Part shown: positions 1-41,657 of the stretch, one piece after another | Layout of the letters: every line of letters begins with the position of its first letter | Numbering within the stretch: position 1 is the stretch's first letter | DNA from: Thermoproteota archaeon | Lineage (GTDB): Archaea; Korarchaeota; Korarchaeia; Korarchaeales; Korarchaeaceae | Direction: 5' to 3' | Length of the DNA stretch: 41,657 nucleotides | Assembly: GCA_027491735.1 (NCBI GenBank) | Contig: JAOZGP010000015.1 | Location: 1 to 41,657 of the forward strand | Notes under the pieces: generated by a model | Told to the model about the DNA's origin: nothing | The model's database searches: none | What the model saw: the letters and a program-made list of their open reading frames with translations, nothing else | Made by a program: the position numbers and the translations under genes

Positions 1-218
1 ATAAGCTCTGCTCCGGAGAGGGCTCGGAAGGCGGGTAGATGCCGCTCCGCCTTCTGTGGATCCTGAGGCGAGAAGGCCGTCCGCTGAAACGTTGCGAAAG
101 TTATAAAAGCTGTGGATAGCCAGAACGAGGAAGGGGAGAGATGTGAGGAGACTGCTGACCGAGAGGAGTAGAAGGGGGAGGAAAGATTTAAGAGTTAGAA
201 TATCACCCTCATCTCAGG

Positions 219-334
219 CGGGGCGTAGCTCAGAGGAAGAGCGGCCGGCTGTAGATAGCGCATCCAACTGCGCTACGTCAACGGCTGCTCTAACAGAAAC
301 CGGTAGGTCGGGGGTTCGAATCCCCCCGCCCCGA
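219..334 (+). tRNA. tRNA-Tyr(GTA) with a 44-nt intron at canonical position 37/38 (intron 255-298)
   Basis: Acceptor stem CGGGGCG/CGCCCCG plus A73 (C1-G72 is the archaeal Tyr identity pair), D arm GCTC/GAGC, anticodon stem GCCGG/CCGGT, T loop TTCGAAT. Bulge-helix-bulge: central helix CTGT(249-252)/ACAG(293-296) with 3-nt bulges AGA and AAA. TATA-like TTTAAG at ~187-192. CCA not encoded. Confidence 0.97.
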
Positions 335-342
335 CTTCTCTT

Positions 343-403
343 CAGGCCTCAGTAAATCAGCTTTCTTCATGTTTTCGAGATCACCTCCGTCATCATCGGC
401 CTA
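343..403 (-). ncRNA. Box C/D guide sRNA
   Basis: Minus strand reads AGGCC-G-ATGATGA (C box, 396-390), guide CGGAGGTGATC, TCGA (D'), AAAC, ATGAAGA (C'), guide AAGCTGATTTA, CTGA (D box, 352-349), GGCCT. Terminal stem AGGCC/GGCCT and two 11-nt guides. Confidence 0.85.
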
Positions 404-429
404 TTTCAATGACCCCTCAAGTAGGAAAT

Positions 430-1359
430 CTAGATCGAGCTTCCGATCTTGGCAACGTAGACCCTCATCCCCCTCTCCACTATAAACCTCTGGAGCCTCT
501 CCAGGTCCGACTCATTTATCAACATCCCAGCGGCATTTCTATGTCCACCTCCTCCGAACCTCCTGGCTATTTCTATGGCTGAGATGAGAGAATCATCTTT
601 AGATCTTATGGACGACCTGATACAACCATTTTTACCCTCGGTAAGCGTTATCAGCACATCTGCTGAATCCTTGGTTTTGTATAGGATGTATGGAGTGGAG
701 TATCCGGGAAATCCTCTGACATCTATTATCAGCACAGTGTTCTTGAGATCAAGCCTGCCGAGCTTTCCAGCCCACAGCATCACAGGCTCCATCTCTTTTT
801 TGGAGAGATTCCACTCAGAGCTTATTGTTGGCACCGACATGAGGTCCTCTCCCGTCCTTGGAGGATTCTTTAGCAGCTCCAGAGACAGTTTAGCCAGCCT
901 CTCCCTCCTCATACGAAAGATCCTCCTGACTAAGGAGGTAAACAGGGCTGTCTTCTCGTCCATTACACCCCTGTCGACTTCTGAGGTGAACCTCACTGCT
1001 GCCTCTATCCTGGGATCGCACTCATCAACAAGGCCTTTGAAGACGAGCTCAGCTGTAGATGGTGCTTTAGGGTCAAATATATGTTTTTTAGCTCTGGCGA
1101 GGAGTTCTCCGTTGGAGTCGTGGTGATCTATAAGGATCAGGGTCCCACCTTTTGTCGGAGGGAGGTCCAAGGTTATATCATAGCTTTTGCTGGAGATTTT
1201 GCTCTCGTCCGGTGCCATGAACTTCATCTCAACCTGACCCAAGAAGGCCAGATGAACTAGGCTGGCCGAGAAAATCCCATCCAGATCTTCTCCATGCGAT
1301 AGAACTGTATATGGAGGATCCTTGAGTCCTTGAAGCCATCCTACAAGATCAAGCCCCAT
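430..1359 (-). CDS. DHH/DHHA1 family phosphoesterase (NrnA-like)
   Basis: Motifs HGEDLDG, LIDHH and C-terminal GGGGHRNAAG. Confidence 0.88.
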   Translation of the reverse strand: MGLDLVGWLQGLKDPPYTVLSHGEDLDGIFSASLVHLAFLGQVEMKFMAPDESKISSKSYDITLDLPPTKGGTLILIDHHDSNGELLARAKKHIFDPKAPSTAELVFKGLVDECDPRIEAAVRFTSEVDRGVMDEKTALFTSLVRRIFRMRRERLAKLSLELLKNPPRTGEDLMSVPTISSEWNLSKKEMEPVMLWAGKLGRLDLKNTVLIIDVRGFPGYSTPYILYKTKDSADVLITLTEGKNGCIRSSIRSKDDSLISAIEIARRFGGGGHRNAAGMLINESDLERLQRFIVERGMRVYVAKIGSSI

Positions 1360-1433
1360 GAGACATCAACTTTTTACTGTGGTTTAGGTGGTTTTAAACG
1401 ATTTCATTCAGGGAATGGAGGAGGACCTGCTGA

Positions 1434-1895
1434 ATGGGAAAAAAGGTGATTGTTGCTGGAACGTTTGACCTGATCCATCCAGGGCACGTGAAATTGCTTC
1501 AGGAGGCCAAGAAGTTGGCTGGAGAGGACGGTCAGCTCGTTGTTATTGTAGCTCGGGACATCAATGTTAGAAGATTTAAGGGAAGAGATCCCATCCTCTC
1601 TGAGAATGAAAGGCTCGAGATCGTGAAAAACCTCAAACCCGTTGATCGGGCTATTTTAGGAGATTTAAGCGACCCTTTAATTCCAATATACAGAGAGCAA
1701 CCAGATCTGATAGCTTTGGGATATGATCAATGGGTTGATGAGAGGTGGTTGCGCGAGGAGCTTGCTAGGAGATGGAATCTAACCCCAGAGGTGGTGAGGT
1801 TAGATAAGTTCTCATGTAGGGATGACTCCTCCAGTGAGATAATAAGGAAAATCTTGTCGATGTTCTGTCGCTCCTCGGGAGGAGAAGAGCATTGA
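1434..1895 (+). CDS. ribL: Archaeal FAD synthetase (cytidylyltransferase-like family)
   Basis: AGTFDLIHPGH (HxGH), VIVARD, PDLIALGYDQ and SSSEII motifs. Confidence 0.8.
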   Translation: MGKKVIVAGTFDLIHPGHVKLLQEAKKLAGEDGQLVVIVARDINVRRFKGRDPILSENERLEIVKNLKPVDRAILGDLSDPLIPIYREQPDLIALGYDQWVDERWLREELARRWNLTPEVVRLDKFSCRDDSSSEIIRKILSMFCRSSGGEEH

Positions 1896-3589
1896 GATGG
1901 ATAGTCACCTGCGCCTGGCCCTACATAAACGCCGTTCCCCATCTGGGGACGTTAGTTCAGCTTGTTTCAGCTGATGTATATGCCAGATGTATGAGAAAGT
2001 TAGGAGAGGAAGTCTTGTTCGTCTCAGGATCTGATGAGCACGGAACTCCGATAGAGGTGGAGGCCCTCAAGAGAGGAATCAGTCCAAAGGACCTCACCGA
2101 CAGGATGCACAGATATTTCTGCAAGCTGATAGATCTCTTTGGCATAAGCTTTGACAACTATACGAGGACAGAGAGCCCTGTTCACATCAAGTTCGTTCAA
2201 GATTTCTACTTGAAAGTTCAGAAAAACGGCTACATATTCGTTGAGGAAAGCGAACAGTTGTTCTGTCCGGAGGATGAGATGTTCCTTCCGGATAGGTTCG
2301 TTGAAGGAACCTGTCCTTACTGCGGATATGAAAAGACCACTGGAGATCAGTGTGAGAAGTGTGGTAGGCTTCTAACACCAACGGACCTCATAAATCCGAG
2401 ATGCGCCATATGCGGCTCCTCACCTAAGCTGAAGAAGACGAAACACTGGTACTTCGATCTGCCTAGATTCGAAGGACACCTGAGAAGTTACATAGAGAAG
2501 CATGAAGCCCTCCCCCAGAACGCCAAGAGCATGTCTCTCTCCATGATAGATGAGGGATTGAGATCAAGAGCTGTAACGAGGGATAACAGATGGGGAATTC
2601 CTGCTCCCTTCCCTGGATCTGAGGGTAAGACCATATATGTTTGGATGGAGGCTGTCCTAGGGTATGTCTCGGCTGTTAAGGAGTACTTCGAGAGGAGGGG
2701 ATGTCCGGAGAAATTTGATCTCTTCTGGAAGGATCCTGATACCAGATCTGTGTACTTCATCGGTAAGGACAACATACCGTTTCACACGATAATACTCCCA
2801 GCCCTGCTGATGGCTTCCCAGGAAGGATATGTCCTCCCATACAACGTAAGCTCGACTGAGTTCCTCAATTACGAGGGCGATAAGTTCTCTAAGAGGTTCA
2901 GGAGAGGTATCTGGATGGATGAAGCCCTGCTTCTGCTTGAGGCCGACTACTGGAGATATTACATCATCAGCACCAGACCCGAGAACAAGGACGCCAACTT
3001 CACCTGGGAGGACTTTGAGGCTAAGATCAACAACGAGCTCAACGACGTGCTCGGAAATTTTGTGCACAGGGTGATGAGTTTTCTGGCCAGCAGGTATAAT
3101 GGCATCGTGCCCAACGCTGATCTCGATGAAGAGTCATCTGATTTCTTGGAAAGATGTTTAGAAGTCGCTAAAAGATCTATAAGCTACATAGAGAGGTTCA
3201 TGCTCAAAGAAGCTCTCAAGGAGGCCATGAGCATAGCTAGGGAAGGAAACAGGTTCTTCAATGAGAGAGAGCCTTGGCGCGATGTAAAGGTGAATAGGAG
3301 CAGATCTGACACCACCCTTATAGCATCCACCCAGGCCGTTAAGATAATTTCTCACGTCATTGAACCGTTCCTGCCGTTCACCGCTGAGAAGTTATGGAGA
3401 ATGCTTAATCTAGAAGGTGATCCTCACAGCACGACGTTCGATGATATGAGGATCATGCTCCGAAGCGGACATACTATAGGATATGTGAAACCGCTCTTTG
3501 AAAAGGTCAGCGCCGAAGAGCTCAAGACCAGGCTTGAAAGAATAAGGAGAGAGATTAAGAGCGAATTCCTCCTGGAGGAGACCTCCTGA
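1892..3589 (+). CDS. metG: Methionine--tRNA ligase (short form without the C-terminal tRNA-binding domain)
   Basis: PYINAVPHLG (HIGH), SGSDEHGTP, Zn knuckles, FIGKDNIPFH and KFSKR (KMSKS-like). Confidence 0.97.
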   Translation: MRWIVTCAWPYINAVPHLGTLVQLVSADVYARCMRKLGEEVLFVSGSDEHGTPIEVEALKRGISPKDLTDRMHRYFCKLIDLFGISFDNYTRTESPVHIKFVQDFYLKVQKNGYIFVEESEQLFCPEDEMFLPDRFVEGTCPYCGYEKTTGDQCEKCGRLLTPTDLINPRCAICGSSPKLKKTKHWYFDLPRFEGHLRSYIEKHEALPQNAKSMSLSMIDEGLRSRAVTRDNRWGIPAPFPGSEGKTIYVWMEAVLGYVSAVKEYFERRGCPEKFDLFWKDPDTRSVYFIGKDNIPFHTIILPALLMASQEGYVLPYNVSSTEFLNYEGDKFSKRFRRGIWMDEALLLLEADYWRYYIISTRPENKDANFTWEDFEAKINNELNDVLGNFVHRVMSFLASRYNGIVPNADLDEESSDFLERCLEVAKRSISYIERFMLKEALKEAMSIAREGNRFFNEREPWRDVKVNRSRSDTTLIASTQAVKIISHVIEPFLPFTAEKLWRMLNLEGDPHSTTFDDMRIMLRSGHTIGYVKPLFEKVSAEELKTRLERIRREIKSEFLLEETS

Positions 3590-3590
3590 C

Positions 3591-4334
3591 CTAATCTTTC
3601 TTCACTCTTATGATCGCCTTTGTTCCGGCGATATGATGACCTGGCTTCCCCACGGTGAAGGATATCACATAGTTTCCAGCAGTTAGATTAGCTCCCTTCC
3701 ACTTGAAGACCGCAATCCCGGAGGAGTTTGTCTTTACTGAGAAAGGAGTTACCTTTATACCACTGCTCTTGGAGAAGGCCCACACGGTAGCGCCCTCAGC
3801 TGGTGCTCCATCATGTAGGAGGACCTTGACCACCGCCACACCCTCGACAGTTCCGTTGAACTCCTTCAAATCGCTGGGCTGACTGTAGGCTTCAACCGTC
3901 AGGTTTGCTCCCCAGATGACGGAGAACTTTCCCTCTCCTATTTCCTTTCCATCGCCATTTACTTTGATTGCATAGAGGCCAATCGAGTAGCGGTCTTCTG
4001 AAGCCTTCTCCTCGATTACAGCCTTGTTTCCAGAAAAGGATCTGCAAAACATCAGCTTTCCTATTGGAGCGTAGATCACGCATACCTTCATCTCTTGGAG
4101 ATCTCCAGGATACTCAACCTTTAATGTGTACTCCTGGTTTAGCGGGACATACCTCGGAGAGATCTCGATGACGGCTCTCGGAGGCTTGAAGACCAATGGT
4201 AGAAGAAGGATGATCACCACAACCAGGTTGAAGATCAAGGCGGCTGTAAGTTTCTTATCTAATGCAAGCGGCAAGCTTACATCACCTTTGAGCGCTCTAT
4301 GGGTCTTCCATGAGAGAAATTTAAAGGTATTCAC
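3591..4334 (-). CDS. Hypothetical membrane-anchored protein with Ig-like beta-sandwich domains
   Basis: N-terminal hydrophobic helix (LIFNLVVVIILLLPLVF) followed by beta-rich segments (KTNSSGIAVF, GNYVISFTV). Start uncertain. Confidence 0.65.
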   Translation of the reverse strand: MNTFKFLSWKTHRALKGDVSLPLALDKKLTAALIFNLVVVIILLLPLVFKPPRAVIEISPRYVPLNQEYTLKVEYPGDLQEMKVCVIYAPIGKLMFCRSFSGNKAVIEEKASEDRYSIGLYAIKVNGDGKEIGEGKFSVIWGANLTVEAYSQPSDLKEFNGTVEGVAVVKVLLHDGAPAEGATVWAFSKSSGIKVTPFSVKTNSSGIAVFKWKGANLTAGNYVISFTVGKPGHHIAGTKAIIRVKKD

Positions 4335-4385
4335 TGTGACAGAAGGGGGATTTTGCTTGGTGAGAAGGCAGGTGAATGAGGTCAG

Positions 4386-5504
4386 ATGTCCAAGCTGCTG
4401 AGAGTTAGTAAGATGGAGGGCAAGCTGGAGATCATAGAGAGTCCGAGGTATATTTTCTTCGGTCCTAAAGCCATCAGAAAGATAATCAATGTCTTGGATT
4501 ACATGGGATCGAGGACTGGGGTTTTTCTGATATCAGGAGGCACTGCCACGAGAAAGGTGGCGGAGAATCTAGCTAGCATAATAGATCAGGAGGGAAGAAG
4601 AACTGGAATTTATTCACTCGGCTCCAGTTCAGCGATCTCCCTTGAGGATGTGGAGGGAGCTAAGGACAAGCTCTTAGAGTTTGGGGGAGACTTGGTCATA
4701 GGGGTCGGAGGAGGTAGACCAATAGATGTGGCCAAGTTGGTGGCTTCTTGGACGGGTAGGAGGTACATCTCTGTTCCCACTTCCCCGAGCCATGACGGAA
4801 TAGCATCACCAGCTGTGGGCTTTCTCCTCAGGAAGGAGATAGAGGAGAGACTTGGTAGAAGATGGACTAAGGCGGAGTCTCCACTCGTGATAATAGCAGA
4901 CACCGACATAATAAAGAACGCACCGAGAGACACGTTTAAATCAGGATTTGGAGATTTAATAGGAAAGATAACAGCTGTTAAAGACTGGGAGTTAGCTCAT
5001 AAGCTTAAGGACGAGCCTTATAGTGAGTATGGAGCATCAATGGCCATGTTGAGCGCAAGGATAGCAATGGATCATGCAGGAGACATAAGGTTAACGTTGG
5101 AGGAATCGTGCCGCATTCTGGTAAAGGCCCTCATAGGAAGCGGAATTTCGATAAGCATAGCCGGAAGCTCAAGACCTGCTAGTGGAAGTGAGCACATGTT
5201 CAGTCATGCTCTGGATGTGATTGCTAGAAGGAGAGGGAAGAGGAATTCTCTTCACGGGATTCAAGTCGGTCTTGGAACGATAATGATGGCATATCTTCAA
5301 GGACAGGACTGGAGGACCATTAGAAGAAAGCTTATAGAAGCAGGAGCTCCTGTCACTGCAGAGGAAGCGGGTCTGGATCCTCAGGACGTTATAACAGCTC
5401 TCACAATAGCCCACAAGATAAGAGATAGGTACACCATATTGGGTGAGAGCGGACTTACTAGAAGCGCAGCAGAGAAGCTGGCCAGGAGCACGGGTGTCAT
5501 ATGA
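4386..5504 (+). CDS. egsA: sn-glycerol-1-phosphate dehydrogenase
   Basis: GVGGGRPIDVAK, PTSPSHDGIASP, SRPASGSEHMFSHALD and HGIQVG. Start may be the ATG at 4413. Confidence 0.96.
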   Translation: MSKLLRVSKMEGKLEIIESPRYIFFGPKAIRKIINVLDYMGSRTGVFLISGGTATRKVAENLASIIDQEGRRTGIYSLGSSSAISLEDVEGAKDKLLEFGGDLVIGVGGGRPIDVAKLVASWTGRRYISVPTSPSHDGIASPAVGFLLRKEIEERLGRRWTKAESPLVIIADTDIIKNAPRDTFKSGFGDLIGKITAVKDWELAHKLKDEPYSEYGASMAMLSARIAMDHAGDIRLTLEESCRILVKALIGSGISISIAGSSRPASGSEHMFSHALDVIARRRGKRNSLHGIQVGLGTIMMAYLQGQDWRTIRRKLIEAGAPVTAEEAGLDPQDVITALTIAHKIRDRYTILGESGLTRSAAEKLARSTGVI

Positions 5505-5602
5505 GGGATTCAGAGCAGCATCCAGTGGTCTCAGCTCAGATAGACTCCATGAGGGAGAGATGTAAAATGTTTATATTGTCCCAGAATTCCTCTCAATGAA
5601 AA

Positions 5603-6568
5603 ATGCCCAGGAAGGTCTTGGCCTCCGCTCCCTCCCAGGCGTTCCTATTTGGAGAGCATGCAGTTTTGTACGGATATCCTGCTCTAGCAGCTGGCGTCGA
5701 GAGAAGGACTAAGGCTGAGGTTGAGCTTTTGGAGGACAAGCTTATAGAGATAAGCTCCGAGCAGCTAGGGGAGACCCTCAGGTGGAAACCAGGCGATCAT
5801 CTTCCTGAAGGACCGCTTTCTCCTCTAGTCAGGTGTTTATGGGATCTGATGAGCAGGAGAGGATTTTCGGAGGGTTTGAAAGTCGTCATAAGATCAGATG
5901 TTCCTGTTAGCAGCGGGATGGCGAGCAGTGCCAGTGTGTCCACAGCGATCGCTGCCGCAGCTCTTAAGCTTATAGAAGGAGATCTTCATGAAGACAGACT
6001 ACTAGATGAAGTCTACCTCTTTGAGAGAAGCATTCATGGAAAAGCAAGCAAAACAGGACCTGCCTGTGCAGTTTACGGTGGATACGTCTGGGTGGAGTGG
6101 CACAATGAAGAGATGTGCGTATCTCACGTGGAGCCGAGGAGCAGGCTAACTTTCCTGATAGGTAGATCCTTCCTTCCAAGCAACACGAGGAGAACTGTCA
6201 GTCACGTTGCTTCTCTGGTGAGGAGAAGAAGATGTGTGGCAGATCACGTGTTGAGGGCTATAGGCGAGCTGACGCTTGTGGGAAGGAGAGCTGTGCTTGA
6301 AGGTGACCTTGAAACTGTGGGTGAGCTGATGAACATGAACCACGGGTTGCTTAGCACTCTTGGGGTGTCATGCCGCGAGCTAGACGAGATAGTGTGGGAA
6401 ATGCGCTCTGCTGGAGCATTGGGAGCCAAACTATCCGGAGGAGGGGGTGGTGGTTGTGTCCTAGGATTATTCGAGAATCCGAAGGAGGTCTCCCTGTTGT
6501 CTGCTGAGGAGAGTTTCGTCGTGAGGGTATCGGATGTCGGGTATCGTGTTGAGGTGGAGGTTCCATGA
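5603..6568 (+). CDS. mvk: Mevalonate kinase (GHMP family)
   Basis: LFGEHAVLYG, PVSSGMASSAS, HGKAS and GAKLSGGGGGG. Confidence 0.88.
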   Translation: MPRKVLASAPSQAFLFGEHAVLYGYPALAAGVERRTKAEVELLEDKLIEISSEQLGETLRWKPGDHLPEGPLSPLVRCLWDLMSRRGFSEGLKVVIRSDVPVSSGMASSASVSTAIAAAALKLIEGDLHEDRLLDEVYLFERSIHGKASKTGPACAVYGGYVWVEWHNEEMCVSHVEPRSRLTFLIGRSFLPSNTRRTVSHVASLVRRRRCVADHVLRAIGELTLVGRRAVLEGDLETVGELMNMNHGLLSTLGVSCRELDEIVWEMRSAGALGAKLSGGGGGGCVLGLFENPKEVSLLSAEESFVVRVSDVGYRVEVEVP

Positions 6569-8412
6569 AGATCTTGGCATTACACTGTGATTATTTGAGG
6601 TATAGAGTTAAGGATAGGGCTGTTGGATCCGCAGAGGAACCTAAGCAAAGGGAAGATAAGGTTCAAGAGGTTCTCGTTCTTTTCACATCGTTTGAACGAG
6701 AGGATACTGAAGGAACATTGGAGACAGCTGTCCAGGAGGTCCAGAGAATAGCGGATAGAATAGGCATCAGCAGAGTTTTCGTTTATCCCTGGGTCCATCT
6801 CACTGAGAACCCTGCACCATTTTCTGCCGCTAAGAAGTTGATGGAGGGATTTATCTCCCTATTAAAGGAGAGGTTTGAGGTCAGGGATGCCCCAATAGGC
6901 TGGTACAAGGAGTTTGAGCTCAAGGTCAAGGGACATCCTCTCTCCGAGTCCTTAAGAGTTGTGAGAGGAGAGGAGGAAAGGACTCCACCACCTGTGAGGA
7001 AGGAGGTTGGGAGGAGTAAGTTCATTGTTCTGTTCCCGGATGGAAGAGAGGTTCCCATAGAGGGAATCGACGATCTGGAGAGGATCTCATTGGAGGAGGA
7101 ACTGAAGATCCTCATAAGGAACGAGGTCTTCAGCAGGGAACCGTCCAGTAAGAGACCATCCCACATAGACCTCATGAGAAGACTTGAGCTGGTGGATTAC
7201 GAGCCAGCATCTGACGTGGGGCATTTCAGATTTTATCCTGCAGGCACATTGATGAAGAGGTTGATAGAGGAGTTCGCGTTTCAGGTAGCCGAGTCCATAG
7301 GAGCTATGGAGATAGAGACTCCCCTGCTCTACAGGATGGACGTCCCGGCCATAGCTGAGCAGGCTTCCAAGTTTAGGGAGAGGATGTATGAGGTTCTAGC
7401 CGGAAAAACCAAGCTTATATTGCGTTTTGCTGGAGACTTCGGGCTCTTCGAGATGATGAAGGACATGACGATAAGCTACAGGGATCTTCCGCTTAGCTTT
7501 TACGAGATATCTCCGTCATTTAGGTTCGAGCAAAGAGGTGAAGCCGTCGGCTTGAGAAGGCTTAGAGGCTTCACCATGCCAGACATACATACGCTGGCGA
7601 GGGATGTGGATCAAGGACTTGAAGTTTATAAAATGTATTACTTCAAATATCATGATTTACTTGGAGGTCTCGGGCTCGACTACCAGATCGCTTTCAGGAT
7701 TGTGAAAGACTTCTATCAGAAGTTCAAGCCCCACATACTGGAAATGCTCAAGATTTCAGGAAAACCGGCTCTAATAGAGATCCTGCCAGCTATGAAACAC
7801 TACTGGGCGATGAAACATGAGTTTCAGTTTATAGACTCAATCAATGGGAACGCGCAGCTGAGCACTGTCCAGCTTGACGTCGAGGATTCCGCGAGATACG
7901 GGATAACCTATGTGAACGAGAGGGGAGAGAGGAAACCAGGGATAATAGTTCATACCTCGATGGGAAGCGTGGAAAGGCTCATGTACGCGTTGCTGGAAAA
8001 GGCTGCCAAAGATATGAAGGAAGGAAGAAGACCCTGCTTTCCTCTATGGCTGGCACCGGTCCAGGTAAGAGTCATTCCGGTAGAGAAAGCTCATGAGGAG
8101 TATGCTGAAAGGGTGATGAGAGAGCTTGAGTCTGCAGATATAAGAGTCGACCTGGATGATCGGAACCTCACGCTCTCTCACAGAGTCAGGGATTCAGAGA
8201 GAAGATGGATCCCCTACACTGTCATAGTTGGTGATAAGGAGGTTGAGGAGGAGATCATATCTGTGAGAAGGAGGAGAGATGGTAGTGACTACAAATGCTC
8301 TGTCAGAGAGCTCATATCTGAGATAAAGAAGATCACAGAGGGCATGCCTGTGAGGCCTCTTACCCTCCCCAAGCGGTTAAGTCGAAGACCTATCTTCGTC
8401 GGAAGCAGTTAG
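6565..8412 (+). CDS. thrS: Threonine--tRNA ligase, archaeal type with N-terminal editing domain
   Basis: MKILALH...YPWVHL...GWYKEF editing domain, FRFEQRGE motif 2, MPDIH, GSVER motif 3 and a C-terminal anticodon-binding domain. Confidence 0.97.
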   Translation: MKILALHCDYLRYRVKDRAVGSAEEPKQREDKVQEVLVLFTSFEREDTEGTLETAVQEVQRIADRIGISRVFVYPWVHLTENPAPFSAAKKLMEGFISLLKERFEVRDAPIGWYKEFELKVKGHPLSESLRVVRGEEERTPPPVRKEVGRSKFIVLFPDGREVPIEGIDDLERISLEEELKILIRNEVFSREPSSKRPSHIDLMRRLELVDYEPASDVGHFRFYPAGTLMKRLIEEFAFQVAESIGAMEIETPLLYRMDVPAIAEQASKFRERMYEVLAGKTKLILRFAGDFGLFEMMKDMTISYRDLPLSFYEISPSFRFEQRGEAVGLRRLRGFTMPDIHTLARDVDQGLEVYKMYYFKYHDLLGGLGLDYQIAFRIVKDFYQKFKPHILEMLKISGKPALIEILPAMKHYWAMKHEFQFIDSINGNAQLSTVQLDVEDSARYGITYVNERGERKPGIIVHTSMGSVERLMYALLEKAAKDMKEGRRPCFPLWLAPVQVRVIPVEKAHEEYAERVMRELESADIRVDLDDRNLTLSHRVRDSERRWIPYTVIVGDKEVEEEIISVRRRRDGSDYKCSVRELISEIKKITEGMPVRPLTLPKRLSRRPIFVGSS

Positions 8413-8423
8413 CTCGAGCTAGG

Positions 8424-9611
8424 TCAGAACATCCTGCCCATACAAGAAAGTTTTTTTAACACCTCCTTAACCCTCTTTCTTGCCGATTCAAGATCATCAG
8501 GCTTGTGAACCAATCTGCCACCCTCCAAGAACTTTCTGTAGGCCAAGACCATCTCCTTGCCGCACACATTACATCTGGGAGGACTGTTTCCGGTCAGCAC
8601 AACCTTGTATGTCAGGTGATCCTCGCACACATACACATCCTTCGATCCGGCCATCACGCCCCTCTTGGCGACTGGTCCTCCCTCAACCTCCACTATGTCC
8701 ATACCGAAGTCAATCGGTCTAGCTCCTGTTATGTAAGTTCCAACACCGAAGGCATCTGCCCCGGCTTTTGATAACCTCATGACGGACTTCTCATTGAGAC
8801 CACCCGAGACGAATATCTTCACATGTTTGTAGCCTCGTATGTCCAGTTCCCATCTGACCTCACGTACGATCTTCTCAAAGTCTCCCCTTCTGGAGAATGG
8901 AGTATCCAGTCTGACTCCGTCAAGCCTTTCCCCCAAGGTTTTGGCAGCCATTAGGGACTCCGTTTTTTCGTCATAAAATGTATCCACTAGAGCTACCCTC
9001 GGTATCTCCGGAGGAAGCACCTCGTCATAAGCTTTCCAAGCTTCTGCTGGATCGTTGAATAGAATTATCATCGCGTGCGGCATCGTTCCCAGCGGATTAA
9101 TTCCAAGCTCCTCTAAGAGGATGCCCGATGATCCATCCAAGCCTCCTATCAGGCTGGCTCTCTCAAAAGCTAAGCTCACAGCAGGGTGGCTTCTCCTTAT
9201 GCCGAAGTTAACAACGGGCTTGCCACCAGCGGCAAGCTTGACCTTAGCTGCTGCTGTGGCGACCCCCGATAGACTACAGAGAAATCCGAGTATCGTGGTC
9301 TCCAAGGCCCCGAACTCGTCGTAAGGTCCTTCTATCTTCATTACCGGCATGCCAGGCATAAATATATCTCCATCCCTGAGGGAGTAAAGATCCACGTTCC
9401 TTCCTGTGAGAAGCTGAACTACCTCCTCAACGCCTGCCAGGACTCCCCAGCTCCACTCCTCGTTTGGAAGAGATCTTGCTGAAACTTCCATTACTACCTT
9501 CTTGCTGGCTAAATCCTTGGCCTTGAGAATCCTCATGGTCCTCAGGAAGTAGACGTCCACAACCTTTCCTTCCTCTATCTCGTCACCGGATACAACGTAG
9601 AACTTCCTCAT
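8424..9611 (-). CDS. pncB: Nicotinate phosphoribosyltransferase
   Basis: DVYFLRT, FGIRR, GTMPHA, LVDTF, GVRLDT, SGG and FGVGT, with a C-terminal Zn-ribbon-like segment. Confidence 0.92.
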   Translation of the reverse strand: MRKFYVVSGDEIEEGKVVDVYFLRTMRILKAKDLASKKVVMEVSARSLPNEEWSWGVLAGVEEVVQLLTGRNVDLYSLRDGDIFMPGMPVMKIEGPYDEFGALETTILGFLCSLSGVATAAAKVKLAAGGKPVVNFGIRRSHPAVSLAFERASLIGGLDGSSGILLEELGINPLGTMPHAMIILFNDPAEAWKAYDEVLPPEIPRVALVDTFYDEKTESLMAAKTLGERLDGVRLDTPFSRRGDFEKIVREVRWELDIRGYKHVKIFVSGGLNEKSVMRLSKAGADAFGVGTYITGARPIDFGMDIVEVEGGPVAKRGVMAGSKDVYVCEDHLTYKVVLTGNSPPRCNVCGKEMVLAYRKFLEGGRLVHKPDDLESARKRVKEVLKKLSCMGRMF

Positions 9612-9680
9612 CCTCCTACCGAGGAATTATTCACCACTGTAACGACAAAAAATTAACTATTTCAGGGTTGAGTTAGGGAG

Positions 9681-9754
9681 CGGCGGGGGTGGGACTCGAA
9701 CCCACGACCTTCCGGTTAACAGCCGGACGCTCTACCTAGCTGAGCTACCCCGCC
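9681..9754 (-). tRNA. tRNA-Asn(GTT)
   Basis: Reverse complement: GGCGGGG TA GCTC AGCTAGGTA GAGC G TCCGG CT GTT AA CCGGA AGGTC GTGGG TTCGAGT CCCAC CCCCGCC G. Confidence 0.98.
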
Positions 9755-9940
9755 GTGAAAAACTGCTGTCCTATCCCCTGCAATCCTAAATTTAAGTGTT
9801 TAGTTCGATGAGAAGTGGAGGTAAGATGTTAATTTAAGAAATTGATAAGATTATAAGATTGATTTTTACAGAGTAATGAGAAAAAGCCTAAAGCCTCGGT
9901 GAGGGGATGAATCAGGGAGGCAGGACTTTTCTTTTAGTTT

Positions 9941-10030
9941 TAATCCCTATCATGACTTTCAGGACGGCGTACACACCTGTAAGCTTTTCTCTTTCCAATT
10001 AGTGCATGTTAGGTCTAGTTGGGAAGGTTG
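9941..10030 (+). repeat. Dispersed repeat, copy 1 (homologous to 40813-40896)
   Basis: Core 9949-10030 aligns by eye to 40819-40896 with 12 mismatches in 78 positions plus one 4-nt gap. Confidence 0.9.
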
Positions 10031-10200
10031 TAGCGAATAGTGAGCACATCGAAGCGATGTTCAAGGCTGTAAAGAAGATAGGATGGAGCAGGGAATGGTA
10101 TTGAGGTTGAAGTTGTGAGGAAATACAGGCAGAAATTTAATGGAAATGGCAGGAATGGGAAGAATGCTGAGGCTGTTAAGCAAAATGTGGAGATGACAGC

Positions 10201-10365
10201 ATGAGAAAGATTCTCATCTCTAAAAGTTACATCCTGCTCAGATCAGGAAATCTGGAATTCTTTGTAGGCAGGAGATACTTCAGAATGCTGAGGGCTGCGA
10301 TAGAGGAGACAGAGAAAATGAGGGATGGAACATCAAGAGTAATTGACCTTGAATTTCAGTTTTAA
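10201..10365 (+). CDS. Small hypothetical protein (54 aa, MRKILISKSYILLRSGNLEFFVGRRYF...)
   Basis: Open ATG-to-TAA frame below the ORF-track cutoff with protein-like composition. Family not recognised. Confidence 0.35.
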   Translation: MRKILISKSYILLRSGNLEFFVGRRYFRMLRAAIEETEKMRDGTSRVIDLEFQF

Positions 10366-10376
10366 ATTTTAGCAAT

Positions 10377-10847
10377 TTACAGCTCCAGCGTTTCTTCAAG
10401 TTTTTTACAATCTTTTTTAACATCGTAGCTATCAAATCCCTCTTCTCTCACTTTTTCAATCAGGTAATCGTCAGCTGCAACGAGCTGAGAGTTACAAGTG
10501 CCGACAGCAGATGGATGGAGTCATCCGCAGAAATATGTCTCTCAAGGATTACCCGCCATGAAGCTTGCACGAGCTGTGAAGTAACGGGAACAAGTACAAG
10601 ACTATCTTTCTTTACAAGCTCCATTGTTTTTTCGAGTATGGTTGCAATTACTGTATCTCTTTCATCGGGATTTATTTCACCTCTTCTGCATTTCCTGTCT
10701 ACTGCTGCGATACTCTCACTCAAAGTCCATTGAGATGTAACAACTACAACCTCTCCTATTTCACAAGCTGCAAAAATCTTGGAGATGGTTTCGCTGCCTG
10801 TCTCCTGAGAAAATTCCTCATGCAGAAGTGTCGAGGTAGATCTTCAT
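10377..10847 (-). pseudogene. PIN-domain (VapC-like) toxin pseudogene
   Basis: Starts MKIYLDTSA then TGA. Continues ETGSETI...TSQWTLSE...ISADDSIHLLSAL, then shifts frame to VAADDYLIEKVREEGF...LEL-stop. Two lesions. Confidence 0.85.
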
Positions 10848-10866
10848 CTTTCCCGCATATCCACTA

Positions 10867-11043
10867 CTATTTTTGATAGAGGCTTGCCTTTCTTGAGAAT
10901 TTCCCTCGTTTTTCCAGATCAGCTCTCTTGAAATCTATGCTGAGCCTGTTAGCAAAATCTTCGATCATCGATACAGCTTCCTCTCTGCTCATCGTGCATA
11001 TTCCAGCTCTGAAAAATCTCTCAGCAAGCCTTGAAGTTGCCAT
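10867..11043 (-). CDS. Putative antitoxin partner of the PIN pseudogene
   Basis: Small ORF (MATSRLAERF...) directly upstream of the PIN gene on the same strand. Start may extend to 11103. Assignment is by position only. Confidence 0.45.
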   Translation of the reverse strand: MATSRLAERFFRAGICTMSREEAVSMIEDFANRLSIDFKRADLEKRGKFSRKASLYQK

Positions 11044-11522
11044 AATGGTATCTATCCGATTATGTTTTAAATAGTTTTGCGGGTAAATCTCAGGCTCGAG
11101 CATTTGTTAAGCATTTTGCCATGGTTAAAAAGCAGATGTCTGGAAAAGTATACGGTGTGAGAAACCCAGTTGATTTGTATGAGGATTGAAGAAGTTATGC
11201 TTAAGGCTTTGAAGATACTCGAGAAGGAGTTAACAGCGAAGGGTTTCTTATCTACCTGCAGGCTATTACCAAAAGATCTGGAGACTCTGTTAAAGAGCTC
11301 AGAGAGAAGACAAAGAACCTAAAGTCTGAATAAGGTCGTTGAGATGTCAAAGAAGTTTGAGGGATGATTTCAATTAGAAGATGGAACATCGCCACCCACT
11401 CCCCCCTAAATCCAAAACTCAAGAATGACAACAGTTTTTAATAAGGGATTGAAGATTTATAACAAAAAGCACGGGATGGTGGCGGATGGTAGAAGTTCTC
11501 GATAACTCTCCTGAAAGAAAGG

Positions 11523-13736
11523 TCACAGTAAATAGCCCAGTGTCAGTTTACCCGTGTCCCTCATGACCGTGGCCCTCAGGGTTTTCTTAACCTCCTCGAA
11601 GTACTGGAGTATCTCGTCTGTCAGGCTTGGTTTCACCTCATCGAGAGCCCTCATGAAGTGTCTCATATAAATCTTCTCGGCATCTGGATTCTCTCTCAGA
11701 GAGTTCAACGCTGCCTCTCTAACCAAAGCGGCGAGATCAGCTCCACTGAACCTCTCAGTTCTCATTGCTAGAGTCCGAAGATCCACGTCATCGGCCAGTG
11801 GGATCTTTCGCGTTAAGACCTCGAGTATCTTGTACCGACCATCTTGATCAGGGGGACCGATGTATATCAGCTTCTCCAATCTTCCCGGACGAAGAATTGC
11901 AGGATCAAGAAGATCGGGTCTGTTTGTAGCTCCTATGACTATGACGTTCTTTAGAGGCTGTATCCCGTCTATCTCAGTAAGCATTTGACTAACAACCCTT
12001 TCAGTGACGCCAGAATCACTGTAGTCCATTCCTCTCCTTGGGAAGATTGAATCTATCTCGTCGATGAAGATGACTGCTGGAGCGACCTGCCTAGCCTTCC
12101 TGAAGATTTCTCTAACAGCCTTCTCGCTCTCCCCCACCCATTTACTCATTATCTCCGGACCTTTAACGCTTATGAAGTTTGCCCCGCTCTCGTTGGCGAC
12201 GGCCTTAGCCAGAAGGGTTTTACCACATCCTGGAGGGCCATAGAGGAGTATTCCCTTGGGGGGCTCAATTCCCATCCTTTTTAACTTCTCTGGTTCCCTA
12301 AAGGACAGCTCGACTATCTCCTGAAGCTCTCTCTTTGCTTCCTCAAGTCCACCTATGTCGCTCCACCTTACATCAGGCAGCTCTATGGATATCTCCCTCA
12401 GGGCTGAAGGTTGCACCATCCTGAGGGCCTCCTCAAAATCCTTCCTTGTCACTTTTAGCATCTCCAAAACCTCTAGAGGTATGGTCTCGGCGTCAAGATC
12501 TATCTGGGGGATGAATCTCCTGAGGGCGGACATGGCTGCTTCCCTCACAAGGGCTGCCAGATCCGCTCCCACGAAGCCGTGCGTTATCTCAGCCAGTTCG
12601 ATGAGATCTACGTCTTCTCCCAGGGGTACATTCCTGGTGTGTATCTGTAGGATCTCTCTTCTTCCCTCCTTATCGGGGATCGGAAGTTCTATCTCTCTGT
12701 CAAACCTTCCAGGCCTCCTCAATGCAGGATCAAGGGCTTCTGGCCTGTTAGTCGCCCCTATCACTACGACTTCTCCTCTGGACTTTAGTCCATCCATCAA
12801 AGATAACAGTTGGGCTACCACCCTTCTCTCAACCTCTCCAGTTACCTCGTTCCTGTTAGGTGCTATGGAGTCTATCTCATCAATGAAGATTATACTGGGA
12901 GCGTTTCTCTCAGCCTCATCAAATATTTTTCTCAGCCTCTTCTCGCTCTCCCCGTAGAACTTGCTCATTATCTCCGGACCGTTTATGCTTATGAAGTTTG
13001 CCCCGCTCTCGTTGGCGACGGCCTTAGCCAGAAGGGTTTTACCACATCCTGGAGGGCCATAGAGGAGTATTCCCTTGGGGGGCTCAATTCCCAAGTGCCT
13101 GAACAGCTCCGGCTTCTTGAGAGGTAACTCGACCATCTCTTTTATCCTCTGTATAGCCTCCTTGAGACCGCCTATATCGCTATAGGTGACGCTTGGGACA
13201 GATATCCTCTCGGCATCTACGGGCTGTTCCTGAATCTCCACGGAGGTGTTGCTTGTTATTTTGCCGTAAGCTCTGGGAGAAGCACTAAGAACGACCAAAG
13301 GAATGAACTTCTGAAAGGTTGGTATGTAGACGACATCTCCCTTGGTGACCGGCTGATCCAGAAGCCTGTTCCTCACCCACCTGGCGAAGTCCGATCCGAA
13401 CTTCATTATTTGTCCCTGGGGAGCTAAAACCACGCGGGTTAGCTCAGGCATCTCCTCCTTTTTTATCCTGACATGTTCTCCGGTCTTGACGCCGGCGTTG
13501 CTCCTCAGAATCTTGTCCATCCTTATTATCCTTGTCTTGTAGTCCATGGGTATTGAGGGCATCACCCTAGCCCTCGTGACCCTCGATCCAGTTATTCTTA
13601 TGTAGGAGCCGCTTCTCAGCCCTGCCTCCTTCATGACCTCCGGGTCTATTCTAACGATCCCCCTTCCGAAGTCTGATTGTTTGAGGATGTCCTCGACTAT
13701 CAACACGAACTCCTTGTTCTTGTCCCTGCTTTCCAT
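11523..13736 (-). CDS. cdc48: CDC48/VCP (VAT) family AAA+ ATPase
   Basis: N domain plus two AAA modules ([30 protein letters not shown]), C-terminal ...LGYLL. Confidence 0.97.
12168..12274. repeat. 107-bp perfect direct repeat within cdc48, D2 copy
   Basis: Base-for-base identical to 12987-13093 (offset 819 nt = 273 codons). Confidence 0.95.
12987..13093. repeat. 107-bp perfect direct repeat within cdc48, D1 copy
   Basis: Identical to 12168-12274. Confidence 0.95.
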
Positions 13737-13761
13737 CTGAGCTCTAACTAGGATCTCAAGG

Positions 13762-13780
13762 AGCTAATTTAAAATTAGCT
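13762..13780. promoter_or_regulatory. Palindromic operator overlapping the TATA box of cdc48
   Basis: AGCTAATTT-A-AAATTAGCT is a perfect inverted repeat containing TTTAAA, 26-44 nt upstream of the cdc48 ATG. Confidence 0.65.
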
Positions 13781-13841
13781 TGGATGTGAGGGAACAAGAA
13801 ACTCATTTTTATTGAAGTTATACATAAGAAGGATTCTTTCA

Positions 13842-14963
13842 CTAGGATACCAACGAGGTTATCGCTCTTTTGCCTACCGCCTTCAAATCTCTGAGCATCT
13901 GCGGCATGACGGCCCAGGTGCTGTGAAACACTATCTCCTGAATTCTGTTTGTTATTATTCCCCTTGATATGGCTTGCATGAGCAGAAAATCAAACTCTTG
14001 GTACTTCTCCAGTTTAACCTCATCACTAGCGAGCTCCACTATTTTCAGCGCGACTTTTCGATCCTCTAATCTTTCAGCAAGAGCAGCCTTGCTGGGAAAA
14101 TCTGTTGTAGACCTGGCCTCCTCCACTATCTCTCGGCCCACATCCTCCAGTAATTTTTCAGCCCTATAGGATATCCTGCTCTCTATCTCGAGCAGGGCCT
14201 CTCTCTCATGATCAAAAGGAAGATCTCTCGATACAACTTCCGCTTCCTCGTCAAGATCCGGAAGAATTTCCTCGCGCTCGGTCTCGAGAAAGTCTGAGGC
14301 TTCTAATTTTATCTCGTTCAGGACTTTCCAACGGCTTATATCGATGGGGTCGTCGGGAAGCAGCTCTTCTTCTGATAGAAGCTGCTCTTCATCTCCTCCT
14401 ATAGCGCTTAACACGTCGTTTAGAGAGAAGAAGACAAGTGCTTCTCTGAGAGCGGCTGCTGGATCGTCTGAGGCATGTATTATGTTCAGAACCCTGTTAG
14501 CTCCCTTGAGGTCATATCTTATGTTGCCCTTGCTGCCTACCTCTGGAGTTGTGGGCCCTACAAGTTTCCTCAACTTATCTGAGAGGTGTTCATGCTCCTC
14601 TGGATCACCGACGAGCACCATTGGGATCACTGGCGCCATGCTGAATACCTTGGGCATGATCCACCACGACTCTCGGTACTCCTCCTTGACGAACATGTAG
14701 AGATCATCTATCTCCTCCGACGACATCTTCCTCACAGTCATCAACACGACCTTGAAGCCGTTTTCCCTGAGTCTGGATATCACCTCAGGAGCTAACCCTC
14801 TGAGATATGCTCCTGGCTTTATCATAGCGAAGGAGAATCTAGGCAGCAGCTCTATCTCTCCAGGATCTGCTTCTTCCTCGATCATTTCCATTAATTTCAG
14901 GTAGACGTCTTTCTCGAGAGGATCTTCCCTATCGAAATATGAGAGAGGATCTTTTTCGCTCAT
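13842..14963 (-). CDS. ndk: Nucleoside diphosphate kinase domain protein with long C-terminal helical extension
   Basis: FAMIKPGA, RKLVGPTTP, GNIRYD and NIIHASD (catalytic His). 373 aa against roughly 140-160 aa for a typical NDK. Confidence 0.8.
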   Translation of the reverse strand: MSEKDPLSYFDREDPLEKDVYLKLMEMIEEEADPGEIELLPRFSFAMIKPGAYLRGLAPEVISRLRENGFKVVLMTVRKMSSEEIDDLYMFVKEEYRESWWIMPKVFSMAPVIPMVLVGDPEEHEHLSDKLRKLVGPTTPEVGSKGNIRYDLKGANRVLNIIHASDDPAAALREALVFFSLNDVLSAIGGDEEQLLSEEELLPDDPIDISRWKVLNEIKLEASDFLETEREEILPDLDEEAEVVSRDLPFDHEREALLEIESRISYRAEKLLEDVGREIVEEARSTTDFPSKAALAERLEDRKVALKIVELASDEVKLEKYQEFDFLLMQAISRGIITNRIQEIVFHSTWAVMPQMLRDLKAVGKRAITSLVS

Positions 14964-16942
14964 CTTCTTATCCCCACAACCACAACCTCGCTATATCCGC
15001 TGGTCTTACCGACGAATGCTGTCCTAAAGTAGGTCAACGGAAGGCCGAAGTTCTTGAATGGAGAGAGCGCTATCTTGTACAACGAGGTGTTTAGCAGAGT
15101 GTATGTTGGATAAACTCTGTCTCCCTGAGCGGTGAAGTAGCGCATCGCATCATACCTGAGCCAGTCCCGGACATCTCTCCAAGGATCGTACTTAAACCTC
15201 TTAGCTATCCAGAAGATCGCCTGCCATTTGCCTCCTATTCCAAGGTTGTCCACCTCAGCCGGTATATCGACCACAACGTAGGATGCGTTATAACGCATCA
15301 TCACGTCCAAGAGCTCCTCCTCATCGCCTGAGAAAGCTTTGGCTATTTGTCTTATCTGTGTGCTGTTTATGGTCAGACCGTCCGCCAGCGTGACCCTCTT
15401 CGCCTCCAGCTGAATCCAGTATCCGTAGTCCCACCAGCTCAGAACCACCGCCCCTGGGGAGGTGTTGTTCTTTAACCATCCCAGCGTCTCCCTCCAACCT
15501 TGGTCAAAGCCCAGCACGAAGTCCTGTGAGTAGTTGTATGTGTTGTAGACCGACAGGAAGATCGGCATCGCCAAGAGAAGAGTTATCAGTAGGATAGGCC
15601 ATCTCAAGGTTGATATGATCTTTCCGATCGATCTCGAGGTCTTCCTCGTGGAGAGGAGTCTAGAATACCTTCTTACTCTGATGACCTTGGTCTCGGTGTA
15701 TTCCTGGAGTCTGAAGGTTAAATAAGCCACTCCAAGACCTGAAAGAGGAGCTGCTAAAGGAGGAAGCCTCGCAATGCTCTCAGCAAAGTACAGGCTTGTT
15801 ATAGCGTTCACCAGGATGAGCATTGGTACCTTCTCCCTCCATCTTTCCACAGCCAACAAGGACAGACCTAGAAGAATGGGTATCAGGAGATAGCCGAAGG
15901 TCGTAATTGTTGAGCCTGGCGCATGCTCGGCAACAGTCTCAACCACGTTCCCCTTGGGAAGACTAACTCCAGGAAAAACGACCCTCATCAAACGAGCAGT
16001 CAACGGTCTGTAGACGCCCAATCCGAAGAACACAGCCAAGACCATCACGAAGGCAATCGCTGCTGGAATCCTCACATCCCTTCCCTTGAAATCCCTGTAA
16101 CTCAGAAGGGCATATACCAAGGAAGCTGCCAACACAGCCCAAACAAACGTGGCCTCCATCGCTACATACTCCTTTCTGAACGCTAGGTTTGGAAGTGAAA
16201 AAGAAAGTAGGAGAACGTACAGAGGCGGAATCCCTAGAGCCAGAATATCCCTGAGATCCGCCCTTTTGAGCACTAAAAGTATGGCTAAGACAAGCGGATA
16301 TCCCACGAATAGCTGCCTGAATCCGGCCCAGCTCCCTGCAGCTAAAGCTAGGAACACACCACTGGTTCCAGAAAATATAAGTGCCCTCCACAGTTCACTA
16401 GATCTCATTGCTTTGACTGTCAGGTAGAAAGAGGTCACCATCAGGGGAATGGCCAGCTGCTCGTGCCTGAAGAAGCCTGCTTCAGTTCTCATGACATATG
16501 CCCAGGAGGTCACGGTGGAAAATGCTGTAACGAAAGCAGGCCATCTACCCCAAAGTTCCTTGACCAAGAGGTAGAGCGGTATCGCCACCAAGGGAGCGAA
16601 AAAGGCTGGCATGTACACGACGAACTGATAGAGGGTCATGTGACTCACACTAGATACTATTTTATATAGTAATGCCGATATATAGTAGTGCATATCAGGT
16701 AGGATATCCATTGGATTGTAACTCCATGGATGCCATCCCAGAGGGTTGTAAAGCGGAAGATGCCCATGCTCGACGAGGTACTTCGTCATCCAGTAGTGAA
16801 TTAACGGATCTCCTGTGAGCAGATTGACTCCGTACTTCTTCACTGGTATCAGCCTCAAGAAGGCACCCACCACATATGTTATAATGAGAGCGGAGATATC
16901 GAAGATAGGGCCTCTAAATCCGCCTGAACGAGATCTCTCCAA
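14960..16942 (-). CDS. aglB: Oligosaccharyltransferase AglB (STT3 family)
   Basis: Multiple TM helices, GDPLIH, FRHE, TVAEH and SWWDYG...TLADG motifs. Confidence 0.93.
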   Translation of the reverse strand: MERSRSGGFRGPIFDISALIITYVVGAFLRLIPVKKYGVNLLTGDPLIHYWMTKYLVEHGHLPLYNPLGWHPWSYNPMDILPDMHYYISALLYKIVSSVSHMTLYQFVVYMPAFFAPLVAIPLYLLVKELWGRWPAFVTAFSTVTSWAYVMRTEAGFFRHEQLAIPLMVTSFYLTVKAMRSSELWRALIFSGTSGVFLALAAGSWAGFRQLFVGYPLVLAILLVLKRADLRDILALGIPPLYVLLLSFSLPNLAFRKEYVAMEATFVWAVLAASLVYALLSYRDFKGRDVRIPAAIAFVMVLAVFFGLGVYRPLTARLMRVVFPGVSLPKGNVVETVAEHAPGSTITTFGYLLIPILLGLSLLAVERWREKVPMLILVNAITSLYFAESIARLPPLAAPLSGLGVAYLTFRLQEYTETKVIRVRRYSRLLSTRKTSRSIGKIISTLRWPILLITLLLAMPIFLSVYNTYNYSQDFVLGFDQGWRETLGWLKNNTSPGAVVLSWWDYGYWIQLEAKRVTLADGLTINSTQIRQIAKAFSGDEEELLDVMMRYNASYVVVDIPAEVDNLGIGGKWQAIFWIAKRFKYDPWRDVRDWLRYDAMRYFTAQGDRVYPTYTLLNTSLYKIALSPFKNFGLPLTYFRTAFVGKTSGYSEVVVVGIRR

Positions 16943-16943
16943 T

Positions 16944-17246
16944 TCAAGCCACCTCTATCTGTGCGCTTTTCCTAAGCTGTGCCTCTAGATCTGACTTCAC
17001 TGATGAGAAGATTCTCTTCAAGTTATCTAGAGCTTTAAAGATGACCTCTTCCGGAGAAGAACCTTCCTTGACTCTCACGGCAAGTACCCCCTCCTCCTTC
17101 AAGGGATGGGGAACATCAAAACCAGCAAAGATGACCTCATCCATGTCCTGTAGGAGATCAGTTATGGGAGCCAGGAGTGTGTAGGTCTCTCCCTTAACCT
17201 TGACTGTGATTAGATTTTCCTCCTTCTTCAGAAGCTCAACCTCCAA
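16944..17246 (-). CDS. rpoL: DNA-directed RNA polymerase subunit L (Rpo11)
   Basis: GETYTL...FAGFDVPHPL, conserved context downstream of csl4. Confidence 0.92.
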   Translation of the reverse strand: MEVELLKKEENLITVKVKGETYTLLAPITDLLQDMDEVIFAGFDVPHPLKEEGVLAVRVKEGSSPEEVIFKALDNLKRIFSSVKSDLEAQLRKSAQIEVA

Positions 17247-17252
17247 ACAAGA

Positions 17253-17876
17253 TCACCCTTTCTTTTGACTTGTAAGCGTCCTGATTATGCTCTCCGGATC
17301 TCTTCTTAAGTAATAAATGTTATTCACCTCCTCCACCAGTCCATCCTCAAGTGCCCTATCCAAGAGCTCCAGTACAGGCTCCCCTGAAAGCACAGACGCC
17401 ACAATCATGACGTCCCTGACATTTCTCTGAGCTATTATGGGCCGAGCTTCATCCAGTACCTGCCTAAGCTCGAGAACAATCTCAACAAAGTCGTCTTTGG
17501 CAATGGTCGTAATGAACAGATCCTTCTTCCTGGTTATCTTGCTGCCGAGTGCTGAGACAACCTTCTCTATAAGGTAAAGGGGAACTCCAGGCCCTATCTC
17601 CTGAACCCAGGTTACTGGATACCTCTTGTACCTGCCCCCGCTGCTCCTTGTCAAGTAGAAGTCTCGATAGGCTACCCTTATTCTTCTGATCAGTGAGCTT
17701 GCTTCCTTAGCATCTCCAAAAATGTTTACAACAAGCTGTCCTCCTTTCTTGAACCTGTAGGAGTAGCAAACACTCTCCAGCTTCTTCTCCAGGTATTCCA
17801 AGAAATCCTCTTCATCCCCCTTATCTATCTTCAGGGTTACGGTCCTCTTGACGACGTACCCCACGGTGTCTACCAT
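17253..17876 (-). CDS. Conserved archaeal protein, likely DUF2067 family
   Basis: Size and position between csl4 and rpoL match the known gene order. Family inferred mainly from context. Confidence 0.6.
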   Translation of the reverse strand: MVDTVGYVVKRTVTLKIDKGDEEDFLEYLEKKLESVCYSYRFKKGGQLVVNIFGDAKEASSLIRRIRVAYRDFYLTRSSGGRYKRYPVTWVQEIGPGVPLYLIEKVVSALGSKITRKKDLFITTIAKDDFVEIVLELRQVLDEARPIIAQRNVRDVMIVASVLSGEPVLELLDRALEDGLVEEVNNIYYLRRDPESIIRTLTSQKKG

Positions 17877-17882
17877 AGAGGA

Positions 17883-18431
17883 TCACTTTTCCTTGAAGGG
17901 ATTCAGACCGTAGAGATCGCTTATCTTCCTGTCTAAATAAACTTTCTGACATGCAGGACATATGAGGGCGTAGCCCACCTTGTTTAATTTTTTGTGACAT
18001 TCTGTGCACTCAGCTCTTATTACGCCGAGCTTTGTCGAACCGGCTAGGGATATGAAGAGATCGCTACCAGTGTTTAGAACGACTTTGGCCATCACTATGT
18101 CTCCAGGCAGTGCTCCTCTGTTTTCTGGAACTCTCTTGGGCATTATCGCAAGTATGGAGGACTTCAAACGGGATCTCGAGGGTCCCCACAGGAAGAAAAT
18201 CTTTACAGAGGACTGGCTCCTCTCCGACTCCCAGACTTTGCCTATCACAAGAGATCCCGGATTTAAGGGAAGATCAGTTTTCTTGAAGGGAGAGACATAG
18301 GCTTTATGGTTCTGAACATCTAGCCTACCGAGAAGGCAGGAGACTATCCGTCCATCCACAACAAAAGTGCCTCCTCCCGGCAGGTATTGTTCTATGACAC
18401 CCACAACCTCCCCAGGGATGACAACCTTCAT
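17883..18431 (-). CDS. csl4: Exosome RNA-binding subunit Csl4
   Basis: VIPGE..G....YLPGGG N-terminus, S1-like [18 protein letters not shown]...C..C...RKIS Zn ribbon. Confidence 0.92.
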
Positions 18432-19042
18432 CCGATCACCCTGTAAAGCTCGACCTCGACAACATATTTTCTTTTTTTATGAAAATCATACATTTGTGGT
18501 ATGATCAAGGGCATCCTCGCCAACAGCTCCAGACGGGCACCAAGTGAAGAGACCTTCTTACCTATAAAAGGAAGATTTCCAGCTTTATGTATTGAATAGA
18601 CGACCTCGGCGCATTTTATTGCCTTCTCCAGAAAGAGAATATCCATATGTCTGATCTTCGTGCCGAACGGCGGATTCTGGATCACGGTATCGATATGGAG
18701 ATCTAGGGAGAGGACATCTCCCCTGAAAAATCGCACGTTCATCAGACCGAGCCTCCTAGCATTCCTCCAAGCTGTTGAAATACATGAGGGATCTATATCA
18801 ACGCCTATCACCTCGGAGGCTCCCAGAAGGGCTGCGGCTATTCCAAGTATGCCATTACCACATCCGAAGTCGGCAACAGAGCGATCTTCTATGTCTCCAT
18901 GAAGGAAAGCCTCATTTACAAGAAAAGCAGCTATGCTGGGAGGAGTTACATATTGCTCTAGCTCTAAAATATAATTAGAGGTTACTTCCAGATCCTGAAG
19001 GGTGATCTCTAAACTCTTCTTGTCAAGCGGCCTCCTTTTCAC
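18428..19042 (-). CDS. METTL5-family N6-adenine RNA methyltransferase
   Basis: LEQYVTP, DFGCGNG, QNPPFG, VYSIH and FHKK motifs. Confidence 0.92.
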
Positions 19043-19544
19043 CGCCTATCCTCTCTATGATTATCTTGGTCATGTGTGGAAGTTTTAGCTTACCTATCTT
19101 TACAGCTCCCTTTGCTATCTCAAGATATGGCTCCGCAACCCTCAAGATGAGTAAGGTGTCTCCCAGCATCACACGCGCAGCCCTTCCATCCGGCTTCCCG
19201 AAGGCCAGCCGCATACCCTTCTGTAAACGCTCTGCCTTGTGAACCCCCGCTAGGGCGTGTTTTCTTAGGACGTGATGTGGGTAGGGAACTATTTGAAAGA
19301 AGTAGAACTCCTCCGGTATGGACTTCCTGATCTGAGCTAAAACACTTGTTCGAGCTGCCTCCAGCGCGTTGCTCTTGACTTGAAAGCTGGCAGTGGCCAC
19401 GATCCTGAGCTCGTAGTCAAACCTCCCCCTTTGATTTCCATGTGTGAACTTAGATATCTTGCTAGGAGGGTAGCTCCTCATGTACTCTCTCCTGGTATAG
19501 GGCCTCTGAAGAGCTCTATAATTTCTTCCAGGTCTAGTCGACAC
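19023..19544 (-). CDS. rpl10e: 50S ribosomal protein uL16 (L10e)
   Basis: RPGRNYR, YTRREY, ALEAAR, YPHHVLR and [14 protein letters not shown]. Confidence 0.96.
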
Positions 19545-19550
19545 AACACC

Positions 19551-20264
19551 TCACCCTTCCAGCTTCCTCCTGATAGCTCGAAAGGCTCCTAATAAATATG
19601 TAGCCTCATCCGAGGTCATACCGCAGGGGTACATCCTCTCCATCAACCGTCTCAGCAAAGCTTTCGCTCTTTTTCTCTTATGCTTCGGAAGGTCTGTTAG
19701 ATCTATTATGCCGGAAAAAACATCTAAAAGCTCATTTCTTATTCTTCTTCCGACAGGTTTCAGTAGGACCCTATCCCTATTAAGACTGATGAAGAACTCG
19801 TATAACACGATTGCCACAGCGTTAGATAGGTTCAGGGTAGGATACTCCTCGCTCGTGGGTATCGTAATGATCACGTCGCATATGTTAAGCTCCTCATTCG
19901 TCAACCCAGTGGACTCCCTCCCGAACACAAGGGAGTAGGTGGCATCCCACCTAAGTTCCTGAACGTAATCCCTGAGAAATACTGCCCTCCTTCCAATTGA
20001 TCCAAAACTCGCCTTGGCTGTTGTCCCTATCACAACGTCGGATTTGCTCACAGCTTCCTGTAGCGAGTAGAAGATTCTGGCCTTAGAGAGGACGTCTTTA
20101 GCATGCATAGCGAGAATGTACGCTCTTTCGAAGGATTCGAACATTGGACTTACAAGCCTCAGGTCATGAAAACCAAAATTTTTCATAGCTCTAGCTATCA
20201 TACCAACATTAAATGAGCTCTCGGGTTCAACCAATACGACCTGAATCTTCGGCACGTGAGTCAC
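19551..20264 (-). CDS. trmJ: tRNA 2'-O-methyltransferase, TrmJ/SPOUT family
   Basis: VVLVEP...NVGMIARAMKNFG, FGRESTGLTNEEL and YPTLNLSNAV. Start is GTG 20264 or GTG 20255. Confidence 0.92.
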   Translation of the reverse strand: MTHVPKIQVVLVEPESSFNVGMIARAMKNFGFHDLRLVSPMFESFERAYILAMHAKDVLSKARIFYSLQEAVSKSDVVIGTTAKASFGSIGRRAVFLRDYVQELRWDATYSLVFGRESTGLTNEELNICDVIITIPTSEEYPTLNLSNAVAIVLYEFFISLNRDRVLLKPVGRRIRNELLDVFSGIIDLTDLPKHKRKRAKALLRRLMERMYPCGMTSDEATYLLGAFRAIRRKLEG

Positions 20265-20929
20265 CTAAAGCTAGCTCAATACCTGATCTTTTAACTCTTA
20301 CAGGGCTGGCGATTGCGTTTCTATCTGCTGTGGAGGCTGTTCGCGGAAGGACCTCCTTGGGAGCACGCCTCTTCTTTCTGGCTTTGTTCTTCGATTACTT
20401 GGACGGCGTGACCGCGAGGCTTTTGAGGTCCTCCAGCAAGAGAGGGGAGGCTCTCGATAGGTTTTGTGATAGAATAACTCAGTGCATAGTCCCAGCGATA
20501 ACGTACTCAGTGAGGGGATCTATTCTAGAGGTTCTCACCGCTACCCTGTTCGTTGTTGCCGGTGCTAGGAGATACGTCCTGAGGAGGAACCCAGAGTTCT
20601 TCAGGGGAGCCCCGTTGTTCATACCAGCTCTCATGATAGAGAGTTCCGCATTGGGTGGGTTTGAGCTCCCGTGGATCTTGCTCCTGATGGCGGTAGTCAT
20701 GACGATAATTCCAGTAAGATATCCAAGGTCCAAGGAAGCCTCTGGAGGGTCTTTTCTGTGGTATTTAAGGCCGATCCCGGTGATGCTTCTCGTTATACTA
20801 CCTGATCTCCTCGTGAGATACGTATGTCTGACTGTTTTCGCCGGATCGGTTGCCCTGCTGATAGCAGGCCCAGTGATCTGGAGAATGTGGGGAGAGAAAG
20901 CCCTTAAAAAGATTGAAGAGGATTATTAG
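20213..20929 (+). CDS. CDP-alcohol phosphatidyltransferase (archaetidylserine synthase-like)
   Basis: IPDLLT, D..DG..AR...S..G..LD..CD signature, FFRGAP and several TM helices. Confidence 0.88.
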   Translation: MSSRVQPIRPESSARESPKASSIPDLLTLTGLAIAFLSAVEAVRGRTSLGARLFFLALFFDYLDGVTARLLRSSSKRGEALDRFCDRITQCIVPAITYSVRGSILEVLTATLFVVAGARRYVLRRNPEFFRGAPLFIPALMIESSALGGFELPWILLLMAVVMTIIPVRYPRSKEASGGSFLWYLRPIPVMLLVILPDLLVRYVCLTVFAGSVALLIAGPVIWRMWGEKALKKIEEDY

Positions 20930-23145
20930 AGCGTATCCATGTATTCCTCAGCCTTGGGAATCTCCTCCTTCATCCCCTTTCTCCTTCTTATCTCCAGTAT
21001 CGTGTCCACCATGAGGTTCTTTGGTAAGGGCTCCCAGTGAGAGAACTTGAGCTGCCAGAAGGCTCTTCCACTTGTCACGCTCCGCATTTCATTGCTGAAA
21101 TCCCCCAAAGTCTCTCTGACAGGTATCCTACCTTTAACCACGCTTATCCTCTCTCTCTCCTCTATACCCTCCACGCGGCCCCTCCTTTGAGAGATCAAAC
21201 CTATCACATTTCCTATAAGCTCAGGAGGCGTTGAGACCTGTATCTCATATATCGGCTCGAGGAGAATAGGATCCGCGCTCAGCATAGCACCATATATCGC
21301 CTTTCTTATGGTGGGAACCATCTGAGCTGGTCCTCTATGTGCGGGATCCTCATGTATCATCGCATTTACAAGTCTTACGATGACTCCCATCGTGGGCTCT
21401 CCGGCCAGTGGTCCCTCCTTCATGACCCACATGAAGCCCTGTTTGAGGAGCTCCTTGACTTCGTCAAGCCTCTGAACACCAACTGTCCTGTTTATGAGCA
21501 AGTTGTAGTTCTCCTCATCTACCTCCATAACATTCTTCGCGTCGTCGGTCTCCATTCCCCCTCTCTCCCTCAGTATCTGAGCCATGGTTCTCCTGTCGAG
21601 CCTCTCGTTTATCTCCTTGGTGCGTATGAGTTCTATGACCTTGGGGTCCAACGGGGCCGCGGTCACCCACAGCCTGTTGAGCTTATTGGGGGATTTAGCC
21701 AACACCACCTGACTGGTGCCCCTTATGCTCTCTCTGTAAACCACTGTTGGTTCGCTGACCTCGAACTCAAGGCCCTCCTGTTGCAAATGGTAGAGCACTA
21801 TCTCCAGATGCAGTTGTCCGGTGCCCTTTAGGAGAATCTCTCCAGTCTCAGTATTGTGGACCATCACAAGGTTTGGATCCTGGAGAGTCATCTTCCTGAG
21901 AGAGTCGACGAGTTTTGGAAGATCTTGCGGTCTCTTCGCCTCTACAGCTATCGTCACTACAGGTTCTGTCACATACTTTATCGCCTCAAAGCCCTGAGCC
22001 ACCTTGTCCTTTATCTCGGGAGCTATTACTGTCTCCCCTGCAGACGCTCCGCCAAGGCCCATTATCGCCACTATGTTCCCTGCAGTTATCTCATCAGACC
22101 TTATCCGGTATGGCCCCATGTAGAGGGATATCTGCTGAATTCGGTGCTTTTGTCGGGCATTGAGTAGATAGACCTCGTCTCCCTCCTTGAGTGTACCGCT
22201 GAATATCCTACCAGTGACCACGAGACCTGCTTGAGGTTCTATCTTGACAGCGTTCACGCCTATTACCAGGGGACCGTTGGGGTCGCAACTCTTTAACGCC
22301 TCAACTAGGTCCTTCTGTTCTTTATCTCTCCAGATCCTGTCTATTCTATATTTTTGAGCTTCTATCGGAGAGGGGTGATGCTTGACGACCACATCAAGTA
22401 TTATCTGGTGAAGAGGGAGAATTTTCCTCAGCTCTTTGCCTCCATCACCTTCCTGGTATGCACTCATTATGTCCGAGAATTTCACCCCCTTCTGCTGAGA
22501 GAACGTGTTTGTAAGACCCCACCCGTGTAGAGCGGAACCTAGAGCGACTGAGTCACTCTCCCAGCTCACCTTCCAAGCCTTTTTGAATGGTTCCTCTGCA
22601 TAAGCCTCTATGAGGCCGTTAAAGTCCCTTATGATCCTGGCGATCTTCCTCTGAACCTCCTGAGGAGTGAGTCTGAGCTCCTTTATCAGACGATCTATCT
22701 TGTTTATGAAGAGGATTGGCTTAACCCTCTCCTCTAAGGCCTGCCTGGTTACAGTCTCCGTCTGCACCATGACCTCTTCGACAGCATCAACGACTACTAC
22801 AGCTCCATCTATCACTCTAAGCGATCTAGTGACGTGTCCCGTGAAGTCTATATGTCCAGGCGTGTCTATCAAATTTATGGCATACTCCCTACCATCCTTC
22901 TTGAAGTACAGAGAGACATTGGCTGCCTTGACTGTTATGCCTCTCTTCTGTTCTACATCGAGATAGTCCAGCATCAGGAGCTCCCCAGCCATCTTGTCGC
23001 TTATCATGCCGGCACCTGATAGCAGATGATCCGAGAGCGTGGTCTTCCCGTGATCGACATGAGCCATAATACCTATGTTCCTTATGTTCTCGGGGTTCCT
23101 CATAAGTCCCTTAAGGTGTTCGACAATTTTCTTGTACTTCTGCAA
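20926..23145 (-). CDS. fusA: Translation elongation factor 2 (aEF-2)
   Basis: AHVDHGKTT, RGITV, DTPGH, NKID and the HEDPAHRG diphthamide loop. TTG start preceded by GGGTGA SD. Confidence 0.97.
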   Translation of the reverse strand: MQKYKKIVEHLKGLMRNPENIRNIGIMAHVDHGKTTLSDHLLSGAGMISDKMAGELLMLDYLDVEQKRGITVKAANVSLYFKKDGREYAINLIDTPGHIDFTGHVTRSLRVIDGAVVVVDAVEEVMVQTETVTRQALEERVKPILFINKIDRLIKELRLTPQEVQRKIARIIRDFNGLIEAYAEEPFKKAWKVSWESDSVALGSALHGWGLTNTFSQQKGVKFSDIMSAYQEGDGGKELRKILPLHQIILDVVVKHHPSPIEAQKYRIDRIWRDKEQKDLVEALKSCDPNGPLVIGVNAVKIEPQAGLVVTGRIFSGTLKEGDEVYLLNARQKHRIQQISLYMGPYRIRSDEITAGNIVAIMGLGGASAGETVIAPEIKDKVAQGFEAIKYVTEPVVTIAVEAKRPQDLPKLVDSLRKMTLQDPNLVMVHNTETGEILLKGTGQLHLEIVLYHLQQEGLEFEVSEPTVVYRESIRGTSQVVLAKSPNKLNRLWVTAAPLDPKVIELIRTKEINERLDRRTMAQILRERGGMETDDAKNVMEVDEENYNLLINRTVGVQRLDEVKELLKQGFMWVMKEGPLAGEPTMGVIVRLVNAMIHEDPAHRGPAQMVPTIRKAIYGAMLSADPILLEPIYEIQVSTPPELIGNVIGLISQRRGRVEGIEERERISVVKGRIPVRETLGDFSNEMRSVTSGRAFWQLKFSHWEPLPKNLMVDTILEIRRRKGMKEEIPKAEEYMDTL

Positions 23146-23272
23146 GGTCCATCACCCATTCGTCAGGACTCGTGCTGGGAGGGAGTAAAAAAACATTCCG
23201 CCAGGGACCTAGCAGCGACCACTTAAATATATAGTCCGGAACTAATTGGGGAGGATCAGGGGAGTGATTTGA

Positions 23273-24541
23273 TTGCCGGTTAAGCCTTATGCCGACAAAT
23301 ATTTGCAGCTTTTAGGAGTTTCAGCAAACCCGTTCGCCCGATCCTATCTGGTGGAGGAAGCTGATCCTTTTAATCTGTTTGTTAAACAGGAGATCGACTT
23401 TTTATTGGATCCTCTAATTGGTGAGGCACTTTCCAAAGTCGGATCCAGCTTTGTAGCCCTAACGGGGGACCCTGGATCCGGTAGGAGCCTAAGACTCAGA
23501 GTGGCATCTAAGGTGTTCAAGGACAACGAGGCCTTTCCCATGGAGTATCCAGTGGAGCCTGTGATGATGGGCCACGATTTGATCAAGGAGATAATTCTCT
23601 TATCCTATGAGAACTACAAGGGGGTGGGGAAAGTCCTCAGAAAAACCCTACTGGGCGTAGGAGAGCTAACAGAGGAGGAATTAGAGGAGATAATGGCATC
23701 TCCGAGCAGTGCTGGAAGAACAATCATAAAAGCTCTGGCGTCCAACAAGCCCTCCTGTCTTCTGATGGATGACGTTCACAACGTGCTCTTTCTGGAGGAC
23801 GAGTGGATATTTTATTTCTTTGAAATGTTGAGGGAGGTCGCCTCCAATCTGCCGGATGGCTCCCTCGTCATGTTAACCTGCAATGGTGAGGCCTTTGGGG
23901 AGATAGAGAAGAAGTTCCCGGCTTTGGTTTCCAGGATGCACGAAAAGCTTGAGATTCCCCCTCTAGCAGATCATGAGGCCATATCCCTCGTATCAAAGAG
24001 GATTGAGCTCTTCAAGGTCAGACCGTTCTCCTCTCCTCTTGGTCCGTTGAGTGAGGAGGTTGTTATCAGGGCTAACAAGCTGGCCAACGGAAATCCTGCT
24101 AGATTACTCTCATATCTGGAGAAAGCAGTTGACCTGGCCATCGTGCTGACCTCCGACAGGGTGGACATAGGCATCTTCGAGAAGATCGAGGAGAGAGAGC
24201 TCCCGCTCATGGATTTTCTGAGGAGCCTACCGGAAGGATCTCGTGACGTTGTCAGGCTCATAGCTGAGAAGTATGGGGGGGGACCGGTCACCCTGAACGA
24301 GATAGCGTTGGATATGGAGATTCCCGTATCCAAAGCCTTTTCTAAGATTGAGTCGCTAGTTATTTATGGGATTTTAAGAAAGGATCCTCAGGGAAAGTAT
24401 TTCCTTCCAAAAGAGTTTCTAGTTCAAGGAAAGAAGAGGAAAGAAGAGGTTAGTAAAGAGAAAAGTGAACAAACTCTCAAGCTGGAGGAGCTCAGAAGAA
24501 GAGGCATTGAGAGGATAAGAAGAAAATTCGGAATAAGATGA
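23273..24541 (+). CDS. P-loop ATPase-like protein (ExeA-like N-terminus) with C-terminal winged helix and non-canonical Walker A
   Basis: YLQLLGVSANPF, GDPGSGRS, LLMDD, ANGNPARL, then TLNEIALDM...KIESLVIYGIL (wHTH-like). Confidence 0.7.
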   Translation: MPVKPYADKYLQLLGVSANPFARSYLVEEADPFNLFVKQEIDFLLDPLIGEALSKVGSSFVALTGDPGSGRSLRLRVASKVFKDNEAFPMEYPVEPVMMGHDLIKEIILLSYENYKGVGKVLRKTLLGVGELTEEELEEIMASPSSAGRTIIKALASNKPSCLLMDDVHNVLFLEDEWIFYFFEMLREVASNLPDGSLVMLTCNGEAFGEIEKKFPALVSRMHEKLEIPPLADHEAISLVSKRIELFKVRPFSSPLGPLSEEVVIRANKLANGNPARLLSYLEKAVDLAIVLTSDRVDIGIFEKIEERELPLMDFLRSLPEGSRDVVRLIAEKYGGGPVTLNEIALDMEIPVSKAFSKIESLVIYGILRKDPQGKYFLPKEFLVQGKKRKEEVSKEKSEQTLKLEELRRRGIERIRRKFGIR

Positions 24542-24577
24542 TGAGTTTAAAAGCACCACCAGTTTTGTGAGAGAGGG

Positions 24578-25294
24578 GTGAGTTTTGTGATCGGTGAAGG
24601 GAGAGAGATCCCGAAGGAAATAGAGGTTGCGATCGGTGAAGGGAGGAAAATCCTTTACGAACATGAGGCCAAGAGTTTGATAGCTAGATATGGAATACCG
24701 GTTACCAAGATCGCCCTCGTCAAGAGCCCTGAGGAGGCCGCTCAGAAGGCCAAGGAGATCGGCTTTCCTGTCGTTCTTAAGATAGTGTCACCGGATGTAG
24801 TTCATAAAAGCGATGTTGGTGGCGTCATCGTCAACCTCAGGAGCGAGGAGGAGGTCAAGAGAGCCTACGACAAGATAATAGAAAATGTTAGATCTCACAA
24901 GCCGAACGCCAAGATAGAAGGTGTCTTAGTCCAGGAGTTCGCTCCAAGCGGAGTGGAGGTCATCATAGGACTTATAAGAGATCCTCAATTCGGTCCAACG
25001 GTCATGTTTGGTCTTGGAGGTGTGTTCGTGGAGATATTCAGAGACGTCTCCTTCAGAGTAGCTCCACTGAGCGATCTAGATGCTGAGGAGATGATTAAGG
25101 AAATAAAGAGTTATAAGATCCTCGCAGGATACAGAGGATCTCCCCCGGTTGATATAGATTCTCTGAAGGACGCCTTGATAAAAGTGGGACAGATAGGTCT
25201 CGATGTAGAGGAGATCTCAGAAATGGACCTTAACCCCGTGATTGCCTATCCCGAGGGCATAAAGGTTGTAGATGCCAGGATAATACTCGGGTAG
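24578..25294 (+). CDS. acdB: Acetate--CoA ligase (ADP-forming) beta subunit, ATP-grasp
   Basis: EHEAK, GFPVVLKIVSPDVVHKSDVGGV, DPQFGPTVMFGLGG, EMDLNP and VDARI. Start may be GTG 24587. Confidence 0.93.
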   Translation: MSFVIGEGREIPKEIEVAIGEGRKILYEHEAKSLIARYGIPVTKIALVKSPEEAAQKAKEIGFPVVLKIVSPDVVHKSDVGGVIVNLRSEEEVKRAYDKIIENVRSHKPNAKIEGVLVQEFAPSGVEVIIGLIRDPQFGPTVMFGLGGVFVEIFRDVSFRVAPLSDLDAEEMIKEIKSYKILAGYRGSPPVDIDSLKDALIKVGQIGLDVEEISEMDLNPVIAYPEGIKVVDARIILG

Positions 25295-25321
25295 CTGAAG
25301 CGGAACCTCTGAGGTGAGGAT

Positions 25322-25531
25322 ATGGTAAAGCGTCTCTCTGAGCTCTTTGATATGCCTGTTTTCTCTGCCGAGGGAAAATATCTAGGAACTGTCGAGGATT
25401 TCGTGATGGATGATTCGCAGGGTAAGCTGGCAGCCATCATAATAGCGCAGAAGAGGAAAGGAGCTAAGAGAATGACGATCCCTTACGAGCTCGTCAAAGC
25501 CTGTGCTGATATCTACATAGTTCAGGTTTGA
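25322..25531 (+). CDS. PRC-barrel domain protein
   Basis: LSELFDMPVFSAEGKYLGTVEDF...IPYELVKACADIYIV, strong SD GAGGTGA. Confidence 0.88.
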   Translation: MVKRLSELFDMPVFSAEGKYLGTVEDFVMDDSQGKLAAIIIAQKRKGAKRMTIPYELVKACADIYIVQV

Positions 25532-25603
25532 GTAAAATTTCCTCTTCACCGCTCTTGAGAAACCTTGCCTGGGTTGATGGGGAATATTTATATTGTAGTC
25601 ACA

Positions 25604-25617
25604 TCGGACATGTCCGA
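25604..25617. promoter_or_regulatory. Perfect 14-bp palindrome downstream of a TATA box
   Basis: TCGGACATGTCCGA, about 10 nt after TTTATAT (25587-25593), upstream of the coiled-coil gene. Confidence 0.4.
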
Positions 25618-25671
25618 GCCCCCTATGAGGGGCGATCTATGAGATTTTTTATTCTGTAAGGAGGCGAAGGC

Positions 25672-26574
25672 ATGGAGGCCGCTAAAAGCTCCTTGGAAGT
25701 TCTAAAGGCTCAGAGAGAAGAGCTGCGGCAGAGGCTTCACCAGATCAGGGATGAGAGAAGGAGGCTTATAGAGGAGCTCAACGGTCTGCGGAGCAAGAAG
25801 AAGGAGATCATAAATCAACTTAGGAGTAAGAGGGAGGAGCTTAAAAAAATCCTTGAGGAAAGAAAGAGGCTTCGAGAGGAGATAAGTGAGCTCAAGGAGA
25901 AGAAGAAGGATACCTTAGAGAAGTTCTTCGAGGCCAAGAGGAAAGCGGAGGAGATAAAAAGAGAGTATGAGGAGATCATGAAGAGCGTAGGAATTCCTGA
26001 AAGGGTGATAAGGCAGAGAATCCGAAGACTTGAGAAGAGAATAGAGACGCAACCCCTCTCAAAGGACGCTGAAAGGGATCTCGTCATGCGCGTCGGACAC
26101 TTGGAGGCTTTACTTCAGGAGATAAACAGAGCTAAGTCCCTAAAGAGAAAACAAATAGAGATACTGGCTGATCTTGAGAGGTGGCGTTTCTTCCTAAGGG
26201 ACACTAGTGAGGGAATAAGGAAGAGAGTCGAACGCGTGAAGGAGATAAACGAACAAGCCTCTAAGATTATAGAAGAACTCGATTCAAGGAAACCTGAGAT
26301 AGAGGAGCTGAACAATAAGATGAGAGAGCTCAGTGACAAGATAGATGCCATGAAGAAGGACATGGATCAGATCTTCAACGAGTTGTCTGTTATACGAAGT
26401 AAGCTTGAAGAGCAGAGAGCCAAGATAGAGGGAGAGAGGATGGAAAGAGAGGAGGAAATTAAGACTAGAATCATAACAGAGGCAAAGGAGAAGCTCAAGT
26501 CCGGAGAAAAACTTACTTTGGAGGAGTTGAAGGCCCTCATAGAGGCGGGTGTGATAAAGGTTCCTGGAAAGTAA
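25672..26574 (+). CDS. Archaeal coiled-coil protein (COG1340-like)
   Basis: Heptad-rich E/K/R sequence with LEKRIETQPLS..ER.LV and EKLKSGEKLTLEEL signatures. Confidence 0.85.
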   Translation: MEAAKSSLEVLKAQREELRQRLHQIRDERRRLIEELNGLRSKKKEIINQLRSKREELKKILEERKRLREEISELKEKKKDTLEKFFEAKRKAEEIKREYEEIMKSVGIPERVIRQRIRRLEKRIETQPLSKDAERDLVMRVGHLEALLQEINRAKSLKRKQIEILADLERWRFFLRDTSEGIRKRVERVKEINEQASKIIEELDSRKPEIEELNNKMRELSDKIDAMKKDMDQIFNELSVIRSKLEEQRAKIEGERMEREEEIKTRIITEAKEKLKSGEKLTLEELKALIEAGVIKVPGK

Positions 26575-26634
26575 GTATTTCTCAACCTTTTTATTTTGAG
26601 TGTTTAAAGAACGGAGAGGGAGCATAATCGAACC

Positions 26635-27729
26635 ATGAACGTGAACGTCACCAACAGTAGCTTCAGGAAGATTCTAGTGCTCTGTGTTGATGTAGATGAT
26701 GATTTGGGCAGGAAGACTGGCATAAGAGGTCCTGTAATTGGGAAAGAGGAGAACCTAAAAGCAGCTACAGCATTAGCTGTAGCTGACCCCACGGAGGCGG
26801 ATGCGAACGCTATCTTCGGTGCTGTGAGGGTGTATGAGGAGACGAAAAGGGAAGCTCCTGAGGCAGAGGTTGAGATAGTCACAATTACAGGACATCCGAA
26901 GACAGACCTCAGAGCGGATCAAGAAATAATAAGGCAGATGGATGCTGTGACCGAGAGGTTCAGGCCTGACTTCATAGTGTTAGTATCAGATGGTGCCGAC
27001 GACGAGCGAGTAATACCCCTCCTCCTCAGATACTGCCAGACCATCTCGGTGAGAAGGGTGATAGTTCAACAGAGCCGGAACCTGGAGGAGACGTATTTCC
27101 TGCTCAAGAGATATATAGATAAACTGTTGGAGAGCCCTGGGACCAGAGCCATCGCCCTGGGTGTCCCAGGAACTGCCATATTTCTAGCAGCGCTGTTCTA
27201 CCTGTTGGGTTTGCAGAGGTTCTTCCTAGTAGGAGTAGGACTCACTACAGGGATTCTTCTTCTAGATAGAGCATTTAACATTGTCGGAAGAGTGGCATCC
27301 ATTGTAAACTACTTCGGGAGGGATATAGGAGCCATCTCCTTTGTTGTAGGATTGATAGGATTGTTGACTACTTCTGGGATGATATACAACGAAGCCACCT
27401 CCCTGGCCAACAGATTCACGGCCTACATCCTCATAGCTAAGATAATGGAGGACTCGTCCCTGATGGTGGCTGCCTCAATGGCGATAATGTTCCTCGGTAG
27501 CTTTGTGGAGAAGGTGGTCAAACATGAGGATCCTTACGAGAGGCTTTTAGGGGCTCTGATGTCGGTGCTTGTCTGGCCTGCTTTGAAGTTCTCAGGAGAG
27601 TATCTCCTCGGCAGGATATCTCTAGAAACTCTCTTCTTTGTAGAAGTTTTCCTCGCCTTCGCCGGAGTAGGGTTCTTCTTTGTCACCCTCAAACTCAAGA
27701 GAAGGGCTTCCCTCAGAGAGAGATATTGA
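26635..27729 (+). CDS. DUF373 family membrane protein
   Basis: LVLCVDVDDDLG.KTG, DPTEADAN, VSDGADDE and RVIVQQS, then several TM helices. Confidence 0.9.
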   Translation: MNVNVTNSSFRKILVLCVDVDDDLGRKTGIRGPVIGKEENLKAATALAVADPTEADANAIFGAVRVYEETKREAPEAEVEIVTITGHPKTDLRADQEIIRQMDAVTERFRPDFIVLVSDGADDERVIPLLLRYCQTISVRRVIVQQSRNLEETYFLLKRYIDKLLESPGTRAIALGVPGTAIFLAALFYLLGLQRFFLVGVGLTTGILLLDRAFNIVGRVASIVNYFGRDIGAISFVVGLIGLLTTSGMIYNEATSLANRFTAYILIAKIMEDSSLMVAASMAIMFLGSFVEKVVKHEDPYERLLGALMSVLVWPALKFSGEYLLGRISLETLFFVEVFLAFAGVGFFFVTLKLKRRASLRERY

Positions 27730-28158
27730 TATATCTGCCGACTTCCTGAGGGCTACGCTGAAGCCTGGCTCCGCGCCTATAACGATGGTCTCCTTACCGG
27801 ATTCCTTGGCCTTATGAACTATTGGCAGGTAGGCGGCGCTTCTGGTCACCAGAACTATTGTGTTTATTTTGTCTGCTGCTATTGCCTCCATGGCGGCTAT
27901 GGTAAAGTCGACCTCCACCTTGCCTGTGGATATTATGGCCCTGAAACCGGCATTGTTGACTGCCTCTACGAGCTTCTCGGAGGCCTTTCTATCGAGTACC
28001 ACGACGGATATCACCGGCCTTCCCAAATCCATGCCTATCTTTCTTATGGTCTCCAGGTTCACGTTCAGATCCTTGCGGAGCATGTTGGGCCCATCCACAA
28101 TTATCGCGATCTGTTTTCTCTTCACAGCCTTTGTGACGGATCTTAAGACCTTCAACAA
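27622..28158 (-). CDS. NYN domain protein (TIGR00288-like)
   Basis: IVDGPNMLRK, KLVEAV...GF, P.VHKAKESGK and EPGFSVAL...AD. Confidence 0.88.
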   Translation of the reverse strand: MLKVLRSVTKAVKRKQIAIIVDGPNMLRKDLNVNLETIRKIGMDLGRPVISVVVLDRKASEKLVEAVNNAGFRAIISTGKVEVDFTIAAMEAIAADKINTIVLVTRSAAYLPIVHKAKESGKETIVIGAEPGFSVALRKSADISISLSEGSPSLEFEGDKEEPYSGEGEENFYKEESF

Positions 28159-28300
28159 CGGACACCTCTGGAGGGTTCTCCTTCTTGTGGCTGAGGGACC
28201 CTTATAATTGTAACTAATTTGTAATTAATTTCCATAGATCTCGATGAGAGCTGACGAAAAGATTTATAGACGTCGACGGTGGGATTCCCTCTGATACACA

Positions 28301-28630
28301 ATGATATGTCCCAAGTGCGGCCATCTCATGAGACCTAGGAGAGAAAAGGAAAAGATAACTTTCTTCTGTCCTGCTTGCGGCTATGAGGCCAAGAAGGTGC
28401 GGAATGTGAAGGTATCCAGGAAGGTGAACAGATCTGTAAACGAGGGGGTAATAGTGATAAAGGACCCCGCCAAGCTCATATCACTGCCGATCGACGAGGA
28501 TGCCGTCTGCCCCAAATGTGGGAATAAAGGCGCGTATGTTCAGGTGGTTCAAACCAGAAGCGCTGATGAACCCCCAACCAGGATATACACTTGTACTCAA
28601 TGTAGGTACGTCTGGAGGGAGTACATGTAG
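28301..28630 (+). CDS. tfs: Transcription factor S (TFS, RpoM-like)
   Basis: Two Zn ribbons and QTRSADEP with the intact acidic DE pair. Confidence 0.95.
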   Translation: MICPKCGHLMRPRREKEKITFFCPACGYEAKKVRNVKVSRKVNRSVNEGVIVIKDPAKLISLPIDEDAVCPKCGNKGAYVQVVQTRSADEPPTRIYTCTQCRYVWREYM

Positions 28631-29595
28631 TGAACGTCCTTCAGGAACTTGAGTCTTATGGAATACCTCGGGATGTACTCAGGAGGAACTTCATAAGTAG
28701 ATATAGAAGAATTTTAGGGAAGGAGTTCAGCGAGTTCTTCAGGTATCTAGCCCATCTACCGAGGAGAAGTCTCAGAGTAAATCCTATGAAGGCGGTCACG
28801 GACGAGGAGATCACGTTCCTTGAGAGTGAGAGGTTCCGTCTCATCAGGATACCATGGTATGAACATGGTTTTTGGATATTATCCGGCCCGGAGAGGCCTG
28901 GAAACACCATATCCCACAAGCTCGGTTTAATTTACCTCCAGGAGGCTGCATCCATGATCCCTCCTGTTGTTTTGGATCCACAACCAGGTGAGAGGATTTT
29001 GGACATATCCGCTGCTCCAGGGTCTAAAACCACGCAGATGTCGGAGATGATGAGGTGGAGAGGCACGATCGTGGCCAATGATGTGTCGCTCCCCAGAATC
29101 AAAGTTTTAGTCTCCAATATCCAGAGAATGTCCTCATTAAATGTGATCGTGACTCGAGTGGATGGAAGATATGCTCACAAAGTGTTCGGAGAATGTTCAT
29201 TTGATAGGGTCCTGGTTGATGCTCCCTGCAGCGCTATAGGACAAGTCAGGCGATCTTGGGAGGCCCTGAAGAGATGGAGCCTGAGGGCAGTTAAGAGGAT
29301 CTCGCACCTCCAGAAAAGCCTCGTTCTCTCAGCGTACAGATGTCTGAGGAAAGGAGGGCTCCTTGTCTATTCAACCTGTACGTTTGATCCTGAGGAGAAC
29401 GAGTTTGTGGTCCAGACCTTGGTGGATCTAGGATGTGAGGTTCTAAAGCCAGACGTGGACGGTCTGAGGTTCAGAGAGGGACTTACAGAGTGGGAGGGAT
29501 CACGCCTGGACCAGTCCATCAGGAGAACGATGCGCATATATCCTCACCACAACGACACGGAGGGATTTTATGTCGCTCTCGTCAAGAAGGAATGA
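28630..29595 (+). CDS. RsmB/NOL1/NOP2 family RNA m5C methyltransferase
   Basis: QEAASM.P, AAPGSKT, DAPCS, YSTCT..PEENE and GFYVA. Confidence 0.94.
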   Translation: MNVLQELESYGIPRDVLRRNFISRYRRILGKEFSEFFRYLAHLPRRSLRVNPMKAVTDEEITFLESERFRLIRIPWYEHGFWILSGPERPGNTISHKLGLIYLQEAASMIPPVVLDPQPGERILDISAAPGSKTTQMSEMMRWRGTIVANDVSLPRIKVLVSNIQRMSSLNVIVTRVDGRYAHKVFGECSFDRVLVDAPCSAIGQVRRSWEALKRWSLRAVKRISHLQKSLVLSAYRCLRKGGLLVYSTCTFDPEENEFVVQTLVDLGCEVLKPDVDGLRFREGLTEWEGSRLDQSIRRTMRIYPHHNDTEGFYVALVKKE

Positions 29596-30022
29596 GCGCA
29601 GTTGCTCCATAAGTGATTTTCTTGAGTGGTTGAGAGGCAGGTTCGCAATTCCCACCGAAAGGATACCATTTAGGCTGATACCGTCGGGTAAGAAGAGGAT
29701 AAGGATTTTCTCTGGTGATGAGGGTCTCGCAAAGTCCTCAGTTGTTGTGGGAGTTTACGTGGCCAAGAGAACTCCCTTTGGTTACGTGTTAAGTGTGGAG
29801 GGAGCACAGCTCTTAGGCCCTCTAGCCAGAAAGAATGTTTTAACCTTAAACCAGGAGCTTTTATATAAATGGATGTTGGGAGAGGACATCGAACCGCCTC
29901 GAGCTTATCTGGAAGAAGGTGTTATTTTGTTGAGGCATGACCGCCTGTTCCCCGGTTGTGGTTATTTTGATGGGAAGATTGTAAGAAACTTCCTACCCCT
30001 GGATAGGAGGATCGAGAGATGA
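29570..30022 (+). CDS. Nip7/PUA-like partner of the m5C methyltransferase
   Basis: LSVEGAQLLGP...N......WMLGEDI, translationally coupled to the NOP2-like gene. Confidence 0.7.
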   Translation: MSLSSRRNERSCSISDFLEWLRGRFAIPTERIPFRLIPSGKKRIRIFSGDEGLAKSSVVVGVYVAKRTPFGYVLSVEGAQLLGPLARKNVLTLNQELLYKWMLGEDIEPPRAYLEEGVILLRHDRLFPGCGYFDGKIVRNFLPLDRRIER

Positions 30023-31509
30023 GAAGGTTTCTTGTCCTCTTCCTATGCGTCCTTATGTCCTGGTGGATCGTTGGAGTTGAAGCTATACCAGAAGGCAGCA
30101 AGGCTCCTGACTTCATGGTGGAGACCTACTCCGGGGAGTACATATGTCTAGCAGAGTTTGAGGATAAAGTAGTCATACTCGGATTCTTTCAGTATAAGTG
30201 CTCTCATTGTAAGAGAGATCTCCCAATAATGAGCGAAGATCTTAAGAAATGCGATCCAAACAGCTACGTGGTTATCTTAGATGGTGTGGGAGGGGATGCT
30301 CATCTGGATTATATGCTGTTCAGGAAACACGCCCTGGGGGACAACTGGTATTTTATCCCTGAGAATTTCAATTTAGTTAAGCTATATGCTGTTAAATTTA
30401 CGCCGACGTGGGTTGTGATATATCACGGGGTTGTCAAAAGGTTCATAGTTGGAGAGGCCAAGCAGGACTTCTGCGAGCTTGTGAACGACGTCTTAGCTGA
30501 AGCTAAGGAGCCCACCACCATAAACGGGAAGATGATCATCGAGAACGGTGAGTTGCTCATTGAGGGATTAGTAGTTTCAAATGGAGTTCCTCTCGCTGGG
30601 AGAGATCTCAGCGTAGTCATCCGAAAGGATAGAGAGAAGGTTTCCTCTTATGAGGTCTCTACAGACAAGGAAGGCGCGTTCAGGCTGGTCAGGAACATAA
30701 CATGGATGAGACCCGGGAATTACTCTATAGAAGTTTCTTTTGAGGGAGATAAGGGACATAAGCCCGCTCATTTAGTCAAAAAATTCGAGTTGAGGGGAGA
30801 AGCTGAAGGGGACGATAAGAATCTCCCTTCTAAGGAGATTTCACTGTTCTTCTCGAGAGAAAGGAAGAAGTTAAGAGATCTTTTAGGATCAGAACATTCC
30901 ACCAGCAAGGCAGCGCTTGTGTTAGCACTCGAGAATCAAAAGGTAAGGCTCGAAATTAGCAAGCTTAAGGAGATCGCTGAGGAGGGATATTCTCTCATCT
31001 CTGAAGGGAATGTTTCAGGTGCCGAGATGCTTAGGAGGGAGTATGTCTGCCTCAGGGATGCTATCGTTGAATCGCTCGCTCAAGCTGAAAACATTTCAGG
31101 ATGCGTGATGTTCAACCTCACATCCGGGGTGAGAAAGGGAGAAACCAGGAGCATAAGCTTTAAGGTCCTGGGTCCGTACGCCAAGAAAATAAGAATTGAA
31201 ATAGCTCAGACACCCCAGCCTCAAATTCTTTGGATCTTTGGATCACCAGTCTATTCCGTGGAGGCACGATGGGATGAGGAGGTCAGGACAAATCTTTCCA
31301 CGTGGTTGAGTAACGTATCCTATTCCGAGATCCACGGTCCTCTAAATGGAACCGTGAACTTGTCGATAAAGGCGGACAATTTGGGAGTTATGAGGTGGAT
31401 CCTCTTCCTCCCGATCGAGATGCCTGAGGCCATTCTAAAGGTGAGGATAGCTGTGTGTTATTCTAACGTATCAACGCGTGCTCTAGCGGACTATCTCTCT
31501 AAGGCGTGA
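30019..31509 (+). CDS. Secreted redoxin (TlpA-like CxxC) fused to Ig-like and unknown domains
   Basis: Signal peptide, GSKAPDF, CSHC, FTPT cis-Pro loop, then TDKEGAF...PGNYSIEVSFEGD. Confidence 0.75.
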   Translation: MRRFLVLFLCVLMSWWIVGVEAIPEGSKAPDFMVETYSGEYICLAEFEDKVVILGFFQYKCSHCKRDLPIMSEDLKKCDPNSYVVILDGVGGDAHLDYMLFRKHALGDNWYFIPENFNLVKLYAVKFTPTWVVIYHGVVKRFIVGEAKQDFCELVNDVLAEAKEPTTINGKMIIENGELLIEGLVVSNGVPLAGRDLSVVIRKDREKVSSYEVSTDKEGAFRLVRNITWMRPGNYSIEVSFEGDKGHKPAHLVKKFELRGEAEGDDKNLPSKEISLFFSRERKKLRDLLGSEHSTSKAALVLALENQKVRLEISKLKEIAEEGYSLISEGNVSGAEMLRREYVCLRDAIVESLAQAENISGCVMFNLTSGVRKGETRSISFKVLGPYAKKIRIEIAQTPQPQILWIFGSPVYSVEARWDEEVRTNLSTWLSNVSYSEIHGPLNGTVNLSIKADNLGVMRWILFLPIEMPEAILKVRIAVCYSNVSTRALADYLSKA

Positions 31510-33104
31510 TCGAGCAGTATTTTCATCTCAGCTTTCTTTATGAGAAATCTAGCTCTGTTCACAAGACTTGGAGGAACAGCCACCCCCTTGATTCCCGAGG
31601 AGACTAGGTGCACAGTGCAATCGGAGGTGAGCTTGTCGAGAGCAAGTATCACTGGGGCATGGCGGGCTATCGGCCGGATTAATGAGAACAGCCTTCTGAT
31701 CCCTATCTCCTTGAATCTGAGGTCCTCCCGTAGATCCAATATCACTGCTCTTCTCCTTTGGATATCGGAAGGCTCTGTGGAGATAAGATCCAGTACTCCC
31801 TCTAAGAGAAGAGCGAAATCTCTGTTCTTCGATTTGTGAGCATCTTTTCTGGTCAGAACTGGTATCACTCCATCTGGAAGGTCATTCGCCTTGTCGGAGG
31901 ATGAGAGCATGTACGTCCCGAGAGGATATCTCGACATCTCCTCGCCTACCATTTGAAAGCCCTCATTAAGGATCACCAGACCATCAGCCGATACTTTCAA
32001 GTCTGTAGGTGACCTGGCGAGCAAGTAGATGTCCGTAGCCGTGATGTGTGCTTCTCTCAAGAGAAGCTCCTGCTTCGCACGCTCGACTTTCTTGGGTTTC
32101 AACTCCAGCTCGACCGTTTGCCCCTCCTCAGTCCTTTGAACGACTGATTGTGTTTCTTTTGTTTTTTCTGGAGGAGCAGGTCTTGTAGGAAGAACTAGTG
32201 TTATCAAAAACTCCTCACCAGTCTTTTCTGTGGGAAGAATCCACTGCACAACAGGTTCCTTGTTTAGATGCCAGGATATATCCCTGTAAAGCGTAGCCAG
32301 TCTTCTTAACTGATCATCGGAGAGGGAAGGAGCTCCGGTTAGCTCCTCTTCTACCCTCTTGACCACTTTAAATCCTCCCCTGCTTATCAGGGTTTGAAGC
32401 TTCTTTTCAGCAATGTTGGAACGTATGGACATGTCACCCTTCATCACCTCGAACGTGTCAGCATCAGGCTCCTCGATATCGAAGGAAACCCCATACTTTG
32501 ATGTTATCTTCACGCGATCTCCTTCAGGAAGGATCCAGCCCGAGCACCTAACGTTCACAGAGTCCAGGAACAACATCGAGGGAACCAAGTCCTCTGGTTC
32601 CGTTTCGACTGCCGATAGAAGAGTCGGGGTAAACACGCCTCCCAAAAGCTTTAGAAACACCTCCTTCATCCTTCTGCTACCCACACCCCATTCCAGAAGG
32701 GAAGTCAAGGTGGTCCTTTTGAGAACCTCATAACTCGGGGAGAGAGCTTCCACCACCCATTTGTTCTCTCTAAAACCATCGAGCTCCTGAAGGTTTCTCT
32801 CAAGATCTTTCCATATGTCTGAGCCCATGCTTAGATGAGATATCATACCTGAGATCCTGCTACACCTTCTCTCGAGCTCAGGAAGATCCTTGGACTTGAT
32901 CGACAGGAATAACTCATGTAAAACACCAGCTTCCCTGAGAAGACCCAATATTGTCTCTCTGGGAACCACAAATCCTTTTGGAACAGGATATCCATCCGAA
33001 AGAAGATCTCCTAACGCTGCAGCTATTTCTCCAAACTCTTTAACGGATTCACTGTTGAGCGAGCTTAAAGGCACACAGAGATTGGATGCCATGAGAAACA
33101 CCAT
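31491..33104 (-). CDS. Degenerate PEP synthase/PPDK-like protein
   Basis: GYPVPKGFVV, IAEK, PSLSDDQL..LA, TATDIY and LVSSGIKGVAV echo PpsA, but the catalytic motifs are altered. Confidence 0.7.
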   Translation of the reverse strand: MVFLMASNLCVPLSSLNSESVKEFGEIAAALGDLLSDGYPVPKGFVVPRETILGLLREAGVLHELFLSIKSKDLPELERRCSRISGMISHLSMGSDIWKDLERNLQELDGFRENKWVVEALSPSYEVLKRTTLTSLLEWGVGSRRMKEVFLKLLGGVFTPTLLSAVETEPEDLVPSMLFLDSVNVRCSGWILPEGDRVKITSKYGVSFDIEEPDADTFEVMKGDMSIRSNIAEKKLQTLISRGGFKVVKRVEEELTGAPSLSDDQLRRLATLYRDISWHLNKEPVVQWILPTEKTGEEFLITLVLPTRPAPPEKTKETQSVVQRTEEGQTVELELKPKKVERAKQELLLREAHITATDIYLLARSPTDLKVSADGLVILNEGFQMVGEEMSRYPLGTYMLSSSDKANDLPDGVIPVLTRKDAHKSKNRDFALLLEGVLDLISTEPSDIQRRRAVILDLREDLRFKEIGIRRLFSLIRPIARHAPVILALDKLTSDCTVHLVSSGIKGVAVPPSLVNRARFLIKKAEMKILLDHALER

Positions 33105-33149
33105 TCAACAGAAGAAGTGAGCGAGGTCTGAATTATAACTTTGTGCTCG

Positions 33150-33935
33150 CTACTGCATCCTGTTGAGGGAGACCACATCAGATAACTCGAGACCAGTTAT
33201 CTCGCTGGCACTGGCCCTCCTGGCGGACACCTCGATCAGGTTGGAGCTCCCTACTATGAGAAAGGGACCTCCAGATTCAGCTTCCTCGAAGGTCTTGACG
33301 AACCCCACATCAAATAGACCTTTTCTCGTCTCGAGAAGATACCTACCGGTCGGATCAAGAAACTCCGGTTTTATGTTCGTCACAACGTTTCCGAATCGGT
33401 CCACATTCAAAACTCGACCTTTAATTGTTCCCTCTTCAGTGATGAAGACCTTCCAAAGATCCAAATGGATATATTTCCTTAGAGGAGGACCTATCTTCCT
33501 TGGATCCAGGCCTTTAGACAGATAGGCTGCCACCGGAGCGAAGATATCCCTGCCATCGAATGTTCCGCTTCTTTCCGGTATGTACCACCTAGAAGCTATT
33601 TCGAACACCTCTATCCTCGGGGAAAGGCTTTCCGCTGCGGGTATCAGCAGACCGTTATCTGGACCAACGAAAAGATGATCTGAGGCTTTTATCACTATTG
33701 CTTTCCTCTCTGTGCCAACTCCTGGATCAACGACCCCCAGGAAAATCGTTCCTTTGGGGAACCATCTACAGGCCTGCCAGAGTATGAAGGCCCCGTGAAT
33801 CACGGAAAATGGTTGCACCTCGTGGGATATGTCTACTATCTCAGCCTGCTGATTTATGCTCTTTATTACTCCCTTCATGGCGGATACGTAGTAGTCCCTA
33901 TTACCGAAGTCCGTCAGGAGGGCTATCACGCTCAA
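33150..33935 (-). CDS. SAM hydroxide adenosyltransferase / SAM-dependent halogenase family (DUF62)
   Basis: LLTDFG, VVDPGVGTER, GPDNG, TFDGRDIFAP and DRFGN. Confidence 0.93.
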   Translation of the reverse strand: MSVIALLTDFGNRDYYVSAMKGVIKSINQQAEIVDISHEVQPFSVIHGAFILWQACRWFPKGTIFLGVVDPGVGTERKAIVIKASDHLFVGPDNGLLIPAAESLSPRIEVFEIASRWYIPERSGTFDGRDIFAPVAAYLSKGLDPRKIGPPLRKYIHLDLWKVFITEEGTIKGRVLNVDRFGNVVTNIKPEFLDPTGRYLLETRKGLFDVGFVKTFEEAESGGPFLIVGSSNLIEVSARRASASEITGLELSDVVSLNRMQ

Positions 33936-34501
33936 TCCGAGGCACCCAGCGCCGACGTATGGAGGTCCTCGTATACGGGTCCTTTGGACGTGAGAGTGCT
34001 CTTCTTGACCTTGAGCTGTGTGACCGATATACTGCCGAATTCCAAATCGGCGAACTTCGAAATGATCCTTCCGAGGTCTGCAGAGCAGTATTTGACTCTG
34101 GCCACGGTTACATGTGGTTGGGGCTTTTTCTTCTCCCGAGGAAAGCCAAGTTCGGTCAGCGAGGATTCCATCAGATCTATCAGATGAACAGCCTCCTCAA
34201 ACCCCTCCTTTATCCCAACCCAGATGACTCTAGGCCGGGTGGTGGAGGGAAAGCTCCCTACTCCCCATAAAACCATCTCGAATGGGCTTACTTTATGGGA
34301 TACCTCATCGACGACCCTATAGATGTGAGGTAATCTGTCCTTGTTCACATCCCCAAGGAACTTTATCGTCAGGTGTATGTTCTCCGGCTCCACAAGCTTC
34401 AACCTAGAGGAGGATCTTACAAGATCCTCTTGAAGTCTTGTTATCTTGGAGATCACCTCTCGATCGTCTATGTCTACTGCTATGAAGGTTCTTATGGCCA
34501 A
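33932..34501 (-). CDS. thpR: RNA 2',3'-cyclic phosphodiesterase (2H family)
   Basis: RTFIAVD, HLTIKFLG, PRVIWVG, PHVTVAR and GPVY. Confidence 0.93.
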   Translation of the reverse strand: MAIRTFIAVDIDDREVISKITRLQEDLVRSSSRLKLVEPENIHLTIKFLGDVNKDRLPHIYRVVDEVSHKVSPFEMVLWGVGSFPSTTRPRVIWVGIKEGFEEAVHLIDLMESSLTELGFPREKKKPQPHVTVARVKYCSADLGRIISKFADLEFGSISVTQLKVKKSTLTSKGPVYEDLHTSALGASD

Positions 34502-34512
34502 GTACCGATCCC

Positions 34513-34869
34513 TCAGGGTTCGCCCTTACATGGTATGAAGCACAGAAGTTCAGTGTCCTCAAGGGCCTCGAACGAGTGGGGTTTATTTGGTGGTATGTAG
34601 ATTGCATGACCATCCTCAACCACAGCTTCGTCGTCTCCGGATCTGACCCTGAGCTTCCCCTTTATCATGTATATCTCATGCTCCCAGTCGTGGGAGTGAA
34701 GTTTTATCGAGGCTCCCTTCTTAAGAGTGAAGTGGCGCATGGAGAAAGTTGGGACTCCATCTCTCTTCTTTGAGAGGACCCATCTTATATGAACCCCCTC
34801 AGCAAAAGTCTCAGGTTCCACATCCAGGACCCTCTTGACGATCATCATGTGGCACCGAGCCATGAGCAC
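34513..34869 (-). CDS. Cupin domain protein
   Basis: HSHDWEHEIY...G...IPPNKPH. True start is probably a downstream ATG near 34848. Confidence 0.9.
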   Translation of the reverse strand: MLMARCHMMIVKRVLDVEPETFAEGVHIRWVLSKKRDGVPTFSMRHFTLKKGASIKLHSHDWEHEIYMIKGKLRVRSGDDEAVVEDGHAIYIPPNKPHSFEALEDTELLCFIPCKGEP

Positions 34870-34978
34870 ATCACTAAACTTAAAAAATGTTCATCAGCCC
34901 CTGAGATCCTGAAGTGAGTTTAATAAGCCTTTCAGAGAATGGTTAAATAGAACAAAGGCCCATGTAGATTGCCACTAG

Positions 34979-36028
34979 GTGCAATCCATGAAAGCCAAGA
35001 TCTCAAGGGCGAGCTTCGCTCGGGAAGTGAGCCGCAGTCTTAGAGATAAGAGTCCCTGGATCATTGTGGATGACCCTGGGTTATGGATTGAATGTAAAAA
35101 GAGAACCTCTATTGAGGATCTGGATGTTATCCTTTACCTCCACGCTAGTCTAGGATACAACTACGATTCCAAAGACTATCTGTTCAAGATAAAGCCCATT
35201 GTATTGGTGTCGGATTCGGAGAGAAGGAATTGGATTGTTCTTGACTCTCCGAGCCAGCTGGCTAGGATCTATGGATCGAGCTTCATATCGGGTATAGAGA
35301 AGCGACCGGCAGCCTTTCTGGAGGAGGAGAACATAGATAAAGAGATGCTCTTCAAGCTCTACAAGAAGTTCGGAGAAGGAGGGGTTTTTCATCCGAGAGT
35401 TTCCTGGAAGAGCATGATGGGTCTATCGGACTCAGTGGGAATCTTCGTGACCCGCGTAGATCCAGTTGACTCCTCACGCCTATCGGATTGCAGGACCAAA
35501 GTTCTCTCTGTGGTGATGAGCAGAAAGTTTATAGATGGGGATTATTCCCTAAAAGCGAGCTTACCCTTCATGCTGGGATCTTGGGAGACAAGCTCCTTCA
35601 TTGAGAATTTTGGATTGGACTTTGAGGACATAATATCGCTGGAGGATGACGTGCAGAGTGTTATGGAGGACCCCCAGGAGGTCATAAAGCTCACTGGATT
35701 TATGAGCATCCTTAGGACAGGTGCCACCTTCGAGGAGAGAGAAGGCATCTGTGATCTTGAGATAGAGCTCTATTGGATAAGCTCCTCCCTTTTGAGGAGA
35801 AATGGTCGTGTGTTCGTTAAAGATGTGATGAGGCTACTAGCAAAAGACTGTTTAGAAGGAGAGAGAGTACGAGGCTCCATTTGGAACACGTCTTTCTGGA
35901 AGAAGACTTTGAACAAGTCGATAAGAAGCATGTTAAGGAAATGGCGTGCAGAGACCAGATCTAGAGGAATTAGGGAGAAGCTCAAAGCCTATAAAGGAGC
36001 CGAAAGGAGGATCACTTCCAGTATTTGA
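34979..36028 (+). CDS. Hypothetical protein
   Basis: 349-codon ORF with codon style like its neighbours. No motif recognised. Confidence 0.7.
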   Translation: MQSMKAKISRASFAREVSRSLRDKSPWIIVDDPGLWIECKKRTSIEDLDVILYLHASLGYNYDSKDYLFKIKPIVLVSDSERRNWIVLDSPSQLARIYGSSFISGIEKRPAAFLEEENIDKEMLFKLYKKFGEGGVFHPRVSWKSMMGLSDSVGIFVTRVDPVDSSRLSDCRTKVLSVVMSRKFIDGDYSLKASLPFMLGSWETSSFIENFGLDFEDIISLEDDVQSVMEDPQEVIKLTGFMSILRTGATFEEREGICDLEIELYWISSSLLRRNGRVFVKDVMRLLAKDCLEGERVRGSIWNTSFWKKTLNKSIRSMLRKWRAETRSRGIREKLKAYKGAERRITSSI

Positions 36029-36207
36029 GCCTTGTGAGGCAGCTTCGTTCATGGGCATTTGTGGACATCGAATCAAGGGAGTTTTTAGTTTTATTGTAAA
36101 TCAGGTCTGGCCTAGAGCACCGAAACTCCTTAAAGGAGGATATGGCGGTTCTCCCTTCGTGGAGAGAGCGGGATCGCCCTGAAGGGGACGAGACCTATGA
36201 CCTGATC

Positions 36208-36283
36208 CTGATGAACCCGGAGAGGACTGAGATCGGTGTGCCCAGGACCGGATGCATGTCCTGTGAGGGACCACGTCCGCTGA
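36208..36283 (+). ncRNA. Candidate box C/D-like sRNA
   Basis: CTGATGA (36208-14), 12-nt guide, CTGA (36227-30), hairpin insert, weak C' GTGAGGG, 10-nt guide, CTGA (36280-83). Confidence 0.4.
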
Positions 36284-36492
36284 ACCGAGCTCCCTTTGAT
36301 CCCCTTGAATACCCCCCTTATGACCCCTCTTCTTCAGATTGATAGAGAAAGAAGCGTTTTTATTCAAAGGAGAAATTATTGTCCCGTTCTTTTCGTGTTT
36401 TTTCTTAATTGAAGCGTTTTGCTTGGTCCCATAAAGTTTTTATTTGGACTCGTTGATTCATTCCTTGTTCATTCGAAGGAGGTGAGGATATA

Positions 36493-36873
36493 ATGGTTCA
36501 GGCCTTCGAGTTCCATGTTATAGGTGAAATATACGATGCTGACAGGAGTTTGATGAATGATCCCGGATTTCTCCAGGAGGCCATAGTCTCTGCCGTTGTC
36601 GGATCAGGTCTCACTCTCTTCGATGTTTACGTTCATGAGCAGAGGAGCGGGCTCATAGGCATCGGCGTCATAGGGGAATCGCATGTGGCGGTTCGAACCT
36701 GGCCCGATGTAGGGATTGTGACCGTGGAGGTATCGTCCTGTAAGGACGCTGAGAGCACGTGGATGGTCTATAGAAGACTTGTGGAGATGTTTAGAGGTAA
36801 AAGCGGGAATGCCATGGAGATCAGAAGTGAAATAAGGGTAATCCAGAAGGCTCTACTGCAGAAAGCAGTATAG
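36493..36873 (+). CDS. speD: S-adenosylmethionine decarboxylase proenzyme family protein (divergent)
   Basis: ESH pyruvoyl cleavage site, TWP and Cys83, strong SD GGAGGTGA. Substrate cannot be assigned because the family includes arginine decarboxylases. Confidence 0.75.
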   Translation: MVQAFEFHVIGEIYDADRSLMNDPGFLQEAIVSAVVGSGLTLFDVYVHEQRSGLIGIGVIGESHVAVRTWPDVGIVTVEVSSCKDAESTWMVYRRLVEMFRGKSGNAMEIRSEIRVIQKALLQKAV

Positions 36874-36895
36874 CTTTCATCCAATTTTGAGTAGC

Positions 36896-37735
36896 TCACT
36901 GCTTTTTTAGCTCGAGATGTATCCTCCCAAAACCTACGGACCTCCCCACTCCTACGCCGCATATCTCTCCGAATCTGAACAAAGTGTTAGCCCAGGCGGC
37001 CATGGAGGAATGGGCCTCCCTCTCCCATCCAGGATGTTCTATTACTTTATAATTTACCCACCCTACAAAGCCCACCACAGACTTGTCAGCTCCCAGAGGA
37101 ATGGGCCTGCTGGTGCACAGCTCATAACCAGTCTCAACTATGCTAAGAGCTGCCCATGTGGAAATTATCTTCGGACGAGGACATTTTACGGGAGATCTAA
37201 GGTTCCAAAGAGCCGATAGAGAGAACAGTATCTTTCTAGGGCTCGGGTATAGATCGCAATACACCGTCGATGCTTTTCTCAGGCAAGTGGGAGTCAGAAA
37301 CTTTATCCTGAATGAGTGCAGTGGCTCTTTTGTTATCAGGGAGTCATAGGTGTGCTCGCTCCAGAAGGCATCTTTCACCTCCAACGATATTTCCCCAAGC
37401 CTTATAATGGGCTTCTTCAGCAGCCATACTCTCAGAGGGTTGAGGAGGTTGCTGTTAAAGAGGACAACACCAGCCTCCAGAGAGTCTCCGGTGTTCACCT
37501 GAAACTCCTGTGTTCCACACCAAGCCTTCCACGGAACGGGAGGTATTGGGGGGTTAACTACGATCTCGCTGGAGTAGCTGCTGTCCAGGATTCTGGACGC
37601 CATCGGATCCGTGGACCTTATGGCCCTCTTGAAGGTGGACAGGAGCTCGCTTCCTGCTAACCCCAGCTCCCCGTCCTCCCTACAGGTCATGTTGATATCC
37701 AATCGATAGAGCTTGTGTTCCTCCTCATTCTCCAT
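36896..37735 (-). CDS. cas6: CRISPR-associated endoribonuclease Cas6 (stand-alone)
   Basis: IKFLTPT, YPSP..I..SL...WN, GFVGWV.Y and the C-terminal G-rich loop GVGVGRSVGFG. Confidence 0.88.
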   Translation of the reverse strand: MENEEEHKLYRLDINMTCREDGELGLAGSELLSTFKRAIRSTDPMASRILDSSYSSEIVVNPPIPPVPWKAWCGTQEFQVNTGDSLEAGVVLFNSNLLNPLRVWLLKKPIIRLGEISLEVKDAFWSEHTYDSLITKEPLHSFRIKFLTPTCLRKASTVYCDLYPSPRKILFSLSALWNLRSPVKCPRPKIISTWAALSIVETGYELCTSRPIPLGADKSVVGFVGWVNYKVIEHPGWEREAHSSMAAWANTLFRFGEICGVGVGRSVGFGRIHLELKKQ

Positions 37736-37796
37736 GTGGATCTGATGTCTTCTCCACCCACTTTTTATTAATTTCTTAGGCCGCTAGGATGCCCGA

Positions 37797-38372
37797 GTGG
37801 GTATGCTCAGGTACAAGTACGTGGGGCTTGTTGGTCTGCCGGGATCTGGTAAAGATCTCGCCGCTGAGATATTACGTGAGGAGCTGGGATTTGTCCCCAT
37901 CAGGATGAGTGAGGAACTTTCAAAGAGGATCAGGGAGATGGGCGTGAATCCGACAAGAGATAAGCTTAGAGAATTTGGAATGAAGCTTAGAAGGGAAAGA
38001 GGTGCGTATGCCATTGCTGAAATGGTATTGGAGCGTATAAAGGAGATGGAAAGGGAGATCAACCCTCCTGGTTTCGTGATAAATGGCATAAGAAATGTGG
38101 AGGAGATCGACTTCTTCAGGAAGAAGCTAGGGTCTTCTTTCCTATCTCTGACGATTTACGCCCCCAGAGATCTGAGATATGTTAGATTACTCAGGAGAGG
38201 AAGAAGGGGATTCGATAAAGAGACTTATGAGGAGTTCCTCCTTGAGGACAGGAGGGAGGTCGAGACCTTCAATCTGGGAAATGCCATGATTCTTGCGGAC
38301 AAGCTCGTAATCAACGATAAAGATAGTGAGAGCCTTAAGTACGCGCTTCTGAGAGCTATTCTGGATATATAA
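37797..38372 (+). CDS. CoaE-like nucleoside/nucleotide kinase (UPF0200-like)
   Basis: GLVGLPGSGK, LRRERG, INGIRNVEE, R..R...RGR and AD..IND. Confidence 0.85.
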   Translation: MGMLRYKYVGLVGLPGSGKDLAAEILREELGFVPIRMSEELSKRIREMGVNPTRDKLREFGMKLRRERGAYAIAEMVLERIKEMEREINPPGFVINGIRNVEEIDFFRKKLGSSFLSLTIYAPRDLRYVRLLRRGRRGFDKETYEEFLLEDRREVETFNLGNAMILADKLVINDKDSESLKYALLRAILDI

Positions 38373-38549
38373 TGTTTTCTACTCCCTCAACTTACCTGAA
38401 AGTCGCTAAGAAAGCCCTCATTTTAACGAGGGGATGGGGTTGGGTGTTGGTAGTTTTATACCGCAGAGGAAGCAGCTTTGCCGCATACTCCTTGACCTCC
38501 ATGAGACTTTCATCGTAAAGCTCTGGTCTTTAGACGGAAGAGGTCGCTG

Positions 38550-39578
38550 TCAGGATACTGACCTCCAGTTCAATCTCAGCTCATCGGCATAACCTCTGGC
38601 GACGAGAACTTCCTGGAGTGAGATCCTCCTCCCGAGTATGGGGTGCTTGTGGGCCTTGTACTCCGGTCTGTACTGTCCCATGACGTTGACCAACGTGTTC
38701 GGGATGTTCTCCCTGATCCATCTGAGAATAGGCATTGTACAGCACTCGAGATGACCCGGAAGAACCAGGTGCCTGATGATAATCTCACCTCCGAGCTCGT
38801 ATATTTTCCTCAAGTTTCTTGTGAGGATCTCCCTGTAATTTCTCGCCCTGCTGAGCTCCATGGCATGAGCATCATCCCAGTATTTAAAATCGGGCAACCA
38901 GAGGTCCACGACCCCCACGAGGAGCTCAAGGGTCTCTGGCGTCAGGTACAGATTTGAGTTCCATATGATGGGAAGATTTCCTGTATACACCCTGAGTGCC
39001 CCAAGTATCGTGTGGATGTTCGGCGTGGGATCCCCTCCCACCAGGTTTATGTTTATTGCTCCCCTTCTCTCCAGCTCGAGCATTATGGATGCCAGCTCGC
39101 GAGGCCCAACGCTGGCCCCTGATCCAGGGTTTCTGGAGATATCCCAGTTTTGACAATATATGCAGTGGAAATTGCACCCTGAGAAGAAGATAGTCCCCGA
39201 CGGAACAAGGGGCGGTTCCTCGCCGAGATGGAGAAAGGCGCTCGCTACTCTCGATGTATAACCCACTCCACAGACCCCTGTAGATGTTCTTCTATTAACT
39301 GCGCAGTTCATCTCACAGAACTTACAGCTCTCAACGAGCTTCTCAGCTATTTTATGCTTTAAGTCAAGAAGAGAGAATTTAGGGGTCTCCTTGAGGATTC
39401 TTCGGTGCTCGCCCTTTCTTACAAGCTCAAGAAGCTCAATTGTCCTCTCCAAATTTTCCTCTCGAGGATCGCTCTCCTCAGATGAGGGCATATGCTTTGC
39501 GACGACAAATAAGGGGATTTCCTCGCCACGTGCTACTTTGAGATACCTCCTTATAAGATCTAGTTCCTCGGAGCTCAT
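38550..39578 (-). CDS. Radical SAM protein, PflX-like
   Basis: C.FCEMNC.VNR, HLGEEPPLVPSGTIFFSGCNFHCIYCQN, DFKY, RHLVLPGH and MGQYRP. Start placed at MSSEELD (39578). Confidence 0.9.
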   Translation of the reverse strand: MSSEELDLIRRYLKVARGEEIPLFVVAKHMPSSEESDPREENLERTIELLELVRKGEHRRILKETPKFSLLDLKHKIAEKLVESCKFCEMNCAVNRRTSTGVCGVGYTSRVASAFLHLGEEPPLVPSGTIFFSGCNFHCIYCQNWDISRNPGSGASVGPRELASIMLELERRGAININLVGGDPTPNIHTILGALRVYTGNLPIIWNSNLYLTPETLELLVGVVDLWLPDFKYWDDAHAMELSRARNYREILTRNLRKIYELGGEIIIRHLVLPGHLECCTMPILRWIRENIPNTLVNVMGQYRPEYKAHKHPILGRRISLQEVLVARGYADELRLNWRSVS

Positions 39579-39590
39579 GTTGGAGACCCT

Positions 39591-39733
39591 TGGGGGCCGC
39601 TGCAACCACCGCGCTCGAAGGAGGCATGACAGCCGAGGCGGGGTCCAATACTTGACCCCTCTCCTTCCCCCTCGAGGGGCACTAGCCTCCCCTGACCTTT
39701 GCGGGGAGGATGTCCCCTGGGCAGCGGCCCCCA
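39591..39733 (-). ncRNA. Unidentified GC-rich multi-branched structured RNA candidate
   Basis: 13-bp perfect terminal stem TGGGGGCCGCTGC/GCAGCGGCCCCCA enclosing further helices GAAGGAG/CTCCTTC, GGGGTC/GACCCC, CCTCCCC/GGGGAGG and AGGGG/CCCCT. AT-rich TATA-like tract at 39752-39766. Strand tentative. Confidence 0.65.
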
Positions 39734-39832
39734 TAGATAAGGGAGGATGAGAAATTAAAGTTTTATCGATGATGGCTGACCAGGTTAAGGTTAATTCGAT
39801 CCAACACACAACTGTTGTTCAGGAGGTAAGCC

Positions 39833-40684
39833 TTGATGAGGCTTGATAGAACTCGCTTCGGACCGGCTGGTTTTCCCATAGATGCAGGCCGTGATGAGGC
39901 CTTCAGATATCTGAACAGCATAGGTCTAGATGGAATGGAATATCAGGCCGTCAGAAGAGTTCCCACCAACGAGAAGGTCCTCAGATCCATCAAAGAAGAG
40001 GCAGAGAGGTACGACGTGCTTCTCACCGTACACGCTCCCTACGCGATAAACTTGGCTGCAGAAACGGAAGAGAAGAGGAAAGCCAGCATCATGAGGATAG
40101 TTGCAGCTGCAGAAGCAGCTCACAAGATGGGGGCCCTTCACGTCACGTTTCATCCCGGATATTACCTGAAAAGAAGTCCTGAAGGGGCTCTAAGAATCGC
40201 AATAGACTCATTGAGAGAGGTCATCAGAGAGATGAAATCTAGAGGGCTCAATCATATAGAGCTGGGTCCCGAAACTACGGGAAAGCCTAATCAGCTTGGA
40301 TCTCTCGAGGAGGTCATAACGATGGCGGAGGAGCTGGACAACGTTCTACCCACAGTAGATTTCGCGCACATCCACGTGAGGGAAAAGGAAGGACGGATAA
40401 GATGTAAGGAGGATTATCGTAGAATAGTCGAGATCATTGAGAGAAGACTCGGAAGCGCTGATGGTCTCGTTATACACTTCACCGAGGTTGAGGCTACCTC
40501 AAAAGGATACGGTGAGAGAAGGCACCATGAGCTCGGATCGGGATATGGACCGAATTTCGAGCCGCTGGCTGAAGTGATGGTTGAGCTGGGAGTCAAGTGG
40601 TTTGTGGTCTCAGAAAGCCCTATCTTGGAGAGGGACTCCATCAAGATGAGGGATATGTACAGGAGAAAGCTCTCAAAGATGTGA
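39833..40684 (+). CDS. nfo: Endonuclease IV (AP endonuclease family 2)
   Basis: FGPAG, HAPYAINL, FHPGYY, ETTGK..QLGS, DFAH, HFT, HH and ESP. Confidence 0.92.
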   Translation: MMRLDRTRFGPAGFPIDAGRDEAFRYLNSIGLDGMEYQAVRRVPTNEKVLRSIKEEAERYDVLLTVHAPYAINLAAETEEKRKASIMRIVAAAEAAHKMGALHVTFHPGYYLKRSPEGALRIAIDSLREVIREMKSRGLNHIELGPETTGKPNQLGSLEEVITMAEELDNVLPTVDFAHIHVREKEGRIRCKEDYRRIVEIIERRLGSADGLVIHFTEVEATSKGYGERRHHELGSGYGPNFEPLAEVMVELGVKWFVVSESPILERDSIKMRDMYRRKLSKM

Positions 40685-40723
40685 AGAAAGTTTTATATCT
40701 TCCTGAATCTAGGAAAGCGGGAA

Positions 40724-40797
40724 GCCCGGGTGGTGTAGCCCGGCTAGCATAGAGGCCTGTCGAGCCTCAGACCCGGGTTCAAATCCCGGCCCGGGCG
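40724..40797 (+). tRNA. tRNA-Asp(GTC)
   Basis: GCCCGGG/CCCGGGC acceptor plus G73, GAGGC CT GTC GA GCCTC anticodon arm, CCGGG TTCAAAT CCCGG. BRE/TATA AAGAAAG TTTTATAT at 40684-40698. Confidence 0.98.
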
Positions 40798-40812
40798 CTT
40801 TTATTTCTATTC

Positions 40813-40896
40813 TAATCCATCATGGCTTTCAGAGTGGCGTATACACCTATAAGCTTTTCTCCAATTGATTCATGTTGGGTCTGATTGGGAAGGTTG
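40813..40896 (+). repeat. Dispersed repeat, copy 2 (homologous to 9941-10030)
   Basis: See copy 1. Begins about 15 nt after the 3' end of tRNA-Asp. Confidence 0.9.
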
Positions 40897-41038
40897 CTGT
40901 AAAGGAAATCAGGCAGATGGAGAGACTTCAGGAATGGCTTGACAGCCTTCCTGAAATTGCAAGGGAAAAAGAATCAGCGAATGTCCTGGCTTTCGTCTTT
41001 TTTGTTGAGTTGCTCTGGATGGAATCACAGATTCAATA

Positions 41039-41260
41039 TTGATGGTTTTGCCAGTTTTATATAGAATTTTTGAAATGAAATCTGCTTACATAAGATGTGT
41101 GGTTTTCTTTTCTGTAATGTTTATAGCCAGTTATTTGATTGGATGCCATCTACAAATATACAAATTCAAGCCAGAAGATTTAATTTATTGGTATGTCATG
41201 GCTGTGATTGTAGGGAGTATGATATATCATCTTGAAAGGAAAGAGAGGAGAAAATTTTAA
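41039..41260 (+). CDS. Small AT-rich membrane protein
   Basis: Two hydrophobic helices and a basic tail. Start may be the ATG near 41075. Confidence 0.5.
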   Translation: MMVLPVLYRIFEMKSAYIRCVVFFSVMFIASYLIGCHLQIYKFKPEDLIYWYVMAVIVGSMIYHLERKERRKF

Positions 41261-41271
41261 CCGATGAGAAA

Positions 41272-41450
41272 ATGAACAAAACATTTAATTGTAAAAACAT
41301 TCTTGCTCTTGGTATATTAAGCACATTTCTTGGTGCTTTCCTTACTTTTACTATCACAGACAGCATACTAATGGTTCTTGGAGTTTTGGCTGGTAAAATT
41401 TTAAGCAGAAGGGTAATGAAAATGACATCGCACCGCCCGATTACGCCTAA
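41272..41450 (+). pseudogene. Small membrane protein ORF or remnant running into the attC-like site
   Basis: Hydrophobic first ~50 codons. The open frame continues through the attC hairpin to 41574 with non-protein-like sequence. Confidence 0.35.
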
Positions 41451-41532
41451 CAGGTGCATATCCGACTTCGCTAACGCTTCGTCCAAATTCCTCGCTACAC
41501 TCGGAACTTCGGATATGCCCAAAACGTTATCG
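41445..41532 (+). mobile_element. Integron attC-like recombination site
   Basis: R'' GCCTAAC (41445-51, fits RYYYAAC), inner inverted repeat GCATATCCGA (41456-65)/TCGGATATGC (41509-18), CTTCG-rich central region, R' GTTATCG (41526-32, GTT core). Confidence 0.72.
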
Positions 41533-41561
41533 GAAATCGCCCGGAATAGGAGGGAAGAAAC

Positions 41562-41657
41562 ATGTTTAAGCTGAGATTTTATCGTGGCAATACGGAATAT
41601 CAAAAAGAGAAAAATGAGAGAGTTTTGGAATTGCTTGAAGAAATCAAGAGAAAACAT
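41562..41657 (+). CDS. 5' end of a putative next-cassette ORF (MFKLRFYRGNTEYQKEK..., runs off the window)
   Basis: SD AGGAGG at 41548-53 and ATG 36 nt after the G of the attC GTT. Confidence 0.55.
   Translation, partial: MFKLRFYRGNTEYQKEKNERVLELLEEIKRKH

Follow-up and report, generated by a model that had tools for sequence, protein, structure and literature searches.

The anti-Shine-Dalgarno (anti-SD) tail of 16S rRNA selects the start sites of translation, and its maturation and modification in archaea are poorly known. Archaeal box C/D small RNAs (sRNAs) are recognised by two consensus motifs, RUGAUGA for box C and CUGA for box D, and their guides are usually 12 nt long; a non-canonical D' box combined with 11-nt guides may lower activity or shift the modified site, and functional archaeal sRNAs with 11-nt guides occur. 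A C/D guide to the anti-SD is described in one organism, N. equitans, and a neighbouring methylation in I. hospitalis is left without an assigned guide. The 16S rRNA of N. equitans carries Am1534 within the anti-SD, as detected by MALDI-MS and RiboMeth-seq, and this methylation has been attributed to the sRNA sR13 (PMC5389701), the sequence of which is given in the supplement of PMC4644070. As presented in the excerpts of PMC5389701, the attribution is founded on complementarity, with no knock-out. The neighbouring methylation in the anti-SD of I. hospitalis, Cm1533, 'involves a presently unknown sRNA' in the wording of the same excerpts (PMC5389701); the supplement of PMC4644070 records an I. 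hospitalis sRNA, Iho sR305, with 430 reads and the entry 'NP' for both of its targets. A comparison of seven species identified no target position common to all of them, according to the excerpted text of PMC7994747. Our search of the published literature found no description of a conserved family of anti-SD C/D guides, and the portion of the supplement available for a Pyrobaculum study (Lui et al. 2018, PMC6009581) contains no sRNA with AGGTGATC.

Here we analyse a locus within a 41,657-nt stretch of archaeal DNA, referred to throughout as the window, which is contig C34 of a 1.36-Mb assembly in 41 contigs with an estimated completeness of 88%. The evidence, which is that of sequence and comparison, supports positions 401..345 as a genuine archaeal box C/D guide RNA gene with a D' guide aimed at the anti-SD tail. 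For the window itself the outcome is the annotation of a non-coding gene, ordinary in kind and well supported; the main significance lies in the breadth and sharpness with which the family is conserved.

Layout and setting of the sRNA gene

A first-pass annotation had proposed a complete C/D'/C'/D layout with a terminal stem at 343..403. This layout can be read directly from the minus-strand sequence, and the locus stands as proposed; the ends have been revised to 401..345, 2 nt inside the earlier limits on each side. The features of the gene, from its 5' to its 3' end, and those of its surroundings are as follows.

345..401, minus strand: whole box C/D sRNA gene, 57 nt, identified by reading the sequence, by generic Rfam C/D matches and by homologues in relatives
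398..401, minus strand: 5' arm of the terminal stem, GGCC, which pairs with 345-348
397, minus strand: a G between the 5' arm of the stem and box C, read in the sequence
390..396, minus strand: box C, AUGAUGA; homologues have UGAUGA, UGAAGA, UGAUGU or UGAGGU at the same spot
379..389, minus strand: D' guide, CGGAGGUGAUC, 11 nt, of which nt 388-379 pair with 16S nt 1502-1511 (GAUCACCUCC)
375..378, minus strand: box D', UCGA; the alternative register, CGAA, lies at 374-377
370..374, minus strand: spacer, AAACA, 5 nt, read in the sequence
364..369, minus strand: box C', UGAAGA (AUGAAGA with A370), aligned with UGAAGA, UGAUGA and UGAUUA of relatives
353..363, minus strand: D guide, AAGCUGAUUUA, 11 nt, for which no target was found
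349..352, minus strand: box D, CUGA, read in the sequence
345..348, minus strand: 3' arm of the terminal stem, GGCC, read in the sequence
219..334, plus strand: tRNA-Tyr(GUA), its anticodon followed by an insertion of ~47 nt, matched by Rfam RF00005 at 57.3 bits and not called by ARAGORN
430..1359, minus strand: DHH/DHHA1 phosphoesterase-like protein of 309 aa, matched by Pfam DHHA1 at 28.3 bits and DHH at 24.7 bits
290..370, minus strand: 26-codon ORF MKKADLL..., judged to be no gene, with its ATG within box C' and its frame antisense through tRNA-Tyr

The boxes follow one another in full C/D'/C'/D order, with box C near the 5' end and box D near the 3' end, and the sRNA is closed by a 4-bp GGCC/GGCC terminal stem. 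Between the stem and the GA of box C lie three nucleotides (GAU), which is the spacing expected of a kink-turn. Box D' was placed at UCGA, the sole tetramer there that ends in GA; it keeps the GA and has two mismatches to CUGA (or reads CGAA in the register of the family), and box C', UGAAGA, departs from the consensus at one position. Both guides have 11 nt, close to the length of about 12 nt by which members of the class are recognised, and the D' guide forms at least 9 pairs with a stable RNA and places a target at the fifth position, which the D guide does not. No Rfam family matched the locus at the gathering threshold. The best match in a permissive scan was sR1 (RF01152), at 34.2 bits (E 4.5e-7) and short of the gathering score of 45, and the permissive matches as a whole are best read as generic similarity to C/D sRNAs.

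The gene converges on tRNA-Tyr, which contains an intron, and the convergence had been noted in the first-pass annotation; the distance of 8 nt that it gave holds from the end that it had chosen, and the gap from the end of the sRNA stem is 10 nt. On the other side, and on the same strand, the stop codon of the DHH/DHHA1 gene lies 28 nt before the sRNA. Inspection by eye revealed no clear TATA-like element ~25-30 nt upstream of the window sRNA; homologues in three other genera of the same taxonomic family (g2, g3 and g4) have an A/T-rich box ~30 nt upstream. The window sRNA is probably processed out of the upstream DHH-gene transcript, at its 3' end, and archaeal C/D genes are reported in the excerpted text of PMC7994747 commonly to overlap or adjoin a neighbouring ORF.

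The target of the second (D) guide had been spelled as UAAAUCAGCUU in the first-pass annotation, correctly as judged against the sequence, and had not been recognised there; our own searches gave no convincing target either. The suggestion that it might lie in a pre-rRNA spacer is not supported: the rRNA operon together with flanks of ~650 and 500 nt (C31:27501-33400) contains no site of at least 9 pairs with AAGCUGAUUUA. Perfect 11-mers occur elsewhere in the genome at C38:21482 and C32:35028, where ~0.65 would be estimated by chance, and neither falls in a tRNA called by ARAGORN. A tRNA target was sought among the 24 ARAGORN tRNAs and tRNA-Tyr, and the best candidate, with 8/11 Watson-Crick pairs in a D-arm, was judged unconvincing. 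The second guide is different in every genus of the 25-sequence alignment described below, and that of the window sRNA looks free to drift.

Pairing with the 16S tail and conservation in the family

The genome has a single 16S rRNA (G000:C31:28154-29665), whose 3' end reads ...GGAUCACCUCCC and is also given as ...CUGGAUCACCUCCC followed by AAUUU; its nucleotides are numbered here from the start of the Rfam model, and the E. coli numbering of the tail is taken from fragments in PMC5389701. The complementarity claimed earlier between the D' guide and the anti-SD tail is borne out against the genome's own 16S end, where an uninterrupted run of 10 Watson-Crick pairs joins it to nt 1502-1511 (GAUCACCUCC). 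The energy predicted for this duplex is -20.1 kcal/mol, and an extra G-U pair at nt 1501 is possible if the D' guide is taken as 12 nt. In E. coli numbering the complementarity falls at 16S nt ~1531-1540, which on sequence marks the window sRNA as a candidate anti-SD methylation guide. Chance is an unlikely source of such a match, though not one to be dismissed: a run of at least 10 pairs against 16S plus 23S is reached by 186 of 20000 shuffled 12-nt guides, so that the guide match alone is an event of ~1%. Furthermore, GGAGGTGATC is found 22 times in the genome against ~2.6 estimated by chance from genome size, and at 7 of these 22 sites a start codon within 12 nt opens at least 48 codons. 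The sequence is over-represented as a ribosome-binding motif, which makes the motif alone ambiguous, and with a match expected at ~1% and a confounded motif, the case rests on context and conservation. It is conservation in relatives that, as we read it, lifts the match between guide and tail above chance.

We searched 43 genomes of the phylum with the pattern GANGNNGGAGGTGATCNNNGA, which asks for the GA-G of the C box and, after two unspecified positions, the 10-nt core, with a GA following at a distance of three more unspecified positions. The pattern matches in 25 of the 42 non-self genomes, all of which belong to the window's own family (genus g1, 1/3; g2, 4/5; g3, 4/5; g4, 16/21; g5, 0/1). 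No match was found in the other four families (0/7), and a backwards control gave none in any genome. The window gene itself misses the pattern because the GA of its D' box lies one nucleotide closer to the guide. Contexts were inspected for 25 of the 26 pattern matches, and 24 of these are C/D-like with terminal stems, the exception being G051:C49; a match in G016, a C/D-like sequence with a long spacer, was left out of the alignment.

The layout and guide core are kept in the 24 homologues that were aligned, and in the resulting alignment of 25 sequences the invariant block coincides exactly with the 10 nt of the 16S duplex, while the flanking positions of the guide vary. Neither the guide core nor the 16S tail varies in any of the sequences retrieved. 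Elsewhere in the gene the relatives differ among themselves: their D' box is CUGA, CAGA, CCGA or AUGA, and their D guide ranges from 11 to 18 nt beside a D' guide of 12 nt. The terminal stem takes the forms GGCC/GGCC, GGGGCC/GGCCCC and GGGGC/GCCCC, with compensatory change between genera that was judged by eye, MAFFT having set the 3' arm one column off in some rows. An invariant core amid such drift is, on the evidence of the alignment, what selection for pairing to the 16S tail would be expected to leave.

The position of the gene is partly conserved as well. In G001, of the same genus, an orthologous gene occupies the same place, with the DHH gene on one side and tRNA-Tyr on the other; it has an identical first guide, a D' box, CAGA, that is set one nucleotide further away, and a different second guide, of 13 nt. 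In genera g2 and g3 no more than about 0.5-2 kb separates the gene from tRNA-Tyr. Two other genomes of the same genus, G002 (72% complete) and G003 (98% complete), have no pattern match, and protein-coding-looking sequence lies beside their tRNA-Tyr. The sRNA, which the pattern did not recover in 2/3 of the same-genus genomes, is hence dispensable or replaceable.

We infer that the gene is expressed and that its product is likely to work as a methylation guide at the 16S tail. The sRNA from 401..345 would most likely assemble with L7Ae, Nop5 and fibrillarin; the D' guide would then pair with the last ten nucleotides of 16S rRNA, which are the anti-SD tail, and fibrillarin would 2'-O-methylate the tail nucleotide opposite the fifth guide position upstream of D'. 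The first-pass annotation had predicted the second A of GAUCACCUCC, and with D' read as UCGA the fifth-nucleotide rule does give this site, A1506 (E. coli A1534). The 12-nt register of the family would instead point to the C of GAUC (E. coli C1533), which is C1505 here. In 24/24 aligned homologues the guide has 12 nt and D' is set one nucleotide further away, and 36 of 37 archaeal loci with the full layout, among the matches listed in the wider scan reported below, also have a 12-nt guide, L077 being best fitted with 13 nt. The stretch from core to C' is one nucleotide shorter in the window gene than in G001, which fits the loss of 1 nt inside D', and this shortening makes the predicted methylation site uncertain by one nucleotide (1505 versus 1506).

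Protein machinery, companion sRNAs and wider distribution

The proteins of the proposed complex are encoded in the genome. Genes for fibrillarin and Nop5 are adjacent at G000:C29:25217-26598 and that for L7Ae lies at C15:287-568, with profile scores of 292.4 bits (PF01269), 221.1 bits (PF01798) and 103.3 bits (PF01248) respectively. RsmA/Dim1 is also encoded, so that the window sRNA is no replacement for a missing Dim1.

A simple box scanner returned four candidates in the 1.36-Mb genome, the window sRNA included, and none in the reversed genome; a stricter scanner also returned four, one of them at C35. Those candidates whose boxes are good have guides with matches at core sites of the rRNA. 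The candidate at C32:61704 pairs with 16S CCGCCCGUCAA, where the fifth-position C corresponds to E. coli C1402, and its other guide pairs next to helix 28. The candidate at C35:5363 forms 11 Watson-Crick pairs and 1 G-U pair with 23S AACUCGGCAAAU, and its other guide forms 9 pairs with the 5' end of 16S (GGUUGAUCC). For C1:7276 the best sites are two in 23S, each with 10/12 positions paired and with internal mismatches, and its targets are tentative. Judged by these predicted pairings, the window sRNA is one of a small set aimed at functional centres.

We also scanned 185,579 species genomes for a C box followed by one free base, the 10-nt core and, 20-40 nt later, CUGA. This gave at least 119 loci, and the matches listed comprise 52 archaeal and 67 bacterial loci by record title. 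We counted a C/D layout as full when the guide was followed by a D' whose closing GA fell at nt 13-16, then by a C'-like box and, after a second guide of 10-14 nt, by CUGA. Among the matches listed, 37/52 archaeal loci have such a layout versus 2/67 bacterial ones, and several of the 15 archaeal misses among them are still C/D-like with longer guides or spacers. The archaeal titles among the matches listed include Desulfurococcales, Sulfolobales, Thermoproteales, Ignisphaera, Geothermarchaeota, Nitrososphaeria, Methanomethylicia, Njord-, Heimdall- and Promethearchaeati and Micrarchaeota; one of the archaeal loci, L073, is the G001 locus described above. Guides to the anti-SD are, by this predicted layout, common across several archaeal groups.

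In at least five other lineages the second guide of the same sRNA has at least 9 contiguous bases complementary to the 5' end of 16S, as measured against the 16S of the window's genome as a stand-in: L071, L084, L129 and L133, together with L132, which has a slightly better match to a similar site in 23S. A broader and more speculative proposal can be made, one that we regard as doubtful: an ancient C/D family, spread over Thermoproteota-type archaea, Asgard archaea and some DPANN, might grip the ends of 16S rRNA as a late maturation or 3'-end checkpoint, with the methyl group as its mark, and might include the guide for Cm1533. Under such a scheme the invariant guide would clamp the last ten nucleotides, that is, the anti-SD including the switch nucleotides 1532-1534, and the second guide of several lineages would clamp the 16S 5' end (CCGGUUGAUC) from the same RNA. 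In the genome of the window it is a different sRNA that carries the guide to the 16S 5' end.

Other readings of the locus and comparison with described guides

The reading that best survives beside methylation guidance, and that we nevertheless think unlikely, is that of a real C/D sRNP that is non-catalytic, an assembly chaperone or late checkpoint that holds the 16S tail and for which methylation is a by-product or absent. The anti-SD and nt 1532-1534 would be kept from mispairing, or from mRNA, until the 30S subunit is mature. The conserved block does span the whole 10-nt duplex, beyond the region of the target nucleotide, but catalysis also needs the full guide duplex, so that a conserved run of 10 nt is compatible with either role. 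A degenerate D' box and 11-nt spacing would suit a binder better than an efficient enzyme, and a second guide to the 16S 5' end, where it occurs in other lineages, would bring both 16S ends onto one RNP. Bacterial nt 1532-1534 pair with nt 921-923 in the inactive or immature 30S subunit, and mutants are defective in biogenesis, according to the excerpted text of PMC11182017; the matching UGA is present in this 16S, in AAUUGACGGGGG, yet the data on this 1532-1534/921-923 pairing (hALT) are bacterial. A timing role has been proposed for N. equitans sR13 (PMC5389701), but the presence of RsmA/Dim1 here means that there is no missing-Dim1 checkpoint of the kind argued for that organism in the same excerpts. 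Moreover, methylation at 1533 or 1534 was seen in both of the archaea covered by the excerpts of PMC5389701. A chaperone or checkpoint role may exist alongside methylation.

A very low probability attaches to the idea that the sRNP acts on mature ribosomes as a decoy or regulator, damping SD-dependent initiation globally. The guide is a perfect SD in a genome that uses SD-like motifs (GGAGGTGATC, 22 versus ~2.6), and the window gene has an AUG in box C' at SD-like spacing from it, as other genera have an AUG in D' or C' at other distances. A guide held in an assembled sRNP would, however, be presented for short, transient pairing; stoichiometric titration of ribosomes would demand very high levels of the sRNA, and the methylations in N. 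equitans and I. hospitalis are explained without a decoy role.

We give equally little credence to the window gene being a decaying relic, its function lost through the 1-nt loss at D' and the shortening of its guides. It is the sole member of the 25 aligned in which the GA of D' lies one nucleotide closer to the guide, its D guide has 11 nt and no target was found for it, and two genomes of the same genus have no such gene beside tRNA-Tyr; against this, box C, box D, the terminal stem and the 10-nt core of the guide are all intact, and UCGA retains the GA needed for the C'/D' motif.

The least credible reading, which the first-pass annotation had itself raised against its proposal, makes GGAGGUGAUC the mere Shine-Dalgarno of the MKKADLL ORF and the C/D-like boxes a coincidence, and although the ATG of a 26-codon frame follows the motif at 8 nt and longer ORFs elsewhere in the genome are preceded by this 10-mer too, the ORF is rejected as a gene since that ATG belongs to box C', the frame runs antisense through tRNA-Tyr without a Pfam match, the G001 frame ends after 7 codons, in other genera the frames are unrelated, with ~7-11 codons, or an ATG is lacking at that point (by eye), and it is the boxes and stem that are conserved and not the reading frame.

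The locus is hence taken in what follows as a probable methylation guide, and it can be set beside the sRNAs already described. Rfam sR1 (RF01152, Pyrococcus) is alike in box order and length and aligns over model positions 1-57, but its guides differ from those of the window sRNA, and at 34.2 bits, below 45, there is no membership of that family. The family described here is of practical interest in two respects: it supplies a concrete candidate guide for culturable Desulfurococcales or Sulfolobales, and it offers a handle on methylation as opposed to mere binding of the tail in 30S maturation.

A close parallel is N. equitans sR13, likewise a C/D sRNA with a guide to the 16S tail (nt 1531-1540; PMC5389701), whose site, A1534, is the same nucleotide that is predicted by D' UCGA of the window gene. 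The two are differently built, in that the anti-SD guide is the D guide, in the 3' half, of sR13 and the D' guide, in the 5' half, of the window sRNA; the other guide of sR13 targets A1408, whereas none was found for that of the window sRNA. Their genomic settings also differ, N. equitans being without RsmA/Dim1 according to the same source and the genome of the window having it. The two sRNAs may be independent solutions, and we see no sign of common descent.

In Iho sR305, as listed in the PMC4644070 supplement, a C-like box is followed immediately by the same guide core, between CCGG...CCGG ends, and the boxes are strongly degenerate (by eye). The 12-nt register of the window family predicts exactly C1533, the nucleotide methylated in I. 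hospitalis, whereas the D' box of the window gene predicts A1534. The agreement of the family register with C1533 makes Iho sR305 a plausible guide for I. hospitalis Cm1533, a link between the two that is drawn here and made in neither paper.

Second guides of the anti-SD sRNAs in other lineages

Among the matches listed from the species-genome pattern scan for a C box and the anti-SD guide core, the anti-SD box C/D sRNAs of several Desulfurococcales, Sulfolobales and Ignisphaera records carry a second (D) guide of the form ...AGAUCAACCNN.

Loci L071, L084, L129 and L133, also L059, L077, L130 and L141: ~301-360 in each locus, AGAUCAACCNN-type D guide

These guides are complementary to the 16S 5' end CCGGUUGAUC over 9-10 contiguous bases (nt 4-13 of the 16S of G000, the window's own genome, which served as a stand-in for the 16S of those records). 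A single sRNA would then match 16S rRNA at its 5' end through one guide and at its 3' end through the other.

Further C/D sRNAs and candidates of the genome

A second canonical C/D sRNA and two further candidates lie outside the window, on other contigs of G000.

G000:C35, ~5300-5363, minus strand: canonical C/D sRNA
G000:C32:61704, plus strand: C/D sRNA candidate
G000:C1:7276, plus strand: C/D sRNA candidate

The D guide of the C35 sRNA forms 11 Watson-Crick pairs and one G-U pair with 23S AACUCGGCAAAU, and its D' guide forms nine pairs with the 16S 5' end GGUUGAUCC, where the fifth guide position falls on the same U as for the D guides complementary to CCGGUUGAUC. The C32 candidate pairs through its D guide with 16S CCGCCCGUCAA (11 pairs), with one C as the predicted methylation site, which we take to be equivalent to E. 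coli C1402; the pairing site of its D' guide adjoins helix 28. The best matches of the C1 candidate were two 23S sites, each pairing at 10 of 12 positions with internal mismatches.

The neighbouring tRNA and repeats elsewhere

Beside the window's sRNA is a tRNA-Tyr gene with an insertion of ~47 nt after the anticodon; ARAGORN at default settings did not call it.

Window 219-334, plus strand: tRNA-Tyr(GUA), Rfam, 57.3 bits

Two repeats occur elsewhere in the genome.

C3:46, C25:48, C36:48, C37:46: GGAGGTGATC followed by a shared 16 nt
G000:C9:13208-13261, minus strand: 21-nt tandem unit (...GAUCAGCUUGCUCAGAGGGUA...), 3 copies

The first, whose identical 16 nt include an ATG, stands ~40-50 nt from an end of each of four contigs, which suggests a multi-copy element that broke the assembly, perhaps an insertion sequence. 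The tandem units surfaced as near-matches to the second guide of the window's sRNA, and look like part of a coding sequence.

Counterparts in published sRNA lists

Ignicoccus hospitalis sR305 carries the anti-SD guide core and is listed with no predicted target (PMC4644070 supplement); the 'presently unknown sRNA' that PMC5389701 invokes for the 16S 2'-O-methyl Cm1533 may be this RNA. In Nanoarchaeum equitans, a guide of sR20 extends into GGAUCACCU (PMC4644070 supplement), and PMC5389701 assigns Gm1530 to this sRNA.

Follow-up and report, generated by a model that had tools for sequence, protein, structure and literature searches.

The question raised by this locus is whether an 88-nt palindrome at the 3' end of an archaeal contig, a short distance beyond a tRNA-Asp gene, is an integron-type attC site that marks a junction between gene cassettes and, if so, whether the locus belongs to a cassette array. 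The window, by which is meant the whole stretch of DNA analysed, is the complete contig G000:C34 (41,657 nt) of an assembly of 41 contigs that totals 1.357 Mb and is 87.85% complete. The first-pass annotation described a layout of small ORFs, an 88-bp palindrome bounded by GCCTAAC and GTTATCG with an inner 10-bp repeat, a Shine-Dalgarno (SD) motif and an ATG, and the sequence does read so. That annotation overlooked that the window is an entire contig, the sequence of which stops 125 nt past the element. The features of the 3' end are as follows.

40724-40798, + strand: tRNA-Asp (GTC), found by ARAGORN and by the Rfam tRNA model (60.5 bits)
40799-40896, + strand: segment of about 100 nt with a second copy at 9927-10030 (78% identity, blastn)
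40807-41657, + strand: assembled left part of a genome-specific insertion (synteny break, G+C down to 0.30)
40872-41042, + strand: small ORF (ORF list)
41039-41260, + strand: small AT-rich ORF for a hydrophobic peptide of 73 aa (ORF list)
from 41272, + strand: small AT-rich ORF for a hydrophobic peptide, its frame open through the putative attC to 41574 (ORF list)
41445-41451, + strand: R'' box GCCTAAC, which matches RYYYAAC at 7/7 positions
41453-41465, + strand: 5' arm of the L stem, GG, an unpaired T at 41455, then GCATATCCGA (inverted-repeat search, fold)
41466-41508, + strand: variable terminal structure, a three-way junction (31-copy alignment, covariation of helices 3-5)
41470-41477, + strand: hairpin 1 of the tip, GC-TAAC-GC
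41480-41487, + strand: conserved CGTCCAAA in the tip
41488-41506, + strand: hairpin 2 of the tip, TTCC...GGAA
41509-41520, + strand: 3' arm of the L stem, TCGGATATGCCC (inverted repeat, alignment)
41521-41525, + strand: unpaired spacer AAAAC (alignment)
41526-41532, + strand: R' box GTTATCG, of which only GTTA agrees with GTTRRRY
41533-41537, + strand: GAAAT, conserved just 3' of R' in most copies of the family and lengthening the outer stem
41549-41657, + strand: predicted gene start of the next cassette, with GGAGG at 41549-41553, an ATG at 41562 and 32 codons to the contig end

The element is an imperfect palindrome of 88 nt (41445-41532) that runs from the GCCTAAC end to the GTTATCG end and encloses a perfect 10-nt inverted repeat, GCATATCCGA at 41456-41465 and TCGGATATGC at 41509-41518, with 43 nt between the arms. 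The ORFs at 41039-41260 and from 41272 onward are presumed to be the content of a cassette that ends in this site. The four local ORFs match no Pfam family below an E of 0.05, and tblastn against all fetched loci and the genome itself found no homologue of them except the translated element. The frame at 41272-41574 was considered as a conserved peptide and dropped, since indels between copies of the element shift the frame. For the upstream cassette, no left boundary was found, as neither GTTAGGC nor TTAGG occurs within 40799-41445; GTTGGGT at 40874 and GTTGAGT at 41004 are the only boxes of this kind between these positions, which is about the number expected by chance.

Taken alone, the palindrome is not beyond chance. 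Perfect 10-mer inverted pairs whose loop is at most 150 nt number 11 in the window, compared to 4-8 in five shuffles; the z-scores of the single-strand DNA fold are -2.0 (+ strand) and -1.8 (- strand); and 7/200 shuffles of the + strand and 12/200 of the - strand fold as well as the element. The element is instead judged real because of homology. With BLAST, the window finds a copy in G009:C12 (80% identity, E 8.1e-14), from another genus of the same family, and a partial match in G032:C38, from a genome of another family outside the phylum of the window. A profile HMM of 30 copies, built without the row of the window, matches 41446-41530 at an E of 3.9e-16 (54 bits), and the next match has an E of 7. 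A covariance model (R1), in which the row of the window was included, scores the copy at 75 bits with filters off; the next best score in the window is 11 bits. The further attC copies that were to be looked for downstream are, by the same search with filters off, absent from the window. In Rfam, which is without the standard attC model, the region 40600-41657 matches only the tRNA at E values up to 10.

The homologs form a family that was collected by two 18-mer scans, both of which favour copies that keep the conserved core and miss other attC types in the same arrays. The genome scan (one genome per species, degenerate 18-mer from the conserved core) gave 120 loci, 26 of them with full-length copies by nhmmer; the remaining 94 match only around the 18-mer, in line with chance. 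The metagenome scan (exact 18-mer) gave 58 loci with 68 copies by the covariance model. By record titles, the carriers are mostly archaeal MAGs and include: (i) Methanophagales, Methanolliviera, Thermoplasmata/Thermoplasmatales, Methanobacteriota, Halobacteria and DHVE2, (ii) Archaeoglobaceae, Methanomicrobiales, Methanosarcinales, Aenigmarchaeota and Nitrososphaerota, and (iii) some anaerobic bacteria, with Thermodesulfovibrionales, Dehalococcoidia, Halanaerobiales and WOR-3 among the bacterial titles.

Within the class of the window, copies occur in 5/40 genomes, one in the genome under study, four each in G009 and G005, two in G012 and one in G014, and many of these copies lie at contig ends. 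No copy of the family was found in the three other genomes of the genus. In searches of the 87.85%-complete assembly with blastn, nhmmer and the covariance model, no second copy came to light, and a covariance-model search of C21:1-4000, the contig end that is linked to the locus by synteny (see below), was likewise negative. That only a single copy is assembled may be an assembly artefact, because no more than 125 nt separate the site from a contig end. Contigs of four unrelated vent or sediment runs match the window only in the tRNA and between about 41444-41448 and 41529-41537. The match gives way to other sequence at R'' and R'; thus, the same site is present in other contexts elsewhere. 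Of the words sampled from the window, at most 6% occur in any one public run.

The family shares a folded structure, which was specified on an alignment (A2) of 31 full copies and tested against 500 shuffles. From 5' to 3', the plan consists of xxxTAAC, one unpaired A, a stem of 11-13 bp and a three-way junction; the latter holds a small variable hairpin, a conserved CTTCGCCCAAA and a second hairpin with a covarying stem (e.g., TTTGC/GCAAA, TTCC/GGAA and CCAGCC/GGCTGG). Downstream of the junction come the return arm, an unpaired spacer similar to AAAAC, GTTAxxx and, usually, GAAAT. Over the 31 copies, 85.5% of cells are paired compared to 70.1% in shuffles, with compensatory change in 21/26 pairs, and these measures are reached by 0/500 shuffles. 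Sliding the partners by 1-3 columns brings pairing down to 18-47%. The L stem (helix 2) is paired in 85.9% of cells with compensatory change in 9/11 pairs, and the tip helices 3-5 are 88-98% paired. The outermost three pairs (xxx/xxx) are formed in 22, 15 and 15 of the 31 copies. In the R boxes, AA is invariant, the C is kept in 28/31 copies and GTT in 27/31, while the last three bases are variable. The internal loop is asymmetric, with A facing AAAAC (1 x 5 nt). An extra base is present in the L'' column of 10/31 copies and, in the window, this base is T41455, which gives the bottom strand an A in place of a G; no clear canonical pattern of extrahelical G/T bases is seen. Conservation of the loop sequence from phylum to phylum is unusually high.

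In integrons, crossover occurs at G/TT, such that the bases 3' of GTT come from the next cassette and complement the next R''. The arrays of the family allow this rule to be followed from copy to copy. Copies in an array share one strand, are spaced by 160-3,400 nt and number up to five per contig, and the longest ORF of the inter-copy segment is co-oriented with the xxxTAAC...GTTAxxx strand in 15/15 segments. The ATG at 41562 of the window, 36 nt after the start of R', has a comparable position in the family arrays, where this distance is mostly 32-87 nt. In 11 genome loci with 15 adjacent pairs, the R' triplet is complementary to the R'' of the next copy at 35/45 positions and to the R'' of the same copy at 22/45; nine pairs are perfect, and 0/20,000 permutations (mean 19.5, sd 3.5) reach 35. 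The test was replicated with 29 pairs from metagenome contigs that had not been used before. Here, the next R'' is complemented at 70/87 positions and the own R'' at 45/87, with 19 perfect pairs, and the observed value is again reached by 0/20,000 permutations (mean 35.5, sd 4.8).

The offset rule bears directly on the boxes of the window. That GCCTAAC and GTTATCG pair only at TAAC/GTTA had been attributed to bases donated by the next cassette, and the family agrees: the pairing is poor because the bases after GTTA track the 5' triplet of the next copy. The same explanation covers the deviation of R' from RRRY, since GTTATCG fits only at GTTA and the crossover model predicts that the remaining bases vary. 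A further prediction, that the next R'' should resemble CGATAAC, holds in the arrays L185 and L203, which have GTTATCG as R'; at the locus itself, no next copy is assembled.

Natural recombinants point to the same position. In L127 and L233, 114 nt of an upstream ORF and the whole attC body are common, and the sequences diverge directly after GTTA. In L205 and L214, it is the downstream cassette that is common, from GTTATAC on, and the attC bodies ahead of it differ. L116/L035 diverge from L184 at the 3' spacer/R'. In the fourth case, L191/L213 compared to L205/L214, the attC body and the downstream gene are common and the upstream ORFs differ, with the switch located between the R'' triplet and TAAC. 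Junctions are, thus, at R' (GTTA|) in 3/4 cases and at R'' in 1/4. The junction at R'' may reflect either two cassettes with one attC body or an exchange on the other strand. Because of the offset rule and the recombinants that switch partner at GTTA|, the crossover in the window would fall between G41526 and T41527, and TTATCG would then be part of the next cassette.

The genes carried by the arrays are typical of integron cassettes. They include TIR (CAP12/Pycsar) and PycTM effectors, GmrSD, polysaccharide deacetylase, domains of unknown function and small membrane peptides. In G032, a HicA toxin and its partner lie between a strong and a weak copy of the family. Four independent lines drawn from sequence (arrays, offset rule, recombinants and content) indicate that the family behaves as attC.

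The element at 41445-41532 is very probably an integron-type attC that marks a cassette junction. In this model, an upstream cassette with small AT-rich ORFs for membrane peptides would carry the attC at its 3' end, and the next cassette would begin at T41527, have its ATG at 41562 and be cut off by the contig end. For the family, the evidence shows that a single strand folds into an R stem (TAAC/GTTA) and a long L stem, with an asymmetric internal loop of 1 x 5 nt and a three-way junction at the tip, and that cassettes are exchanged at G/TTA of R'. The copy in the window would have been made and moved by a tyrosine recombinase of the integron-integrase type that acts on the folded strand.

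The attC of aadA1 from plasmid R100 (In2, class 1 integron), which reads GTCTAAC-AATTC-GTTCAAGC...GCTTAAC-TCAAGC-GTTAGAT in the annotated record, serves for comparison. Shared with it are the RYYYAAC 5' end, the GTT... 3' end, the nested R and L repeats, the variable tip and the polarity of the asymmetry, with the longer spacer on the 3' side. The element is also similar to integron attC sites in a length within the known range, in its position 3' of an ORF and ahead of a short leader and a further ORF, and in the predicted crossover at G/TT with the following bases assigned to the next cassette. By contrast, the spacers of the family are 5 and 9 nt and partly paired, compared to 5 and 6 nt in aadA1. 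The family further differs from integron attC sites in that it is without a constant extra base in L'', has a tip formed by a conserved three-way junction with motifs kept across phyla, has GAAAT 3' of R' with an outer stem that reaches into the flanks, and has no IntI near its copies. As judged by eye, this outer stem is further extended where the end of a cassette is complementary to the beginning of the one that follows.

The first-pass annotation stated that integrons were only recently reported in Archaea, and the date is 2022: that report describes archaeal integrons with Thermoproteota included (Ghaly et al., Sci Adv, PMC9668308). Because of this precedent, the site in the window adds one more case to a kind that was already known. 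The same report defines a CALIN as a cluster of attC sites that lacks an integrase, with at least two attC within 4 kb and singletons excluded, and it lists 6 IntI in 75 genomes, so that IntI is scarce in archaeal assemblies and most loci are CALINs (PMC9668308). The family resembles these loci in its presence in archaeal MAGs that include Thermoproteota, mostly as attC clusters without IntI, in cassettes with toxin-antitoxin, defence and small membrane or secreted proteins, and in attC types that are common to Archaea and Bacteria (PMC9668308). The window differs from them in having one attC, below the two-site threshold given in that source. In relatives, two attC sites at the required spacing are present on G005:C31 (285 nt apart), and arrays of CALIN type also occur in L035, L060, L185 and L213. 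The literature found on integrons and attC in ANME-1 does not appear to concern the present attC family.

A singleton attC is termed a SALIN in the usage of IntegronFinder 2. The window is similar to a SALIN, with one attC-like site, no integrase and no second site assembled, and is distinct in that the site lies 125 nt from the end of the contig. The locus was proposed to be the edge of a cassette array (integron or CALIN). The family does form arrays, which upholds part of this proposal; however, the window and the genome hold one copy and the contig ends behind it, and the array edge is not established. A cassette array at this locus is, thus, unproven, and CALIN status does not apply because only one attC is present in window and genome, a count limited by the assembly, in which the contig stops 125 nt after the site. 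A complete integron, with intI and attI beside cassettes, was likewise not found in the 87.85%-complete genome. Customary definitions class the locus neither as a complete integron nor as a CALIN.

The integrase search bears on a second reading, in which the family would be a distinct, mainly archaeal cassette system of attC architecture with a non-canonical recombinase (e.g., Xer-like) or with recombination on both strands; we regard this as unlikely. No intI had been noted in the window, and the whole assembled genome is likewise without one: the best TIGR02249 score is 44.8 bits compared to a cut-off of 265, and the single tyrosine recombinase gene (PF00589) lies on contig C27. Among 20 carrier genomes, an IntI exceeds the TIGR02249 cut-off in one only, the Thermodesulfovibrionales MAG G044; its gene is at a contig end and on a different contig than the family attC, with no copy on that stretch by the covariance model. 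When applied to six IntI-bearing contig stretches, the model also found no linkage to copies of the family. Over all loci, which are short (≤15 kb), tblastn searches that used the IntI of G044 and IntI1 of R100 as queries found no IntI with the extra domain adjoining any copy.

In L194, a 345-aa recombinase is encoded about 600 nt ahead of a copy and in the same orientation; this recombinase is without the IntI-specific insert and has a broken C-terminus. The recombinases of the carriers from the same family as the window (G005, G012 and G014) are 282-293 aa in length and match the IntI model in two pieces that skip positions 180-226, which we take to be the place of the IntI-specific domain. 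The recombinase candidate loci L179, L180, L178, L138 and L141 do not overlap the attC loci.

The IntI in only 1/20 carrier genomes and beside no copy in the loci examined, the recombinases of G005, G012 and G014, the gene in L194, the natural junction at R'' (which would also suit an exchange on both strands), and the spacer geometry and GAAAT extension that set the family apart from aadA1 attC all favour a system that does not use IntI. If this reading were true, the copy in the window would be a trace that such a system left in a TACK archaeon. Against it, the Xer-like genes of the carriers are not linked to copies and are likely housekeeping XerA, the loci span at most 15 kb, and the R'' junction is equally explained by two cassettes with one attC body. 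In addition, according to the 2022 report, few IntI are already normal for archaeal assemblies and IntI1 recombined 8/9 archaeal attCs tested (Ghaly et al., PMC9668308).

Another reading, that the family is no site of DNA recombination and instead a structured RNA carried along with genes (as a terminator, small RNA or 3'-UTR element), is highly improbable. Covariation has the same appearance in RNA and in single-stranded DNA, the copies are co-oriented with the flanking ORFs in 15/15 segments, and loop motifs such as CTTCGCCCAAA are kept across phyla, as an RNA would have it. The Rfam search at E values up to 10 returned no such RNA, however, and an RNA would predict neither the offset complementarity of successive copies nor the switch of partner at GTTA|; that homology in unrelated metagenomes stops exactly at R'' and R' is also not predicted. 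A MITE or REP-like palindromic repeat that inserts on its own has the right size and terminal inverted repeats, partly complementary flanks in the window (CCGCCCGATTAC and GAAATCGCCCGG, with CGCCCG in both) and many short metagenome contigs that stop at the element to its credit, and is nonetheless scarcely credible, as the target duplications that had been named as a sign of such behaviour are not consistently present, the terminal triplets pair with the neighbouring copy (35/45 and 70/87) and not with their own (22/45 and 45/87), the copies in arrays are strictly co-oriented and have ORFs between them, and the genome under study has a single copy.

The attC reading also has to account for the position of the site, which the first-pass annotation placed in a tRNA-Asp island of a TACK-like archaeon. 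Both attributes are borne out, the host by a genome of the same family that is titled Nitrososphaerota, a member of the TACK group, and the island by synteny with relatives. Homology with relatives stops at 40806, 8 nt past the 3' end of tRNA-Asp, which places the left edge of an insertion there, and G+C drops from about 0.5 to 0.30 downstream of the tRNA in the G+C profile. In G001, a genome of the same genus, contig C134 matches 38560-40806 of the window and continues, after about 116 nt, with the homologue of G000:C21:1164-2546. The same adjacency is found in G002, G003 and G009, which makes four relatives without the insertion. The insertion 3' of tRNA-Asp, therefore, comprises positions 40807-41657, a gap in the assembly and C21:1-~1163.

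At the head of C21, a decayed Orc1/Cdc6-like gene (Cdc6_C, 30.8 bits) lies on the minus strand and leads into a fragment of a family-B DNA polymerase (24.3 bits), which continues off the contig. Because these fragments lie at the far end of the insertion, a decayed mobile element is proposed, and the evidence suggests that the insertion is what remains of it after integration. The insertion 8 nt past the tRNA gene, the low G+C and the Orc1/Cdc6 and PolB fragments are shared with tRNA-linked archaeal elements. The locus differs from these elements in that no integrase is assembled in the insertion, no direct repeat of the tRNA-Asp 3' end was found at its far side in the assembled sequence, and the attC family is otherwise not tied to tRNA genes. 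The attC of the window would have arrived within this foreign insertion. The site may now be a relic, or be usable only with a recombinase supplied in trans, because the assembled genome encodes no integrase.

The site adds an example from a TACK lineage to the short list of archaeal genomes with integron cassettes, in a family of which a sister genus carries small arrays, and it shows a cassette junction inside a tRNA-linked insertion. For the genome itself, the consequence is small and amounts to two orphan mini-genes and a truncated third. The family, which is common to archaeal and bacterial MAGs, is more useful than the case of the window: next-copy complementarity and natural recombinants provide evidence, from sequence only and with no integrase in view, for cassette exchange at G/TTA by archaeal repeats. 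Near the left edge of the insertion, the segment at 40799-40896 is present in 0/25 relatives searched and extends into the start of a 56-aa ORF, the ATG of which is at 40872.

Between a tRNA-Asn gene and a CDC48-like ATPase gene, the window contains another insertion that is specific to this genome, about 1.7 kb long. In the same-genus genome (G001:C65), the flanks of this insertion are only 62 nt apart. The insertion contains one copy of a direct repeat of about 100 nt, which is present twice in the genome under study and in none of the 25 relatives searched. Each repeat copy enters an ORF that starts with MLGL(I/V)GKV.

Window 9680-9754, minus strand: tRNA-Asn, one flank of the insertion
Window 9806-11526: second genome-specific insertion
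Window 10460-10723 and 10867-11103, minus strand: small ORFs inside the insertion
Window 9927-10030 and 40799-40896, same orientation: copies of the direct repeat (78% identity)

One copy of the repeat resides near the left end of each genome-specific insertion, the other being the insertion 3' of tRNA-Asp, which ends in the head of contig G000:C21. The contig head carries a decayed gene whose frame leads into a family-B DNA polymerase fragment (YGDTDS), and this fragment extends past the start of the contig.

G000:C21:1-844: decayed gene of the Orc1/Cdc6-like type; it has a winged helix (Cdc6_C) and, at 602-844, an LDEID box

Elsewhere in the window, a 279-aa ORF gives the impression, from its translation alone, of a possible Cas6/RAMP-type protein.

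Window 36896-37735, minus strand: 279-aa ORF

In a Methanophagales array of attC cassettes, neighbouring cassettes code for a protein with a TIR domain and for one that resembles PycTM effectors; they are archaeal cassettes with anti-phage defence genes. The small island of G032, a genome from outside the phylum, is bordered by a Bud32-like kinase gene on one side and a Sua5/TsaC-like gene on the other.

L035:3328-4834, Methanophagales array: cassettes encoding one protein with a TIR domain (CAP12/Pycsar) and one similar to PycTM effectors
G032:C38 (L011:10821-12829): small island with a ParA-like ATPase gene, a 172-aa ORF, an attC, a HicB-like gene, a gene for HicA, and a second attC-like match that is weak

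In G009, of the same family, an open frame (G009:C12, L009:15790-16101) without a Pfam match at E ≤0.01 lies about 150 nt downstream of the attC copy; its C-terminal sequence (...HEIRIHSLRK...) resembles the HxLR region of tyrosine recombinases.
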